Source of the DNA: an uncultured Methylomirabilota bacterium
Lineage (GTDB): Bacteria; Methylomirabilota; Methylomirabilia; Methylomirabilales; 2-02-FULL-66-22
NCBI GenBank assembly: GCA_963705305.1
Contig: OY970067.1
Location: forward strand, 5,088,001 to 5,152,000
Length of the DNA stretch: 64,000 nucleotides
Reading direction: 5' to 3'
A model generated the notes under the pieces. That model did no database searches. It worked only from the letters and a program-made list of their open reading frames with translations, and was not told where the DNA came from. This document shows positions 1-64,000 of the stretch, piece after piece. Both the position numbers and the translations under genes were made by a program. Position 1 is the first letter of the stretch. Every line of letters starts with the position of its first letter.

Positions 1-659
1 ATCGGCTTGATCTTGGAAGTGACCACATCCGGGGGGTCGGCCAGGAAGATGGCGTTGTCGTAGCTCTTGCTCATCTTGCGGCCGTCGGTGCCGGGGATCT
101 TGGCGAATTCGGTGAGCAACGCCTCCGGCTCGACGAACACCGTCCGGTACAGGAAGTTGAACCGGCGGGCCACCTCGCGGGTCAGCTCGACGTGGGGCAC
201 CTGATCCACGCCCACGGGCACGTAGTGCGCCTTGTAGATGAGGATATCCGCCGCCTGGAGCAGCGGGTACCCCAGGAACCCGTACGTCCCCAGGTCCTTG
301 TCGGTGATCTGCTCGCGCTGCTCCTTGTAGGTCGGCACCCGCTCCAGCCAGGCCAGGGGGGTGAACATGGAGAAAAGCAGGTGCAGCTCGGCGTGCTCGG
401 GCAGCCGGGACTGGACGAAGAAGGTGGCTTTGGCGGGATCCAGCCCTGCGGCCAGCCAGTCCAGGACGACCTCGATGGTGTAGGTCTTGATCTGGGAGGG
501 GTCTCCGTAATCCGTCGTCAGGGCGTGCCAGTCTGCGATGAAGAAGAAGCAGTCGTACTGCTCTTGCAGCGCGCGCCAGTTGTCGAGAGCCCCGAACAGG
601 TGCCCGAGGTGCAGCCGTCCAGTGGGACGCATCCCACTCAATACGCGTTTCCTGGTCAT
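1..659 (-). CDS. trpS: Tryptophanyl-tRNA synthetase (3' end runs off the window)
   Basis: Manual translation from ATG at 659: MTRKRVLSGMRPTGRLHLGH (HIGH-like) ... GYPLLQAADIL ... VPVGVDQ ... GRKMSKS. Confidence 0.95.
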   Translation of the reverse strand, partial: MTRKRVLSGMRPTGRLHLGHLFGALDNWRALQEQYDCFFFIADWHALTTDYGDPSQIKTYTIEVVLDWLAAGLDPAKATFFVQSRLPEHAELHLLFSMFTPLAWLERVPTYKEQREQITDKDLGTYGFLGYPLLQAADILIYKAHYVPVGVDQVPHVELTREVARRFNFLYRTVFVEPEALLTEFAKIPGTDGRKMSKSYDNAIFLADPPDVVTSKIKP

Positions 660-820
660 GTGATCTCCATCTACGGAACTGCCGTCGGGCCGCGCCGGCC
701 CGGTTTCTTCGCGCCGCTCGAATGTTCCTGCTTGCTCGTCGACGCGCCCGCGTTCCCTCCCCCGGCCCCCCGCCGGGTGGTCCGACGCGCGGCGCGCAGG
801 ACCCGGCTCTTCCCCCTCCC

Positions 821-1459
821 CTACCCCCACATCCGGAACAGGGCCAGCGTCAGCGACCGCACCGCTCCGCCGAACAGCGGATCCATGACGCCGCTGAAGA
901 ACAGGACGAAGATGATCAGGAAGCCGTACGGCTCGAGCCGGCTGAAGGTGATCGCTTGCCGCAGCGGCAGGAGGCCGGTCACCACCCGGCTGCCGTCCAA
1001 GGGGGGAATGGGAAGGATATTGAAGACGGCTAGCAGGACGTTGACCCAGACGCCGGTCCGCAGCATGACCCGGATCGGGATGATCAACCAAGCCCAGCTG
1101 AAGCCCAGCACCTCCCAGGGAAGCATGCGATAGCAGAACGCGGCGAGAGCGGCCATTAGGAGGTTGCTCAACGGACCGGCCAGGGCGACGGCCATCATGT
1201 CGCGCTGCGGGTTCCGGAAGTGTCTGGCATCGACCGGAACCGGCCGGGCCCAGCCGAACCCTATCAGGACGATGGCGATCGTCCCGATGGGATCGAGGTG
1301 CGCCAGCGGATTCAGGCTCAGGCGCCCCTGCAGCCGGGCCGTGGGGTCCCCCAGGCGGTTGGCCACCCAGCCGTGCGCGTATTCATGAATGGTGAGGGCG
1401 AGGAGGAAGACCGGGATGGTGACGGCGAGTTCCTGGATCTTGGAGGTCAGATCAAACAT
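821..1459 (-). CDS. Site-2 protease family (peptidase M50) membrane metalloprotease
   Basis: HEYAH and NILPIPPLDG motifs, hydrophobic helices, upstream of trpS. Confidence 0.92.
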   Translation of the reverse strand: MFDLTSKIQELAVTIPVFLLALTIHEYAHGWVANRLGDPTARLQGRLSLNPLAHLDPIGTIAIVLIGFGWARPVPVDARHFRNPQRDMMAVALAGPLSNLLMAALAAFCYRMLPWEVLGFSWAWLIIPIRVMLRTGVWVNVLLAVFNILPIPPLDGSRVVTGLLPLRQAITFSRLEPYGFLIIFVLFFSGVMDPLFGGAVRSLTLALFRMWG

Positions 1460-1502
1460 TGCAGCCTTTCTCTTACATCCGGGGTCCTGAGGGGATTAGG
1501 GA

Positions 1503-1531
1503 ACCGTACCCGATCCCTCCCGGTTTGTCAA
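1503..1531 (-). promoter_or_regulatory. Putative sigma70 promoter for the M50-trpS operon
   Basis: Minus strand TTGACA-17 bp-TACGGT. Confidence 0.55.
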
Positions 1532-1731
1532 TCGCAGACTGCCTCGGACGGTCGAAATAGCGGGAACTTAGAGGGTTTTTAGGTTGCGGAAGATGGCATT
1601 TCTTACCACGGGATCCAACCCGCGCGTAACCGGAAACGGCGAGAGCCCCCCGGGGCGTGTGGTCTCCTCGACGCCGGGTCTTGCGGAATGGCGCTTGTGG
1701 ATTCACCCTAACAGACACGCCCAAACGCCTG

Positions 1732-1759
1732 TGGCGCGTTTTGCAAGTAGATTGGCGCG
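1732..1759 (+). promoter_or_regulatory. Putative AraC-type tandem binding site
   Basis: TGGCGCG repeated 21 bp apart (1732, 1753) upstream of the ADH-araC operon. Confidence 0.4.
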
Positions 1760-1849
1760 ATCGGCTAGTGACCGGCAGGGCCTAGCGGCGTAAAGTCGCG
1801 CATGAAAGTTGGGGTCAACGAGGTGAGTCGAGCAAGGAGGAACACGAAC

Positions 1850-2965
1850 ATGAGCGAAGGAACGCAACTGACGGCGGTGCAGGAAGGCAACGTCCCCCAC
1901 GGGACAGGAAGATATTCGGCCAGAGCCTATGCGGCGGGCAGCGCAACGGCGGGCCTCGCACCCTTTTCGATTCCACGGCGAGCGCCCGGGGCCCGCGACG
2001 TGCAAATCGAGATTCTCTACTGCGGCGTGTGCCATTCGGATCTGCACCAGGTGCGCAACGAGTGGCAGAACGCCATGCCGACGGTGTATCCCTGCGTGCC
2101 GGGCCACGAGATCGTCGGGCGCGTGGTGCGAGCCGGCAGCGCGGTGAAGAAGCTCCGCGAGGGCGACCTCGCGGCGGTCGGCTGCATGGTGGACTCGTGC
2201 GGCACGTGCCCCCAGTGCCGGGCGGGCCTCGAGCAATACTGCGAGAGCTTCCCCACGCTCACCTACAACTCTCCCGACACCCATCTTGGCGGGGTCACCC
2301 ACGGTGGGTACTCGGAGAGCATCGTCGTGGACGAGGCCTTCGTGCTGCGGGTCTCCGAGAAACTGGATCTCGCCGCGACGGCGCCGCTCCTGTGCGCAGG
2401 CATCACCACGTACTCCCCGCTGCGGCACTGGAACGTGCGCAAGGGGCAGAAGGTCGGCATCGTGGGGCTGGGCGGACTGGGCCACATGGGCGTGAAGTTC
2501 GCCCACGCGTTCGGCGCCCATGTGGTGCTGTTCACCACGTCGCCGAACAAGACCGTGGATGCCCTGCGGCTCGGCGCGCACGAGGTGGTGGTCTCGAAGG
2601 ACGACGCGGCGATGCGGAAGCACGCCGGGAGCTTCGACTTCATCCTGGACGCGGTGTCCGCCAGGCACAACGTGGGGGCGTATCTGAATCTGCTGAAGCG
2701 GGACGGGACGCTGACGATGGTCGGCGCGCCGCAGGAGCCGCTGCCGGTGGAGGTGTTTAACCTGCTTTTCAACCGCCGCCGGCTTGCCGGCTCCTGCATC
2801 GGGGGCATCCAGGAAACGCAGGAGATGCTCGACTTCTGCACCGAGCACGGCATCGTCTCGGACATCGAGCTGATCCGGATCCAGCAGATCAACGAGGCGT
2901 ATGAGCGGCTGCTCAAGGGAGACGTGAAATACCGCTTTGTCATCGACATGGCCTCGCTGAAGTGA
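1850..2965 (+). CDS. Zn-dependent NAD(P)-dependent alcohol dehydrogenase (cinnamyl-ADH/YahK-like)
   Basis: CGVCHSD, GHEIVG, four-Cys structural Zn site, GLGGLG, KYRFVID; AAGGAGG RBS before ATG 1850. Confidence 0.93.
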   Translation: MSEGTQLTAVQEGNVPHGTGRYSARAYAAGSATAGLAPFSIPRRAPGARDVQIEILYCGVCHSDLHQVRNEWQNAMPTVYPCVPGHEIVGRVVRAGSAVKKLREGDLAAVGCMVDSCGTCPQCRAGLEQYCESFPTLTYNSPDTHLGGVTHGGYSESIVVDEAFVLRVSEKLDLAATAPLLCAGITTYSPLRHWNVRKGQKVGIVGLGGLGHMGVKFAHAFGAHVVLFTTSPNKTVDALRLGAHEVVVSKDDAAMRKHAGSFDFILDAVSARHNVGAYLNLLKRDGTLTMVGAPQEPLPVEVFNLLFNRRRLAGSCIGGIQETQEMLDFCTEHGIVSDIELIRIQQINEAYERLLKGDVKYRFVIDMASLK

Positions 2966-3015
2966 GCCGCGCCGGGAGCCGCCTCTGGCGCTCCCCAGAA
3001 TGTTGGGTTATTCTC

Positions 3016-3175
3016 CTAACAGGGTGCTGAATAGCCCGCTTTTCCCCAGGCTGCTCAAAAAGGTCCAGATGCAAGGCGGTGCGCAAAGGGCCGAGTGAGG
3101 CGTACTTCCGGTACGCCGCAGCGAGTGCCCGAGCGGACCAACGCAGCAGATGGGCCTTTTTCAGCAGCCTGCCAG
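3016..3175 (+). mobile_element. MITE-like element family 1, copy 1
   Basis: CAGGCTGCTCAAAAAGG ... CCTTTTTCAGCAGCCTG inverted ends plus outer CTAACAGG.TGCTGAA end; homologous to 4 other copies. Confidence 0.8.
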
Positions 3176-3182
3176 GTGCGCC

Positions 3183-5716
<2,534 letters not shown>

Positions 5717-5729
5717 AGGAGTCCAGAAA

Positions 5730-6128
5730 ATGGACATCACACGCAGTGGCTCGCAGCCGTCCGGCAAGGGACCGGCCGACTGGTTTACCGGCACCGTCCG
5801 GATCGACCCTTTATTTCAAGTGAAGGCCCCGGCCCGCGTGGCCGGCGCCAGCGTCACGTTCGAGCCCGGCGCCCGGACCGCCTGGCACACCCACCCGCTA
5901 GGCCAGCACCTGATCGTGACCGCGGGCTGCGGCTTGGTCCAGCGCTGGGGCGGCCCGATCGAGGAGATCCGGCCGGGGGACGTGGTCTGGTTCCCGCCGG
6001 GCGAGAAGCACTGGCACGGCGCCACGGCCACCACGGCCATGATGCACATTGCCATTCAGGAGCAGCTCGACGGCAAGACCGTCGATTGGCTGGAGAAGGT
6101 CAGCGACGAACAATACCAGGCCCGATGA
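5730..6128 (+). CDS. Cupin domain protein
   Basis: [10 protein letters not shown] and GEKHWHGA motifs; AAGGAG RBS. Confidence 0.9.
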
Positions 6129-6207
6129 GTCAACTTGCCCCCTTCGATTGCGCGGCATGAATCTGCGCGCTCCGGATGCCCGGCGTTGCCGAATTCCAGG
6201 CGAGGCA

Positions 6208-6257
6208 TGGCGAGGTGCATTGGCGAGCGCTGACAAAACTTGCAACGCCCCAGATTT
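6208..6257 (+). repeat. Degenerate right end of the 128-bp element (family 2)
   Basis: TTGGCGAGCGCTGACAAAACTTGCAACGCCCC aligns with TTGGCGCAAGCTGACTAAACTTGCAGGGTCCCC at 23049-23081. Confidence 0.6.
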
Positions 6258-6274
6258 TTGCCAGCCAGAGTCAT

Positions 6275-6514
6275 CTAGCGCGGTGCTCAAGAACTCATGT
6301 TGACCCAGGCTGCTCAAAAAAGTCCAGATGTCCCTCGACATCGCTCGGGACCGTGAGCCTGTCGAACGGCAAGGCGGCGTCACCCATCCCTTGGGATGGA
6401 TACCCGCCGCGGGGTACCCACCGGAGGTGGGTCGGAGGCGTACTTACACGTACGCCGCAGCGAGTGCCCGAGCGCACCAACGCCGCAGATGGGCCTTTTT
6501 CAGCAGCCCATTAG
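6275..6514 (+). mobile_element. MITE-like element family 1, copy 3, with nested inserts
   Basis: Same termini; identical 39-bp insert (6331-6369) plus an extra CCATCCCTTGGGATGG hairpin. Confidence 0.8.
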
Positions 6515-6523
6515 GAGGGAGCG

Positions 6524-6811
6524 ATGGCAGCATATTTTATTGTGAACATCGACGTGCAGGATGCGGCTGGATTCGAGGCGTACCGGAAGGCAGTCCCCCC
6601 CACCCTCGCCCAGTACGGCGGGCGGTACCTCGTGCGGGGCGGCTCGCACGAGACCCTGGAGGGCACCTGGCGGCCGACCCGCCTCGTGGTGCTGGAATTC
6701 CCCACCATGGCCGCGGCGCGGCAGTGGTACACATCCGAAGCGTACCAGAAGATCAAGCCCCTCCGCCTCCAGGCTGCCAAGGGCGACATGGTCCTCGTCG
6801 AGGGTGTTTAG
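6524..6811 (+). CDS. DUF1330 domain protein
   Basis: YGGRYLVRGG, LEG.W.P.RLVVLEFP and WY.SEAYQ patterns; AGGAGG RBS. Confidence 0.88.
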   Translation: MAAYFIVNIDVQDAAGFEAYRKAVPPTLAQYGGRYLVRGGSHETLEGTWRPTRLVVLEFPTMAAARQWYTSEAYQKIKPLRLQAAKGDMVLVEGV

Positions 6812-6990
6812 GCAAAGAGGCCGGCCCATTCGCCCCCACGAAGTTGGCGGTGTGAAAGATCATATAGCTTGGTGCGTGGGCCTGGCCGGAAGAACAGGGC
6901 AGCCGGGAGGCAGCAGTTGAGCGGATTGCGATAAATACTCTTTGGGGTGCCGATTTGTACTTGGGGAGGCTGGGTGAAGCGACTCTTTTC

Positions 6991-7020
6991 AAGATATGAC
7001 AGATAATGCAACGTCCCCTA
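6991..7020 (+). repeat. Isolated right end of family-2 element; unoccupied IS110 target match
   Basis: AAGATATGACAGATAATGCAACGTCCCC resembles AAGCTGACTATACTTGCAACGTCCCC (16269-16294). Confidence 0.6.
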
Positions 7021-7876
7021 GACGACGATTTAGATATGGAAAATAACTGGGCCTAGCGGCGGACCCCCCCGTCTCGGACGTAAGCTAGGTGGGAACGGAT
7101 CGAGACCGACCTGCCTGCCTGATGACGCCACCAATCCTCTGCCTCAGCGTTGTACTGGCCTAAGAACAACCGATTCCCCTCCGCCTTGACAAGCATACCT
7201 GCCCTCTTTAGGTTACCCTCGCAATCGTCGGGATTGGGTATCGGGGTCTCATCATGGGGCTCGTCAAGGTGCGGCGCGTGCGGCTACCAGTCTGGCGACG
7301 CGCCGCTTTTCCCACCTCCTTTGGGCCTTCTCACCTCACCTTGGGGGTACCTGACCCTGAGTACGTGTACGCGACAGCCCTGCTCGCCGGTGGGACGGCA
7401 GCAGTTGATACAAGCCAGGTGCACACGGAAAGCGCCTTGCGCCCGCATTGGGCGCTCTCCGTCGAGGTGGGGGGGCCGGTTCACCTCCCGAGATGCTGTG
7501 CCATCCTCGAGCGCTTCCCCCACTCCGCGAAAAAGTTCGGCGATTTCCTTCTGGCCATCTGGATTCCATCGGCCATGCAATCTGGTTTCAAGGCAATTGG
7601 GGGGGAACGACAGGCCGCGGAATCCGTGGGGAGAACGCACCCGCGCCGATGACGGATCCCGGCGAGCGCAGAATAGAGCGGTAGGGGCGACCATTCCGCG
7701 TGTAGCCAGAGCTTCCGGGATAATCGGGGAGGGTGGGCAAGAACAATTGACAAACAACCGCGATCCTCTGTCCTCTTTGGACGATCCCTGCAAGCGCACC
7801 TCGTGTGGCGCGTGGTTGCTGGAGGGTCTTTCTAAGCCTCATGGTGGAAACCGGTATTGTGAAAAGGAGGGCGACC

Positions 7877-9262
7877 ATGTCGGGAGATAGGGGCAAACTT
7901 CCGCGGAAGTCGGCTGCTAAGCCAAGTGGGAGGTCCATCACTCGGCGCGGATTTCTCGCAGGGCTCGCCGGGGCCACCGCAGGCGCCGTGGCCCTCGACT
8001 CTCTTGTCCGGCCCTCGCTGGCACGTGCGGCAGCGCCCGTGAAATCCAGCGAGCCCATCGAATTCATCTATTGGAGTGTTTTCGGCCAGTCCCCGCCATT
8101 CGTCACGGCTTTTGGGGAGGTAGGCACCAAGTTCCTTCGAGCCAATGGGTTTCCGAATGCGACGGTGAAGGCGGAAATCGCGAGCTTCGAAGGGTACGAG
8201 CAGAAGTACCTGAGCGCCTTCGCCAGCGGGAAGGGGCCGGACATCTTCGTCGGAATGGCTCCGGCATGGGGCATGGATGGCGGCCTGAATCCGGTAGCCG
8301 TCCTGCTCCCGCAAGATCTGGCGAAACTATACGACAGCAAGCTGGCGCCTTTCCTTGCCTCGTGGGGCACATACAAAGGCAAGCGGTATGGCTTTGCGGT
8401 GGAAGGGCTCATGCAGATGCTGTACATCAACACCGATCATTTCAAGGAGGCCGGCCTCGACCCCAACAAGGCCCCGCGGACCTCGGAAGAATTCGTCGAG
8501 GCTGCGCAGAAGCTGACGAAGCGTGATGCCTCGGGAAAGATCATCCGATCAGGGTATCACCCGCGCTACCTGGGGCAGGGATTGGGCGTCGCGGACAAGT
8601 TCCTCCCGATTGTCCACATCTTCGGTGGGCGGATGCTCTCTGAGGACATGAAGAAGGCCGACGGGTACATTAACAGTCCGAACTCCATCGCCGCATTCCA
8701 GTTCTATTACGACCTGGTGTACAAGTATAAGGTCGTCAACTTGGACTTCGGCATGCCGGAGCGCGCATTCGAGCAGGGCCTGACCTCCATGGTGTTCCGC
8801 GAAGGGTACCTCGCGGGGGATATTCTGGAGAAGGCGCCGAATATCCATTTCAAGGTCTTCCCCTACATCGTTGCAACGAAAGACTACGCACCGAGTAACC
8901 TGCTCACCTGGGCCAATATGGTCAGCAAGAACTGCAAGCATCAGGATATTGCTTTTGAATTGTTCCGCCTCTTGGCCTGCGTCGAGGCCGATGTGGGCTT
9001 GCATAAACCGGCCCTGTACGAACCGGTCCTGACGGACAGCTACAAGCCGCCGACCAATGAGTACCTCAGGAGCCTGCCGTACGGACAAGCCCTGATGGAG
9101 TCCCTCAAGAAGAAGATCGGACCAGAGTATATCCATCCGAAGCTCGATGCCATTGCGTATGTCGTCGGCGAAGAACTGACCGCCTGCGTGAAAGGAACAG
9201 CGCCGAAGGTCGCTGCGGACCGGGCGGCCAAGCGGATTGAAGAGGCCCTTGCGAGCTTCTAG
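7877..9262 (+). CDS. Carbohydrate ABC transporter substrate-binding protein with Tat signal
   Basis: TRRGFL twin-arginine motif, GKGPDIF and LYINTDHFKEAGLDP SBP patterns; AAAGGAGG RBS. Confidence 0.88.
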   Translation: MSGDRGKLPRKSAAKPSGRSITRRGFLAGLAGATAGAVALDSLVRPSLARAAAPVKSSEPIEFIYWSVFGQSPPFVTAFGEVGTKFLRANGFPNATVKAEIASFEGYEQKYLSAFASGKGPDIFVGMAPAWGMDGGLNPVAVLLPQDLAKLYDSKLAPFLASWGTYKGKRYGFAVEGLMQMLYINTDHFKEAGLDPNKAPRTSEEFVEAAQKLTKRDASGKIIRSGYHPRYLGQGLGVADKFLPIVHIFGGRMLSEDMKKADGYINSPNSIAAFQFYYDLVYKYKVVNLDFGMPERAFEQGLTSMVFREGYLAGDILEKAPNIHFKVFPYIVATKDYAPSNLLTWANMVSKNCKHQDIAFELFRLLACVEADVGLHKPALYEPVLTDSYKPPTNEYLRSLPYGQALMESLKKKIGPEYIHPKLDAIAYVVGEELTACVKGTAPKVAADRAAKRIEEALASF

Positions 9263-9349
9263 CGGTTACAAGCGAATCCGGCCGAGGCGATCCCCCATCC
9301 TGCCTCGGCCGGATTCGTGGAAGTAGCCTTCTGCCTCGGAAGGACAGAA

Positions 9350-10333
9350 ATGTTCAGGACCGATCGGTACTCTAAGTACGGATTTTTCTTCGTCCTTCCA
9401 TCCGTCATTTACTTTGGACTTGTCTTTTTTTACCCTCTCGTCCTCGCCTTCTGGAATTCCTTCCGGAACGTCAACATCATGCTGGGGACAAGCGAGTGGG
9501 TGGGTCTGGACAAATTCAGCAAGGTGGTGCATCACGCTGGCTTTCAAGGCAGCGTGGCCACGACCTTTGTGTATGTGCTGATAGTCGTCCCTGCACTCCT
9601 GGTGTTCTCCCTCGCCTTGTCCGCAATCATCGTTAATTTGCGCGAAAAGGTCTATAGCGATGCTGCCTCGACCATCTTTTTCCTCCCGGTAATCACGTCG
9701 CTCGTAAGCGCGGGCATCATCTGGCAATGGATTTTCGACCCCACCCTGGGGGTGGTGAATAACGTCCTCAGCTCTCTCGGTGTCCACCACCTGCCGAGCT
9801 GGCTCCAGAGTCCGACCCTGGCTCTGCCGACCGTCTCGGTTATTGGCTTCTGGGCGCGGCTCGGCTTCGATGTCGTAATCTTCGTCACCGCCATGAACAG
9901 CGTCCCGGGATCGTACTACGAGGCCGCAAAAATCGACGGCGCGTCCGAGCTTCAACAGTTCCTCCGCATCACTCTCCCGCTTCTCAATCCTCAGATCTTC
10001 ATGGTCTCGACGATTGAATTTATCTTTGCATTCAAGGTGTTTGACCAAATTTTCGTGACAACCCGCGGAGGCCCTTCCGGGGCTACCAAGACGGTGATGG
10101 TGTTCCTCCTGAAGGACGTCTTCAATTATGACTATGGGGCGGCATGCGCCATCACCGTGCTTCTCCTCTGTTTCCTTTTCGCGATTAGCTTCCTGCAGTG
10201 GAAAGTCTTTAGCGCCATGAACGCAACGGAGGGCTCGGTTCAACGGCCACGTGGCAAGAAGGCGAACGTCAGGATTGCTTCGGGACGGACTATTCCAAAT
10301 CGAACCACCATTTCAGGTCGGGTCGATCCGTAA
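9350..10333 (+). CDS. Carbohydrate ABC transporter permease
   Basis: EAA motif YYEAAKIDGAS; multiple TM helices. Confidence 0.9.
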   Translation: MFRTDRYSKYGFFFVLPSVIYFGLVFFYPLVLAFWNSFRNVNIMLGTSEWVGLDKFSKVVHHAGFQGSVATTFVYVLIVVPALLVFSLALSAIIVNLREKVYSDAASTIFFLPVITSLVSAGIIWQWIFDPTLGVVNNVLSSLGVHHLPSWLQSPTLALPTVSVIGFWARLGFDVVIFVTAMNSVPGSYYEAAKIDGASELQQFLRITLPLLNPQIFMVSTIEFIFAFKVFDQIFVTTRGGPSGATKTVMVFLLKDVFNYDYGAACAITVLLLCFLFAISFLQWKVFSAMNATEGSVQRPRGKKANVRIASGRTIPNRTTISGRVDP

Positions 10334-10414
10334 TTCCTGCAGTTGTCAGGGGCTTCTCCTGACAGGCTGCCCGACAGAACATTGGCCCTTCATCAGGCGA
10401 TTGGGAGAGAGACC

Positions 10415-11290
10415 ATGGGAGGCGTCAGGCTCGGGCGGAGACTGCCGTGGCTTGGGAGTCGGATGTTCTTGTTGCTCATGCTGCTGTTTATGCTTCTCCC
10501 ATTTCTGATGATGGTTGTGACTTCATTCAAGAGCGCGCCAGAGATCAACGATGTGGCCAGCCGAGGGCTGCTCCAGCGGACGTTTCCGGACAACTGGCTC
10601 AACTTCGAAAACTACCGGGCGGTTATCACTGGAACGTCCCCCATGCTACATGGCGTGTCCTTCTTGATATTTATCCGGAACTCCCTCATCATCACCCTGG
10701 GCAGTTTGGTCCCGGCCCTCCTGCTCGCCGTCACGGCAGGCTACGGATTCGCCAAATTTACCTTCCCAGGGAAGAATGTCTTTTTCTTTCTGCTGCTCGG
10801 TCTCCTCATGGTCCCCATTGAGTCGATCAGCATTCCCCTCTACCTGGTTGTCGCCCGCCTAGGGCTTGTCGACACGTACCTTGGAATCATGCTGCCCTTC
10901 ATGATATCCGCCTTCGGGATGTTCATGATCAAGCAAGCCGTGGAGGATATCCCCCAGGACTATATTGACGCTGCCAGAGTGGATGGATGCGGGGAATTCT
11001 GGATCCTATTCAACGTCATCCTGCCGATGATCCGCCCCACGGTGGTGACCCTGGTCGTCATCAAGTTCTTGTGGACGTGGAACGAGTACTTCTGGCCCTA
11101 CCTCGTTACGAACGCGGATGAGATGAAACCTATTACTTTGGGGTTGGCCAAATTCACCAATGAGCTTTTTCAAGATTACGGTCCCCTGACAGCCAGCGTT
11201 GTGCTGACGATCATCCCAACCCTCATTATCTTCATTCTCTCTCGGCGGTTCATCGTTCGAAGTATCACGGTCTCCGGACTAAAGGCGTAG
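10415..11290 (+). CDS. Carbohydrate ABC transporter permease
   Basis: IDAARVDGC EAA motif, WNEYFWP. Confidence 0.9.
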   Translation: MGGVRLGRRLPWLGSRMFLLLMLLFMLLPFLMMVVTSFKSAPEINDVASRGLLQRTFPDNWLNFENYRAVITGTSPMLHGVSFLIFIRNSLIITLGSLVPALLLAVTAGYGFAKFTFPGKNVFFFLLLGLLMVPIESISIPLYLVVARLGLVDTYLGIMLPFMISAFGMFMIKQAVEDIPQDYIDAARVDGCGEFWILFNVILPMIRPTVVTLVVIKFLWTWNEYFWPYLVTNADEMKPITLGLAKFTNELFQDYGPLTASVVLTIIPTLIIFILSRRFIVRSITVSGLKA

Positions 11291-11481
11291 CGGACCATGG
11301 AAGTACTTTGTACGAGTCCGCCCGAGTCCCCGCCAGCCTTGGTGTCTACACTGGGGGCTCACGGATCAGCCGTTTCCAGAGTCGCTATTCACGAATCCTC
11401 CCATGATGAAAGGCACCGCTCTTTCTTGAACACGAGACCGTTCCCTTTAGACTCGGCCCCCGATGTTGGACGGAGGCAACA

Positions 11482-12624
11482 ATGAACTGCCGTGAGCGGG
11501 CGTTGGCCGCCCTCAACCACACTGAACCCGACCGCGTTCCCCTCGATTTCGGTGGGCGCCAGACCACATTGCATATGTACGCGCATGAGGCCCTGATGCA
11601 TCATCTCGGCCTCACGGGGCCAAAGCCCACGATCCGGAACTACCACACATATCTGGTCGATCCCGACCCGCAGCTCCTGCAGCGCTTCGAGCGGGTGAGC
11701 ACCTTCTTCCTCCCGAAGCCTCCCTCAGGCTACGTATTCAAAATTGACCCCGCCACAAATTCCTACGTGGATGAATGGGGGACGACCTTTCACATGCCGC
11801 CAAACGGCTATTATTACGACATCGCCGCGGTCCCCCTACCCGATGCAGAGACGGAAGCTGACCTGGAGAAGTACCGCTGGCCGAACCCGACTGACCCGGC
11901 ACGGATCGAAGGGCTGCCCGAAAAGATTGCGGCAGCCTATCAGGCTGGCGAGAAGGTCATCATGATGTGCACACCCACGCAGGGGCTCTGGGAACAGGCA
12001 TGGTACATGTTCGGGCTGGAGCAGGCGTTCATGAACCTGGCCGGCAACCAGCCGCTCATGGAGGCCTTCACCCAGCGGATCATGGAGTGGCAGATGGCTT
12101 TCTGGACCATGGCCCTGAGTCAAGTGGGTGACTACCTCGACGTAGTGCAGATCAATGATGACCTGGGAACCCAGCACGGGCCGATGATGGCCCCCGCCAC
12201 CTTCCGGAAGATCTACAAGCCCCGGCTCCGGCAGCTCGTCGCGGCCATCAAGCAGCGGACCAAGGCCCGCGTGTATCTCCACTCCTGCGGCTCCATCTAC
12301 CGGCTCATCCCCGACCTGATCGAGGTCGGCGTGGACATCCTGAACCCCGTGCAGGTCAACGCGGCCGAGATGGACTCGGCGCGGCTCAAGCGGGAGTTCG
12401 GCAAAGACCTGACCTTCTGGGGCGGCGGCTGCGACCCGGTCGTCATGGGGACGGGGACGGTTGCCCAGGTGGTGGAGGACGTCAAGCGCCGCATCCACGA
12501 CCTGGCGCCCGGCGGCGGGTTCGTCTTCGGCTCGGTGCACAACATCCAGGCCAACGTCCCGCCGGAGAACATCGTGGCCATGTTCGAAGCTGCGCAAGCA
12601 TTTGGCCGATATCCAGTGAGTTAG
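11482..12624 (+). CDS. Uroporphyrinogen decarboxylase/MtaA-CmuA superfamily protein
   Basis: PDRVP, DEWG, DDLGTQ, HSCG, GGGFVF..HNIQ..VPPENI motifs. Confidence 0.85.
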   Translation: MNCRERALAALNHTEPDRVPLDFGGRQTTLHMYAHEALMHHLGLTGPKPTIRNYHTYLVDPDPQLLQRFERVSTFFLPKPPSGYVFKIDPATNSYVDEWGTTFHMPPNGYYYDIAAVPLPDAETEADLEKYRWPNPTDPARIEGLPEKIAAAYQAGEKVIMMCTPTQGLWEQAWYMFGLEQAFMNLAGNQPLMEAFTQRIMEWQMAFWTMALSQVGDYLDVVQINDDLGTQHGPMMAPATFRKIYKPRLRQLVAAIKQRTKARVYLHSCGSIYRLIPDLIEVGVDILNPVQVNAAEMDSARLKREFGKDLTFWGGGCDPVVMGTGTVAQVVEDVKRRIHDLAPGGGFVFGSVHNIQANVPPENIVAMFEAAQAFGRYPVS

Positions 12625-12769
12625 CGCTGACCCGAAAATAGCTCCGGCGACCAGCGCATGCGCAGCCCGTAATAGGGGACCCGGCCGTTTCTGCGCTGTC
12701 AAGGCACATTCCTCCTCGCGATGCCGAGTCCTGAACGCATCTCACACCTGCTGCCTGCCGTCGTTCCCC

Positions 12770-12955
12770 CGGGACCGCTCCCGGATGGTCTCTCACGCCC
12801 CACCGTAGTGGTCGCATCCGGCCTGCTCGCTGCCACCCGAGCGGCCTACCCGGCCTCGTCCGGGCTGCTGAGAGCGGGAGCGGCGCGCCAGGGTCCCCCG
12901 GCGGTCCCACCGGGCCGCCACGTTGCATGAATCGCGCTGCCAGCTCCCCGGGGAA
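12770..12955 (-). ncRNA. Putative IS110 bridge RNA in the 3' non-coding end (boundaries approximate)
   Basis: Two stem-enclosed internal loops: ATGCAACGT + GGGGAC match the target; GGCCGGGT + ACTAC match the circle-junction donor. Confidence 0.8.
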
Positions 12956-12980
12956 GACAGACGCTGTCCCGCCGGCCGGC

Positions 12981-14186
12981 TCAGCGGACCTGCCGCTGGA
13001 GCCCGCCCGTCCGGCGTGGGTCGTACGGGGTCCCGCTCCGCCACACGCCCCAGACGACCCGGAGCACTTTCGCCGCCAGTTCGACGATCGCCTTGAAGCC
13101 AGCGAAGCGGTCCCCCTGGCGCTTCGCTTTCAAGGCGGCGAGCCGGGCCCGCCCCGCGGCGGTCCGCGCCAGTCCCAGCGCCGCGTGGTACAGCGCCCAA
13201 CGCAGAAGGCTGCGCCCGCACTTGGAGATTCGCGCCTGCCCCGCGAACTGCCCGGATTGCACCCGCACGATGTCCAGCCCCGCGAGCTTCCGGAGCTGGG
13301 AGAACTTCGTGAACCAGGCGATGTCCCCGATCTCGGCCAGGAGGATCGCGGCCACGGTCGGCCCGACCCCCGGGATCGTCCGGAGGAGCGCGTAGGCCGG
13401 GAGCCGCTCGGCGAGGGGCGTCAGGGCCTGCTCGACCGCGGCGGTGCGGGCCTGAACAGCATCGACCTGGGCCCCGAGGTCCGCACAGGCCGTGGCGAGC
13501 CCGACCGGCAGCCGTCCCTTCGCCACCGCTGGGCGCCCGGGGGCCGCCGGCTCCCAGGCCTGGAGCACCGCCGGCAGCTCCGCCCGCAGGCGGTTGGGCA
13601 GGGGCTCCCCCATCGGCCCGAGGGCCGGGCGGAGGGTCGTGCGCCAGCGCGCCTTGCAGGCCGCCAGCTCGCTCCGGGCCCGGCGGAGGCACTTGACCAA
13701 GTGCCGCAACTCGACGCGGGGGCCATCGGGCCGGCTGTAGAACAGCACCTTCCCCTGTTCGAGGAGGTCGGCGCAGTTGGCGGCGTCCTTCCGGTCGCCC
13801 TTGTCCCAGGTCCCGTCCTGGGTCCGGCGGTTCCAGTAGGCCACGCTGCTGGAGAACAGGACAACGTCGGCGCCCTGCGTCTCCAGGAACACCGCGAGGG
13901 CCTGGTGGTAGGTCCCCGTGGGCTCGAGGCCACAGACCACCTCGCGGCACCCGGTGCTCCGCTGGGCCTGCTGGATCCGCGCCCAGAGCTGGGCGAAGCC
14001 CCGGGTGGTGTTCGGGATCGTGAGGGTGGGCACGACCACCCGGGTGTGGGCCTGCCGGAGGTGCACCACGTGTTCGACTTGGGCAACGTCGATCCCGACC
14101 AGGAGGCGCTGGCGGTTGATGCGTAAGGTGGCCTTCAGCTCCCGGAACCGCTTGACACGCGTGGCATTGTCTCGCATCGTAGCCAT
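12981..14186 (-). CDS. IS110 family DEDD recombinase/transposase (401 aa)
   Basis: VGIDVA, GLEPTG and KGDRKDA (DEDD RuvC-like); IPGVG and AGL...QSG in the C-terminal domain; GGAGG RBS. Confidence 0.95.
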   Translation of the reverse strand: MATMRDNATRVKRFRELKATLRINRQRLLVGIDVAQVEHVVHLRQAHTRVVVPTLTIPNTTRGFAQLWARIQQAQRSTGCREVVCGLEPTGTYHQALAVFLETQGADVVLFSSSVAYWNRRTQDGTWDKGDRKDAANCADLLEQGKVLFYSRPDGPRVELRHLVKCLRRARSELAACKARWRTTLRPALGPMGEPLPNRLRAELPAVLQAWEPAAPGRPAVAKGRLPVGLATACADLGAQVDAVQARTAAVEQALTPLAERLPAYALLRTIPGVGPTVAAILLAEIGDIAWFTKFSQLRKLAGLDIVRVQSGQFAGQARISKCGRSLLRWALYHAALGLARTAAGRARLAALKAKRQGDRFAGFKAIVELAAKVLRVVWGVWRSGTPYDPRRTGGLQRQVR

Positions 14187-14474
14187 GGGGTTCTTCCTCC
14201 TCTGTACGGGGTGAGTGGATGGCTCTCTGCACACCCCTACCAATAGCGAGGAAGAACCCCTTTTGGAACCTGCCATTTTCACCAGAAGGGGCCCAGACTG
14301 TGGGAGTCTAGTCGCTGGTACCTGGTTCATGCGGGTAATACTACGCTGCAAGTTTCGTCGTCTTGGAGCTGGGGACCCTGCCGGAATCCGGGCCTGGGAA
14401 AAAGGTCTCCCCGGCGGGGGCATATCAACCCAGGCCGAGAGAGTCTGAAGGGTCCCCGATTTCGAACACGCCCT

Positions 14475-14732
14475 CTACGCCTTCGGCTTCGCCCTCCCTG
14501 CCCGCCGCTTCGCCCAGTAGACCTTCATGCGCTGGCTCACGGCCTTCCGGGCCGCCGCGCTCATCGGCCTGCGTCCCTTGGCCCGCCTCTTTGCAGGAAC
14601 ACGCCTTGCTTGCCCAAGTTGATCTCCAGCCAGGATCTGCCGGATTCCGGCAATCTGGCGGTCCAGCCGGGCGCGCTCGCTCTCCAGTTCGGCCAGGGCT
14701 TTCCGAAGGGTGGTGTTGAGATTCGTCAGCAT
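14475..14732 (-). CDS. Small basic protein: N-terminal coiled coil and Arg/Lys-rich tail (putative nucleoid-associated protein)
   Basis: LAELESERARLDRQIAGIRQIL followed by RRPMSAAARKAVSQRMKVYWAKRR; GGAGGAG RBS. Confidence 0.7.
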   Translation of the reverse strand: MLTNLNTTLRKALAELESERARLDRQIAGIRQILAGDQLGQARRVPAKRRAKGRRPMSAAARKAVSQRMKVYWAKRRAGRAKPKA

Positions 14733-15387
14733 GAGCGTGTCTCCTCCCATAAGTAAGGGGGTGAGTGGAACGGCTAGCAACATATTGTGGCTTGCCGCCC
14801 GAGTTAATTGGAGTGCTCAAAGATTACTATAGCATAGCAGGAGTGATTACTAGGTTCCAGTGAATCTAGAAAGCCGTGGTTCCCACTGACCATAGAGAGC
14901 AAACTAGCACGTGCGTCGATCCACCCCCAGCCAACCGTGAATCTTGACTCTTCCCCAGGCAAGGAGTAGGCTCCTACCCGGTCGCCAACGACTACCACCT
15001 CCATGGGCGGCTCCACCACCTCTACCGATGCGCACCCCGGGCCATCCGGCCCTTGTACCACTTGGATGACCAATTCCGCATTGCACTGTTGCCGGATCGT
15101 GTGGGGGCGGCGGCAAATGGATCCTGGGACGTTGGGTTAGGGTGGACAATCCTCATCGGCCACCCGTATTCTTCGCCGATCGTCAGAGCCCGTCCACATC
15201 TACCTCTCGCGGAGGCGGCCACCTGCGCGGGGAAGATGCCCTTCCAGTGCGGCAGCACCGCCCCGGCCTACGAGCTTCTCGCCCAGGTGCTCGACCAGCT
15301 CGGCCGGCTGGAGTCGGTGCAACATAGAGGGTGAATCCGGCGTACGGAATGCTCGTCTTAGGGACAGGCGCAAAGCGGAAGAAAAAA

Positions 15388-16173
15388 ATGCACGATGTGC
15401 CAACTGAAGAAGAGTCGGTGTCCTCCCAGCAACGGCGGACAACCCGTACCGAGATACTCCTCGTACTGGGGGTATCTCTCGGATACAGTACTGTCTACTC
15501 GGTAATCGACCTCATTGGAAAGTTGACCTCACACCTGGCGCTCTCGGCGCAGATGACGACACTCAATCCATCGCGAGCAACCGGTCGCCCATTGCTCGAT
15601 CTGTCGTTTCAACTCGCAAGAATTCTGTTTGGCTTCGTTCCAGCCTTGCTCGCTCTTCATTTCCTGGAACGCAGTGGTCGGCACGACCACATGGGGTTCC
15701 GAACGCCCCGTCGCAGCTTCGACATCGGGTCGGGCACTGCGCTCGCGGCATTGATTGGGATCCCCGGGCTGGCCTTCTACGTTGCCATGCGCGCAATCGG
15801 CTTGAACACAACGGTGATCCCGGAGGCATTGCCTTGGGTCTGGTGGACCGTTCCTGTTCTCGTGCTGTCTGCCGTTCAGAATGCCTTTCTGGAAGAGGTG
15901 GTCGTCGTTGGATACCTGATTCCCCGTCTTCGCGAGATGCCCTGGGGGGTAGGGGCGGCGGTGGCAGCGAGCGCGCTGCTTCGCGGCTCCTACCATCTCT
16001 ATCAAGGTTTCGGCGGCTTTATTGGGAATGTCGTCATGGGAATTGTCTTCGCCCTATTCTTCCTTCGTTACAAGCGGGTGAATCCCTTGATTATCGCTCA
16101 TGCCATCCTTGATACCGTGGCATTCGTCGGATACGCCCTCCTCCACAATCTTCTGAGCGCTCATATCCTGTAA
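15388..16173 (+). CDS. CPBP (Abi/CAAX) family intramembrane metalloprotease
   Basis: NAFLEEVVVVGY, LRGSYHLYQG and LIIAHAILD motifs; start uncertain. Confidence 0.88.
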   Translation: MHDVPTEEESVSSQQRRTTRTEILLVLGVSLGYSTVYSVIDLIGKLTSHLALSAQMTTLNPSRATGRPLLDLSFQLARILFGFVPALLALHFLERSGRHDHMGFRTPRRSFDIGSGTALAALIGIPGLAFYVAMRAIGLNTTVIPEALPWVWWTVPVLVLSAVQNAFLEEVVVVGYLIPRLREMPWGVGAAVAASALLRGSYHLYQGFGGFIGNVVMGIVFALFFLRYKRVNPLIIAHAILDTVAFVGYALLHNLLSAHIL

Positions 16174-16298
16174 TTGGAGTCGCTGCAATTTTCGTCGTCT
16201 TGGAGTTGGGGGGCCGGCCAGAATCTAGATCTGGCAGAATAGCCTCTCCAGCAGGGGCGCGTTAGCACAAGCTGACTATACTTGCAACGTCCCCCATT
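16171..16298 (+). repeat. 128-bp element (family 2) copy B
   Basis: TAATTGGAGTCGCTGCAA ... TTGCAACGTCCCCCATT; nearly identical to copy C. Confidence 0.9.
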
Positions 16299-16392
16299 TG
16301 ACTTTCAAGCATCACGCACGAAGGACTTCCTTTTCTCTGCCGCCACACTCACATTTCATGGCATATTGAGGAGTACCACCAGCCCTCTCCCA

Positions 16393-17685
16393 TTAAGGAC
16401 CAACATACCCCCCCAGCAGTCGCGGCAGGGCCAGGGAAAACCAGGGCACGTAGGCAAGCAGCAAGATCGTCCCGAACATTATGGCGATGAAGGGCCACAT
16501 CGGACTGAACAGGCTCCGCATTTCGACCCGGGCAATGGATGTCACGACGAAACAGGCGCTTCCAAGCGGCGGCGTTACGAGCGAGATGCCAGTGACAGCC
16601 AGCGCGAAGATCGCAAAATGGATCGGCGACATACCAACCCGACCCGCCATCGACATGAACAGCGGGACCAGTATTACTAGGGCCGGTATGCCATCCAACA
16701 GCGCCCCCATTAGCCAGAACAAGAGCATCAGCAGCGTGATGAACATTAAGTGGTGGTCAATGATGGATCCTGCAAAATCCGCTATGGCAAGCGACACCTG
16801 CGTGTATGCCATAAAATAAGCAATAGCTGAAGCTGCCCCAATGAGCCCGACGACAACGCCGGTCAGGCGAGCCGTGGAGACCAGCATCCTTCTTGCTACG
16901 TCCCAGGTAATTTCCTTATACACGACTACCCCGAGCAGTCCTGCATACACCACGGAGACTGCCGCTGCTTCTGTGGCTGTAAACACTCCGGAGAGGATGC
17001 CCCCGATGATAATCAGGGGGGCCAGGAGCGCAGGGATGGCCTGAATGGAAGCCTTTGCCACTTCCCTGAGCGAGAACTTGATGTCTTCGTTGCTGCGCTC
17101 CCGACCTGTTCTCGCCTTGTACCATATGACAATCGCTTTGCCGATGCCGATCAGAAGAGCCGGGAGGAGAGAGGCGAGGAATAGTTGCTTAATCGACAGG
17201 CCTGCAATGGTCCCTAAGACGATCATCGTTATCGATGGCGGGATCAGCACGCCGGTCCCGGCAGACGCGGCAACGATGCTCGACGCCCACTCCTTTCGAT
17301 AGCCTGCTTTCACCATGAGCGGGATCATGACTGACCCGATGGCCGCGGCATCGGCATTGACGGAGCCGGAGATGCCGGAGAACAGCATCGTGCCGAGCAC
17401 CACGGATATGCCCAGACCCCCAGACAGCCATCCTACGAGCACGATGACGAAGTTGGCAAGTCGGCTGGTAATGCCGCCCTTGTCCATGATCTCGCCGGCA
17501 AGCACGAAGAGGGGAATTGCGAGGAAGGTAAACGCGCTTATCCCGTGGAAGCACGTCAGCGCAAGGAGATTACCCGCCTGACCATTGAGGATCAGCGCCA
17601 CCCAAGTGCTCACGCCCATCGCTGCAAGGATCGGCGCCCCAAGCAGCAACAGAGCTGCAAAGATCAACAGCAGGATCAGCACCAT
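16393..17685 (-). CDS. dctM: TRAP transporter large permease
   Basis: LAIPLFVLAGEIM, GISGS, LIPPSI, FTATEAAA, TPPLG. Confidence 0.93.
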   Translation of the reverse strand: MVLILLLIFAALLLLGAPILAAMGVSTWVALILNGQAGNLLALTCFHGISAFTFLAIPLFVLAGEIMDKGGITSRLANFVIVLVGWLSGGLGISVVLGTMLFSGISGSVNADAAAIGSVMIPLMVKAGYRKEWASSIVAASAGTGVLIPPSITMIVLGTIAGLSIKQLFLASLLPALLIGIGKAIVIWYKARTGRERSNEDIKFSLREVAKASIQAIPALLAPLIIIGGILSGVFTATEAAAVSVVYAGLLGVVVYKEITWDVARRMLVSTARLTGVVVGLIGAASAIAYFMAYTQVSLAIADFAGSIIDHHLMFITLLMLLFWLMGALLDGIPALVILVPLFMSMAGRVGMSPIHFAIFALAVTGISLVTPPLGSACFVVTSIARVEMRSLFSPMWPFIAIMFGTILLLAYVPWFSLALPRLLGGYVGP

Positions 17686-18182
17686 TGCTGGTCGCCCTCC
17701 TCTTGGCGACGTGCCATCGGCGTGGCCAAGGAGAGGTGCCATATGCCAAGTAAGCCCCCAACAGGCAGCCCGCTCAGGACGACCCAAATGGGCACGCCTA
17801 ATGCCGGTGAGTGTTCCACAGAATGGATCATTGCCAAATCGAGGCCGCCAAGACCCAACGCGAGGAATAAGCCGGCCATCGCGGCCCAACGGAGCCAGGC
17901 AACCATCTGCTCCCCAAGTCCCTTGAGTCTCGGCAGAACGTCCATGGTCACGTGGGCCCGCTCCCGCTGGGCAATGGCCATCCCAACGAAGGTGAGCCAC
18001 ACGAGGATATACGTGCACGCCTCTCCAGACCAAGAGAGCGGCCGGTCCAGAAAGAACCGAAACACGATTTGAAGCATTACGAGGCAGGTGACGACCGTGA
18101 GGAAAGCGATGGCGAGAGCGTTCTCAAGCTTGGTGACCTGACGATCGATCCATGCGGTGATCCGCCGATTCGATTCTCTCAT
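17676..18182 (-). CDS. dctQ: TRAP transporter small permease
   Basis: Four TM helices, LQIVFRF..PLSWSGE and HV motifs; lies between dctP and dctM. Confidence 0.88.
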   Translation of the reverse strand: MRESNRRITAWIDRQVTKLENALAIAFLTVVTCLVMLQIVFRFFLDRPLSWSGEACTYILVWLTFVGMAIAQRERAHVTMDVLPRLKGLGEQMVAWLRWAAMAGLFLALGLGGLDLAMIHSVEHSPALGVPIWVVLSGLPVGGLLGIWHLSLATPMARRQEEGDQQWC

Positions 18183-18273
18183 ATGCCAGCTTAGCGCGCT
18201 CAAGCAATCCTCCTTCCGCGAAAGGATTCCTCCTGGGGCAGGGGCCATTGCCCCTGCACCAGGGAACCTGGAT

Positions 18274-19314
18274 CTACTGGCTGTTCTTCAGAATCGTATA
18301 CAACTCGCCCAACGCCGGGCCGTACTTGTCCCACACCGGTCGCGTCGCCTTCTGGAACGCTGCGGCGTCCGTGTCGTTGATTTTCACGCCGGCGCGAACA
18401 GCGAGGGCAAAATTCTTAGCGTCGCCTTCCACCCAGGCCTTCCTCTCGTATGGAATGGTCTCCTTCCCCGCCTGCAGGATCGCCCTCTGTGCCTCGGGCG
18501 GCTGCGCATTGAACCACTTCACACTGACGAGGAAGGGGTCGACGCTGAAGAAATGATTTGTCTTCGAGAAGAAGGGCGCCACCTCGTTGTGCTTAGTCGT
18601 CAAGTAGTAGGTTATGGAATTCTCGGCCCCATCCACCACCCCTTGCTGAATCGCGTTATAGGTCTCCGCTGCTTCCAGGGGCGTGGCCTGGGCACCCATG
18701 GCGTTCAGCGTGTCAATCATGACCGCGTCCGGGATCGACCGGAGCCGCAGGTTCATCCGCTTGATGTCGTCGGGGGTGTGGATCGGGCCCTTGCGATTGT
18801 AGATGCTTCGCGATCCGGAGTAGAGGTAGCCGAGGACCTTAAATCCGTACTTCTCGCAGATGTCGGCGTAGGCCTTTCCGAGCGTGCCATCCTGTGCCGC
18901 AAAGAGCTTTTCGGTGCTGGTGAATTCAAAAGGCAGCCCCCAGAGTGCCAGACGCTTGTCGAAGCTGCTCAGGAACGAGGCTCCGGTTTCGGTCATTTCC
19001 AGCGATCCGGCTCGCACCTGCTCGTTCAGCTGCGTGTGCCCACCGAGGACACCGTTCATGAACGTCTTTACCTGGTACTCGCCGTTGGTGAGTTCGGAGA
19101 GCCGCTTGGCAAAGAATTGGTAGCCGAGGTACTCGGGGTTGTTTTCCGTAACTACATCCCCGATCCGAACGATCTTCACTTCCTTGGTTGCCGCTTGGGC
19201 CGTCGATTGCGGTCCGAAGACAAAACCGGGCATGAGGACCGCCACCAACGTCAGAACGGCCAGCGTGAGAACCAGTCTCCGTCGATCACCGCTCCTCCCT
19301 GCTCGCATCGTCAT
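18274..19314 (-). CDS. dctP: TRAP transporter substrate-binding protein
   Basis: Signal peptide, LRLRS, MGAQATPL, YNAIQQGVVDGAEN. Confidence 0.92.
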   Translation of the reverse strand: MTMRAGRSGDRRRLVLTLAVLTLVAVLMPGFVFGPQSTAQAATKEVKIVRIGDVVTENNPEYLGYQFFAKRLSELTNGEYQVKTFMNGVLGGHTQLNEQVRAGSLEMTETGASFLSSFDKRLALWGLPFEFTSTEKLFAAQDGTLGKAYADICEKYGFKVLGYLYSGSRSIYNRKGPIHTPDDIKRMNLRLRSIPDAVMIDTLNAMGAQATPLEAAETYNAIQQGVVDGAENSITYYLTTKHNEVAPFFSKTNHFFSVDPFLVSVKWFNAQPPEAQRAILQAGKETIPYERKAWVEGDAKNFALAVRAGVKINDTDAAAFQKATRPVWDKYGPALGELYTILKNSQ

Positions 19315-19476
19315 CTCCTTTCTCCTGGCACCCTCAAGGTATCGGGATCGTCTCAGCTCCCGTGTTGCAGAGACATGGCGGTCACTCAGCGAACGCCGGG
19401 CGCGCCGAGACCCTTCCGTTCTGGGGAGTAGGCGCCCGGTGCGCCGCCGAAGTGAAACTGGGACATTGCGGATGGG

Positions 19477-20283
19477 CTAGGCATCGAGACGATAAAGCCG
19501 ACGCGGATTATCCCAAACGACCGTTCGGATCACATCCTCGCTCAGCCCCATTCTCCTCATTTCAAATACTGCCTTTGGCACGGCCAACGGATCAGATTCG
19601 AGGAGAGAACAATCGCTGTCAACCAGAATGTGCCTCGGATCGCCCCCCTTCACCGCCTCCGCAGCGTCCACCGGCCGCACCTTTCTCCACGGCTGCAGCG
19701 TGAGGGCAGCCATCGCCCCCAGATCCGTGATCATCGACACGACGGACGGCTGGCAATGATCGAAGATTACCTGATCAAATCGCACGCCGTGCTCCTTGAG
19801 TATCGGCACGTACCGTCCGATCCACGCTGCCTTATCGACCGGCGGCGTATGCAGCACAACGGGTTTCGAGAACTCCCGGGCCATGTCAAGTTGGGCGCGA
19901 AAGACTCTCTCCTGGACCTTCAGGTCCGGGCATGTCATGGAGGTGGGTTCGATGCCGATCTCGCCAATGCCCAGAATCTCCTTGTCATGCTCCTTCAGGT
20001 ACTCGTGCATCTTGGCAAGGCCAGCCTCGTAGTCCAGCGGCACCCCCACCATCGAAATCCCGAGGCATGCGTACGTCGTGATGCCAAAGTAGTACTGGGT
20101 CCGCCAGGCGTGATACGTTCGCACCCGGTCGCAGTGCTCGAAAATCACATGGGAACGGTAGTCTTTTTCGGCTTCCGGCACCGCGACCATCGAAATGACG
20201 GCCTCAACACCGGTAAGAGCCATGAGCTCCAGCGAGTGGTGGTTCAACGCGTCCACGTGCAGATGCGGGTCAATGAACCTCAT
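19477..20283 (-). CDS. TatD-like amidohydrolase superfamily protein
   Basis: IDPHLH, GIGEIG, VLHTP, FDH, DSD metal-binding pattern. Confidence 0.85.
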   Translation of the reverse strand: MRFIDPHLHVDALNHHSLELMALTGVEAVISMVAVPEAEKDYRSHVIFEHCDRVRTYHAWRTQYYFGITTYACLGISMVGVPLDYEAGLAKMHEYLKEHDKEILGIGEIGIEPTSMTCPDLKVQERVFRAQLDMAREFSKPVVLHTPPVDKAAWIGRYVPILKEHGVRFDQVIFDHCQPSVVSMITDLGAMAALTLQPWRKVRPVDAAEAVKGGDPRHILVDSDCSLLESDPLAVPKAVFEMRRMGLSEDVIRTVVWDNPRRLYRLDA

Positions 20284-20331
20284 CGTTTGGTCCTCCGCCC
20301 CAAAGCTCGACAATCGTTGTTACCCCGTGCC

Positions 20332-21510
20332 TCATAGCGCAGCCTCGTAGATTCGGCGAAGGTCGTCCCGCGTCGCATCGCGGGGGTTGTTCTCCAGACC
20401 GTAGCCCTGAAACGCAAAGAGGAACTCGAGGGCCGGCGCGATGTCGCTCGCCTGGAATCCGATCTCCGTCAGTCGCTCCGGCATCCCCAGATCGCGGCAG
20501 AGACCTCGCACGGCCGCGCTCGCTCTCCTGGCAGCCTCCATCGGCGCCAATCCTTCGATCCGCTCGCCCAGGAGTTGGGCGATGCGCCCGTACCGTTCCG
20601 GGCAGGCAACCAGATTGAACTCGATCACGTGGGGAAGAAGCAGGGCCAGCGCGGTCCCGTGGGATACATGAGCCTTCGCAGTCAGCGGATAGTTCATCGC
20701 GTGAATCAGCCCCGCGGATGAGCTCGTGTGCGCGGCCATGGCCAATGCCGCAGCCAACAGCATGTTGTATCGCGACTCGATGTGCTTTCTCCCCTTCGCA
20801 TAGGCGGTCCGGAGATTCCGGCCGACCAACTCAATCGCCTTCTCCGCATACATATCCGAGATCACGGTGGACTTCCATGCCCCATAGGCCTCAATAGCAT
20901 GGGTCAGGGCATCAATCCCGGTCTCCGCGGTCTGCCGCGGCGGCAGCTCCATGGTCAGGACTGGATCCAGCAGGACAAGATCGCAGCACATGAACCGGCT
21001 GAAGATCGGCTTCTTGAGGGCGTCACGGGCGTCCGTGATGATCGCGGACGTTGACCATTCGCTCCCCGTTCCCGCCGTGGTCGGGATCGCAACCTTGAAG
21101 AGCGCCGGTGTCTTGATTCGGTCTCTTCCTATCAGCTCATAAATGTCTCCCTCGTTCGTCACCAGCGCACTCGCCGCCTTGGCAATGTCGATGGAGCTCC
21201 CGCCGCCCACCGCGATCAACACATCCGCCGCTTCCTTGCGTGCGACCTCTGCACACTCTTCGACGACCTCTGTGGGACCGTTGGGAAGGGATCCGCCAAA
21301 GACTCCGAACGGAAGTGCGCATGCCTGGAGGGACTTCTCAACGTCTTCGAGCAGCCCGTGCTCGCGTACGGCCTTATCCGTCACGATGAGGGCGCGACAA
21401 AAGCCGCGCTCATGGAGCATCGGCCCGATTTGCTTGCGAACATCAACCCCGATCCACGTCTCGGGGACAAAGGCCAGAAAGATCCGACCGAGCTCCTCCA
21501 TACGCTTCAT
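20332..21510 (-). CDS. Iron-containing alcohol dehydrogenase
   Basis: GGGSSID, IPTTAGTGSE, DALTHAIE, HAM...SHG. Confidence 0.92.
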   Translation of the reverse strand: MKRMEELGRIFLAFVPETWIGVDVRKQIGPMLHERGFCRALIVTDKAVREHGLLEDVEKSLQACALPFGVFGGSLPNGPTEVVEECAEVARKEAADVLIAVGGGSSIDIAKAASALVTNEGDIYELIGRDRIKTPALFKVAIPTTAGTGSEWSTSAIITDARDALKKPIFSRFMCCDLVLLDPVLTMELPPRQTAETGIDALTHAIEAYGAWKSTVISDMYAEKAIELVGRNLRTAYAKGRKHIESRYNMLLAAALAMAAHTSSSAGLIHAMNYPLTAKAHVSHGTALALLLPHVIEFNLVACPERYGRIAQLLGERIEGLAPMEAARRASAAVRGLCRDLGMPERLTEIGFQASDIAPALEFLFAFQGYGLENNPRDATRDDLRRIYEAAL

Positions 21511-21811
21511 TCCTCCTTCCTGGCGAGGCGCCCGTCCCGAGACTCTGGGTGGCCTCACACCGAGCTTCGTCCCGGCACGGACACATCGTGCCGGGGCCGC
21601 CGGGCACCGTCATCGGGCCCCATTACACACCGCGGCGCGTCGGAGTCTCCTTGCCCGGCACCGGCGACGCGTCCAGCCGCCGACCGGACCCCCACCCGGC
21701 TGAGTGCCCGACGCCCCTGCCGTTTGGGCCGCTGGCCGTCTTTTCGACATGGCCGGGGGCGCGCCTTCCCGGTCCAGCCTCCTCCTCTCGAAGAGCGTGC
21801 CTCACTGATTG

Positions 21812-22516
21812 TCAGCGAGCGGGATCATGTGCCGAAACGGACTCCAGATGCCTCTGAAGCGCGGCCTCTTGCGTCCGATATGCGTTCTCCAGATGGTCAA
21901 GCAACACTGATTTGGCCTCTGTATATTGGCGAGCGCCGACCAGTGCGAGGATTTGGTGATGGGTTCCAGTAGGTCGCTCATATCCCTGCGGCACATTGAG
22001 CTTGATGTGCAGGTATTGGTATCTCGCCAGGCTGAAGTAGAGCGTCTGATAATAATGGCTCAGACGCGCATTCCTCGCCTCCATGACCAGGCGGGCATGG
22101 AAGTCGGTGATCTTCTCCCGGAAGACGAGAAACTCCTCTTGATCGCTATCGCTTGGTATTCTCAAGGTTTCCGCTTCTTGCAGGGCTTTTACGGCACTCG
22201 GAAGTTCTGTAACTCCTTTCTCCTCGAGAAGATCCAGAGCGGTGAGCTCTATCATCCTTCGAACCTGGTACACCTCGGTTAAGTCTTCTCGCGAAAGAGA
22301 GGTGACGAAGGTCCCTTTTCTGGGAAGATTTATAACAAGACGCTCTTCCTCCAGAATCCGGAATGCTTCCCTAAGGGGCCCTCTGCTTAGCTCGAGCTTT
22401 GCCGCAAACTCATTTTCGTGGATCTTTCGGCCACCAGGCAGTTCGCCACTGATTATCTGCCCCCGGATGTATCCCAAGAGCCTGCTGGGAAGATTATGTA
22501 CCTCCAGGAAATCCAC
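21812..22516 (-). CDS. GntR family regulator (FCD domain)
   Basis: wHTH SRGPLREA...PRKGTFV; FHARL. Confidence 0.9.
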   Translation of the reverse strand: MDFLEVHNLPSRLLGYIRGQIISGELPGGRKIHENEFAAKLELSRGPLREAFRILEEERLVINLPRKGTFVTSLSREDLTEVYQVRRMIELTALDLLEEKGVTELPSAVKALQEAETLRIPSDSDQEEFLVFREKITDFHARLVMEARNARLSHYYQTLYFSLARYQYLHIKLNVPQGYERPTGTHHQILALVGARQYTEAKSVLLDHLENAYRTQEAALQRHLESVSAHDPAR

Positions 22517-22535
22517 GATACAACCTCTCTCATTT

Positions 22536-22596
22536 TAGTTGACAGTTGACAATCGACTATTGATCATAAATATGGCACATAGATTTTCAGTGTCAA
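22536..22596 (-). promoter_or_regulatory. Putative promoter and operator of the gntR-TRAP operon
   Basis: Minus strand TTGACA (22596-22591) followed by TG.CATATT; tandem GTTGACA heptamers at 22538-22551. Confidence 0.5.
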
Positions 22597-22957
22597 TACA
22601 AAAAATAAGAGACGATTCAACTCCGAAATAACGCCTACCTGACAAGTGCCAAGTGATTCGTTACACGAGGATGTGCCAACAGATCCGTGACAGCCCCTTA
22701 GAAACCGCCAATCCCAAGGGCCGGCCTGGGGTACAGGTATCAGGTGGCACACCGTGATTGGCAGGGGGATAGCTTGCGGACGCCAGAGACTGAGACTCGA
22801 GCATTGTCAGCTTCCAGGTGTGCGTGTAACGGATCTTATGGCACTTTTCGCTGTCACGGATCTGTTGGCACTTGTCACCTACCACTTCAGAGGGACTACT
22901 GACGGTCGTGCTGCCCCCACTCTTCTCAACTCTGCGCTCGTGATGCATCCTGGCGAA

Positions 22958-23085
22958 TAATCGGAGACGCTGCAATTTTCGTCGTCTTGGAGTTGGGGGG
23001 CCGGCCGGAATCTAGATCTGGCAGAATAGCCTCTCCAGCAGGGGCGCGTTGGCGCAAGCTGACTAAACTTGCAGGGTCCCCGATA
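22958..23085 (+). repeat. 128-bp element (family 2) copy C
   Basis: TAATCGGAGACGCTGCAA ... TTGCAGGGTCCCCGAT imperfect terminal inverted repeat. Confidence 0.9.
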
Positions 23086-23168
23086 TCGGAACTCGGCAGG
23101 TCAGCCGCTCCCAGTTGGCACTCGCGAATTTCTCCCTGCCGGCCTCGTCGAGGGCTGTCTGTTCCAAT

Positions 23169-23380
23169 CATAATTGGGGACGTTGCCAATTTCGTCAACT
23201 TTCGGCGGTAACGACACCCCGCACCCCCACCCTCTTAACCCTCGGGGGCATCGGCCCCCATAATTGGGGACTCATGCAACTTTCGTCGTCTTTGAACTGG
23301 GGACCCAGGCGGAATCCGGGCTTGGCAGAAAGCTCTCCCTGGCGGAACAAGGTCAGCGCAGGCTGCCAGAACGCACCCCC
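23169..23380 (+). repeat. Two further family-2 left ends (23171, 23261); copy D lacks a clean right end
   Basis: CATAATTGGGGAC occurs twice; 23261-23380 aligns with the interior of copy A (GGAATCCGGG.TGG). Confidence 0.75.
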
Positions 23381-23383
23381 TCC

Positions 23384-24484
23384 TCACCAGGCGGCGATGC
23401 CGTAGCTGGTGTTCTTGCTCCCCCCGGGATTGCGGACGAGGATCCCGCGATCCACCAGGTCCTTGAGGTCGCGCTGCGCCGTCGGCAGGGAGCACTTCAC
23501 CATGGCCTTCCACTTGGGCGCGGTCAGCTTGCCCTCGAACTCCCCGAGGAAACGGTCGAGCACGCTGCGCTGCCGCTCGTTGAAGGGCGTCAGGGGATGG
23601 TGCTGCCAGAACTCCGCCCGGCGGAGGACCCCGGCCGCCGCCTGCTCTGCCGCATCGATGGCCCTCGAGAAGCACTCCGTGAACCAGAGCAGCCGCGCCG
23701 TGACATCGAGATCGCCCCTCTGCGTCTGCTCCAGAGAGGCATAGTACTCCGGCCGCTCCCGCCGGATCTGGCTGGAGAGGCTGTAGAACCGCACCGGGGA
23801 ATTCTCCGAGCGCGCCAGGGCCATATCGGCCAGCGTGCGCGCGATCCGGCCGTTGCCGTCTTCGAGCGGGTGAATGGTAACGAACCAGAGATGCGCCAGC
23901 GCCGCGCACACGATGCCGTCCAGCCGGGGCGGCTCGTTGAACCAGGTCAGGAATGCCGCCATCTCCGCCTCGACCCGGTCGGCGGGTGGGGCTTGATAGT
24001 GCACGCGTTCTTGCCCGACGGGGCCCGAGCGGACCTGCATCGGGCCTTCCGTATCGTCTCGCCACCCGCCCACCTTAATCCGGCGCAATCCCGTGTATTC
24101 CGCTGGAAATAGGGCCGCGTGCCAGCCGAACAGGCGCTCGCGGGTTAATGGCACCCCGAAGTTCTTCGTCGCGTCCAGGGTCATCTCGACCAGCCCTTCC
24201 ACCCGCCGGTCCTCGGGACCGAGCGCCGCATCCGGCACCCCCAGGCGGCGCGCCACCGACGAGCGCACGCTTTCGCGCCGCAGGATCTCCCCCTCTATCT
24301 CTGCGTTCTTCACGGCCTCTTCCGTCACCGCATCCAGCTCGGCCTGGCATCGGAAAGCGGATCCGAGTCGCTCCATCCGCCCAAGGAATCGCCCCTGTTT
24401 TAAGTGAGCGGTTTCCAAAGGTCCTGCCAGCTTGCCAGCGTCCCATCGGAATTTTGGCCAGCCTGGCCGCTCCCATATGTACAT
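23384..24484 (-). CDS. Fic family protein with DUF4172-type N-terminus and C-terminal HTH
   Basis: MYIWERPGWPKFRWD N-terminus; HPLEDGNGRIAR Fic motif; TAQRDLKDLV HTH. Confidence 0.92.
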   Translation of the reverse strand: MYIWERPGWPKFRWDAGKLAGPLETAHLKQGRFLGRMERLGSAFRCQAELDAVTEEAVKNAEIEGEILRRESVRSSVARRLGVPDAALGPEDRRVEGLVEMTLDATKNFGVPLTRERLFGWHAALFPAEYTGLRRIKVGGWRDDTEGPMQVRSGPVGQERVHYQAPPADRVEAEMAAFLTWFNEPPRLDGIVCAALAHLWFVTIHPLEDGNGRIARTLADMALARSENSPVRFYSLSSQIRRERPEYYASLEQTQRGDLDVTARLLWFTECFSRAIDAAEQAAAGVLRRAEFWQHHPLTPFNERQRSVLDRFLGEFEGKLTAPKWKAMVKCSLPTAQRDLKDLVDRGILVRNPGGSKNTSYGIAAW

Positions 24485-24582
24485 ATTCACCTCACTAACT
24501 GATGTGAATATAGATGGATTCGCATCAAAAGGCAATGATATTTACATCACTGTATGATGCGAATAGAGAGAGATTCATCTCA
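24483..24582. promoter_or_regulatory. Palindromic operator array upstream of fic
   Basis: ATATTCACCTCA-N5-TGATGTGAATAT and TATTTACATCA-N5-TGATGCGAATA, plus two half-sites. Confidence 0.6.
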
Positions 24583-24739
24583 AGGCAGGAGGACGAAAGC
24601 GCAGAATGGTTCGAGATTGGGTGTGAGAGGCCCGCTCGACCGGCCTGTCAACAGACAGATGTATTCATAGCCGTCCGTGGTCCGGCGCCATCCCGCCCAA
24701 GGTCCCGCGGGTGATGCGAGCCGCCAGCCTCTTCCCCTA

Positions 24740-26059
24740 CTACTTCTCGGTTTCGGCCATGATGCGCTTGGTCTCGGCGGCGGCCTTGTTCACCGCGGCC
24801 CGGACATCGCCACCTTGGATCGAGGTCACGATGGCCGCGCCGATGGCGTCACGCACCTCGGCCGCGGCCAGCACGGGCGGGTTCCAGAGCGGCAATCCGA
24901 CCTTGGAGCCTTGCATCAGCGACTCGGCCAGGTCGGCAGGGACCTTGGCCTTCCCCTTTGGGTCGTTCCAGACAGACTCACGGCAGCCCAGGATCCCTTT
25001 CTCGATCTGGACGCTCAGCACCTGGGCCTTGCTGGTGGCCCACTGTAGAAAGAGCCAGGCGGCTTGCTGGTTCTTGCTGGTCTTGGGAATGGCCAGGCCC
25101 CATACGTACACCATCGATCCGTAATGTCCCTGGGGGCCACGCGGGAACATGGCATAGCCCACCCTGCCGAGGACCTTGGATTTCTGCGGATCCTCGACGA
25201 CCGACCACAAGCTGTTCGCCTCGGGGTACAGGGCCGCCTTGCCCTGCGAGAAGATGGACGAGGCTTCGTACCAGTGGTTGTTCTCCGAGCCCGGCGGCCC
25301 GTAGAGGCGGAGGAGGCGGCCCCACATGTCGAAGGCCTGAATTCCTTGTTCGCTGTTGAAGGCCGGCTCGCGGGTGGGTATGAGCCAAGTAGCCCCCATG
25401 GCGTGGAGCATGCCGGCGAACACGGAGGTGGCCGCGGCCCGCTTCCCCCTGGCCACAATGCCGAATCCGGGCTGGCCGTCATCGGTCATGGGCTTGCCGT
25501 TCAACGCCTTGGCGGCCGCCTCCAGCTCGGCCAGCGTGGTTGGGACCTTCACGTTATACTTCTGCAAGATGTCCTTCCGGTACATGAGGCCCATGGTCTC
25601 CGACTGGATCGGCGGGCCGATGAGCTTGCCCTCGACCGTCATGGCCTCCCGAGGTCCAGCCAGGAAGTCGGCCCAGTTGTAATCCGGCGCGGTGAGCGTG
25701 GGGTCTTTGAGGAAGGCGTCCACGGGCTGGTACCAGCCCGCCCGCATGTACTTCAGGCCCTCCTGCCCCGGCATGGTCATGAACACGTCGATGCTGCTGG
25801 CCCCCGAGGTGAGTTCGACCAGCGTCTTGGCGCGGAACTGATCCTCGGGGTAGACCTCGATGACAAGCTTGATGCCGGTGAGGGCCTCGAAGTCCTTCAG
25901 GTGGGGCTCAATTGCCGCCTGCCAGGGATGCTTGTTGAGCAGGACCCGGAGCTGCATCCCCTTGAACTGCTGCCAATTGAACTCGGCCGCCTGGGCCACC
26001 GAGGCATACGCCAACCCGAGCAGCAAGGTAGCGGCCAATAGTCTTCGCGTCATCCGCAT
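24740..26059 (-). CDS. Sugar ABC transporter substrate-binding protein (stand-alone)
   Basis: Signal peptide, MYRKDIL..VPTT, AAWLFLQWATS. Confidence 0.88.
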   Translation of the reverse strand: MRMTRRLLAATLLLGLAYASVAQAAEFNWQQFKGMQLRVLLNKHPWQAAIEPHLKDFEALTGIKLVIEVYPEDQFRAKTLVELTSGASSIDVFMTMPGQEGLKYMRAGWYQPVDAFLKDPTLTAPDYNWADFLAGPREAMTVEGKLIGPPIQSETMGLMYRKDILQKYNVKVPTTLAELEAAAKALNGKPMTDDGQPGFGIVARGKRAAATSVFAGMLHAMGATWLIPTREPAFNSEQGIQAFDMWGRLLRLYGPPGSENNHWYEASSIFSQGKAALYPEANSLWSVVEDPQKSKVLGRVGYAMFPRGPQGHYGSMVYVWGLAIPKTSKNQQAAWLFLQWATSKAQVLSVQIEKGILGCRESVWNDPKGKAKVPADLAESLMQGSKVGLPLWNPPVLAAAEVRDAIGAAIVTSIQGGDVRAAVNKAAAETKRIMAETEK

Positions 26060-26675
26060 GGCACATCCTCCTTTACTATTCGCTGGCCTCAGAACCCGTC
26101 CCTGCGCCGCTACCGCTCGTCACGATGCCCCTTTGGGTCACACCGTCCTCGGAACCTATCATCAAGTGTCCCGCCCGGGACAGCAATGCTCTCGCCGGCT
26201 CGTCCAGTGAGAGCATTGAGAATGTGGTCGACCGAGGCGTCTGCACGATCCCCCCACCGCACGAACACGTCCATCGGGTCTGCCGATCATTGCGGTGTCT
26301 CATACCCGATCGGACGGCTTGCTGTGAAGGAGGATCCTCCCGTTGTCATAAAAGCAGGACGTTCCCCCGTGAGAGTCCTGGACATGACGCTTGCGGTGCC
26401 CGGAGGGCGATAGCCCTCATGCAGGGGGGACACATACAAAGGGAGTAGGCTTAATAGACGTAGGAGGCGGTATCTACCGAAGATATGAAACTGGATCGGC
26501 TGACCCGGCCAGGCGGCAGTTCGCGCGCTCCCTCCGGAATTGCGTATCCAAGCAGGAGGCCTCCCGAAAAGCTGTATCACTCGGCCGGAGGACTTGGTCA
26601 GGCGGAGGCGGTGCCGGCTAGGTAGTGGCTGAGGGGTTATGCTGGAGGGTCCCCGGGGCGCCACCTCCGGGCTTC

Positions 26676-27557
26676 TCACCGCATGCGCCTGGCAAGGCGC
26701 GGGTCCAGCAGGTCTCGCAGGCCGTCCCCCACCAGATTGATGGACAGGACCGTGGTCGCGAGGAACAACCCCGGGAAGAGCAGCAGCCAGAAGTCCACCC
26801 GGACGTATGAGCGCGCCTCGGCCATGATGTTGCCCCAGCTCGGAATCTCCGGAGGGGTTCCGGCCCCCAGGAAGCTCAGTCCTGCCTCGATCAGGACGGC
26901 CGACGCCATCACGTAGGTGGCCTGCACGATGAGGGGGGCAACGGTGTTTGGCAAAAGATGCCGCAGCAGCACGCGGGGCACGCGACTCCCCAGGGCCTGC
27001 GCGGCCTCGACGTAGGGCTGTTCGCGCAGGATCAGCACGATCCCGCGCACCAGGCGCACCATCCGAGGGATCTGGGGGATAACCAGAGCGATGATGACGT
27101 TTCGCACGCTGGCCGCGGTAAGCGCCACGAACGAAATGGCCAAGAGAAGATCCGGCAGGGCCATGATCCCATCCATGGCCCGCATGATGAGGTCATCCAG
27201 CTTCCGGAGAAAGCCGCTGATGAGGCCGACGGCGAGGCCGACGCCCGAGGTGATCAGCCCCACCACCAGGCCCACGAAGAGAGATACCCGGCTGCCGTAG
27301 ACGACCCGGCTGTAGGAATCCCGCCCGTACATGTCGGTGCCGAACCAGTGGGAACCGCTCGGCATGCGCAAGCGTTGGGCGGGATTCATATCGAGCGGAT
27401 CCACCGTCCCGAGGTACGGCGCGAAGACGGCGAGGAGGACCATGAGGAGCAGCAGGAGACCACCCGCCACCATGGTCGGATTGCGCCGGATGAAGCGCCG
27501 CCCCTTCTGCCATGACGTCAACTGATCGTAGGGGATGCCGCCCGGCTCGTCGCGCAT
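26676..27557 (-). CDS. Peptide/nickel ABC permease (DppC/OppC-like)
   Basis: HWFGTD.YGRD, YVEAA.ALG, HLLPN, SWGNI, GDGLRDLLDP. Confidence 0.92.
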   Translation of the reverse strand: MRDEPGGIPYDQLTSWQKGRRFIRRNPTMVAGGLLLLLMVLLAVFAPYLGTVDPLDMNPAQRLRMPSGSHWFGTDMYGRDSYSRVVYGSRVSLFVGLVVGLITSGVGLAVGLISGFLRKLDDLIMRAMDGIMALPDLLLAISFVALTAASVRNVIIALVIPQIPRMVRLVRGIVLILREQPYVEAAQALGSRVPRVLLRHLLPNTVAPLIVQATYVMASAVLIEAGLSFLGAGTPPEIPSWGNIMAEARSYVRVDFWLLLFPGLFLATTVLSINLVGDGLRDLLDPRLARRMR

Positions 27558-27594
27558 TTGGGCATACCTTCGGGGACGCCCCGGTCCGGCTGGC

Positions 27595-28536
27595 CTAATA
27601 GCGGATGCGGGGGTCGAACAGGGTGTAGGCGATGTCCACTGCCAGGTTGACCAGGGCGTACATGAAGGCGAAGATCAGCGTCACTCCCTGGATGATCGCG
27701 TAGTCCCGCTGCAGCACCGCGTCGACCACCAGGCGACCAAGTCCCGGAAGCGCAAACACGCTCTCCGTGATGACGACGCCGCCAATAAGCAGGGCGAACC
27801 CTACGCCGATCGTGGTGAGGACGGGAACGGCGGCGTTCTTCAGGGCGTGCAAAAAAAGCACGCTGGTGGGCCGCAGCCCCTTGGCGTAGGCGGTGCGGAT
27901 GTACTCTGATTGCAGCACCTCGAGCACACTGGCGCGGGTGATGCGCGCAAGGAGCGCCACGTAGGCCATCCCCAGGGCGAGCGTCAGGAGGACCAGGTGC
28001 TTGGCGAATGGGATGAATCCTTGGCGGAAGCTCACGTAGCCCTCCACCGGGAGCAGGTCGAGCTTCACCGAGAAGACGAAGATGAGGAGGAAGCCCAGCC
28101 AGAAGATGGGAACGGAAAAGCCCCCTACCGCGAAAACCATGACCGCCCGGTCGATCAGCGAGCCGGCCTTCCAGGCCGCGAGGATGCCCAGCGGGATGGC
28201 TACCAGGATCGCGAAGGTGATCGTGCTCACCGCCAGGGCTATCGTGGGCTCGGCCCGCTGCAGGATGAGCTGGCGGACGGGCAGCCGCGAGTGCAGCGAG
28301 ACCCCCAGGTCTCCCTTGACGAGGCTCGTCACGTACAGGGCGAACTGCACATGGATCGGCTTGTCCAGGCCGAGCCCGGTGCGGATCTTCTGGATAGTCT
28401 CCGGGGTGGCGTAATCGCCGGCGATGATGGCTGCCGGGTCTCCGGGGGCGATGCGCACCAGGAGGAACACAAACACCACCACGACGCCCATGACAGGCAA
28501 GGTTGCCAGGATGCGTCGTAGGATGTACGCCAGCAT
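27595..28536 (-). CDS. Peptide/nickel ABC permease (DppB/OppB-like)
   Basis: PGDPA, GLDKP, YIRTAYAKGL, HALKNA, DPRI. Confidence 0.92.
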   Translation of the reverse strand: MLAYILRRILATLPVMGVVVVFVFLLVRIAPGDPAAIIAGDYATPETIQKIRTGLGLDKPIHVQFALYVTSLVKGDLGVSLHSRLPVRQLILQRAEPTIALAVSTITFAILVAIPLGILAAWKAGSLIDRAVMVFAVGGFSVPIFWLGFLLIFVFSVKLDLLPVEGYVSFRQGFIPFAKHLVLLTLALGMAYVALLARITRASVLEVLQSEYIRTAYAKGLRPTSVLFLHALKNAAVPVLTTIGVGFALLIGGVVITESVFALPGLGRLVVDAVLQRDYAIIQGVTLIFAFMYALVNLAVDIAYTLFDPRIRY

Positions 28537-28616
28537 GGAGAACCCCTTCGACCGGAGACCGGGGCTGCGGGGACCGGCAGTCCAGCCGTCAGCCCCCGCA
28601 GCGAGGCGAGTCCCGC

Positions 28617-30215
28617 CTATTGCTTCACCATGTTCCAGAATACAGTAAAGGGCGTCTCGATGATGTGGCTGAGACGGTCCTTCCGGTAGGCAGCGTACTG
28701 GAAGAACTCGCCGACCGGGACGTACGGGATATCCTCCATCAGGGCGCTGTGGTACTCGGCCAGCCCTTTCTTGAACGCGTCGGTGCCCGGGGTCAGATCG
28801 GCCAGCTCATCCAGCGCCTTGCTCGCGCGGGGCGAGCAGGCCCAGCCGAACCAGGCTTTGTCACAGGCCGTAGAGATATTGGCATGCCCCCAGGGATCCT
28901 TCACCGCGGCGGAGGGAGACGTGGTGTGAAAGATGTGCCAGCCGGCCGGGTTCTTGGAGGGTGGGTCCTTGATCGGCCGGCGCGAGGTGAGCGTTCCCCA
29001 ATCCATAATCTGCAAGTCCACGTTCACTCCCAGCTTTCTGAGCATAGCCGCGGTGGTGAGGGAGGCCGCGTAGATGGCGAGAAAGTCGCTGGGGGCCATG
29101 ACCACGATCTTCTCCCCCTTGTAGCCCGCCTCGGCAAGGAGCTGCTTCGCTCGGCCCAAGTCCTGCTTTTTCAGCAGATCCGCGCCGATATCCGTCTCGA
29201 GCCAACTCTTGCAGCCCAGATAGGAGTAGCAGGTCCGCCAGTTCTGCGAATCCCCGGCGATGGCCTGCAGGTAGTCCGGTTGATTCACCATCAGCATGAG
29301 GGCCTGGCGAGCCTTGACGTTGTCGAAGGGCGGCACCAAGTGGTTCGGGTGGATCTGCATCTGGTAGACATCTTCCAGATACATGCCCACCGCGGGGTCT
29401 TTGCGCAGCAGCAGCCACTGGTCAACCTGTGGGCGCTGGAGGTAGTCCACCTCCCCCTTTTCCAGGGCGGCCACGGCGGTGGACTGGTCGGGGATGACGA
29501 TCCACTCGACGCGCTCGACGTTCACCTTCTTGCCGCCCGCGTAATAGCTGGCCGGCTCCTTGCGGGGCACGTAATCCTTGAATCTTACATAGACGGCCTT
29601 CGCACCCGGCACCCATTCGTTCTCCACGAACATGAAGGGACCCGAGCCGATCTTCGGCCCCTCGAAGGGTTTCGAGGGATCCTGCACCGCCTCCTGCTCG
29701 GGCAGGATGAAGGGCACATAGCTGTACTCCTTGGCCAGCGCCCGGATGGTGAGCCCATAGGGCTCCTTGAGCTTGAGGACGAACGTCCGGTCATTCGTCG
29801 CCTCGAGCGAGGCGGTGCGGGCGAAGAGCTTCTGACCCGCTGCGTCCTTCACCCCCCAGCGCTTGAGGGAGGCGACGGCGTCGGCCGACCGCACCGGCTT
29901 GCCGTCGTGCCATTTGAGCCCGGGACGCAGGGTGAAAGTGTAGGTCAGCTTGTCCGGACTCACCCGATAGTTGTCCACCATCTGCGGCTGCGGCTGGCCC
30001 TTCGCGTCCAGCGCAAACAGGGTGTCGTAGATCATGTAGCCGTGATTCTGCGTGATGTCCGCAGTCGTGAAGAGCGGATCGAAGAACTTGAGATCGGCAT
30101 GCATGACGGCGCGCACCGTCTGCGCCTTGGCCTGGCCGACCACAGGCGGAGCGAACGCAAGACATCCTAAGATCAGCAGTGCCAGGATTCCCCTTGCGAC
30201 CGTGCGTCTTCGCAT
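28617..30215 (-). CDS. Peptide/nickel ABC substrate-binding protein (DppA-like)
   Basis: Signal peptide, IYDTLF, FTLRPGLKWHDG, IGSGPF; GGAGGAGG RBS. Confidence 0.9.
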   Translation of the reverse strand: MRRRTVARGILALLILGCLAFAPPVVGQAKAQTVRAVMHADLKFFDPLFTTADITQNHGYMIYDTLFALDAKGQPQPQMVDNYRVSPDKLTYTFTLRPGLKWHDGKPVRSADAVASLKRWGVKDAAGQKLFARTASLEATNDRTFVLKLKEPYGLTIRALAKEYSYVPFILPEQEAVQDPSKPFEGPKIGSGPFMFVENEWVPGAKAVYVRFKDYVPRKEPASYYAGGKKVNVERVEWIVIPDQSTAVAALEKGEVDYLQRPQVDQWLLLRKDPAVGMYLEDVYQMQIHPNHLVPPFDNVKARQALMLMVNQPDYLQAIAGDSQNWRTCYSYLGCKSWLETDIGADLLKKQDLGRAKQLLAEAGYKGEKIVVMAPSDFLAIYAASLTTAAMLRKLGVNVDLQIMDWGTLTSRRPIKDPPSKNPAGWHIFHTTSPSAAVKDPWGHANISTACDKAWFGWACSPRASKALDELADLTPGTDAFKKGLAEYHSALMEDIPYVPVGEFFQYAAYRKDRLSHIIETPFTVFWNMVKQ

Positions 30216-30356
30216 GGTTCGACCTCCTCCTGTTTGAGGACAAGCCACGAGGACTCGGATCCTCCGATACCCGCGAGCTCTGGTTATGCGAAACAAGGCG
30301 CTCTGCGTCGCTGCCGGGTCCTCCTGCGTCGCCATCTTCGTCCAGTGGCGACCCGT

Positions 30357-31085
30357 TCACTGCTGTCTCGAAGCCGCTGTGCGCTGTAATCGCCCCCCAG
30401 CTTGGTCGAGGTGCTCCTTCATGGCGGCGCGCGCCCTCATGGGATCGTGCCCCCTGATCGCTTCGACAATCGGGATGTGCTCGTGGAGCGAGGAGGGCAT
30501 TCCCTCAACCTCTCGGATGCTCTTGAAGATCCAATTACGAATGATGTGCTGAAGCGTCTCCAGCAGATCAAGAAGAACCTCATTATGGGCGCCGCGCGCG
30601 ACGGCCAGATGGAACCGAATATCGGCCTCGGCGTACCGTTCAACATCTTCTTGGCGCAAGCGCATCTCGAAAAGCCCCTCTTCTATCGCGGCCACTTCCT
30701 CGGCGCTGGCCCGCTGGGCCGCGAGCCCGGCCAACTCCACTTCCAGCAGGTGCCGCGCCTCGATCAATTCGGCCGTGCCGCGCCCTCCCATCAAGAAGCC
30801 GAGCGAGAGGGGTTTCGCCAGAAGGGAGAGGTTGCCGTTCCCCACGAACATCCCGGCCCCGGGAACGATCTGTACGACGCCGATCGCATTTAGTATCTTA
30901 ATAGCTTCACGTATAGACGAACGACCGACGGAAAACCTGGTAACGAGCTCCCGTTCTGTGGGAAGCTTGTCGCCCGGCCTCATCCCCAGGTCTGTGATGA
31001 TGCTGAGGATTCGTTTGATAATCTCTTCGGTGAGATTTGCTCGATGGATGGGGGAATAATGGTCGGTTTCAGCCACCGGGACCAC
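30357..31085 (-). CDS. FadR/GntR family regulator
   Basis: PGDKLPTEREL...VGRSSIREA wHTH; D.RFH FCD domain. Confidence 0.92.
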   Translation of the reverse strand: MVPVAETDHYSPIHRANLTEEIIKRILSIITDLGMRPGDKLPTERELVTRFSVGRSSIREAIKILNAIGVVQIVPGAGMFVGNGNLSLLAKPLSLGFLMGGRGTAELIEARHLLEVELAGLAAQRASAEEVAAIEEGLFEMRLRQEDVERYAEADIRFHLAVARGAHNEVLLDLLETLQHIIRNWIFKSIREVEGMPSSLHEHIPIVEAIRGHDPMRARAAMKEHLDQAGGRLQRTAASRQQ

Positions 31086-31109
31086 CTATGGTGAATCTGG
31101 AAGCTGATT

Positions 31110-31175
31110 CCATCAGACAACAGACAGCAGATCAACTGATGTCCGGAAATATATGTCAGACTTTACCCATGTCAA
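31110..31175 (-). promoter_or_regulatory. Putative promoter/operator of the fadR-dpp operon
   Basis: Minus strand TTGACA-16-TATATT; repeated CAGAC/CAGAT motifs at 31113-31132. Confidence 0.4.
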
Positions 31176-31414
31176 GATCTAGTATAGAACCATAGAGGTT
31201 TCAGCGGGGACCTGCAATCCCTGGCGCCGTTGAGCTGGCGGCCCAGGTTGATACGCAAGCCCGGCAGAAAGGCTTCCGCGACGGGAGGAAACGAGTGCGA
31301 ACTGACGGAATTTATGGCGTCCCCGATTTCTGGCGGCCTGCCTGTCGGTTGACCTGGTAAAATAGATTTGGTATGCAGTGGACGTGAGCCACCGCCGACG
31401 AAGGACGCCGAGAA

Positions 31415-31936
31415 ATGCGATCACGGGACATCCGCTGGGCATATGAGGTCCTGGGTCTCCCTTTTGGAGCCTCGCCCGCCGACGTGCGGGAGGCCTACCG
31501 GGATCTCATCGCCGTCTGGCACCCCGACCGGTTTCAGGGGAATGCCCGCCTGGTGGAGCGCGCCACCCAGAAGACGCAGGAGATCAACGCGGCATATGCG
31601 TTGATTCGCCGCTACGAGCAATCGGCCCCTTCCCATTCCGCGCCTCCGCCCCCGCCGCGCTCCGAGAAGACGAACGGCGGACGAACAACGCAGGCCGGCC
31701 AGCCGCCCTTCTCGGGGTGGCCTGGCCAGGGCCAGCCCCCCTGGATGCGGCGCGGAACGCTCTCCGGGATCGTTTACGGCATCCTCATCGTCGGCCTGAT
31801 TCTCTACTTCCTCGCCGATGTCGAATTCGCGGCGCTGGCCATGGGGGAGATCCTGGACACGCTCGGGGTGGTCGCCGTCGTGGCGTGCGGAGTCTGGCTT
31901 GCGCTACGGGCCCTCCGCGGCACGCCGAAGCGATGA
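31415..31936 (+). CDS. DnaJ-domain membrane protein
   Basis: YEVLGL...WHPDRF...INAAY J-domain; two C-terminal TM helices. Confidence 0.8.
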   Translation: MRSRDIRWAYEVLGLPFGASPADVREAYRDLIAVWHPDRFQGNARLVERATQKTQEINAAYALIRRYEQSAPSHSAPPPPPRSEKTNGGRTTQAGQPPFSGWPGQGQPPWMRRGTLSGIVYGILIVGLILYFLADVEFAALAMGEILDTLGVVAVVACGVWLALRALRGTPKR

Positions 31937-32113
31937 CCTGACCCTCAAGGGCGGACGGCGTCTCCCGCGGCTGGCCTCCCGCGGGACCCTGCTCGAGAAG
32001 TTGGATTACGCTGCTGGAGGGCGCAGCCGGACGGAGGTCAGTCTGCGAAGGCTGGCACAACTTGCACGGTCCCCGATTTTGTCCTCACCGTGAGAGGCCG
32101 GCCGGGGTCGGCG

Positions 32114-32377
32114 TCATTGCCTGGCCTTACACTGCTTGGTGGCCTCCCGGATCGTCAATTTCGCGTTGGCGGCATCCGCAAAGATCGTATCCAGACACTG
32201 GACCAACTTATAGGGATCCATCCCCAGTTCCCGCGAAAGGACGTTCGCTACTTGGATCTTCTGTTTCGACAACGTCTGCACCCAGAGAGAGCCGGGATCG
32301 GCATCGCTGAGGGCCCAGGCCGCTCCAGTGGTCAGAATTAGCCCAAGCATGACCGCTCCGAACACACGCTTTCCCAT
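32114..32377 (-). CDS. Small secreted hypothetical protein
   Basis: Signal peptide ending AWA, two Cys, GGGAGAG RBS. Confidence 0.55.
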   Translation of the reverse strand: MGKRVFGAVMLGLILTTGAAWALSDADPGSLWVQTLSKQKIQVANVLSRELGMDPYKLVQCLDTIFADAANAKLTIREATKQCKARQ

Positions 32378-32572
32378 CTTGGCTCTCCCTGCGGGCAGCG
32401 GATTCCGACGGATCCTCGCCAGGATTTCGCCGCTTGAGCCCGTGGCGGAAACCGACCCCCGCGCCGGCTGACCCTTTCTGCCTTTTCAGTCAAACCGACA
32501 GGACTGCTCTTGTCTAGGCAATTCCACGCCGGCCCGAGTTTGACAACATTTGGACGCAGCCCCAGCGCAACC

Positions 32573-35278
32573 TCACCGCCGAATGCTCCGTTTTCCCGGT
32601 CCGTCCGTCAATGACCGGGGCCCGTCGTTTCGAGCCTCGGGGGGAAAGGCCTGCGCGAACCGACTGCGCACGAAGCGCAGCTCGTCGTCCCGGCTCTGGA
32701 CATGGCCGTCCAGCCTGGCGTACAGGAGGGAGTTCAGGATGTCCCGGTAGATGGGGCCGGGCCTGAGTCCCAGCGCGCGCAGGTCGTCCCCCGTCAAGAG
32801 CGACCGCACCCGCTGCGTCGTGCCCAGGAATTCGCCCATAGGCTTCCTCAGATCCGGGCGTTCTTCGTGGGACATGAGGGCCAGGATGGCCTCCAGCGAC
32901 GAGTCGGAGAGCCAGCGGTACACGCGGCTGGGCGGCAGCTCCCGCGCCCGATGGAAGTTGCGCGCCAGCCAGCGGAGGCGGGCCAGGTCCTGGCTCATGC
33001 GGTTGGCGAACCGCTGCGGAGGGGCCAGCCGCCGCAGGACGGATCGCGCCTCCGCCGGCCGCCGCTGCCACAAGAGCGTCAGGAAATAGACCAGCCAGAC
33101 GCTGGGCTGCTCCGGCTGATACAGCATCCCGTACCACGTGAGGACCTCCCCCACCCGCCGGAGGCCGGGGCCGACGGACGCCTCCAGGGCGAGGAGGGGG
33201 TGAATCGCCCCCAGGACCCTCAGCTTCTCCAGCCGCTCCAGGATCGGCACGGGCTGCGGTTCTTGCAGGATCAGCTGGAGCTCGCTGAACAGCCGAAGGC
33301 CGGCGACCTTGTCCAGCAGCCCCATCTGCACCGCATTGGCCGAGAGCTGTTCCGCATGCCGGCCCAGGGTGAATCCGAAGCGGATCTCGAAGCGCGCCGC
33401 CCGGAGGATCCGGGTGGGGTCCTCGACGAAGCTCAGGTTGTGGATGATCCTGAGCGTCCGGTCCCGCAGGTCCTGCTGGCCGCCGAAGAAGTCCAGGAGC
33501 TCGCCGTACCGCTCTGCGTTCAGGCAGACGGCCAACGCGTTCACGGTGAAATCCCGGCGGTACAGGTCCATCTTGATGGATCCGTGTTCCACCGTGGGCA
33601 GCGCCGCGGGATACTCGTAGTACTCGGTGCGGGCCGTGGCCACGTCCATCTTGAAGCCGTCCGGCAGGCTGAGCACCGCCGTGCCGAACTTCCGGTGGCT
33701 GGTGACCTTGGCCTGGAGGCGCCGCCCCAGCGCCTCGGCGAAGGCGATGCCATCTCCCTCCACGACCACGTCCACGTCCAGGTTCTGGTGCCGCAGCAGG
33801 AGGTCCCGCACGAATCCGCCCACGGCGTACACCCGCGCCCCGGCCGCGTCCCCCACCCCGCCCGCCAGCCGGAGCAGGGACTGGATGCGGGGCGGCAGGG
33901 AGTTGGCCAGCAGGTTGGCCACGTTGCGCGAGACCGCCTCGGTGGGCTCGCGGTCGTCCGCCGTCTGGAAGGTCGGGCGCTTCAGCAGATCCTCGTGGAC
34001 GTGGCGCAGCAGGTCGGCCCGCGTCACCGCCCCCCGCAGCCGCTGTCCTTCCACGACCGGCAGGAACCCCACGTTGCGCTCCACCATCAGCCGCTGCACC
34101 TGCGGCAGCGGGTCGCGGGGCGCCACCCGGGGAAACTCGCTGCTCATGTAGTCGTGGACCGGCGCTCCGGCCAGGCCGTGGAACATGGCCTTGTCCACGA
34201 CCTCGCGGGTGAGGAGGCCCACCATCTCGCCCCGGCGGATAACGGGCAGGTAGGCCAGGTTGAACCGGTTCATGAGCTCCGCCGCCCCCTGGATGGTGAA
34301 CCGCTCCGGGATGGCCTTGACCGGAGCCGTCATGATGTCCTGAGCCTGTCGCAGGGGACGGACCATGGTCTTCAGGGACTGGAGCAGCCGCTCTTTCACC
34401 TGGTAGAGAGTCAGGTCCTTGATGGTGGCCGCGGCCGCCGTCGCGTGCCCGCCCCCGCCAAAGACCTCCACGATCTGCCCCACGTCCACCGTCTCCAGCC
34501 GGCTGCGCGCCACCAGGTGCACCCGGTTGTCCATGCGGACTAGCGTGAACAGGACGTTGATGTTCTCCATGTCCCGTAGCTTGTGGGCCAGCACGGCCAG
34601 GTCGCCGACGTAGCGGTCCAGGGACGCCGTGCTGACGACGACGCGCACGCCGTTGACCGTGTACGTCTCGGCGGACCGGATGAGCTCGTTCAGGAGCCCC
34701 ACCTGCTCGGCCGACAGCTCGCGCCGGACGAACTCCGAGACCAGCGTCAGGTTGGCCCCCCGGGAGAGACAGTAGGCGGCGGCGTGCAGGTCGGCTTCGG
34801 TGGTGTTGCTGAAGGTGAGGAGGCCGGTCTCCTCGTAGATGCCCAGCGCCAGCAGGGAGGCCTCCTGCGGGGTCAGCGGGGCCTGCTGCTCGCGGAGCAG
34901 ATCCAGCAGGATGGTGGTGGTGGCCCCGACCTCCCGGAGCACCTCCAGGCTGCCGCCGATGTCCTTGGGGTGGGCCGGATGGTGGTCGTAGATGTGGACC
35001 TCGACCCCGGATCTCGCCGCCACCTCGCGCAGCACGCCGATCCGCGTCAGGCGCTTCACGTCCACCAGGACGAGGCGGGTGATCTCGTCCAGGGGGAATC
35101 CTCGCAGGCGCTCGGCTCGAAGCGGGAAGCGGGTCTCGCGCAGGAACTCGCGCACGTTCCGCTCCTGCGCGCCGGGAAAGAGCAGGCGGGCCTTCGGATA
35201 GAGTTTCGACGCGGCCACCATCGAGGCCAGCCCGTCGAAATCCGCCTGGATGTGCGTGCAGATGACTTCCACAGCCAT
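32573..35278 (-). CDS. DHH-DHHA1-CBS tRNA nucleotidyltransferase (CCA/A-adding type)
   Basis: THIQADFDG, YDHH, GGGHATAA, CBS pair, VGGFVRD..DVD, RRDFTVNA, EDPTRILRA. Confidence 0.9.
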   Translation of the reverse strand: MAVEVICTHIQADFDGLASMVAASKLYPKARLLFPGAQERNVREFLRETRFPLRAERLRGFPLDEITRLVLVDVKRLTRIGVLREVAARSGVEVHIYDHHPAHPKDIGGSLEVLREVGATTTILLDLLREQQAPLTPQEASLLALGIYEETGLLTFSNTTEADLHAAAYCLSRGANLTLVSEFVRRELSAEQVGLLNELIRSAETYTVNGVRVVVSTASLDRYVGDLAVLAHKLRDMENINVLFTLVRMDNRVHLVARSRLETVDVGQIVEVFGGGGHATAAAATIKDLTLYQVKERLLQSLKTMVRPLRQAQDIMTAPVKAIPERFTIQGAAELMNRFNLAYLPVIRRGEMVGLLTREVVDKAMFHGLAGAPVHDYMSSEFPRVAPRDPLPQVQRLMVERNVGFLPVVEGQRLRGAVTRADLLRHVHEDLLKRPTFQTADDREPTEAVSRNVANLLANSLPPRIQSLLRLAGGVGDAAGARVYAVGGFVRDLLLRHQNLDVDVVVEGDGIAFAEALGRRLQAKVTSHRKFGTAVLSLPDGFKMDVATARTEYYEYPAALPTVEHGSIKMDLYRRDFTVNALAVCLNAERYGELLDFFGGQQDLRDRTLRIIHNLSFVEDPTRILRAARFEIRFGFTLGRHAEQLSANAVQMGLLDKVAGLRLFSELQLILQEPQPVPILERLEKLRVLGAIHPLLALEASVGPGLRRVGEVLTWYGMLYQPEQPSVWLVYFLTLLWQRRPAEARSVLRRLAPPQRFANRMSQDLARLRWLARNFHRARELPPSRVYRWLSDSSLEAILALMSHEERPDLRKPMGEFLGTTQRVRSLLTGDDLRALGLRPGPIYRDILNSLLYARLDGHVQSRDDELRFVRSRFAQAFPPEARNDGPRSLTDGPGKRSIRR

Positions 35279-35390
35279 GCGTCCCCGGCAACCCGCGTTC
35301 CCCCCGGTCGAGGAGGGACATGCTCCTGGCCGGCCCCGACCGCCGGAGCGGCCCCGTGCGCCGCTTCCGGAGGCCGGCAGGTGCCCGCCC

Positions 35391-36241
35391 TCAGCCCGGC
35401 GGGGGCGGCCCCCCCGGTCCAGGATATCCGCCAGCATGCCCCCCAGGAGCATAATGATGGCGGTGTAGAAGATCCAGAGGATCACCCCGATGAAGCCGCC
35501 CAGGATTCCGTAGAAGAGGTTGTAGCGGGCGTAGTGGGTGAGGTACCAGTTGAAGGCCACCTTGGCCTGGTGCCAGAGGAGCGCGGCGACGGTCCCGCCG
35601 GCCATGGCGGCGGGCCAGCGGATCTCCCGCACCGGCGCGATCCGGTACATGATGGTGAGGAGGATGCCCATCAGGATCGAGGCCAGGTAGCGTGGGAAAT
35701 CCTGATGGGACAGGAACACGGGAAGGGCGACATGCGTCCCCAGCAGCTCCTGGATGTTGGACCAGGCCACCAGGACCCATCCTCCCATCAGCGCGACCAG
35801 CAGCAGAAAGCCGACGGTGCACATCAGGACCAGGGCCACCAGCTTCCGTCTGAAGAACGAGCGCGTATCGCGGCCGTCCGTCAGCTGTGTCAAGGAGGTG
35901 GCGATGATGTCGAAGACCCCCATGGCCACCCAAATGAGAAAGCCGATCCCCAGGACCCCCGTGACGTGCCGGCTGCGGATCAGGGTGGTGAGAAACCGCT
36001 CCACGTCCGGCCCGGTTCCGCGCGGGATGAACCGCCGGGCGGCCGACAGGATCTCCACGACCCCCCGGTCGGAGGATCCCAGCAGATAGCCGACGGCCGA
36101 CGTTCCCAGGAGCAGCAGGGGGATGAAGGCGAGCAGCCAGTAGAAAGAGATGGCGGCCGCCATCATCATCAGGTCGTGCGTCCGCAGGCGCCGGATGATC
36201 TCCCCGACGACCCGCCGCAGCCATCCCGGTCGCGCTGCCAT
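35391..36241 (-). CDS. YihY/BrkB family membrane protein (as given, reads in frame into the nucleotidyltransferase; 3' end inferred)
   Basis: AAAISFY, six TM helices, YN.FYG.LGG motif; an out-of-frame TGA at 35391-35393 follows G/C homopolymers. Confidence 0.8.
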
Positions 36242-36297
36242 GCGCCCTCCCACCCGGACCAGCAGCCCAACAGCGAACCGAAAGGTTTGTCCCCCTG

Positions 36298-36441
36298 AGG
36301 CTGCTCAAAAAGGCCCAGATGCAAGGCGCCGTGCGATCCGAGGCGCGAGGCGTACTTTGCACGTACGTCGCAGCGCCGCGGGAGCGCGCGGGTACCCGGC
36401 CGTAGGCTGGGTGTCCGCAGATGGGACTTTTTCAGCAGCCT
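36298..36441 (+). mobile_element. MITE-like element family 1, copy 4
   Basis: AGGCTGCTCAAAAAGG ... CTTTTTCAGCAGCCT; closest to copy 5. Confidence 0.8.
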
Positions 36442-36599
36442 ACTAAGCATAGTGCATCCCTTCGGCTAGCTGCAAGCGCTACTCGCTCGCCGCTCCGCCA
36501 ACCGCGAATGGGCGTCCAAGAGGTCGTCGGCCTGCTTGCGCCCCGGATGGCCATATGGTAGCGTACCACCAACCGACCATCGCTGCGGAGGAGGGTCCC

Positions 36600-36908
36600 A
36601 TGGGTCAAGCGGCGTTGATCTTCTCCCTGATCCTGGCCATCATCGTCGCAGTGTTCGCTATCCAGAACGCCGGCCCGGTGACGCTCCGCTTCGGCTTCTG
36701 GTCGATCGAGACGTTGCTCGTCGTCGTGATCCTGGTGGCCGCGGCCCTGGGGGCGGCCATGGCGTCGGTGCTGGGGCTCCCCGGCTGGATTCGCGACCGT
36801 CGCCGCCTCCGCGCGCAGACCCGAGAGCTGGAGCGCCTGCGCGCCGCCCGTTCGGGAGAACTGGCGGGGGCGTCGGAGTCCAAGCCCTCCGCTCCGCCTC
36901 CCGTCTGA
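36600..36908 (+). CDS. LapA family (DUF1049) membrane protein
   Basis: AVFAIQN..PVTLRF motif, two TM helices, coiled tail. Confidence 0.82.
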   Translation: MGQAALIFSLILAIIVAVFAIQNAGPVTLRFGFWSIETLLVVVILVAAALGAAMASVLGLPGWIRDRRRLRAQTRELERLRAARSGELAGASESKPSAPPPV

Positions 36909-36916
36909 GTCGCCGC

Positions 36917-38551
36917 ATGCGTATCGCCACCAAGCTGACGCTCCTCTTGCTGCTTGCCGTGGCCGTGGTCATGATCGGCTTCGGCTATCTCCGCACCCAG
37001 GAGGAGCGGCAGCGGCTGATCGCCGAATTCCAGCAGGAGGTCCTGATCTTGGGCAGCGCCCTCAAGCTGACCGCAGAGCACGCCTTGCGGGACCGCCAAC
37101 CCCAGGACATCCAGCAGCTGTTGACCGAGATGGTCGGGGAACCCAATCCGGTCGATCGCATCCTGATCCTGGACCGCCGCCTCCAGGACATCAGCAGCGC
37201 CGCCTCGCCCATCGCCCCCGCCCTGACCGTCCCGCGGGCCGAGCTGGAGCAGGTGCTCGCGACGGGCCGGCCGCTGGTCCGCTACGTGGATGCACAGCCG
37301 CGCCCGGCGGCGTACGCCATCCTGCCGCTCCATACCCGCCGCGGCTCGATCATCGGCCTCCTCGAGGTGGTGCGCGTGGCCACCCATGTTCAGCGACAGA
37401 TCGAAGCCGTCGTGTACGACCAGGTGCTGCGTCTGAGTCTGCTCAGCCTGACCATCGCCTTGGTCATCTGGCTGACCGTCCGCATCGGCATCCGGCGGCC
37501 GGTCGGGCAACTGGTGGCGCTCTCCCTCAGTTTCGGCCGGGGCGATCTCAGCCAGCGGATTCCGCTTCGGCGCCGCGACGAGATCGGCCGGCTGGCCTCG
37601 GCGTTCAACCGCATGGCGGAGGACCTGCAGGCGGCCCGCCACAAGCTGTTGGAGGAAGCGCAGGGGCGCCTGGATCTGGAGCGGCAGGTCCTGCAGGCCC
37701 AGAAGCTGGCCGCCGTGGGGCGGTTGGCCAGCGAGGTCGCCCACGAGATCGGCACCCCGCTGAACATCATCTCGGGCCGGGCCGAGAGCATCCAGAAGCG
37801 CCTGCCGGAGGAGCACCCGGCTTCGCGCCACGTCGCCATCATCCTCCGCCAAATCGAGCGGATCAGCGGCATCATCCGCCAGCTGCTCGAATACACCCGC
37901 CCGCGACGCCTGGAGCTGCGCCCCGTGGAGGTCGGCCCCATGCTGGACCGCACCGCCGACCTGCTGGAGCCGCTGGCCCGCCGCCGCCAGGTCCAGCTTG
38001 TGGTCCGGACGGCCGACAGGCTGCCCCCGATCCTGGCGGATCCCGATCAGCTCCAGCAGGTTCTGCTCAACCTGGTCACCAACGCCCTGGATGCCACGGC
38101 AGCGGGCGGCCAGGTGCGGCTGACGGCCGACGCGGAGACCTCCGAGCCGCCCCCGGCCGACGCCGACGGCCCCGCCCACATCGTCCGCGGCGGGACGAAC
38201 GGTCCGTGCGTGACCCTTCGCGTCGCCGACACGGGGTGCGGGATCGAGTCCGAGCAGCTCCAGCGGATCTTCGAGCCGTTCTTCTCGACCAAGGGACGGG
38301 AAGAAGGCACCGGCCTCGGCCTGCCCATCGTCGAGGACATCGTGCGCTCCCACCACGGCGCCATCCGGGTCCAGAGTCTGAAGGACCGGGGAACGACCGT
38401 CTCACTGTTCTGGCCCCTGGCGGCGGGAGCGCCGCCCGGCAGCGCCGAGGCGGCTGCCCCAATCCCGGGGGACCGGGGCTTGGACCACCCGGCGGACCGC
38501 CCCCCGGACCGGCGGCAACAACACTCCGGAGTCGTCAATGGCAGCAGGTGA
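36917..38551 (+). CDS. HAMP-domain sensor histidine kinase
   Basis: DEIGRLA.AFN, AHEIGTPLN, NLVTNA, DTGCG, FFSTK, GTGLGL. Confidence 0.93.
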   Translation: MRIATKLTLLLLLAVAVVMIGFGYLRTQEERQRLIAEFQQEVLILGSALKLTAEHALRDRQPQDIQQLLTEMVGEPNPVDRILILDRRLQDISSAASPIAPALTVPRAELEQVLATGRPLVRYVDAQPRPAAYAILPLHTRRGSIIGLLEVVRVATHVQRQIEAVVYDQVLRLSLLSLTIALVIWLTVRIGIRRPVGQLVALSLSFGRGDLSQRIPLRRRDEIGRLASAFNRMAEDLQAARHKLLEEAQGRLDLERQVLQAQKLAAVGRLASEVAHEIGTPLNIISGRAESIQKRLPEEHPASRHVAIILRQIERISGIIRQLLEYTRPRRLELRPVEVGPMLDRTADLLEPLARRRQVQLVVRTADRLPPILADPDQLQQVLLNLVTNALDATAAGGQVRLTADAETSEPPPADADGPAHIVRGGTNGPCVTLRVADTGCGIESEQLQRIFEPFFSTKGREEGTGLGLPIVEDIVRSHHGAIRVQSLKDRGTTVSLFWPLAAGAPPGSAEAAAPIPGDRGLDHPADRPPDRRQQHSGVVNGSR

Positions 38552-39929
38552 CCGCCCCCAGATACTGATCGTCGAGGACGACCCCGAGATGCTGGCCCTC
38601 GTTTCGGAGCACCTGGAGGATGAGGGACACGAAGTCGTCGGCAGCCGGCATGGCGCCGAGGCCATCGCCATCCTCCGCACCCGGCGGTTCGACTCGGTGC
38701 TGAGCGACCTGCGCATGCCCGGGGTGGATGGGATGGAGGTGCTCAAGGCCGCCCGCGAGCTCCAGCCTGACACCCCCGTCATCCTGATCACCGCGTTCGG
38801 CACCATCGAGACCGCCATCCAGGCCATCCGTCAAGGGGCCTTCGACTATGTGACCAAACCCTTCTCCCTGGACGAGATCGGCTTGCTGGTGGGCAAGGCC
38901 CTGGAGCACCGGCGCCTGCGCGAGGAGAATCGCCGGCTGCGCGAGGAGGTGGCGGGTCGATACCGCCTCCACAACCTGCTGGCCGTCAGCCCGATCATGC
39001 AGGGGGTCTTCGCGCTGATCCGCCAGGCCGCCCCGGGCGACGCCAACGTGCTGATCGCCGGAGAGAGCGGCACGGGAAAGGAGCTGGTCGCCAAGGCCAT
39101 CCATTATAACAGCCCCCGCGCCGAGCGGCCCTTCGTCCCGGTCAACTGCGCGGCGATGCCGGCGGGCCTGCTCGAGAGCGAGCTCTTCGGCCATGTGAAG
39201 GGGGCCTTCACCGGCGCCGTCGGAACCCGGCGAGGCCTCTTCCGCGAAGCCGCCGGGGGCACCCTCTTCCTGGACGAGATCGGGGACATGCCCCCCGAAC
39301 TGCAATCGAAGCTCCTGCGCGCCATCGAGGATCGCGCCGTGCGCCCGGTGGGAAGCGACGAGACGGTGCCGGTGGACCTCCGCCTGGTGGCGGCAAGCAA
39401 CAAGGATCTGGCCGCGCGAATCCGCGAGGGGCAGTTCCGGGAAGATCTCTACTACCGGCTGGCCGTCATTCCCGTCACCCTGCCCCCCCTGCGCGAGCGC
39501 CGCGAGGACATCCCGCTCTTGGCCGAGCATTTCCTGCGCCGCGCCTTGGAGAGTGCCGGGAAGCGGGGGATTGCGTTCACCCCCGAGGCCATGGCCGCTA
39601 TGCTTCGCCACCCCTGGCCCGGCAACGTCCGCGAGCTGGAGAACGTGGTGGAGCGGGCGGTCACCCTGACGGTCGGGGATCGAGTGTCGCCGCAGGCCCT
39701 GCTCCTGGATGCCTCGCCGGCGCCGGCCCCCGGCAGCCTGCTGGCGCACATGGCCGGCCGCCCCAGCCTGCAGCAGCTGGCGGATGAGTACACGACCCTG
39801 GTGCTGCGGGAGACCGGAGGGGACAAGGCCAAGGCGGCTGAGATCCTCAAGGTCAGCAAGCGCACCCTCTACCGATGGGAAAAGCACGCCCCCGAGGGAG
39901 ACGCCCCCTCGGAGGATCGGAGCATCTGA
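38538..39929 (+). CDS. Sigma54-dependent response regulator (NtrC/AtoC family)
   Basis: Receiver domain, GESGTGKE, GAFTGA, WPGNVREL, Fis-type HTH. Confidence 0.95.
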   Translation: MAAGDRPQILIVEDDPEMLALVSEHLEDEGHEVVGSRHGAEAIAILRTRRFDSVLSDLRMPGVDGMEVLKAARELQPDTPVILITAFGTIETAIQAIRQGAFDYVTKPFSLDEIGLLVGKALEHRRLREENRRLREEVAGRYRLHNLLAVSPIMQGVFALIRQAAPGDANVLIAGESGTGKELVAKAIHYNSPRAERPFVPVNCAAMPAGLLESELFGHVKGAFTGAVGTRRGLFREAAGGTLFLDEIGDMPPELQSKLLRAIEDRAVRPVGSDETVPVDLRLVAASNKDLAARIREGQFREDLYYRLAVIPVTLPPLRERREDIPLLAEHFLRRALESAGKRGIAFTPEAMAAMLRHPWPGNVRELENVVERAVTLTVGDRVSPQALLLDASPAPAPGSLLAHMAGRPSLQQLADEYTTLVLRETGGDKAKAAEILKVSKRTLYRWEKHAPEGDAPSEDRSI

Positions 39930-40242
39930 CTCCCATTCTCGTGCGTTCGTCCTCGATGTTCGATCTGCCAGCCAGATCCTGGGTGGTCTCCAAGGCCAGG
40001 CAAACACCTCTTCGGCTCCCTCTCATCCCATGCCGTGACAGCGTGTCCCGGCTTAAGACACCATGACTTACCTTTATGTTTCTCGCTAGTTATCATTGGC
40101 TCTCCCGATGACAACCGGGCCATCTTTGCCAACTTTTCATCAAGTCACCTTGCGCGCCTGGCAGTGCCAGTACGAATCCAAGACCATCTAACTGATTGTC
40201 ACTCAACCGCTTGACGGCAATCCGGCCGGGCAAGGTGCCGGA

Positions 40243-40258
40243 CGGCACCGACATTGCT
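40243..40258 (+). promoter_or_regulatory. Putative sigma54 -24/-12 promoter
   Basis: CGGCAC-CGACA-TTGCT, downstream of the sigma54 activator gene and upstream of the glucan cluster. Confidence 0.65.
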
Positions 40259-40338
40259 GAAAAACTGGAAAGGGGAGGGAGTGTCGCTTCCGGCAGTTAG
40301 GAGGGAGGGACTGCTCGAGCGCGCCGTGGGAATGATCG

Positions 40339-40779
40339 ATGTGCAGTGCAGCATACAACCGTGGGAGTGAGGATCCTCCGCGGGCGCGCATCCTGGTGGT
40401 GGATGACGACGGGGAGATGCGGGACCTGCTCGCGGAGATCCTGGCGGATGAGGGGTATGGCGCCGAGCAGGCCGCCGACGGCGCCGAGGCGCTCAGCCGC
40501 CTGCGCCAGCAGCCATTCGCGGCCGTCATCATGGACAAGAATATGCCGGGAGTGAACGGCCTGGACTTGCTTCCGGGCCTGCGAGCGCTCTGCCCGCGCA
40601 CTCCTGTCATCCTGATCAGCGCGTTCGGCGATGCCGGCTCCTTTGTGGATGCTCTTCGCGAGGGGGCGTACGAATTCCTGTTCAAGCCGTTCCGGATCGA
40701 GGAGCTATTGCGTGTTGTGCGGCAGGCGCTGGCGTCGGTCGAGCCCGTGCCGCCGCCCCTCCCCCGTGAGGCCGCGTGA
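40339..40779 (+). CDS. Single-domain response regulator
   Basis: VVDDD, MDKNMPG, FKPF; start uncertain. Confidence 0.85.
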   Translation: MCSAAYNRGSEDPPRARILVVDDDGEMRDLLAEILADEGYGAEQAADGAEALSRLRQQPFAAVIMDKNMPGVNGLDLLPGLRALCPRTPVILISAFGDAGSFVDALREGAYEFLFKPFRIEELLRVVRQALASVEPVPPPLPREAA

Positions 40780-40849
40780 GCTTACGCTGATTCCGCCCTG
40801 CCGCCCGGTCGCGGGCAGCAGGCACTGCGTCCCATCCCAGGAGGATGCC

Positions 40850-41221
40850 ATGAACGCCACCACTCGGTCCCATCTCGAGCAGTTGGCCCAGGAGGCTCGT
40901 GAGGTCCAGCGGCAGGTCTCCGCCTTGCGCCGTCAGCGGCAGACCCGGGTGGCCGCCCCGGAGCTGCCTGAAGAGCGCTGGCCCAACTTCTACGACGCCG
41001 CGCTGACGGCATCCCTGGAGCAGCACAACGAGGCCGTGCGGGAGCGCCTGGCAGATAAGAGCCGCGCCCTGGCCGAGGTGGAGGAATGCGTCCGGGAGGG
41101 CACCTACGGCCTCTGCCGCGCCTGCGGGTGTCGCATCCCGAGCCGGCGGCTCCGCGCGATGCCCACGGCCGTCCTGTGCGTCTCCTGCCAGGAAAAACAG
41201 GAGGCCGGGCGCCGGCTGTGA
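40850..41221 (+). CDS. TraR/DksA C4-type zinc finger protein
   Basis: Coiled coil then EGTYGLCRACG.RIP.RRL.AMP.A.LCVSCQ; AGGAGG RBS. Confidence 0.85.
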   Translation: MNATTRSHLEQLAQEAREVQRQVSALRRQRQTRVAAPELPEERWPNFYDAALTASLEQHNEAVRERLADKSRALAEVEECVREGTYGLCRACGCRIPSRRLRAMPTAVLCVSCQEKQEAGRRL

Positions 41222-41232
41222 AAAACTCTTCA

Positions 41233-41314
41233 ACCGCCATGACGCCAAGGGCACCCCTTTCAATTTCGAAATTCGAATTTCGGAATTCGAATTGTTCCTT
41301 GGCGGCTTGGCGGT
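41233..41314. repeat. Long imperfect hairpin enclosing TTCGAA-type heptamer repeats
   Basis: ACCGCCATGACGCCAAGG ... CCTTGGCGGCTTGGCGGT arms around TTTCGAA ATTCGAA TTTCGGA ATTCGAA. Confidence 0.6.
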
Positions 41315-41354
41315 GAGATAATTTCGGAATGGGGGTGAGGAGGAAGGAAACAGG

Positions 41355-43232
41355 ATGCGGCTGTCGGCCGACGGCTACGGCGCCGCCTGCCTCCCCGGCG
41401 GCGGCGTCCGGTTTCGGGTGTGGGCGCCGCGCTGTCGGAGCGTGGCGGTCCGCCTGCTGAGCCCGGGCCTGCGCGAGCCTGTCCCCATGCGGCGCCTCCG
41501 GGACGGCTGGTTCCAGGCCATCCTGCCGGACCTGGGGGCGGGCACGCGCTACGTCTACCTGCTGGATGGGGAGCGCGAACGACCCGACCCGGCCTCGCGG
41601 GCCCTGCCGGAGGGGGTGCACGGCCCGTCCGAGGTCGTGGATCCCGCCGCCTTCCCCTGGACCGACACGGGCTGGCGGGGCATCTGCCTGCCCGAGATGG
41701 CGATCTACGAGCTGCACGTGGGCACCTTCACCCCCGAGGGCACTTTCGAGGCCGCGATCCCCCGCCTGGAGCGTCTGAAGGCGATGGGCGTCACGGCGAT
41801 CGAGCTCATGCCGGCGGCCAGCTTCCCCGGGAGCCGCAACTGGGGTTACGACGGCGTGGGCCTCTTCGCTCCCCAGCGAACGTACGGTGGACCCGAGGGA
41901 CTCCGCCGCCTGGTCGATGCCTGCCACGCCTGCGGCTTGGCGGTGGTGATGGATGTGGTGTACAACCACCTGGGCCCGGAGGGAAATTACCTGGCCGAGT
42001 TCGGCCCCTACTTCACCGATCGGTACCATATCCCCTGGGGCCAGGCCGTCAATTACGATGGGGAGGAATCCCGGGGCGTCCGGGACTTCGTCATCGCCAA
42101 CGCCCTGTTCTGGGTCCGGGAATACCACGTCGACAGCCTCCGGCTGGACGCCATCCACGGCATCTTCGACGCCAGTCCGGTTCACATCCTGCGCGAGCTG
42201 AATGCGGCGGTGCAGCGGCTGGCCCGCCGCCTGGGCCGGATCGTCCCGGTCGTGGCCGAGAGCGACCTGAACGATCGCCGGGTGATCGATCCGGTGCGGA
42301 AGGGCGGCTACGGTCTGGCGGGCCAGTGGAGTGACGACTTTCACCACTGTGTCCACACGCTGCTTACGGGGGAGCGCGTCGGCTACTACGCCGACTTCGG
42401 CTCTCTGCCCCAGCTGGCCAAGGCCTACACGCATGGGTTCGTATTCGACGGACAGCCCTCCGTCTTCCGCGGGCGGGCCCACGGGACGCCCACCCGCGAC
42501 ATCCCGGGCGAGCGATTCGTCGTCTGCACCCAGAACCACGACCAGATCGGCAACCGCGCCCAGGGAGAGCGGCTGTACTCCCTGGTCTGTTTCGACCGGG
42601 CCAAGCTGGCGGCGGCGGCGATGTTTCTGTCGCCATACGTCCCTCTCCTCTTCATGGGGCAGGAATACGCCGAGCGGGCCCCCTTCCTGTTCTTCACCGA
42701 TTTCGGGGATCCGGCCCTGCAGGCCGCCGTGACCCGGGGACGACGGGAAGAGTTCAAGACTTTTGGCTGGACGGATGACGTCCCGGACCCGCAGGACCCG
42801 GTGAGCTTCGCGCGATCCACGCTGACCTGGGACCTGCAGTGGCAAGAGCCGCATTCCTGGATGTGGCACTACTGCCAGACCCTCCTGGCCCTTCGGCGGA
42901 CGCATCCCGCGCTGGGCGTCGGAGGGAAGTCCCGGCTGAAAGCCGTGTGCATGGACGATCGGACTCTGCTACTATGGCGTAAGGGGGCAAATCGGTCGGC
43001 GGCCCTGATCGTCTTCCACTTCGGTCCGGAGGGGCGGACGCTGCACGTTGCGGTCCCGCCGGGCTCGTGGACTCGACTCCTCGACAGCGCCGAGGAGCAA
43101 TTCGGCGGTTTGGGGACCAATAGCCCGACCGAGCTCCGGCCGGGACGCGCAGACTGGGCGGAGATCCCGGTGGCCGGATACCAGGCGATGGTGTATCTCC
43201 GCGAAGCCGCGGCGACGGCCGGGAAAAGATGA
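41355..43232 (+). CDS. treZ: Malto-oligosyltrehalose trehalohydrolase
   Basis: FRVWAP, YELHVGTF, RNWGYDG, LRLDAIH, QNHDQIGNR, LFMGQEY. Confidence 0.93.
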   Translation: MRLSADGYGAACLPGGGVRFRVWAPRCRSVAVRLLSPGLREPVPMRRLRDGWFQAILPDLGAGTRYVYLLDGERERPDPASRALPEGVHGPSEVVDPAAFPWTDTGWRGICLPEMAIYELHVGTFTPEGTFEAAIPRLERLKAMGVTAIELMPAASFPGSRNWGYDGVGLFAPQRTYGGPEGLRRLVDACHACGLAVVMDVVYNHLGPEGNYLAEFGPYFTDRYHIPWGQAVNYDGEESRGVRDFVIANALFWVREYHVDSLRLDAIHGIFDASPVHILRELNAAVQRLARRLGRIVPVVAESDLNDRRVIDPVRKGGYGLAGQWSDDFHHCVHTLLTGERVGYYADFGSLPQLAKAYTHGFVFDGQPSVFRGRAHGTPTRDIPGERFVVCTQNHDQIGNRAQGERLYSLVCFDRAKLAAAAMFLSPYVPLLFMGQEYAERAPFLFFTDFGDPALQAAVTRGRREEFKTFGWTDDVPDPQDPVSFARSTLTWDLQWQEPHSWMWHYCQTLLALRRTHPALGVGGKSRLKAVCMDDRTLLLWRKGANRSAALIVFHFGPEGRTLHVAVPPGSWTRLLDSAEEQFGGLGTNSPTELRPGRADWAEIPVAGYQAMVYLREAAATAGKR

Positions 43233-43666
43233 CCGTGGCGGGTGGTCGCCGGCTTCCAGCGGGATTCTGGACGTACATGCTCGTCCAGATGCCCGACATC
43301 CTGGCGGCGGGGGTCGTGTTCGTCCTGCTCCATCGCTGGGTGAACCTGCCCGCCGGATGGGCGGCGGGAGCGTTCCTCCTCTGGGTGGCCAAAGACGTGG
43401 CGATGTTTCCGCTGCTGCGGGAGGCCTTTGTCCCGCCCCGCGCGGGTCCGGAAACCCTGGAGGGAACGCGCGCCCTGGCCCGGGAGCGGCTGGCGCCCGA
43501 GGGCTACGTGACCCTCAACGGAGAGCTGTGGTGGGCCCGCAGCCTCCGGGAACAGGAGGTCATCTCACCGGGAACCCCCGTGGTGGTTCGCGCCTGCCGC
43601 GGCCTGACGCTCCTCGTCGAGCCCGATAGATCTCGCGGCGCCCCGCAGGAGAACGGAGGCCGGTGA
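43229..43666 (+). CDS. NfeD-like membrane protein
   Basis: Two TM helices plus GYVTLNGELWWARS...GLTLLV OB-fold pattern. Confidence 0.75.
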   Translation: MTVAGGRRLPAGFWTYMLVQMPDILAAGVVFVLLHRWVNLPAGWAAGAFLLWVAKDVAMFPLLREAFVPPRAGPETLEGTRALARERLAPEGYVTLNGELWWARSLREQEVISPGTPVVVRACRGLTLLVEPDRSRGAPQENGGR

Positions 43667-43679
43667 TCGGGATGTTCTG

Positions 43680-43880
43680 GTGTCCCGCCTGAAGGAGCTG
43701 GATCAGGCGGAGTTAAAGATCCGGGAGGGCACCTACGGCATCTGCGAGGGGTGCTGGGAGCCGATCCCGCTGCCCCGCTTGCGGGCCATGCCGGGTGCGG
43801 TCCGCTGCATCGCCTGCGCCGAAGAGGCGGCCGCACCCACCAAGCAGGAGGCTGGAAAACGTGACCGGACTCAAACCTGA
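43680..43880 (+). CDS. Short or 5'-truncated TraR/DksA zinc finger protein
   Basis: [26 protein letters not shown]; lacks most of the coiled coil. Confidence 0.65.
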
Positions 43881-46076
43881 GGTCATCGAGGCGATCGTCC
43901 AGGGGACTCACCGCGACCCCTTCGGGGTCGTGGGCCCCCACATCGTCCCCAGACGCGGCGGAGGGCAATCGGTCGTCATCCGGGCGTTCGTGCCTGCCGC
44001 CGCAGAGGTCTCGGTGGTGGTACAGGGACCGGAGACATCCGCCCTGCCGATGAAGCAACGGCATCCGGCCGGCTTCTTCGAGCTCGAGTTCCCGGACCGT
44101 TCGACCCTCTTCCCCTACCTCCTGGAGGCGGCGGACGGCGCCGGGCACACCCGCCGGATGGAGGACCCGTACCGCTTCCCCTCCACGCTCAGCGACTACG
44201 ATCTGCACCTTCTGGGGGAAGGAACCCACTACCGGGCCTATGAGAAGCTGGGGGCCCACGCGGTCGTCCTAGATGGCGTCCCGGGCGTGCTGTTCGCCGT
44301 CTGGGCACCGAATGCCCGGCGCGTCAGCATCGTGGGGGACTTCAACCGCTGGGACGGCCGCGCGCATCCGATGCGGCTTCATCCCGGAAACGGGCTCTGG
44401 GAGATTTTCCTGCCGGGGCTCACCACAGGGACGCTCTACAAGTTCGAGGTGCTGCCCCGGACGGGCGGGCCGGTGGCCCTGAAGGCGGATCCCTACGCCT
44501 TCGAGTTCGAGCTGCCCCCCCGCACCGCCTCCCGGGTGGCCGACCTGGCCTACGTCTGGAGCGATCAGGACTGGATGGCCGAGCGGGGCCGCCGTCACGC
44601 CCTGGACGCCCCGCTGGCCGTGTACGAGGTCCACCTGGGGTCCTGGATGCGGGCTCCGGAGGAGGGAAACCGCTTCCTCACGTATCGTGAGCTGGCGGAG
44701 CGCCTCGGCCCGTACGTGCGGGACATGGGGTACACCCATGTGGAGCTCCTCCCCATCACGGAGCATCCCTACTATGCTTCCTGGGGGTACCAGACCCTGG
44801 GGTACTTCGCGCCCACCCGCCGCTACGGCGGCCCCCAGGATTTCATGGCCTTCGTGGACGCGCTGCACCAGCAGGGCATCGGTGTCATCCTGGACTGGGT
44901 GCCGGCCCACTTCCCCAACGACGCGTACGGCCTGGCCTACTTCGACGGGACGCACCTGTACGAGCACGAGGACCCCCGGCGGCGGGAGCACCCGGAGTGG
45001 GGCACCCGGATCTTCAACTACGGCCGGAACGAGGTGGCCAACTTCCTGATCGACAGCGCCCTCTTCTGGCTGGACCGCTACCACCTGGAGGGGCTCAGGA
45101 TCGACGCCGTGGCCTCCATGCTTTACCTGGACTACGGCCGGCGCAGCGGCGAATGGCTCCCCAACCAGTTCGGGGGGAACGAGAACCTGGAGGCCATCGC
45201 CTTCCTCAAGCGCCTCAACGAGGCCGTCTACCGATTCCACCCCGACGCGATGACCATCGCCGAGGAGTCCACCGCCTGGCCCATGGTTTCCCGCCCGACC
45301 TACGTGGGCGGGCTGGGTTTCGGCTACAAGTGGAACATGGGCTGGATGCACGATCTGCTCACGTACATGTCCAAGGAGCCCATCCACCGCAAGTACCATC
45401 ACAACAACCTGACCTTCGGCCTCCTCTACGCCTGGCACGAGAACTTCATCTTGCCCCTGTCTCACGACGAGGTCGTGCAGGGTAAGGGCTCGCTGCACCG
45501 CAAGATGCCCGGGGACGACTGGCAGAAGTTCGCCAACCTGCGTGCGTTCTACGGGTTCATGTACGGCCATCCCGGAAAGAAGCTGCTGTTCATGGGGGGC
45601 GAGTTCGGCCAGGTGAACGAGTGGTATCACGAGGTGGGCCTGGACTGGCACCTCCTCGGCATGGGGCCCTACCACGCCGGCCTGCAGCGGTTGGTGCAGG
45701 ACCTGAACCGGCTCTACCGCAGCCAGCCGGCCCTCCACCAGGTGGACTACCAGCCGGCCGGCTTCCAGTGGCTGGACTGCAACGACTGGGAGGCCAGCGC
45801 GGTCGCCTTCCTCCGGCGGGCTCGCGATCCCGAGGATGTCATCGTCTTCGCCTGCAATTTCACCCCCGTGGTCCGGCAGGGCTACCGGATCGGGGTGCCC
45901 CGCGGCGGCTGGTACCGGGAGGCCCTGAACACCGACGCGGCATGCTACAGCGGCAGCAACGTGGGGAACGGCGGAGGCGCCATGGCGGAGGCGGTGCCCG
46001 TCCACGGCCAGCCTTACTCTCTCAGCGTCACCCTCCCCCCGCTCGCCACGGTGATCTTCCAGCCAGAGGGGCGCTG

Positions 46077-46077
<1 letters not shown>
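43861..46077 (+). CDS. glgB: 1,4-alpha-glucan branching enzyme
   Basis: [48 protein letters not shown]. Confidence 0.96.
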
Positions 46078-48204
<2,127 letters not shown>

Positions 48205-48208
<4 letters not shown>

Positions 48209-49482
48209 GCCAGGGGCCGCGGATCTACAACCTGTTCCCGCTCCTGGCCGGGCCGCTGCCGCGCTGGCCCCCCCACCTGGAGCGGGCGGCCGGCATGGGC
48301 TTCACCTGGCTCTTCGTCAACCCGTTTCACCAGGCCGGCTTCTCCGGCAGCCTCTACTCCGTGAAGGACTACTACGCCGTCGATCGGCGGCTGCTGGACG
48401 GGGACGCCCCCCCGGCGGACCAGCTCCGCGGGATGCTGGCAGACTGCCGGCGCCTGGGCCTCAGCGTGATGATGGATCTGGTGATCAACCACACGGCCTT
48501 CGACTCCCCCCTGGTGCAGGAGCACCCCGACTGGTTCCGGCGGGATGGGGACGGCCGGCCGGTCCACCCCGGGGCCAAGGACGGGAAGCGGGAGGTGGTC
48601 TGGTGGGACCTGGCCCAGGTGGACAATGCCGAGAGCCCGGACCGGCAGGCCCTCTGGGCCTACTGGCGGAACCTGGCCCTTTACTACGCCGACCTCGGGT
48701 TCCGCGGGTTCCGCTGCGACGCCGCCTATCAGGTGCCGACGGGGTTGTGGCGCGACCTGATCGGCGCGGTCAAGGAGCGCCACCCGGACGTCCTGTTCTT
48801 CGCCGAGACCCTGGGCTGCACTCCCGAGGAGACCCTGTCCACCGCCGCGGCCGGCTTCGACTTCATCTTCAACAGCAGCAAGTACTGGGACTACCGCGAG
48901 CCCTGGTGCCTGGAACAGTACGCGCTGACCGCGCCCGTCGTGCCGTCCGTGAGCTTTCCCGAATCCCACGATACCCCCCGGCTGGCCGCCGAGCTGGGCG
49001 GGCAGCGGGCCGCGGTCCTCCAGCGCTACGCCTTCGCCGCGGTCTTCTCCACGGGCGTCATGATGCCGATGGGGTTCGAATATGGATTCCGGAAGCCACT
49101 GCACGTGGTGCAGACCACCTCCCGGGACTGGGAGCAGCCGACCTGGGATCTGACCGGTCCGATCAGAGCCATCCACCGCACCAAGGCGGCCCATCCGGCG
49201 CTCAACGAGGAGGGGCCGATCGCCCGGGTGAACCTCGGCAGCGACCGGGCGCTGGGACTCCTCAAGCGGACGCGGGACGGCCGGGAGGCGGTGCTCGTCA
49301 TCGTAAACGCCGATCGGGAGGCGGGGGTGCGTGTTCGCATTCCGGCGGGGGTCCCGATGGGTTCGCCGCGCGTCTCGACCGAGCCCGCCACGGAGCGCTC
49401 CCGGCCGGTGCCGGCATCGGGCGAGGCCGTCCTCGGTCCCGCCGGCATCCTGATCATCCACTCCGGCGGGCCGCTCCCCTGA
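48205..49482 (+). CDS. GH13 alpha-amylase family protein
   Basis: [28 protein letters not shown] catalytic motifs. Confidence 0.88.
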
Positions 49483-49563
49483 TCGCGAGGGAGGCCGGTC
49501 CGCCGCGGGAGAGACAACGGCAACGACGGATCGCGCGACGCGAATTGAAAGGAGGCGGTGGTC

Positions 49564-49950
49564 GTGGCAAAGGCGCCCAGCGTCCTGGTGGTGGATGACG
49601 ATCCGGAGATGCGCGCCCTGCTCCTGGATGTGCTCAAAAACGAGGGCTACGAGGTGACCGAAGCCAAAGACGGCACCGAAGCGGTCCTGGCCCTGAGGGG
49701 ACACAGCTTCGACATCATCCTCATGGACAAGAACATGCCGGGCCCCAGCGGTCTGGACCTCTTGCCCGGATTCCGGCGCGTCTCGCCCGCCTCCAAGGTC
49801 ATCATGATGACGGCCTTTGGAGACGTCCCCTCGTACATGGAGGCGGTGGAGAAAGGAGCGGTGGAGTTCCTGTTCAAGCCCTTCCGGATGGAGGAGTTGA
49901 AGGTGGCCATCGCCAAGGCGCTGGAGCTGGGCCCGGGGCCGGGCGCCTGA
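49564..49950 (+). CDS. Single-domain response regulator (paralog of 40339-40779)
   Basis: VVDDD, MDKNMPG..GLDLLPG, EFLFKPFR.EEL; AAAGGAGG RBS. Confidence 0.9.
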   Translation: MAKAPSVLVVDDDPEMRALLLDVLKNEGYEVTEAKDGTEAVLALRGHSFDIILMDKNMPGPSGLDLLPGFRRVSPASKVIMMTAFGDVPSYMEAVEKGAVEFLFKPFRMEELKVAIAKALELGPGPGA

Positions 49951-49970
49951 GGGGCGGCGGGGGTGCGGGG

Positions 49971-51557
49971 GTGCGGCGACTGGGGGCCGGGTTGCGGCGA
50001 AATCTGACGACGCGGCTGGTCATCCTCACCATGCTGGTGCTGATGATCATCAGTGGCGTGTACGACTACATCCGGCTGGGGCAGGAGCGCGAGCGCCTGA
50101 TGGCCCAGTCCCAGGAAGACGTCCGCATCTTCGCCGAGACCCTGGCCCTGGCCGTCAGCCGCAACGTGCGGCGGGGCGGCACCACCGCCGACCTGAAAGA
50201 GCTCCTGGACGACATCCTGTCGCGCCCCGGCCTGATCGCCATGGCCATCTACGACCCCGAGGGGCAGATCGTGACGCAGACCGTCGCCCCGGGGACGCCG
50301 CCCCTGGTCCTGGACGAGACCGTTCGGCAGTCCCTGCGCCAGCGGGAGGCCATCTCGGTGGCGACGGGATCGGGCTCCAGCCAGCTCCTGCGCTACGTCC
50401 AGCCCTTCCGCTGGCCCGGGGGGCGCACCGCCGTCATCGAGGTCGAGCAGAGCCTGGGTCACATGGAGCGCGAGTACCGGGATGCCCTGCGGGAGAGCAT
50501 CCTGTCCCGCTCGGTGGTCCTGGCCCTCTTCGTGCTCTCCATCGTGGCCCTCACCCGCTGGAACATCGTCCGCCCCATCCGGGCGCTCATCTCCGGCGCG
50601 CAGGAGGTGGGCGGGGGCAACCTGTCCAAGCGGATCACGATCCGCCGGCACGACGAGATCGGGCAGCTGGCGGAGGAGTTCAACCGGATGGCCGGCAAGC
50701 TCCAGGCCGCCCACGACCAGCTAGTCCACGAGGCGGAGGAGCGGTTGCGCCTGGAGCAGGAGGTGCAGCAATCGCAGAAGCTGGCGGCCGTGGGCATGCT
50801 GGCGGCCGAGGTGGCGCACGAGATCGGGACGCCCCTCAACGTCATCTCGGGGCGGGCCGAGGTGCTGGAGCAGGGAATGCCCGGCGACCGTCCCGAGCGG
50901 CGCCATCTGGACGTCATCCTGAAGCAGAGCGAGCGGATCAAGGGCATCCTGCGGGCGCTGCTGGATTACTCGCGTCCCCGGCGCCCCACCCTGCGTCCCG
51001 AGCCCATCGTGCCCATCCTGGGGCGGGTGGCGGACTTCCTGCTGGAGCGCAGCCGGCGCCGCGACGTGCGCATCGCCCTGGATCTGCCCTTCAGCCTGCC
51101 GCGCGTCATGGGAGACCCCGATCATCTCCAGCAGCTCTTCGTGAACCTGCTGATGAACGCCCTGGATGCCTCGACGCCCGGCAGCACCGTGCAGGTTACC
51201 ACGGGGGAGGCCCCCACCCTGCCCGCGGACGGCCGCGCCGGGATCGTGCGGGGCAAGGTGGAAGGCCCCAATCTCGCCATCCACGTCGTGGATCACGGCA
51301 AGGGGTTGACCTCCGAACAGCTGAACCATGTGTTCGAGCCCTTCTTCTCCACCAAGGGCCGCGGGCATGGCACCGGCCTGGGCTTGCCCATCGTGGAGGA
51401 GATCATCCGCGGGCACCGGGGCGAGATTGAGATACTGACCATCCCCGACCGGGGCACCGAGGCGATCGTCCGCCTGCCGCTGGCGGCGGACGAGATCGCC
51501 GGCACGGAGCCCGACGCCACGGCAAACGATCCGAGGACGGAGACCCATGGACGCTAG
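49971..51557 (+). CDS. HAMP-domain sensor histidine kinase (paralog of 36917-38551)
   Basis: DEIGQLA, AHEIGTPLN, FFSTKGR..GTGLGLPIV. Confidence 0.92.
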   Translation: MRRLGAGLRRNLTTRLVILTMLVLMIISGVYDYIRLGQERERLMAQSQEDVRIFAETLALAVSRNVRRGGTTADLKELLDDILSRPGLIAMAIYDPEGQIVTQTVAPGTPPLVLDETVRQSLRQREAISVATGSGSSQLLRYVQPFRWPGGRTAVIEVEQSLGHMEREYRDALRESILSRSVVLALFVLSIVALTRWNIVRPIRALISGAQEVGGGNLSKRITIRRHDEIGQLAEEFNRMAGKLQAAHDQLVHEAEERLRLEQEVQQSQKLAAVGMLAAEVAHEIGTPLNVISGRAEVLEQGMPGDRPERRHLDVILKQSERIKGILRALLDYSRPRRPTLRPEPIVPILGRVADFLLERSRRRDVRIALDLPFSLPRVMGDPDHLQQLFVNLLMNALDASTPGSTVQVTTGEAPTLPADGRAGIVRGKVEGPNLAIHVVDHGKGLTSEQLNHVFEPFFSTKGRGHGTGLGLPIVEEIIRGHRGEIEILTIPDRGTEAIVRLPLAADEIAGTEPDATANDPRTETHGR

Positions 51558-54500
51558 CGGGACGGCGGCGTGGGTGACGGACCCGGCCCTCCAGCCGCGG
51601 GTCCCGGCGGCCACCTACCGGGTCCAGCTCAATCGCCTCTTCACGTTCGAGGACGCCCGGCGGATCGTGCCTTACCTGGCGCGCCTGGGTGTGAGCGACC
51701 TGTACGCCTCCCCCTATCTCGGCGCATGTCCGGGGAGCCTGCACGGCTACGACATCGTGGACCACAACACCCTCAATCCGGAGATCGGCAGCGACGAGGA
51801 ATACGGCCGCCTCTGCCGGGCCCTGCAGGCCGCGGGCATGGGCCAGATCCTGGACGTCGTGCCCAACCACATGGGGATTGCCGAGGCCCGCAACCGCTGG
51901 TGGTACGATGTACTGGAGAACGGCCCCAGTTCGCCGTATGCCGGCTTCTTCGACGTGGACTGGGACCCCGTGAATCGGGAGCTCGCCAACAAGGTGCTGC
52001 TGCCGATCCTGGGAGATCAGTACGGGCGCGTCCTGGAGAGCCAGGAGCTGATCCTGGAGTACCGGGACGGGGGGTTCCAGCTGCGCTACTTCGATCACCG
52101 GCTTCCCATCGAGCCCCGCTCGACCACCCGCATCCTGGCCCATCAGCTGGAGGCCCTGGCCGAGATCCGGGGGGAGCAGAGCCCCGAGCTGCAGGAGTAC
52201 CAGAGCATCCTCACGGCCCTCGCCAACCTTCCCACGCGCACGGAGACCGGGGCGGACCGGGTCCGCGAGCGCTTGCGGGAAAAAGAGGTCATCCGGCGGC
52301 GCCTGGCCCGTCTGGTGGAGCAGTGCGAGCCCGTGCGGGCGTCCCTGGAGGAGACGGTCCGGGTCTTCAACGGCATGCCGGGGGATCCCCGCAGCTTCGA
52401 CCTCTTGGACCAGCTCCTGGGCGATCAGGTCTACCGGCTGGCCTACTGGCGTGTCGCCGCGGAGGAGATCAACTACCGGCGCTTCTTCGACATCAATGAG
52501 CTGGCGGCCATCCGCATAGAGGATCCGGCGGTCTTCCGCGAGACCCACCGCCTGATCCTGCGGCTGGTGGAGCAGGAAAGGGTCACCGGACTGCGCATCG
52601 ACCATCCCGACGGGCTCTACGATCCCCGGAGCTATTTCCGCGCCCTCCAGCAGGAGCGCGTCGCCCAAACGGCCAGGCGCCGCCTCGTCGAGCAGGGACC
52701 ACGAGAGGATGCCGCGCGGGACGCCACGGTGGCCCGGGCCCTGGCCGACTTCGAGGAGGCCTGCCGGGAGGAGGCCGCCCGTCCGGGCTGCCGCCCCCTG
52801 TACATCGTGGCCGAGAAGATCCTGGCCAAGGGCGAGCGGCTGCCGGCGGAGTGGGCCATCCAGGGAACCACCGGCTACGAGCTCCTGAACCTGGTGGAAG
52901 GGCTCTTCGTGGACCGGACGAGCGAGAAGGCCATGACGGCCGCCTACGCCGTCTTCACCGGCTGGCGAACCCCCTTCGCCGATCTGGCCTACGAGTGCAA
53001 GCAGCTCATCATGCAGGTCTCGATGTCGAGCGAGCTGAACGTTCTGGGCCATACGCTGGACCGCCTGGCCGAGCGCAACCGGTACTCCCGCGACTTCACC
53101 CTCAACAGCCTCACCACGGCGCTGCGGGAGGTGATCGCCTGCTTCCCGGTCTACCGAACCTACATCACCGGCCGGGCCCCCGAGGTCTCCCTCCAGGATC
53201 GGGCCTGCGTGGAAGTGGCCGTGGCCTTCGCCAAGCGACGGAACCCCGCCACCAACGTCTCCGTCTTCGACTTCGTGCGGGATGTCCTGCTGCTACGCTA
53301 CCCCGAGAACGCCGACGAGGCCTATCGGGAGGACCAGCGCGTTTTCGTGCAGAAATTCCAGCAGGTGACGGCCCCCGTCATGGCCAAGGGGGTGGAGGAT
53401 ACCGCCTTCTACCGCTACCACCGGCTGGTCAGCCTGAACGAGGTGGGCGGCGAGCCTGACCGGTTCGGGATCGAGGTGGAGGAGTTCCACAAGCAGTGCC
53501 AGGCCCGCCAGGACAAATGGCCGGACGGCCTTTCCGCCAGCACCACCCACGACACCAAGCGAAGCGAGGACGTCCGGGCCCGCATCGCCGTCCTCTCCGA
53601 GTTTCCCCGGGAGTGGCGGGCGGCCGTGGGCCGCTGGCATCGCTGGAACCGGCGACACGCCACGGAGGTGGACGGGCGCCCCGCACCCGACAAGAACGAC
53701 GAGTACCTGCTCTACCAGACCCTCGTCGGCGCCTGGCCGCTCCTCCCCCCCTGGCCCGAGGACTCGGCCGGCTTCACTGCCCGCATACAGGATTACATGC
53801 TCAAGGCCGCCAAGGAGGCCAAGCTCAACACCAGCTGGATCAATCCCAATACGGCCTACGACGAGGCACTCAGGAGCTTCGTGGCCCGCGCCTTGGACCC
53901 CACCCCCGGCAACCGGTTTCTCGCCGACCTGGCCGTTTTTCACCCCCCGGTGGCGCTGCTGGGGATGATCTACAGCCTGGCCCGGACCCTGCTCAAGATC
54001 ACGGCCCCGGGTATCCCCGACTTCTACCAGGGCACCGAGCTGTGGGATTTCAGCCTGGTGGACCCGGACAACCGGCGCCCGGTGGACTACGACCTGCGGG
54101 TCCGATACCTGGACGAGCTGGAGCGGCGGATCGCCCGCGGCGAGCTCGCCGATCTGGCGCGCGACCTCGTCCGGCACTGGCAGGACGGCTGGATCAAGAT
54201 GTATTGTATCCATCGGGCCTTGACCTTCCGGCGGGCCGCGCCGGAGCTGTTCCGCGCCGGGGCGTACGTTCCGCTGTCGGTGGAAGGCGAGCACCCGGAA
54301 CGGCTGTGCGCCTTCGCCCGCCGGCACGGGGATGCGGCGGCCGTCATGGTCGTGCCGCGCCTGGTCGCCCGGCTGACCGGCGGCGGCGCCACGCTCCCCC
54401 CCGGCCGCGACGCGTGGGGGGCCACCTGGGTTCGGATCCCGGACGACTTCCCGGTGGGTCCGTATCTCAATCTGTTCACCGGCGCCAGCATCCCGGCGGA

Positions 54501-54615
54501 CGGCCCGCCGGCCGGCCGCAGGTGGGCCGCGGGGGATCTGCTGGCCGAGTTTCCCGTGGCCTGCCTGGCCCATCGCCTGCCGGGGCAGGCGCTCGAGCCG
54601 TCCGGAGCCCGCTGA
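51547..54615 (+). CDS. treY: Malto-oligosyltrehalose synthase
   Basis: ATYRVQ, GSLHGYD, DVVPNHM, INYRRFFD, GLRIDHPDGL, THDTKRSED, SLVDPDNRRPVDY. Confidence 0.95.
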   Translation: MDASGTAAWVTDPALQPRVPAATYRVQLNRLFTFEDARRIVPYLARLGVSDLYASPYLGACPGSLHGYDIVDHNTLNPEIGSDEEYGRLCRALQAAGMGQILDVVPNHMGIAEARNRWWYDVLENGPSSPYAGFFDVDWDPVNRELANKVLLPILGDQYGRVLESQELILEYRDGGFQLRYFDHRLPIEPRSTTRILAHQLEALAEIRGEQSPELQEYQSILTALANLPTRTETGADRVRERLREKEVIRRRLARLVEQCEPVRASLEETVRVFNGMPGDPRSFDLLDQLLGDQVYRLAYWRVAAEEINYRRFFDINELAAIRIEDPAVFRETHRLILRLVEQERVTGLRIDHPDGLYDPRSYFRALQQERVAQTARRRLVEQGPREDAARDATVARALADFEEACREEAARPGCRPLYIVAEKILAKGERLPAEWAIQGTTGYELLNLVEGLFVDRTSEKAMTAAYAVFTGWRTPFADLAYECKQLIMQVSMSSELNVLGHTLDRLAERNRYSRDFTLNSLTTALREVIACFPVYRTYITGRAPEVSLQDRACVEVAVAFAKRRNPATNVSVFDFVRDVLLLRYPENADEAYREDQRVFVQKFQQVTAPVMAKGVEDTAFYRYHRLVSLNEVGGEPDRFGIEVEEFHKQCQARQDKWPDGLSASTTHDTKRSEDVRARIAVLSEFPREWRAAVGRWHRWNRRHATEVDGRPAPDKNDEYLLYQTLVGAWPLLPPWPEDSAGFTARIQDYMLKAAKEAKLNTSWINPNTAYDEALRSFVARALDPTPGNRFLADLAVFHPPVALLGMIYSLARTLLKITAPGIPDFYQGTELWDFSLVDPDNRRPVDYDLRVRYLDELERRIARGELADLARDLVRHWQDGWIKMYCIHRALTFRRAAPELFRAGAYVPLSVEGEHPERLCAFARRHGDAAAVMVVPRLVARLTGGGATLPPGRDAWGATWVRIPDDFPVGPYLNLFTGASIPADGPPAGRRWAAGDLLAEFPVACLAHRLPGQALEPSGAR

Positions 54616-56669
54616 TGGACATGCTCCGCTTCGTCCTGGTCTTCCACGACCACCAGCCGGTGGGCAACGATCCCCGGATCATCGAGGAGGTTGCCCGAGC
54701 CTCCTACCGGCCGCTGCTGGCCGTCCTGGATGCGGCCCCCTGGCTGCGGCATGCGCTGCACATCAGCGGCCCGTTGCTCGCCTGGATGGAGGCGTTCGAC
54801 CACGCCTACCTGGACCGGCTGGGGACCATGGTCGCGCGGGGGCAGGTGGAGCTCTTGACCGGCGGCCTTACCGAGCCGATCCTGGCCTCCATCCCCGGCC
54901 CCGACCGCGTCGCCCAGGTGGCGGCCCTGTCGGACAAGATCGAGCGGCGATTCGGCAGGCGGCCGCAGGGGCTCTGGCTGACGGAGCGGGCCTGGGAATC
55001 CGAGATCCTCCCAGACCTCGCGGCGGCGGGGGTGCGGTACGTCTTCATGGACGATCAGGCCTTCATCGCCGCGGGGATGTCGCCGGAGGATTTGACCGCC
55101 CACTTTCTCACCGAGGCGGGAGGGCACCGCCTGGCCGTCTTTCCCCTGGACCGGCGCCTGCGCGCCCTGGTGCCATGGGCCCCGCCGCAGGAGACGGAGG
55201 CCTACCTGGCCGCCCGGGCCGCGGCGGGGCAGCGGGTGGCCGTCTTCGGCGACGACGGGGAGAAGTTCGGCGCCTGGCCCGACACTCACGCCAAGGTCTA
55301 CGAGGGGGGGTGGCTGCGGGACTTCCTGGCCGGCCTCCAGCGCCTGGCTGACCGGGTGCGGATCTCCCTGCCCTCGGAGGTCATGGCGGAGACCCCGGCG
55401 GCCGGGCTCTGCTACCTGCCGACCTCCTCGTACAACGAGCTGGAGGACTGGGCCCTGCCCCCGGCCCGGGCGGCCGAGCTGGGCGCCCTCAAGGCGCGCC
55501 TGGGCCCGGAGGCGGAGCGCTTCTCCCCCTTCCTCCGGGGCAGCCATTGGAAGCACTTCCTGGTGCGCTACGCCGAGGCCAATCGGGCCCACAAGAAGAT
55601 GCTGGCCCTGCGGGCCCTTCTCACCCGGCGGCGCCGCGCGGACGCCGTCTGGCAGGACCTCTACGCCGCCCAGTGCAACGACGCCTACTGGCACGGCTGG
55701 TTCGGCGGCGTCTATCTCCCGCTGCTCCGGCATGTCACCTGGATGCACCTGGCCCGGGTCGAGCGCGCCCTGCGCCGGCGGGAGGCGCTGCAGGTGGAGC
55801 AGGTGGACCTGGACCTGGACGGCCGGCCCGAGGTGTGGATTCACTCGGCGGCCGTCTCCGCCCTGCTCCAGGCCCATCACGGAGGCACCCTGGTCGAGTG
55901 GACCGACCTGCGACGCGAGGTCAACCTGCTGAACGTCCTGACCCGGCGGCCGGAGTGGTACCACGCCCGGCTGCAGGGGCCGGACCCCGCCCAGCTGCTC
56001 CCAGGGCCGGACGGACAGCCGCCGGATGCACGGGAGGGCCTCGCCTACGACCCGTGGGACCGGGTGTCCTTCCGCGATCGCTTCCTGGATGCCCCTCCCT
56101 CGGCAGAGGCCCTGGCCTGCCGGGCGCTTGCAGAGCGGGGAGACTTCGCCAATCTCCCTTACGACTGCGAGCTGCTGCCGGCGGGGGCGGCCCTGAGCCG
56201 GCGCGGCACCGTCGGGACGGCCGCCGGATCGCACCGTGTCCTCCTCCGCAAGAGCTATGTCTTCACGGCCCGGGGGCAGCTCCGGGTGACCTACCGGCTC
56301 TCCATGGATGAGGGAGACGGGGGGGACGCCTGGTTCGCAACCGAGCTGAATCTGTTCCTCCCCGCCCTGGTGGACCGGCATGGGACGGTCCGGATCGGAC
56401 GACGGTCGGTGGACCCGGCCAGGCCTGCCAACGGCAGTGGATCCCGCGTGACGCTGCGGGAGGGGACGGCGGGTGGCCGCGCATTGGGCCTCGCCTGCTC
56501 GCAGCCGGCCGAGGTGGCGCTCTGCCCCATCCGGACACTGAGCCAGAGCGAGCGGGGGTTCGAGCTGACCTGCCAGGGGCACGGCCTGATCCTGGCATGG
56601 CCGCTCGTCCTCCGGCCCGGGGGCGCCTGGTCGGTCGAGATCACCGCAGCGGTCACGGGAAGGGGGTGA
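54615..56669 (+). CDS. GH57 4-alpha-glucanotransferase/alpha-amylase
   Basis: HDHQPVGN, EPIL, WLTERAW, DDGEKFG.WP, AQCNDAYWHG.FGG.YLP, SQSERG. Confidence 0.88.
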   Translation: MDMLRFVLVFHDHQPVGNDPRIIEEVARASYRPLLAVLDAAPWLRHALHISGPLLAWMEAFDHAYLDRLGTMVARGQVELLTGGLTEPILASIPGPDRVAQVAALSDKIERRFGRRPQGLWLTERAWESEILPDLAAAGVRYVFMDDQAFIAAGMSPEDLTAHFLTEAGGHRLAVFPLDRRLRALVPWAPPQETEAYLAARAAAGQRVAVFGDDGEKFGAWPDTHAKVYEGGWLRDFLAGLQRLADRVRISLPSEVMAETPAAGLCYLPTSSYNELEDWALPPARAAELGALKARLGPEAERFSPFLRGSHWKHFLVRYAEANRAHKKMLALRALLTRRRRADAVWQDLYAAQCNDAYWHGWFGGVYLPLLRHVTWMHLARVERALRRREALQVEQVDLDLDGRPEVWIHSAAVSALLQAHHGGTLVEWTDLRREVNLLNVLTRRPEWYHARLQGPDPAQLLPGPDGQPPDAREGLAYDPWDRVSFRDRFLDAPPSAEALACRALAERGDFANLPYDCELLPAGAALSRRGTVGTAAGSHRVLLRKSYVFTARGQLRVTYRLSMDEGDGGDAWFATELNLFLPALVDRHGTVRIGRRSVDPARPANGSGSRVTLREGTAGGRALGLACSQPAEVALCPIRTLSQSERGFELTCQGHGLILAWPLVLRPGGAWSVEITAAVTGRG

Positions 56670-56676
56670 GGCAGGC

Positions 56677-58848
56677 ATGGCAAGCGCGGCGGCGAATCGT
56701 GCCCTGCGGGGCGACATGCGGACCGTCTGGATCGGCAACGTCTGGCCGGAGCTGGACGGCGGACGGTTTCCCGTCAAGCGCGAGGTGGGCAACGTCCTGG
56801 AGGTGAGCGCCGATATCCTGCGGGAGGGCCACGAGGCGCTGGCCGCCGTGCTGAAGTACCGGGCGGTCAAGGATCCCGACTGGCGGGAGGTGCGCATGAC
56901 GCCGGCGGGGAACGATCGCTGGGTCGCGCGCTTCCCCCTGGAGGAGAACACCCGATACGCGTACACCATCCAGGCCTATCCCGACGCTTACCGGAGCTGG
57001 GCCGAGGACCTCAAGAAGCGGCTGGCGGCTGATATGGAGGTGACCAGCGAGCTCTTGGAGGGGGCGGAGCTTCTGCGCCGGACGCTGCCCCGGGCCCAGG
57101 GGGCGGACCGCAAGCGGCTGGAGGAGCGCCTGGCGGAGTTCGAGCGGTCCGAGACGTCGGCCGCCCGGGCCCGCATCCTGCTGGATGCGGAGACGGCCGA
57201 GCTGATGGAGCTGTACCCCGACCGCAGCGCCGCCACTTCGTACGACCGGGAGCTGGAGGTGGTGGCGGATCGGCCCTTGGCCCGGTTCGCCGCTTGGTAC
57301 GAGATGTTCCCCCGCTCGCAGGGAACGGTCCCCGGCCGCCACGGGACGTTCCAGGACTGCATCGCGCGCCTCCCCGCCATCGCGGCCATGGGCTTCGACG
57401 TGATCTATCTTCCCCCCATCCACCCCATCGGGAGGAGCTTCCGCAAGGGACGGAACAACAGCCTCTCGGCGGGCCCGGACGATCCCGGCTCGCCCTGGGC
57501 CATCGGCAACGAGCAGGGCGGGCACAAGGCCGTGGAGCCGTCCCTGGGCACCCTGGATGATTTCCGGGCTTTCGTCCGGGCGGCCCGCGAGTCGGGGATG
57601 GAGGTCGCGCTGGACTACGCCCTGCAGTGCTCGCCCGATCATCCCTACGTGCGCGAGCACCCCGAGTGGTTCTACGCCCGTCCCGACGGGACGATCAAGT
57701 ACGCCGAGAATCCTCCCAAGAAGTACCAGGACATCTATCCGCTCAATTTCTACTGCCGGGACCGGGAGGCGCTCTGGGAAGAGATGAAGAGCATCCTCCT
57801 GTTCTGGATCGAGCAGGGCGTGCGGATCTTCCGGGTGGACAATCCCCACACCAAGCCGATCTCCTTCTGGGCCTGGGTCATCGGCGAAATCAAGGCGGTC
57901 CACCCGGACGTGATCTTCCTGGCGGAGGCATTCACGCGCCCCAAGGTGATGCAGGCGCTGGCCAAGGTGGGGTTCACCCAGTCCTACACCTACTTCACCT
58001 GGCGGAACTTCAAGGCCGAGCTGATCGACTATTTCACCGAACTCACTCAGACGGCCGCCGCCGAGTTTTTCCGGGGGAACCTCTTCACCAACACCCCCGA
58101 CATCCTCCCGCCCATTCTCCAGCAGGGGGGACGCCCGGCCTTCAAGATGCGGCTCGTCCTGGCCGCCACGCTGTCCTCGGTCTACGGCATCTACAGCGGC
58201 TACGAGCTGTGCGAGAACGACGCCAACCCGGGGACGGAGGAGTACCTGAACGCGGAGAAGTACGAGATCAAGGTGCGCGACTGGCTGGCACCGGGCAACC
58301 TCGCCGACTACATCGCGCGGGTCAACCGCATCCGCCGGGAGAACCCCGCCCTGCACGAGTATCGGAACCTGCGCTTCTACGAGAGCGACGACGACAACAT
58401 CCTGTTCTACGGCAAGCGAAACTTCCACGGGACCAACGCCGTCCTGGTGGCGGTCAACCTGGATCCCTTCGAGAGTCACGAGGCCGCCATCCGCGTGCCG
58501 CTGGCGGAGCTGGGCATCCAACCCGACCAGCGCTACCAGGTGGAGGAGCTGTTGACCGGACGGCGGTACCTGTGGAAGGGGGCCGAGCAGTCGGTGCGGC
58601 TGGATCCGCGCCAGGAGCCGGCGGCGATCTTCCGCATCCACCCGTTCCCGCACCGGGATTACCCTAATCTCCGGCTAAGCGGTGGCCAGCCGGGCGATCT
58701 TGCGCCGCGCCCGGACGAGCAAGGCGTGCTGCAGGGCGCCCGAGAGCCGCAAGAGCGTCCGTCGGGCATGCGCGACGACCTTCCCGACGGTGTTGAACAG
58801 CAGGAACCGGAGACGCTTCGGCCGGGCGGTCCGGAGATCTCCGGGTAA
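56677..58848 (+). CDS. glgE: Alpha-1,4-glucan:maltose-1-phosphate maltosyltransferase; C-terminus altered by IS1380
   Basis: WYEMFPRS, KGRNN, QCSPDHP, ENPPKKYQDI, FRVDNPHTK, AEAFT, NTPDIL; native end GTPCF* displaced to 60188-60205. Confidence 0.93.
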   Translation: MASAAANRALRGDMRTVWIGNVWPELDGGRFPVKREVGNVLEVSADILREGHEALAAVLKYRAVKDPDWREVRMTPAGNDRWVARFPLEENTRYAYTIQAYPDAYRSWAEDLKKRLAADMEVTSELLEGAELLRRTLPRAQGADRKRLEERLAEFERSETSAARARILLDAETAELMELYPDRSAATSYDRELEVVADRPLARFAAWYEMFPRSQGTVPGRHGTFQDCIARLPAIAAMGFDVIYLPPIHPIGRSFRKGRNNSLSAGPDDPGSPWAIGNEQGGHKAVEPSLGTLDDFRAFVRAARESGMEVALDYALQCSPDHPYVREHPEWFYARPDGTIKYAENPPKKYQDIYPLNFYCRDREALWEEMKSILLFWIEQGVRIFRVDNPHTKPISFWAWVIGEIKAVHPDVIFLAEAFTRPKVMQALAKVGFTQSYTYFTWRNFKAELIDYFTELTQTAAAEFFRGNLFTNTPDILPPILQQGGRPAFKMRLVLAATLSSVYGIYSGYELCENDANPGTEEYLNAEKYEIKVRDWLAPGNLADYIARVNRIRRENPALHEYRNLRFYESDDDNILFYGKRNFHGTNAVLVAVNLDPFESHEAAIRVPLAELGIQPDQRYQVEELLTGRRYLWKGAEQSVRLDPRQEPAAIFRIHPFPHRDYPNLRLSGGQPGDLAPRPDEQGVLQGAREPQERPSGMRDDLPDGVEQQEPETLRPGGPEISG

Positions 58849-60181
58849 GGTCAACCGCTTGAGCGCGGTGAGCAGGTTGTAGGTGAGCACGTTCAGCCGG
58901 AACCAGGCGGCGTTCGCCCCGAACTTCCCACTGGGCAGCGCGGCGGCCGCCAGCTCGGTCTTGAGGACGTGATGGGTGTGCTCGATGGTCCCTGCTTTCT
59001 CCCGGTGCCACCGGAGGATCGTGAGCCCATCCTCCGGCCGATTGGTGACCACGGCGAAGTACTGCACGCTACTCCCGTCGGCGAAGAGGCTCCCCTGGCG
59101 TCGCTGGATACGCACCGCGAGGTAGCGGCGAACGCACGGCCGCGCCTTCCGGTGATCGCCATCCTCGGGGACGTAGGGGACTTCGGCCCAGGCCCGGATC
59201 GCCTCGGGCTCCTCCCGCTCGAGCTGCCAGGCGGCCGCGGGGAGGCGCCGGATCTCGGCCTGGAGCTGCGCGGACATATCGGCGCTAATCGCGTAGGCGA
59301 TTTTCTTCTCCTCGCACCAGCGGAGGACCTCCGTCTCGTAGAGGGCGCTGTCGGCCCGCAGGGAGATGCGGTCCACGCCCTGGGGCAAGTTGGCCACCGC
59401 CTGTTCGAGGACGCGCACGTTGCCGCACCCGGCGGGCACCTGGCCATCGCGGAACTGGTCGTGCACGATGACATCGTGCTCGGCCCAGAGGACCACGACG
59501 GGCTGGTAGCCCCGGGTCCCGTCGTAGGCCACGGTCGCCGCGTCCTTGTGGCTCTCGACGAGCGTCGCGTCCACATCCAGGGTGGCCGTCGCCGCCCGGG
59601 CCCCGCGCTGGACGCCCGCGACCAGCGTCCGGTTCGCCTGTCCGAGGCCCGCCAAGGGGGCGGACTCCAGGGGGACCGTGGCCGCGGGCCCGGCCACCCA
59701 GAGCGGCCCGTCCTCCACGTGGAAGGCCTCGAGGAAGTCCCGGACCGTGGTCGCGGCCGGCAGGGGGTAGCCGAGCAGCGTGGCCAGGGCCTGATCCTCC
59801 CGGAGCGTCGTGAGGTCCTGGCAGCGGTCCCCGCCGCTCGTCCACAACGCGACGAGACTCTCCACGAGCTGCGAGGGGGGTAATCCGCGCTGCCGCTGCT
59901 TGACCGCAACGTGGGTGTCGACGGCCTGGGCCACCCCGAGCTGGCGGAACAGCTCGATCACGAGCGGGACCCCGGCCCGGCCCGTGACCAGCGTGGGGTC
60001 GATCGCGTCATCGATCTCGAACGGCAACCGGGGCGAGGTGTCGGGCATCGCTCTCCTCCTTGTGGTGTTTGCACCCACTGGGTGAAACCAAGCAAGGCCG
60101 ATGCCAACCCCGCGGGCCGCGCGCACTGCGGGCCGCTGCGTGATTCGCGATCCCCCTCAACTTCTTAGCCGGAGATTAGGG
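58662..60181 (-). mobile_element. IS1380-family insertion sequence
   Basis: Perfect 18-bp IR CCCTAATCTCCGGCTAAG / CTTAGCCGGAGATTAGGG; flanking direct repeat GATTA (58657-58661, 60182-60186). Confidence 0.93.
58675..60048 (-). CDS. IS1380 family DDE transposase
   Basis: TLDVDAT, GYQP, LRADSA, R.KAGTIE...LK, FGANAAW; GGAGGAG RBS. Confidence 0.92.
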   Translation of the reverse strand: MPDTSPRLPFEIDDAIDPTLVTGRAGVPLVIELFRQLGVAQAVDTHVAVKQRQRGLPPSQLVESLVALWTSGGDRCQDLTTLREDQALATLLGYPLPAATTVRDFLEAFHVEDGPLWVAGPAATVPLESAPLAGLGQANRTLVAGVQRGARAATATLDVDATLVESHKDAATVAYDGTRGYQPVVVLWAEHDVIVHDQFRDGQVPAGCGNVRVLEQAVANLPQGVDRISLRADSALYETEVLRWCEEKKIAYAISADMSAQLQAEIRRLPAAAWQLEREEPEAIRAWAEVPYVPEDGDHRKARPCVRRYLAVRIQRRQGSLFADGSSVQYFAVVTNRPEDGLTILRWHREKAGTIEHTHHVLKTELAAAALPSGKFGANAAWFRLNVLTYNLLTALKRLTLPGDLRTARPKRLRFLLFNTVGKVVAHARRTLLRLSGALQHALLVRARRKIARLATA

Positions 60182-60262
60182 GATTACGGGACGCCGTGCT
60201 TTTGATGTATTAGACTATCAATGTGGACCGGTCCGGGAGAGCAGGGAGCACGCGAGACGCGT

Positions 60263-61933
60263 ATGGACAACCTCTGGTACAAGGACGCGGTCTTCTACGA
60301 GCTGCACGTGAAGGCGTTCCAGGACGGGAACGACGACGGCGTGGGGGATTTCCGCGGCCTCCTCCAGCGCCTGGACTACCTCCAGGACCTGGGGGTGGAC
60401 TGCCTCTGGCTGCTCCCGTTCTACCCCTCCCCGCTCCGCGACGACGGCTACGACATCTCCGACTTCACCCGGGTGTCGCCCCTCTTCGGGACGATGGAGG
60501 ACTTCCAGGCCTTCCTCGACGCGGCCCATCATCGGGGCCTGCGGGTCATCGCCGACCTGGTGGTCAACCACACCTCGGACCAGCACGCCTGGTTCCAGGA
60601 GGCCCGGCGGAGCCCCGACTCGCCCAAGCGGGATTACTACGTCTGGAGCCCCGACGACAAGAAGTACGGGGATGCCCGGATCATCTTCGTGGACACCGAG
60701 AAATCCAACTGGACCTGGGATCCGGAGGCGAAGGCCTACTACTGGCACCGCTTCTTCAGCCACCAGCCGGACCTCAACTACGATAACCCGGCGGTCCAGC
60801 AGGAGATGCTGGACGTCATGCGGTTCTGGATGGACAAGGGGCTGGACGGCTTTCGCTGCGACGCGGTCCCGTACCTGTTCGAGCGGGAGGGGACCAACTG
60901 CGAGAACCTCCCGGAGACCCACGCGTTCCTGAAGCGGCTGCGCGCCGCTCTGGAGTCCCAGTACCCGGGCCGCGTCCTGCTGGCCGAGGCCAATCAGTGG
61001 CCCAGCGACGTGCGGCCCTACTTCGGGGAGGGGGACGAGTTCCACATGGCCTTTCACTTCCCCGTGATGCCGCGGCTCTTCATGGCCGTGCGCAGCGCCG
61101 ACCGGCGGCCCATCACCGACATGTTCCTGCACACGCCTCCCATCCCCGCCACCTGCCAGTGGTGCCTGTTCCTCCGAAACCACGACGAGCTGACGCTGGA
61201 GATGTGCACCGGTCCGGAGCGGGATTTCATGTACTACGCCTACGCCCAGGATCCGCTGATGAAGCTGAACATCGGCATCCGGCGGCGGCTGGCCCCGCTC
61301 CTGGAGAGCGACCGCACCAAGACCCAGCTCCTGACCAGCCTCCTGTTCACCCTGCCGGGCACCCCCATCATCTACTACGGGGACGAGATCGGCATGGGGG
61401 ACAACATCCACCTGGGGGACCGGAGCGGCGTCCGGACGCCCATGCAATGGTCGGCGGATCGCAATGCCGGCTTCTCCCACGCCGACGCCGCGCAGCTCTA
61501 CAGCCCGGTCATCAGCGATCCGATCTACGGCTACCAGACGATCAACGTGGAGGCCCAGCTCGGGACCCCGTCCTCGCTCCTGCACTGGATGCGGCGGCTG
61601 ATCGCCGTTCGCAAGAGCTCCCGCGTGTTCGGCCGCGGAAGCCTGCGCTTCCTCGGTCCGGCCAACACCCGGGTCCTGGCCCACCTGCGCGAGCACGAGA
61701 GGGAGACGATCCTGGCCGTCCACAATCTGTCGAACTCGGCGGAGCCGGCGGAGCTGAACCTGGCCGAATTCCGCGGGGCGGTGCCGGTGGAGATGCTGGG
61801 AGGCGCCCGGTTCCCCACGATCGGTGAGACCCCCTATTTTCTGAGCCTGGGCCCGTACGGATTCTACTGGCTCCGGCTGCACCGGCCGGCGCCCCAGGCG
61901 GAGCGGTACGGGATCGAGACTTCCTCGATATGA
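60263..61933 (+). CDS. treS: Maltose alpha-D-glucosyltransferase (trehalose synthase)
   Basis: [60 protein letters not shown]. Confidence 0.95.
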
Positions 61934-61952
61934 AGAGGGAGTCCTTCTTCAT

Positions 61953-62099
61953 CAGGCTGCTCAAAAAGGCCCAGGTGCAAGGCGCCGTGCGATCCGAGGC
62001 GCGAGGCGTACTGTGCACGTACGTCGCAGCGCCGCGGGAGCGCGAGGGGCACCCGTCCGCAGGACGGGTCTCCGCAGATGGGACTTTTTCAGCAGCCTG
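61953..62099 (+). mobile_element. MITE-like element family 1, copy 5
   Basis: CAGGCTGCTCAAAAAGG ... CTTTTTCAGCAGCCTG. Confidence 0.8.
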
Positions 62100-62134
62100 G
62101 TAAGGCGGCGGGACGGCCGTCACGAGGACACCGT

Positions 62135-63394
62135 ATGAAAGCGCTGCTGCTGACCCGGGAGTATCCTCCAGACATCTACGGCGGGGCCGGGGTGCATGTG
62201 GATTACCTGTCGCGGGAGCTGGCCAAGCTGATTCGCGTGGAGGTCCGGACCTTCGGCGATCAGGATCTGTCGATCGGCGACCTCCGGATCCGGGGCTTTC
62301 GCGCGGCCGGGCAATCCGCGGGCTCGGAGGCCCCGGAGAAATTCGGGATGGCCCTGCGGGCCCTCCGGACCTGCGCGGGGTTCGCCGAGCAGGCGGTGGA
62401 CGCCGACGTGGTCCACTGCCACACCTGGTACGCCCACTTCGGCGGCGTGCTGGTCAAGATCCTGTACGGCATCCCCCTGGTGGTCACGGCCCATTCCCTG
62501 GAGCCGCTGCGCCCCTGGAAGCGGGAGCAGCTGGGTCGCGGCGCCGATCTCTCGGCCTGGATCGAGCGGACGGCCCTGGAGTCGGCCGACGCGGTGATCG
62601 CCGTCTCGCAAGAGATGCGCGAGGATATTCTGCGTCATTTCCGGGTGCCGGCCGACAGGGTGCACGTCATCCACAACGGCATCGACACCGCGGAGTACCG
62701 GCCGGTCGCCGGCCGCAGCCGCCTGGAGCGGTTCGGGATCGACCCGACGCGCCCGTACGTGCTGTTCGTCGGCCGCATCTCCCGCCAGAAAGGGATCCTC
62801 CATCTCGTCCGCGCCATCCCCCGGCTCCCGGCCGACACGCAGGTGGTCCTGTGCGCGGGGACGCCGGACACGCCGGACGTCGCCCGGGAGCTGGAGGGGG
62901 CGCTGGACCGCCTGGCGGCCGAGCGCACGGGGGTCCTGTGGATCCGCGAGATGGTGGACCGGCCGACGGCCATCGAGCTGTACTCCCACGCGGCCGTGTT
63001 CTGCTGCCCCTCCATCTACGAGCCCTTCGGGATCATCAACCTGGAGGCCATGGCCTGCGGAACGCCGGTCGTGGCCAGCGCCGTCGGCGGAATCAAGGAG
63101 GTCGTACTCCACGGGGAGACCGGCCTGCTGGTGCCCGTCACGCAAATGAGCGCCCCGCCCTTCGAGCCCGTCGATCCCGGCCGGTTTGCAGGCGACCTCG
63201 CCTCCGCCATCTCGGCCCTTCTGGCGGATGCGGACCTGCGGGGTCGCCTGGGACGCCAGGGACGCCGGCGGGCCGAGGAGCATTTCAGCTGGGCCGCCAT
63301 CGCCCGGCGGACCCGGGCGCTTTACGAAGAGGTGATAGCGGCGCCGGGCCGGGAGGAATCGAACCCGAGGTCTGAGAGGGGCGATGAGCCGTGA
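62135..63394 (+). CDS. glgA: GT4 glycogen synthase, actinobacterial GlgA/GlgM type (maltose-1-phosphate synthase-like)
   Basis: LTREYPP..YGGAGVHV, HCHTWY, HSLEPLRPWKREQLG, YEPFGIINLEAMAC. Confidence 0.88.
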   Translation: MKALLLTREYPPDIYGGAGVHVDYLSRELAKLIRVEVRTFGDQDLSIGDLRIRGFRAAGQSAGSEAPEKFGMALRALRTCAGFAEQAVDADVVHCHTWYAHFGGVLVKILYGIPLVVTAHSLEPLRPWKREQLGRGADLSAWIERTALESADAVIAVSQEMREDILRHFRVPADRVHVIHNGIDTAEYRPVAGRSRLERFGIDPTRPYVLFVGRISRQKGILHLVRAIPRLPADTQVVLCAGTPDTPDVARELEGALDRLAAERTGVLWIREMVDRPTAIELYSHAAVFCCPSIYEPFGIINLEAMACGTPVVASAVGGIKEVVLHGETGLLVPVTQMSAPPFEPVDPGRFAGDLASAISALLADADLRGRLGRQGRRRAEEHFSWAAIARRTRALYEEVIAAPGREESNPRSERGDEP

Positions 63395-63464
63395 CATTCG
63401 CGCCCCGGTACACGTGTACCCCCGGCAGGAGACCCTCCACCCGGCGGCAGGATAAGGGACGCTC

Positions 63465-64000
63465 ATGAGCACTCGAAAACGCACGCGAACCCCTCGGCCG
63501 GGCCCGCCGCGACCCGAGGCGCTGGCGGCCAAGGCGGCCGAAGGGCTTCCCGCCTTCCTGCCCGCCCAGCGCTGGTTCGGCAGCAAGGCCCGGACAATTG
63601 CCGATGCCACCCTGCTCGACTGGGCGGCTGTACCGGGAACGGCCGGTATCCTGGCGCTTTTCGAGGTCGCCTACACGAGCGGCATGCGGGACGTTCTATC
63701 TCGTCCCGGTCAAGCCCGGCGAAGCGGGCGCGCCCATCGCCGATGCCATGGAGGACCCCGCCTTCTGTATCGCGCTCACCGAGCAGATCCGCCAGGGCGG
63801 CATCCTGGCCGGGCAACTGGGGACCTTCCACGCCACTCCTACGGAGGCCTTCACCGAGATCCTGCCCAGTCGCCCGCAGGAGTGCACCCGAATCCGCGGC
63901 GAGCAGAGCAACACCTCCGTGACCTACGACGGGCGGGCCATCCTGAAACTGTTTCGGCGATTCGAGGTGGGGCTCAATCCTGACTTCGAGATCACCGACT
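63465..64000 (+). CDS. Maltokinase (Mak/Pep2-like), partial, with a frameshift near 63690
   Basis: QRWFGSKAR N-terminus; in the shifted frame GEQSNTSV, LKLFRR, GLNPDFEI. Confidence 0.82.

Follow-up and report, generated by a model that had tools for sequence, protein, structure and literature searches.

A GT-core IS110-family insertion sequence from a Methylomirabilota bacterium with a predicted bridge RNA in its right end

According to the survey of Durrant et al. (PMC11208160), the RNA of IS110-group elements is located in the left end in 'the vast majority' of cases, although not in all of them, and right-end bridge RNAs were predicted there for 93% of the IS1111 elements (Durrant 2024). 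Downstream seekRNAs were shown experimentally in the study of Siddiquee 2024 (PMC11187229), which describes IS1111 transposases of 330-350 aa and a long non-coding region downstream of the gene in nearly all members, and in which all IS1111 seekRNAs tested carry the top-strand match 5' of the bottom-strand match. The same study notes, as an exception, some IS110-type elements with a 3' non-coding region. The sub-terminal inverted repeats that are described for IS1111 elements are expected to measure 11-13 bp and are accompanied by terminal extensions of 7 and 3 bp. With respect to IS621, the published descriptions include the test of a GT core, which is also accepted by the IS621 design tool, and a left donor guide (LDG) that covers one core base only.

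The element, its copies and its recombinase

The window, i.e. the whole stretch of 64,000 nucleotides that was analyzed, contains an IS110-family element on the minus strand at positions 12681..14344, to which one copy of a GT core (14344-14343) belongs; the second GT core copy is located at 12680-12679. The parts of the element given below are likewise read on the minus strand. The element has a length of 1,662 bp plus GT, corresponding to 1,664 positions with one core copy, and is composed of a 156-nt leader, a 401-codon gene (12981-14186) and 300 nt of non-coding 3' sequence. The host genome, which consists of one contig of 5.65 Mb, carries three copies of this element that differ at 2 of the 1,664 positions and encode identical proteins. 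Additionally, a fourth intact element was detected in the genome, showing 81% DNA identity and 71% protein identity to the three-copy element.

The flanks of the three copies are unrelated, except for a common ..GCAGC on the left side and GTCCCCTAT on the right side, and each copy reads ..GCAGC-GT-AGTAT ... GGCCGG-GT-CCCCTAT. The left half of the target (..AAACTTGCAGC), representing the outer tip of a repeat, is located at 14345..14355, and 12671..12680 comprises the core copy and the target's right half (GT CCCC TATT). Copy 1 interrupts a local repeat of about 80 nt, of which uninterrupted paralogues are found 2-9 kb off within the same window; the paralogue at 22975-22963 reads TTGCAGC-GT-CTCC across the insertion point and that at 16188-16176 reads TTGCAGC-GA-CTCC. 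The three copies in different flanks along with the uninterrupted paralogous sites therefore support the boundaries and the shared 2-bp GT, as they had been proposed in a preliminary description of this locus. That description had named other copies with different ends as evidence against its reading; the three copies show the same ends instead. The reported lack of visible sub-terminal inverted repeats was likewise borne out, as the best match between the 45-nt ends comprises 4 nt, a value that was reached by 1,995 of 2,000 shuffles. The presence of three near-identical copies in three different flanks and of an intact 81% variant forms the basis for regarding the element as recently active, and it is very probably an intact IS110-family insertion sequence that has been moved by bridge-RNA-guided recombination.

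The gene at 12981..14186 specifies a recombinase of 401 aa (plus stop codon) in which a DEDD RuvC-like domain is combined with a Tnp domain containing a catalytic serine. The protein is matched by the Pfam models PF01548 (3.4e-17) and PF02371 (7.8e-22) and reaches 210 bits with the NCBIfam model NF033542 'IS110 family RNA-guided transposase', the cut-off of which is 140. In an alignment to the solved recombinases of IS621 (8wt6) and ISCro4 (9t56), obtained with an E value of 4e-13 and with the C-terminal half alone being significant, the residues D33, E88, D131, D134 and S311 align with the catalytic residues of IS621, among them S311 with S241 of IS621; D33, E88, D131 and D134 are invariant in A3. 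The left end is formed by the 156-nt leader, which carries hairpins of its own. One leader hairpin, located at 14187..14260, pairs 14260-14248 with 14199-14187 by 13 perfect pairs, covers the ribosome-binding site as far as the start codon and shows compensatory changes among 74 distinct leaders. A search of Rfam (E <= 1) matched no family, the sole match being a chance miRNA-like one within the leader on the opposite strand.

Relatives of the element and structure of the 3' non-coding region

The DNA of relatives was taken from four sources. Species-representative genomes provided 10 loci with 82-90% protein identity, mostly labelled as Methylomirabilis or Methylomirabilota MAGs, and metagenome contigs were represented by the best 80 of 290 relatives, with 81-89% identity. 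The search of the window's phylum gave matches in 11 of 251 genomes, 9 of which belong to the 20 other genomes of the same genus, and 18 regions with identities down to 56% were taken from it. Scoring of 8,000 candidates from the protein database gave 660 clusters at E <= 1e-20, the best 120 of which all show at least 86% identity; the recombinase clade is abundant in this database. The closest annotated plasmid relatives, named 'IS110 family' or ISRel25, are at most 32% identical. The RNA region was present in 100 loci, and the removal of duplicates, fragments shorter than 170 nt, one remnant and two identical genomic copies yielded 78 distinct aligned sequences.

The conserved block of the 3' non-coding region extends from 12956 to 12763 and includes the core of the predicted bridge RNA at 12790..12948, where RNAalifold and pair counts on the 78 distinct sequences delineate a putative non-coding RNA with two stem-enclosed internal loops. 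This RNA of about 160 nt follows the layout of IS621, with a target loop (TGCAAC-GT / GGGG-AC) preceding a donor loop (GGCCGG-GT / ACT-AC). The target loop, or loop 1, is closed by the stem GGGAGC 12948-12943 / GCTCCC 12881-12876 and contains the inner hairpin GGCGG 12919-12915 / CCGCC 12904-12900. The donor loop, or loop 2, is closed by the stem CTCTCA 12874-12869 / TGAGAG 12795-12790 and contains the inner hairpin GGCCGCTCG 12846-12838 / CGAGCAGGCC 12829-12820. The guide motifs are situated exactly at the minus-strand coordinates that the preliminary description had assigned to them, and the stems and inner hairpins it named are likewise in place.

For the pair counts, the two loops were written as five helices with 38 pairs: helix 1 combines GGGAGC.GGC.GCGC with GCGC GCC GCTCCC, helix 2 is the inner hairpin of loop 1, helix 3 combines CTCTCA with TGAGAG, helix 4 combines GCCC with GGGC, and helix 5 is the inner hairpin of loop 2. 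Standard pairs were present in 98.8% of the 2,962 cells from the 78 distinct sequences, and changes on both sides were counted in 202 cells at 19 of the 38 pairs. The observed values were not reached by any of 500 shuffles on any measure, and slid controls, in which the partners were moved by 1-3 columns, gave 6-29 cells with changes on both sides and 38-53% pairing. Moreover, RNAalifold recovered the same helices unaided, with the exception of the outermost one. The predicted two-loop RNA architecture is conserved, and the covariation of the five helices in 78 distinct relatives bears out the two stem-enclosed loops that had been proposed from the single sequence.

RNAalifold additionally offered an alternative long-range pairing of a 5' CCCCGGG with a downstream CCCGGGG, which competes with the GGGAGC/GCTCCC stem; the latter is preferred, because distant relatives close this stem by a compensating change. 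Folding of the region, proposed in the preliminary description as a means of verification, gave a minimum free energy (MFE) no better than that of shuffles, with z-scores of -0.37 and -0.34, and the structure therefore rests on covariation and not on energy. The MFE fold recovers loop 1, and its z-scores are uninformative in a sequence with 66% GC.

Guide sequences and the targeted repeat family

The target loop contains the putative left target guide (LTG) TGCAAC+GT (TGCAACGT, 12920..12927), which runs in the sense of the left flank plus core and would pair with the bottom strand, and the putative right target guide (RTG) GGGG+AC (12893..12898), which is the reverse complement of GT+CCCC. The relatives show a hypervariable sequence in the 5' strand of loop 1, upstream of an unchanging ..AC-GT, and their flanks vary too. 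The correspondence between LTG and left flank was tested with 70 unique guide/flank pairs from 76 loci that provided both sequences and a GT junction. At positions -1 to -8, 345 agreements were counted compared with 312.2 +/- 7.1 in permuted data, a number reached by one of 20,000 permutations. The excess is located at -3 (59 vs 49.1 expected), -4 (65 vs 59.7), -5 (41 vs 26.7) and -6 (21 vs 14.9), and no excess was observed at positions -7 to -10 of the 70 pairs, which include 16 different left-guide hexamers. The corresponding test of RTG and right flank was based on 52 unique pairs from 79 and yielded 329 agreements vs 314.4 +/- 3.8 permuted, with an excess at +3 and +6 (40 vs 28.0); this number was reached by 4 of 20,000 permutations, and, as the relatives are related to one another, the permutation counts of both tests overstate independence. 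The base at +6 is G at 12 of 23 sites under a guide of the GTCCCGC type and at 1 of 38 sites under the GTCCCCC type, and switches of T for A and of G for C recur in elements of different identity classes.

Individual loci illustrate the covariation of guides and flanks. At locus L042 (86% protein identity), both sides have been retargeted: the guide AGCTTC-GT stands with a flank that reads AGCTTC followed by GT, and the guide GGGGCAC with GT followed by GCCC. Further exact cases are L123, with CTGGAAC in both guide and flank, and L036, with agreement at 9/9 positions. The working target guides thus comprise 6+2 and 2+4(5) nt, the core being included on the bottom-strand match at the left and on the top-strand match at the right. 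The preliminary description had named the 9-mer ATGCAACGT as left target guide; its position, 12928-12920, proved to be exact, and its length was not sustained, since the 9-mer agrees with the local target at 7/9 positions and the covariation fits 6 nt plus core. One or two mismatches are tolerated in many of the present-day insertions: guide and flank agree at -5 in only 41 of the 70 pairs, and all three resident copies are located at GCAGC, a mismatch to the GCAAC of the guide. The CC that follows the RTG (12892-12891) is complementary to the dinucleotide that terminates the right end and might, in terms of the IS621 grammar, represent a possible handshake guide; little weight is given to this reading, because most relatives have AC at this place.

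The donor loop contains the putative LDG GGCCGG+GT (GGCCGGGT, 12848..12855), matching the right-end tip plus core at 8/8 positions, and the putative right donor guide (RDG) ACT+AC (12805..12809), which is only 5 nt long and corresponds at 5/5 positions, in reverse complement, to the GT+AGT of the left end. In 77 of 79 relatives the right end is ..ACGGCCGG, the left end begins with GTAGTAT in 78 of 79, and the junction core is GT in 77 of 79; the ends are unchanged in relatives with protein identities as low as 57%. The donor guides are conserved: GGCCGGGT is present in 83 of the 98 relatives and CACTACG in 83 of the 94 that were read. The remaining 15 of 98 relatives show the LDG variants GGCCGCGT (7 relatives), GGCCGGTT (5), GGCCGGCT (2) and GCCCGGTT (1), with unchanged ends, and these uncompensated variants speak mildly against strict pairing at the last left-donor position and the first core position. 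Informative intermediates with varying donor ends were absent from the relatives sampled, the next nearest ones, on plasmids, being at most 32% identical. The covariation of all four guides with flanks and ends, suggested as a check in the preliminary description, was positive for the target guides; for LDG and RDG, the invariant ends leave no variation with which the guides could covary.

In view of the invariant ends, the conserved 3' region might alternatively act as a structured 3' UTR or as a DNA end recognized by a protein, without any guiding role, and the matches would then follow from the conservation of ends and target. Most relatives share the target core CAAC-GT-CCC, and identity by descent explains part of the matching. 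Such an origin is nevertheless very improbable, as the variable flank positions follow the guide, one relative has changed both guides and both flanks together, and the layout corresponds to the IS621 bridge RNA in its order, its strand rule and the presence of the core in all four guides. Chance resemblance in a GC-rich spacer was assessed with 5,000 dinucleotide shuffles of the 300-nt region, in which the LTG was scored as 4 nt plus core on account of its one mismatch. Single matches were common in these shuffles, with 1,599 for the RTG, 492 for the LTG, 121 for the LDG and 122 for the RDG, and would fit this explanation; the joint match of LDG, RDG and RTG did not occur in any of the 5,000 shuffles, the helices covary, and the guides covary with the flanks, which leaves chance with a negligible probability. 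The reading as a four-guide bridge RNA is preferred to both alternatives.

The guides specify the sequence GCAAC-GT-CCCC, an 11-mer with 72 occurrences in the genome. Its GCAGC variant was found 22 times, each of the other single-substitution neighbours between 0 and 29 times, and the counts of the reversed controls were 0 and 6. The 15 nt upstream are AT-rich in 54 of the 72 sites, compared with 66% GC in the genome, and many of the 72 sites represent the outer tips of inverted repeats that bracket units of ~1.05 kb with an IS200-like Y1 transposase gene. The Y1 transposase matched PF01797 with 31.6 and 27.6 bits at a cut-off of 23, and its scores of 60 and 51 bits with the NCBI model of REP-associated tyrosine transposases stayed below the cut-off of 80. 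The deduced target of the element is therefore the tip of a REP/RAYT-like repeat family, a preference that IS110 elements are reported to show (Tobes and Pareja 2006, cited in PMC11208160). The ~80-nt repeat in the left flank was also considered as a genome-wide REP and was rejected, as it has only four local copies, the real repeated unit being the short tip motif.

Proposed mechanism, classification and comparison with known systems

A TTGACA sequence resembling a -35 box is located at 12697..12702, 16 nt from the right-end tip, and TTGACA is present at exactly this distance in 79 of 84 relatives. The sequence TAGTAT, composed of the second core base and the left-end tip (14338..14343), would provide the -10 half of a predicted junction promoter, as joining of the ends through one GT would place TTGACA 17 nt upstream of TAGTAT. 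A scan of the linear element for sigma-70-like promoters and terminators gave 0 and 0 hits, also with respect to the RNA.

The proposed mechanism builds on the observed anatomy, the copies and their ends, the covariation of the RNA helices, the covariation of target guides and flanks, and the abundance of the target; the expression of the RNA, its binding by the protein, the chemistry of strand exchange, the activity of the junction promoter and the role of the donor loop are inferred by analogy to IS621. In this scheme, the element would be excised as a circle, and the joined ends would create a sigma-70-type promoter consisting of TTGACA from the right end, a 17-nt spacer and TAGTAT contributed by core and left end. 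Transcription from it would cover the recombinase gene plus the 3' non-coding region, protein and RNA would be made together from the circle, and any expression of the integrated copy would depend on read-through. The 3' region would then fold into the two stem-enclosed loops, with GGCCGG-GU and ACU-AC of the donor loop reading the joined element ends, and the DEDD/Ser recombinase would exchange strands at the shared GT. Insertion would occur without duplication into GCAAC-GT-CCCC, the outer tip of repeats that flank Y1 genes and are scattered through the genome. The mechanism put forward in the preliminary description is, with high probability, the best explanation of the locus. Its reading with four putative guides, the GT core, the placement in the right end and the absence of sub-terminal inverted repeats withstood the tests, which comprised the covariation of the helices, that of LTG and RTG with their flanks, and the comparison of the two ends for inverted repeats.

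With respect to the arrangement criteria of PMC11187229, the element is filed as an IS110-type element with a predicted right-end bridge RNA. It shares with the IS110 group a bottom-strand match 5' of the top-strand match and the absence of long sub-terminal inverted repeats, and it differs in that the 300-nt right end, and not the left end, contains the long non-coding region and the predicted RNA. If the element were an ordinary IS1111-group member with its seekRNA in the right end, the mechanism would be the same and the sub-family another. The non-coding region of 300 nt downstream of the gene, compared with 156 nt upstream, is the arrangement described for nearly all IS1111 elements (PMC11187229, PMC11208160). 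This assignment is nonetheless unlikely, since the best terminal inverted repeat measures 4 nt (reached by nearly all shuffles, as given above) instead of the 11-13 bp expected, the protein has 401 aa instead of 330-350 aa, and the bottom-strand match is placed 5' to the top-strand match, which is the IS110 order and the reverse of that in all IS1111 seekRNAs tested in the study cited. The lack of sub-terminal repeats, the IS110 guide order and a protein too long for IS1111 together argue for the IS110 type with a 3' RNA.

A more far-reaching interpretation, to which we attach a somewhat lower probability than to its opposite, is that the relatives constitute a clade of true IS110-group (not IS1111) recombinases in which the two-loop RNA was moved to the 3' UTR of the gene with the IS110 guide order being kept. 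Such elements might represent a living intermediate of the RNA translocation from end to end postulated by Durrant et al., and the RNA might be co-transcribed with the recombinase only after excision. If this were the case, the clade would also offer a naturally occurring library in which one protein scaffold is combined with retargeted guides, as the distal LTG is hypervariable among recombinases that are ~87% identical, and copies might persist only at mismatched sites, because perfect sites would allow re-excision.

The locus adds a well-documented lineage of bridge recombinases from a phylum of the uncultured type, the relatives being labelled as Methylomirabilota MAGs. The natural GT core, the 3' RNA and the 16 left-guide hexamers provide raw material to compare the guide grammar with that of IS621 and ISCro4. 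The guide can be read straight from the sequence, and this read-out predicts a real repeat family of the host with 72 copies.

In comparison with IS621 and ISCro4 (PMC11208160, PMC11208158; PDB 8wt6, 9t56), the element resembles both systems in the DEDD + Ser recombinase, in an RNA with target loop followed by donor loop, in left guides with top-strand sense and right guides representing its reverse complement, in the promoter across the circle junction, which is predicted here, and in a genomic repeat as target; the guide order, the strand rule and the core within all four guides are shared with IS621. In contrast to these systems, the RNA sits downstream of the gene and not in the left end, so that the junction promoter would transcribe the gene first. 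Moreover, the core is GT instead of the CT of IS621, and the guide lengths are 6+2, 2+4(5), 6+2 and 2+3, whereas 7+2, 2+5, 7+1 and a split RDG are described for IS621. The protein comprises 401 aa compared with 326-341 aa in IS621/ISCro4, with ~40 extra residues between the two domains.

As described in PMC11187229, the IS1111 elements with seekRNA (ISEc11, ISKpn4, ISPa11) likewise have a guide RNA downstream of the transposase gene, a junction promoter, site-specific insertion without duplication and natural retargeting among close relatives. Unlike them, the element described here has no sub-terminal inverted repeats of 11-13 bp, the opposite order of top- and bottom-strand matches, a longer protein and a predicted RNA clearly containing a second, donor loop. 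The IS110-type elements with a 3' non-coding region (PMC11187229) and ISPpu9/Ssr9 (PMC12288879) are alike by their description, in which an RNA gene downstream of the transposase gene, insertion in repeats and solitary copies of the RNA or right end elsewhere in the genome are mentioned. Published precedents exist for the mechanism, for the placement in the right end and for the GT core, and the element is a good new example of a known mechanism, which it leaves unchanged.

Insertion sites of the resident copies and the second element

All three near-identical resident copies of the IS110-family element, namely copy 1 of the window (site at 14345-14349) and those at loci L002 and L003, occupy a GCAGC-GT site, in which GCAGC represents a mismatch to the GCAAC specified by the target guide of the bridge RNA. 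The empty AT-flanked sites comprise 54 with GCAAC and only 3 with GCAGC. Given 60 equally likely sites, the probability that three hits all fall into the GCAGC class is ~6e-4, computed as C(6,3)/C(60,3) from few copies and with a site class that was defined ad hoc. Copies of the element may persist only where the mismatch impedes re-excision.

Another IS110-family element is present in three copies on the host contig G000:C1, located at ~355 kb (L023), ~962 kb (L024) and ~2,107 kb (L025), and its recombinase shows 38% identity over residues 225-348.

Leader hairpins and solitary fragments

The leader of the recombinase gene contains a hairpin of 13 perfect base pairs (14187-14260, minus strand) that is formed by GGGGTTCTTCCTC and GAGGAAGAACCCC. 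The latter represents the ribosome-binding region, and its pairing with GGGGTTCTTCCTC extends to the start codon. Among 74 distinct leaders of relatives the hairpin is maintained via compensatory changes, with one pair being CG in 44 and TA in 23 leaders and an adjacent pair being TA in 54 and CG in 15. The hairpin probably hinders translation of the recombinase gene by occlusion. Another conserved leader hairpin, CCCTT..AAGGG (about 14290-14258, minus strand), likewise shows covariation.

The host genome additionally contains right-end pieces at L009, L014, L015 and L017, an RNA piece at L016 and a leader piece at L005. The solitary right-end fragments comprise 35-132 nt and terminate in ..AAACGGCCGG directly followed by GTCCC, and no recombinase gene was found near them in this genome. 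The solitary fragments are one-sided remnants of related elements.

Repeat tips and Y1 transposase genes

The motif GCAACGTCCCC is strongly over-represented in G000:C1 (72 copies; the tip-site list comprises 94 sites), with examples in the window at 1887-1897, 7008-7018 and 16284-16294 on the plus strand and at 23176-23186 on the minus strand. It often forms the outer tip of inverted repeats bracketing IS200-like Y1 transposase genes of ~1.05 kb, as in the units G000:C1:2525659-2526725 and G000:C1:4273689-4274755. Judged by this arrangement, the motif and the Y1 genes look like a REP/RAYT-type repeat system of this genome.

A local repeat of ~80 nt is confined to four minus-strand copies lying at most 9 kb apart (14345-14422, 16180-16259, 22963-23046 and 23260-23350). 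Every copy terminates in a tip-like motif (TTGCAGCGT.., TTGCATGAGTCCCC), and one of the four is the insertion place of element copy 1.

At several repeat tips, GTCCCC and the following 3-8 bases are present in tandem immediately outside the tip (sites 503096, 481008, 482066, 3156923, 766740, 770534 and 927009 of G000:C1), exemplified by GTCCCCTATTAC, which occurs two times in succession. These tandem units, which could be the footprint of repeated insertion and excision, are predicted by no IS110 or Y1 mechanism known to us.
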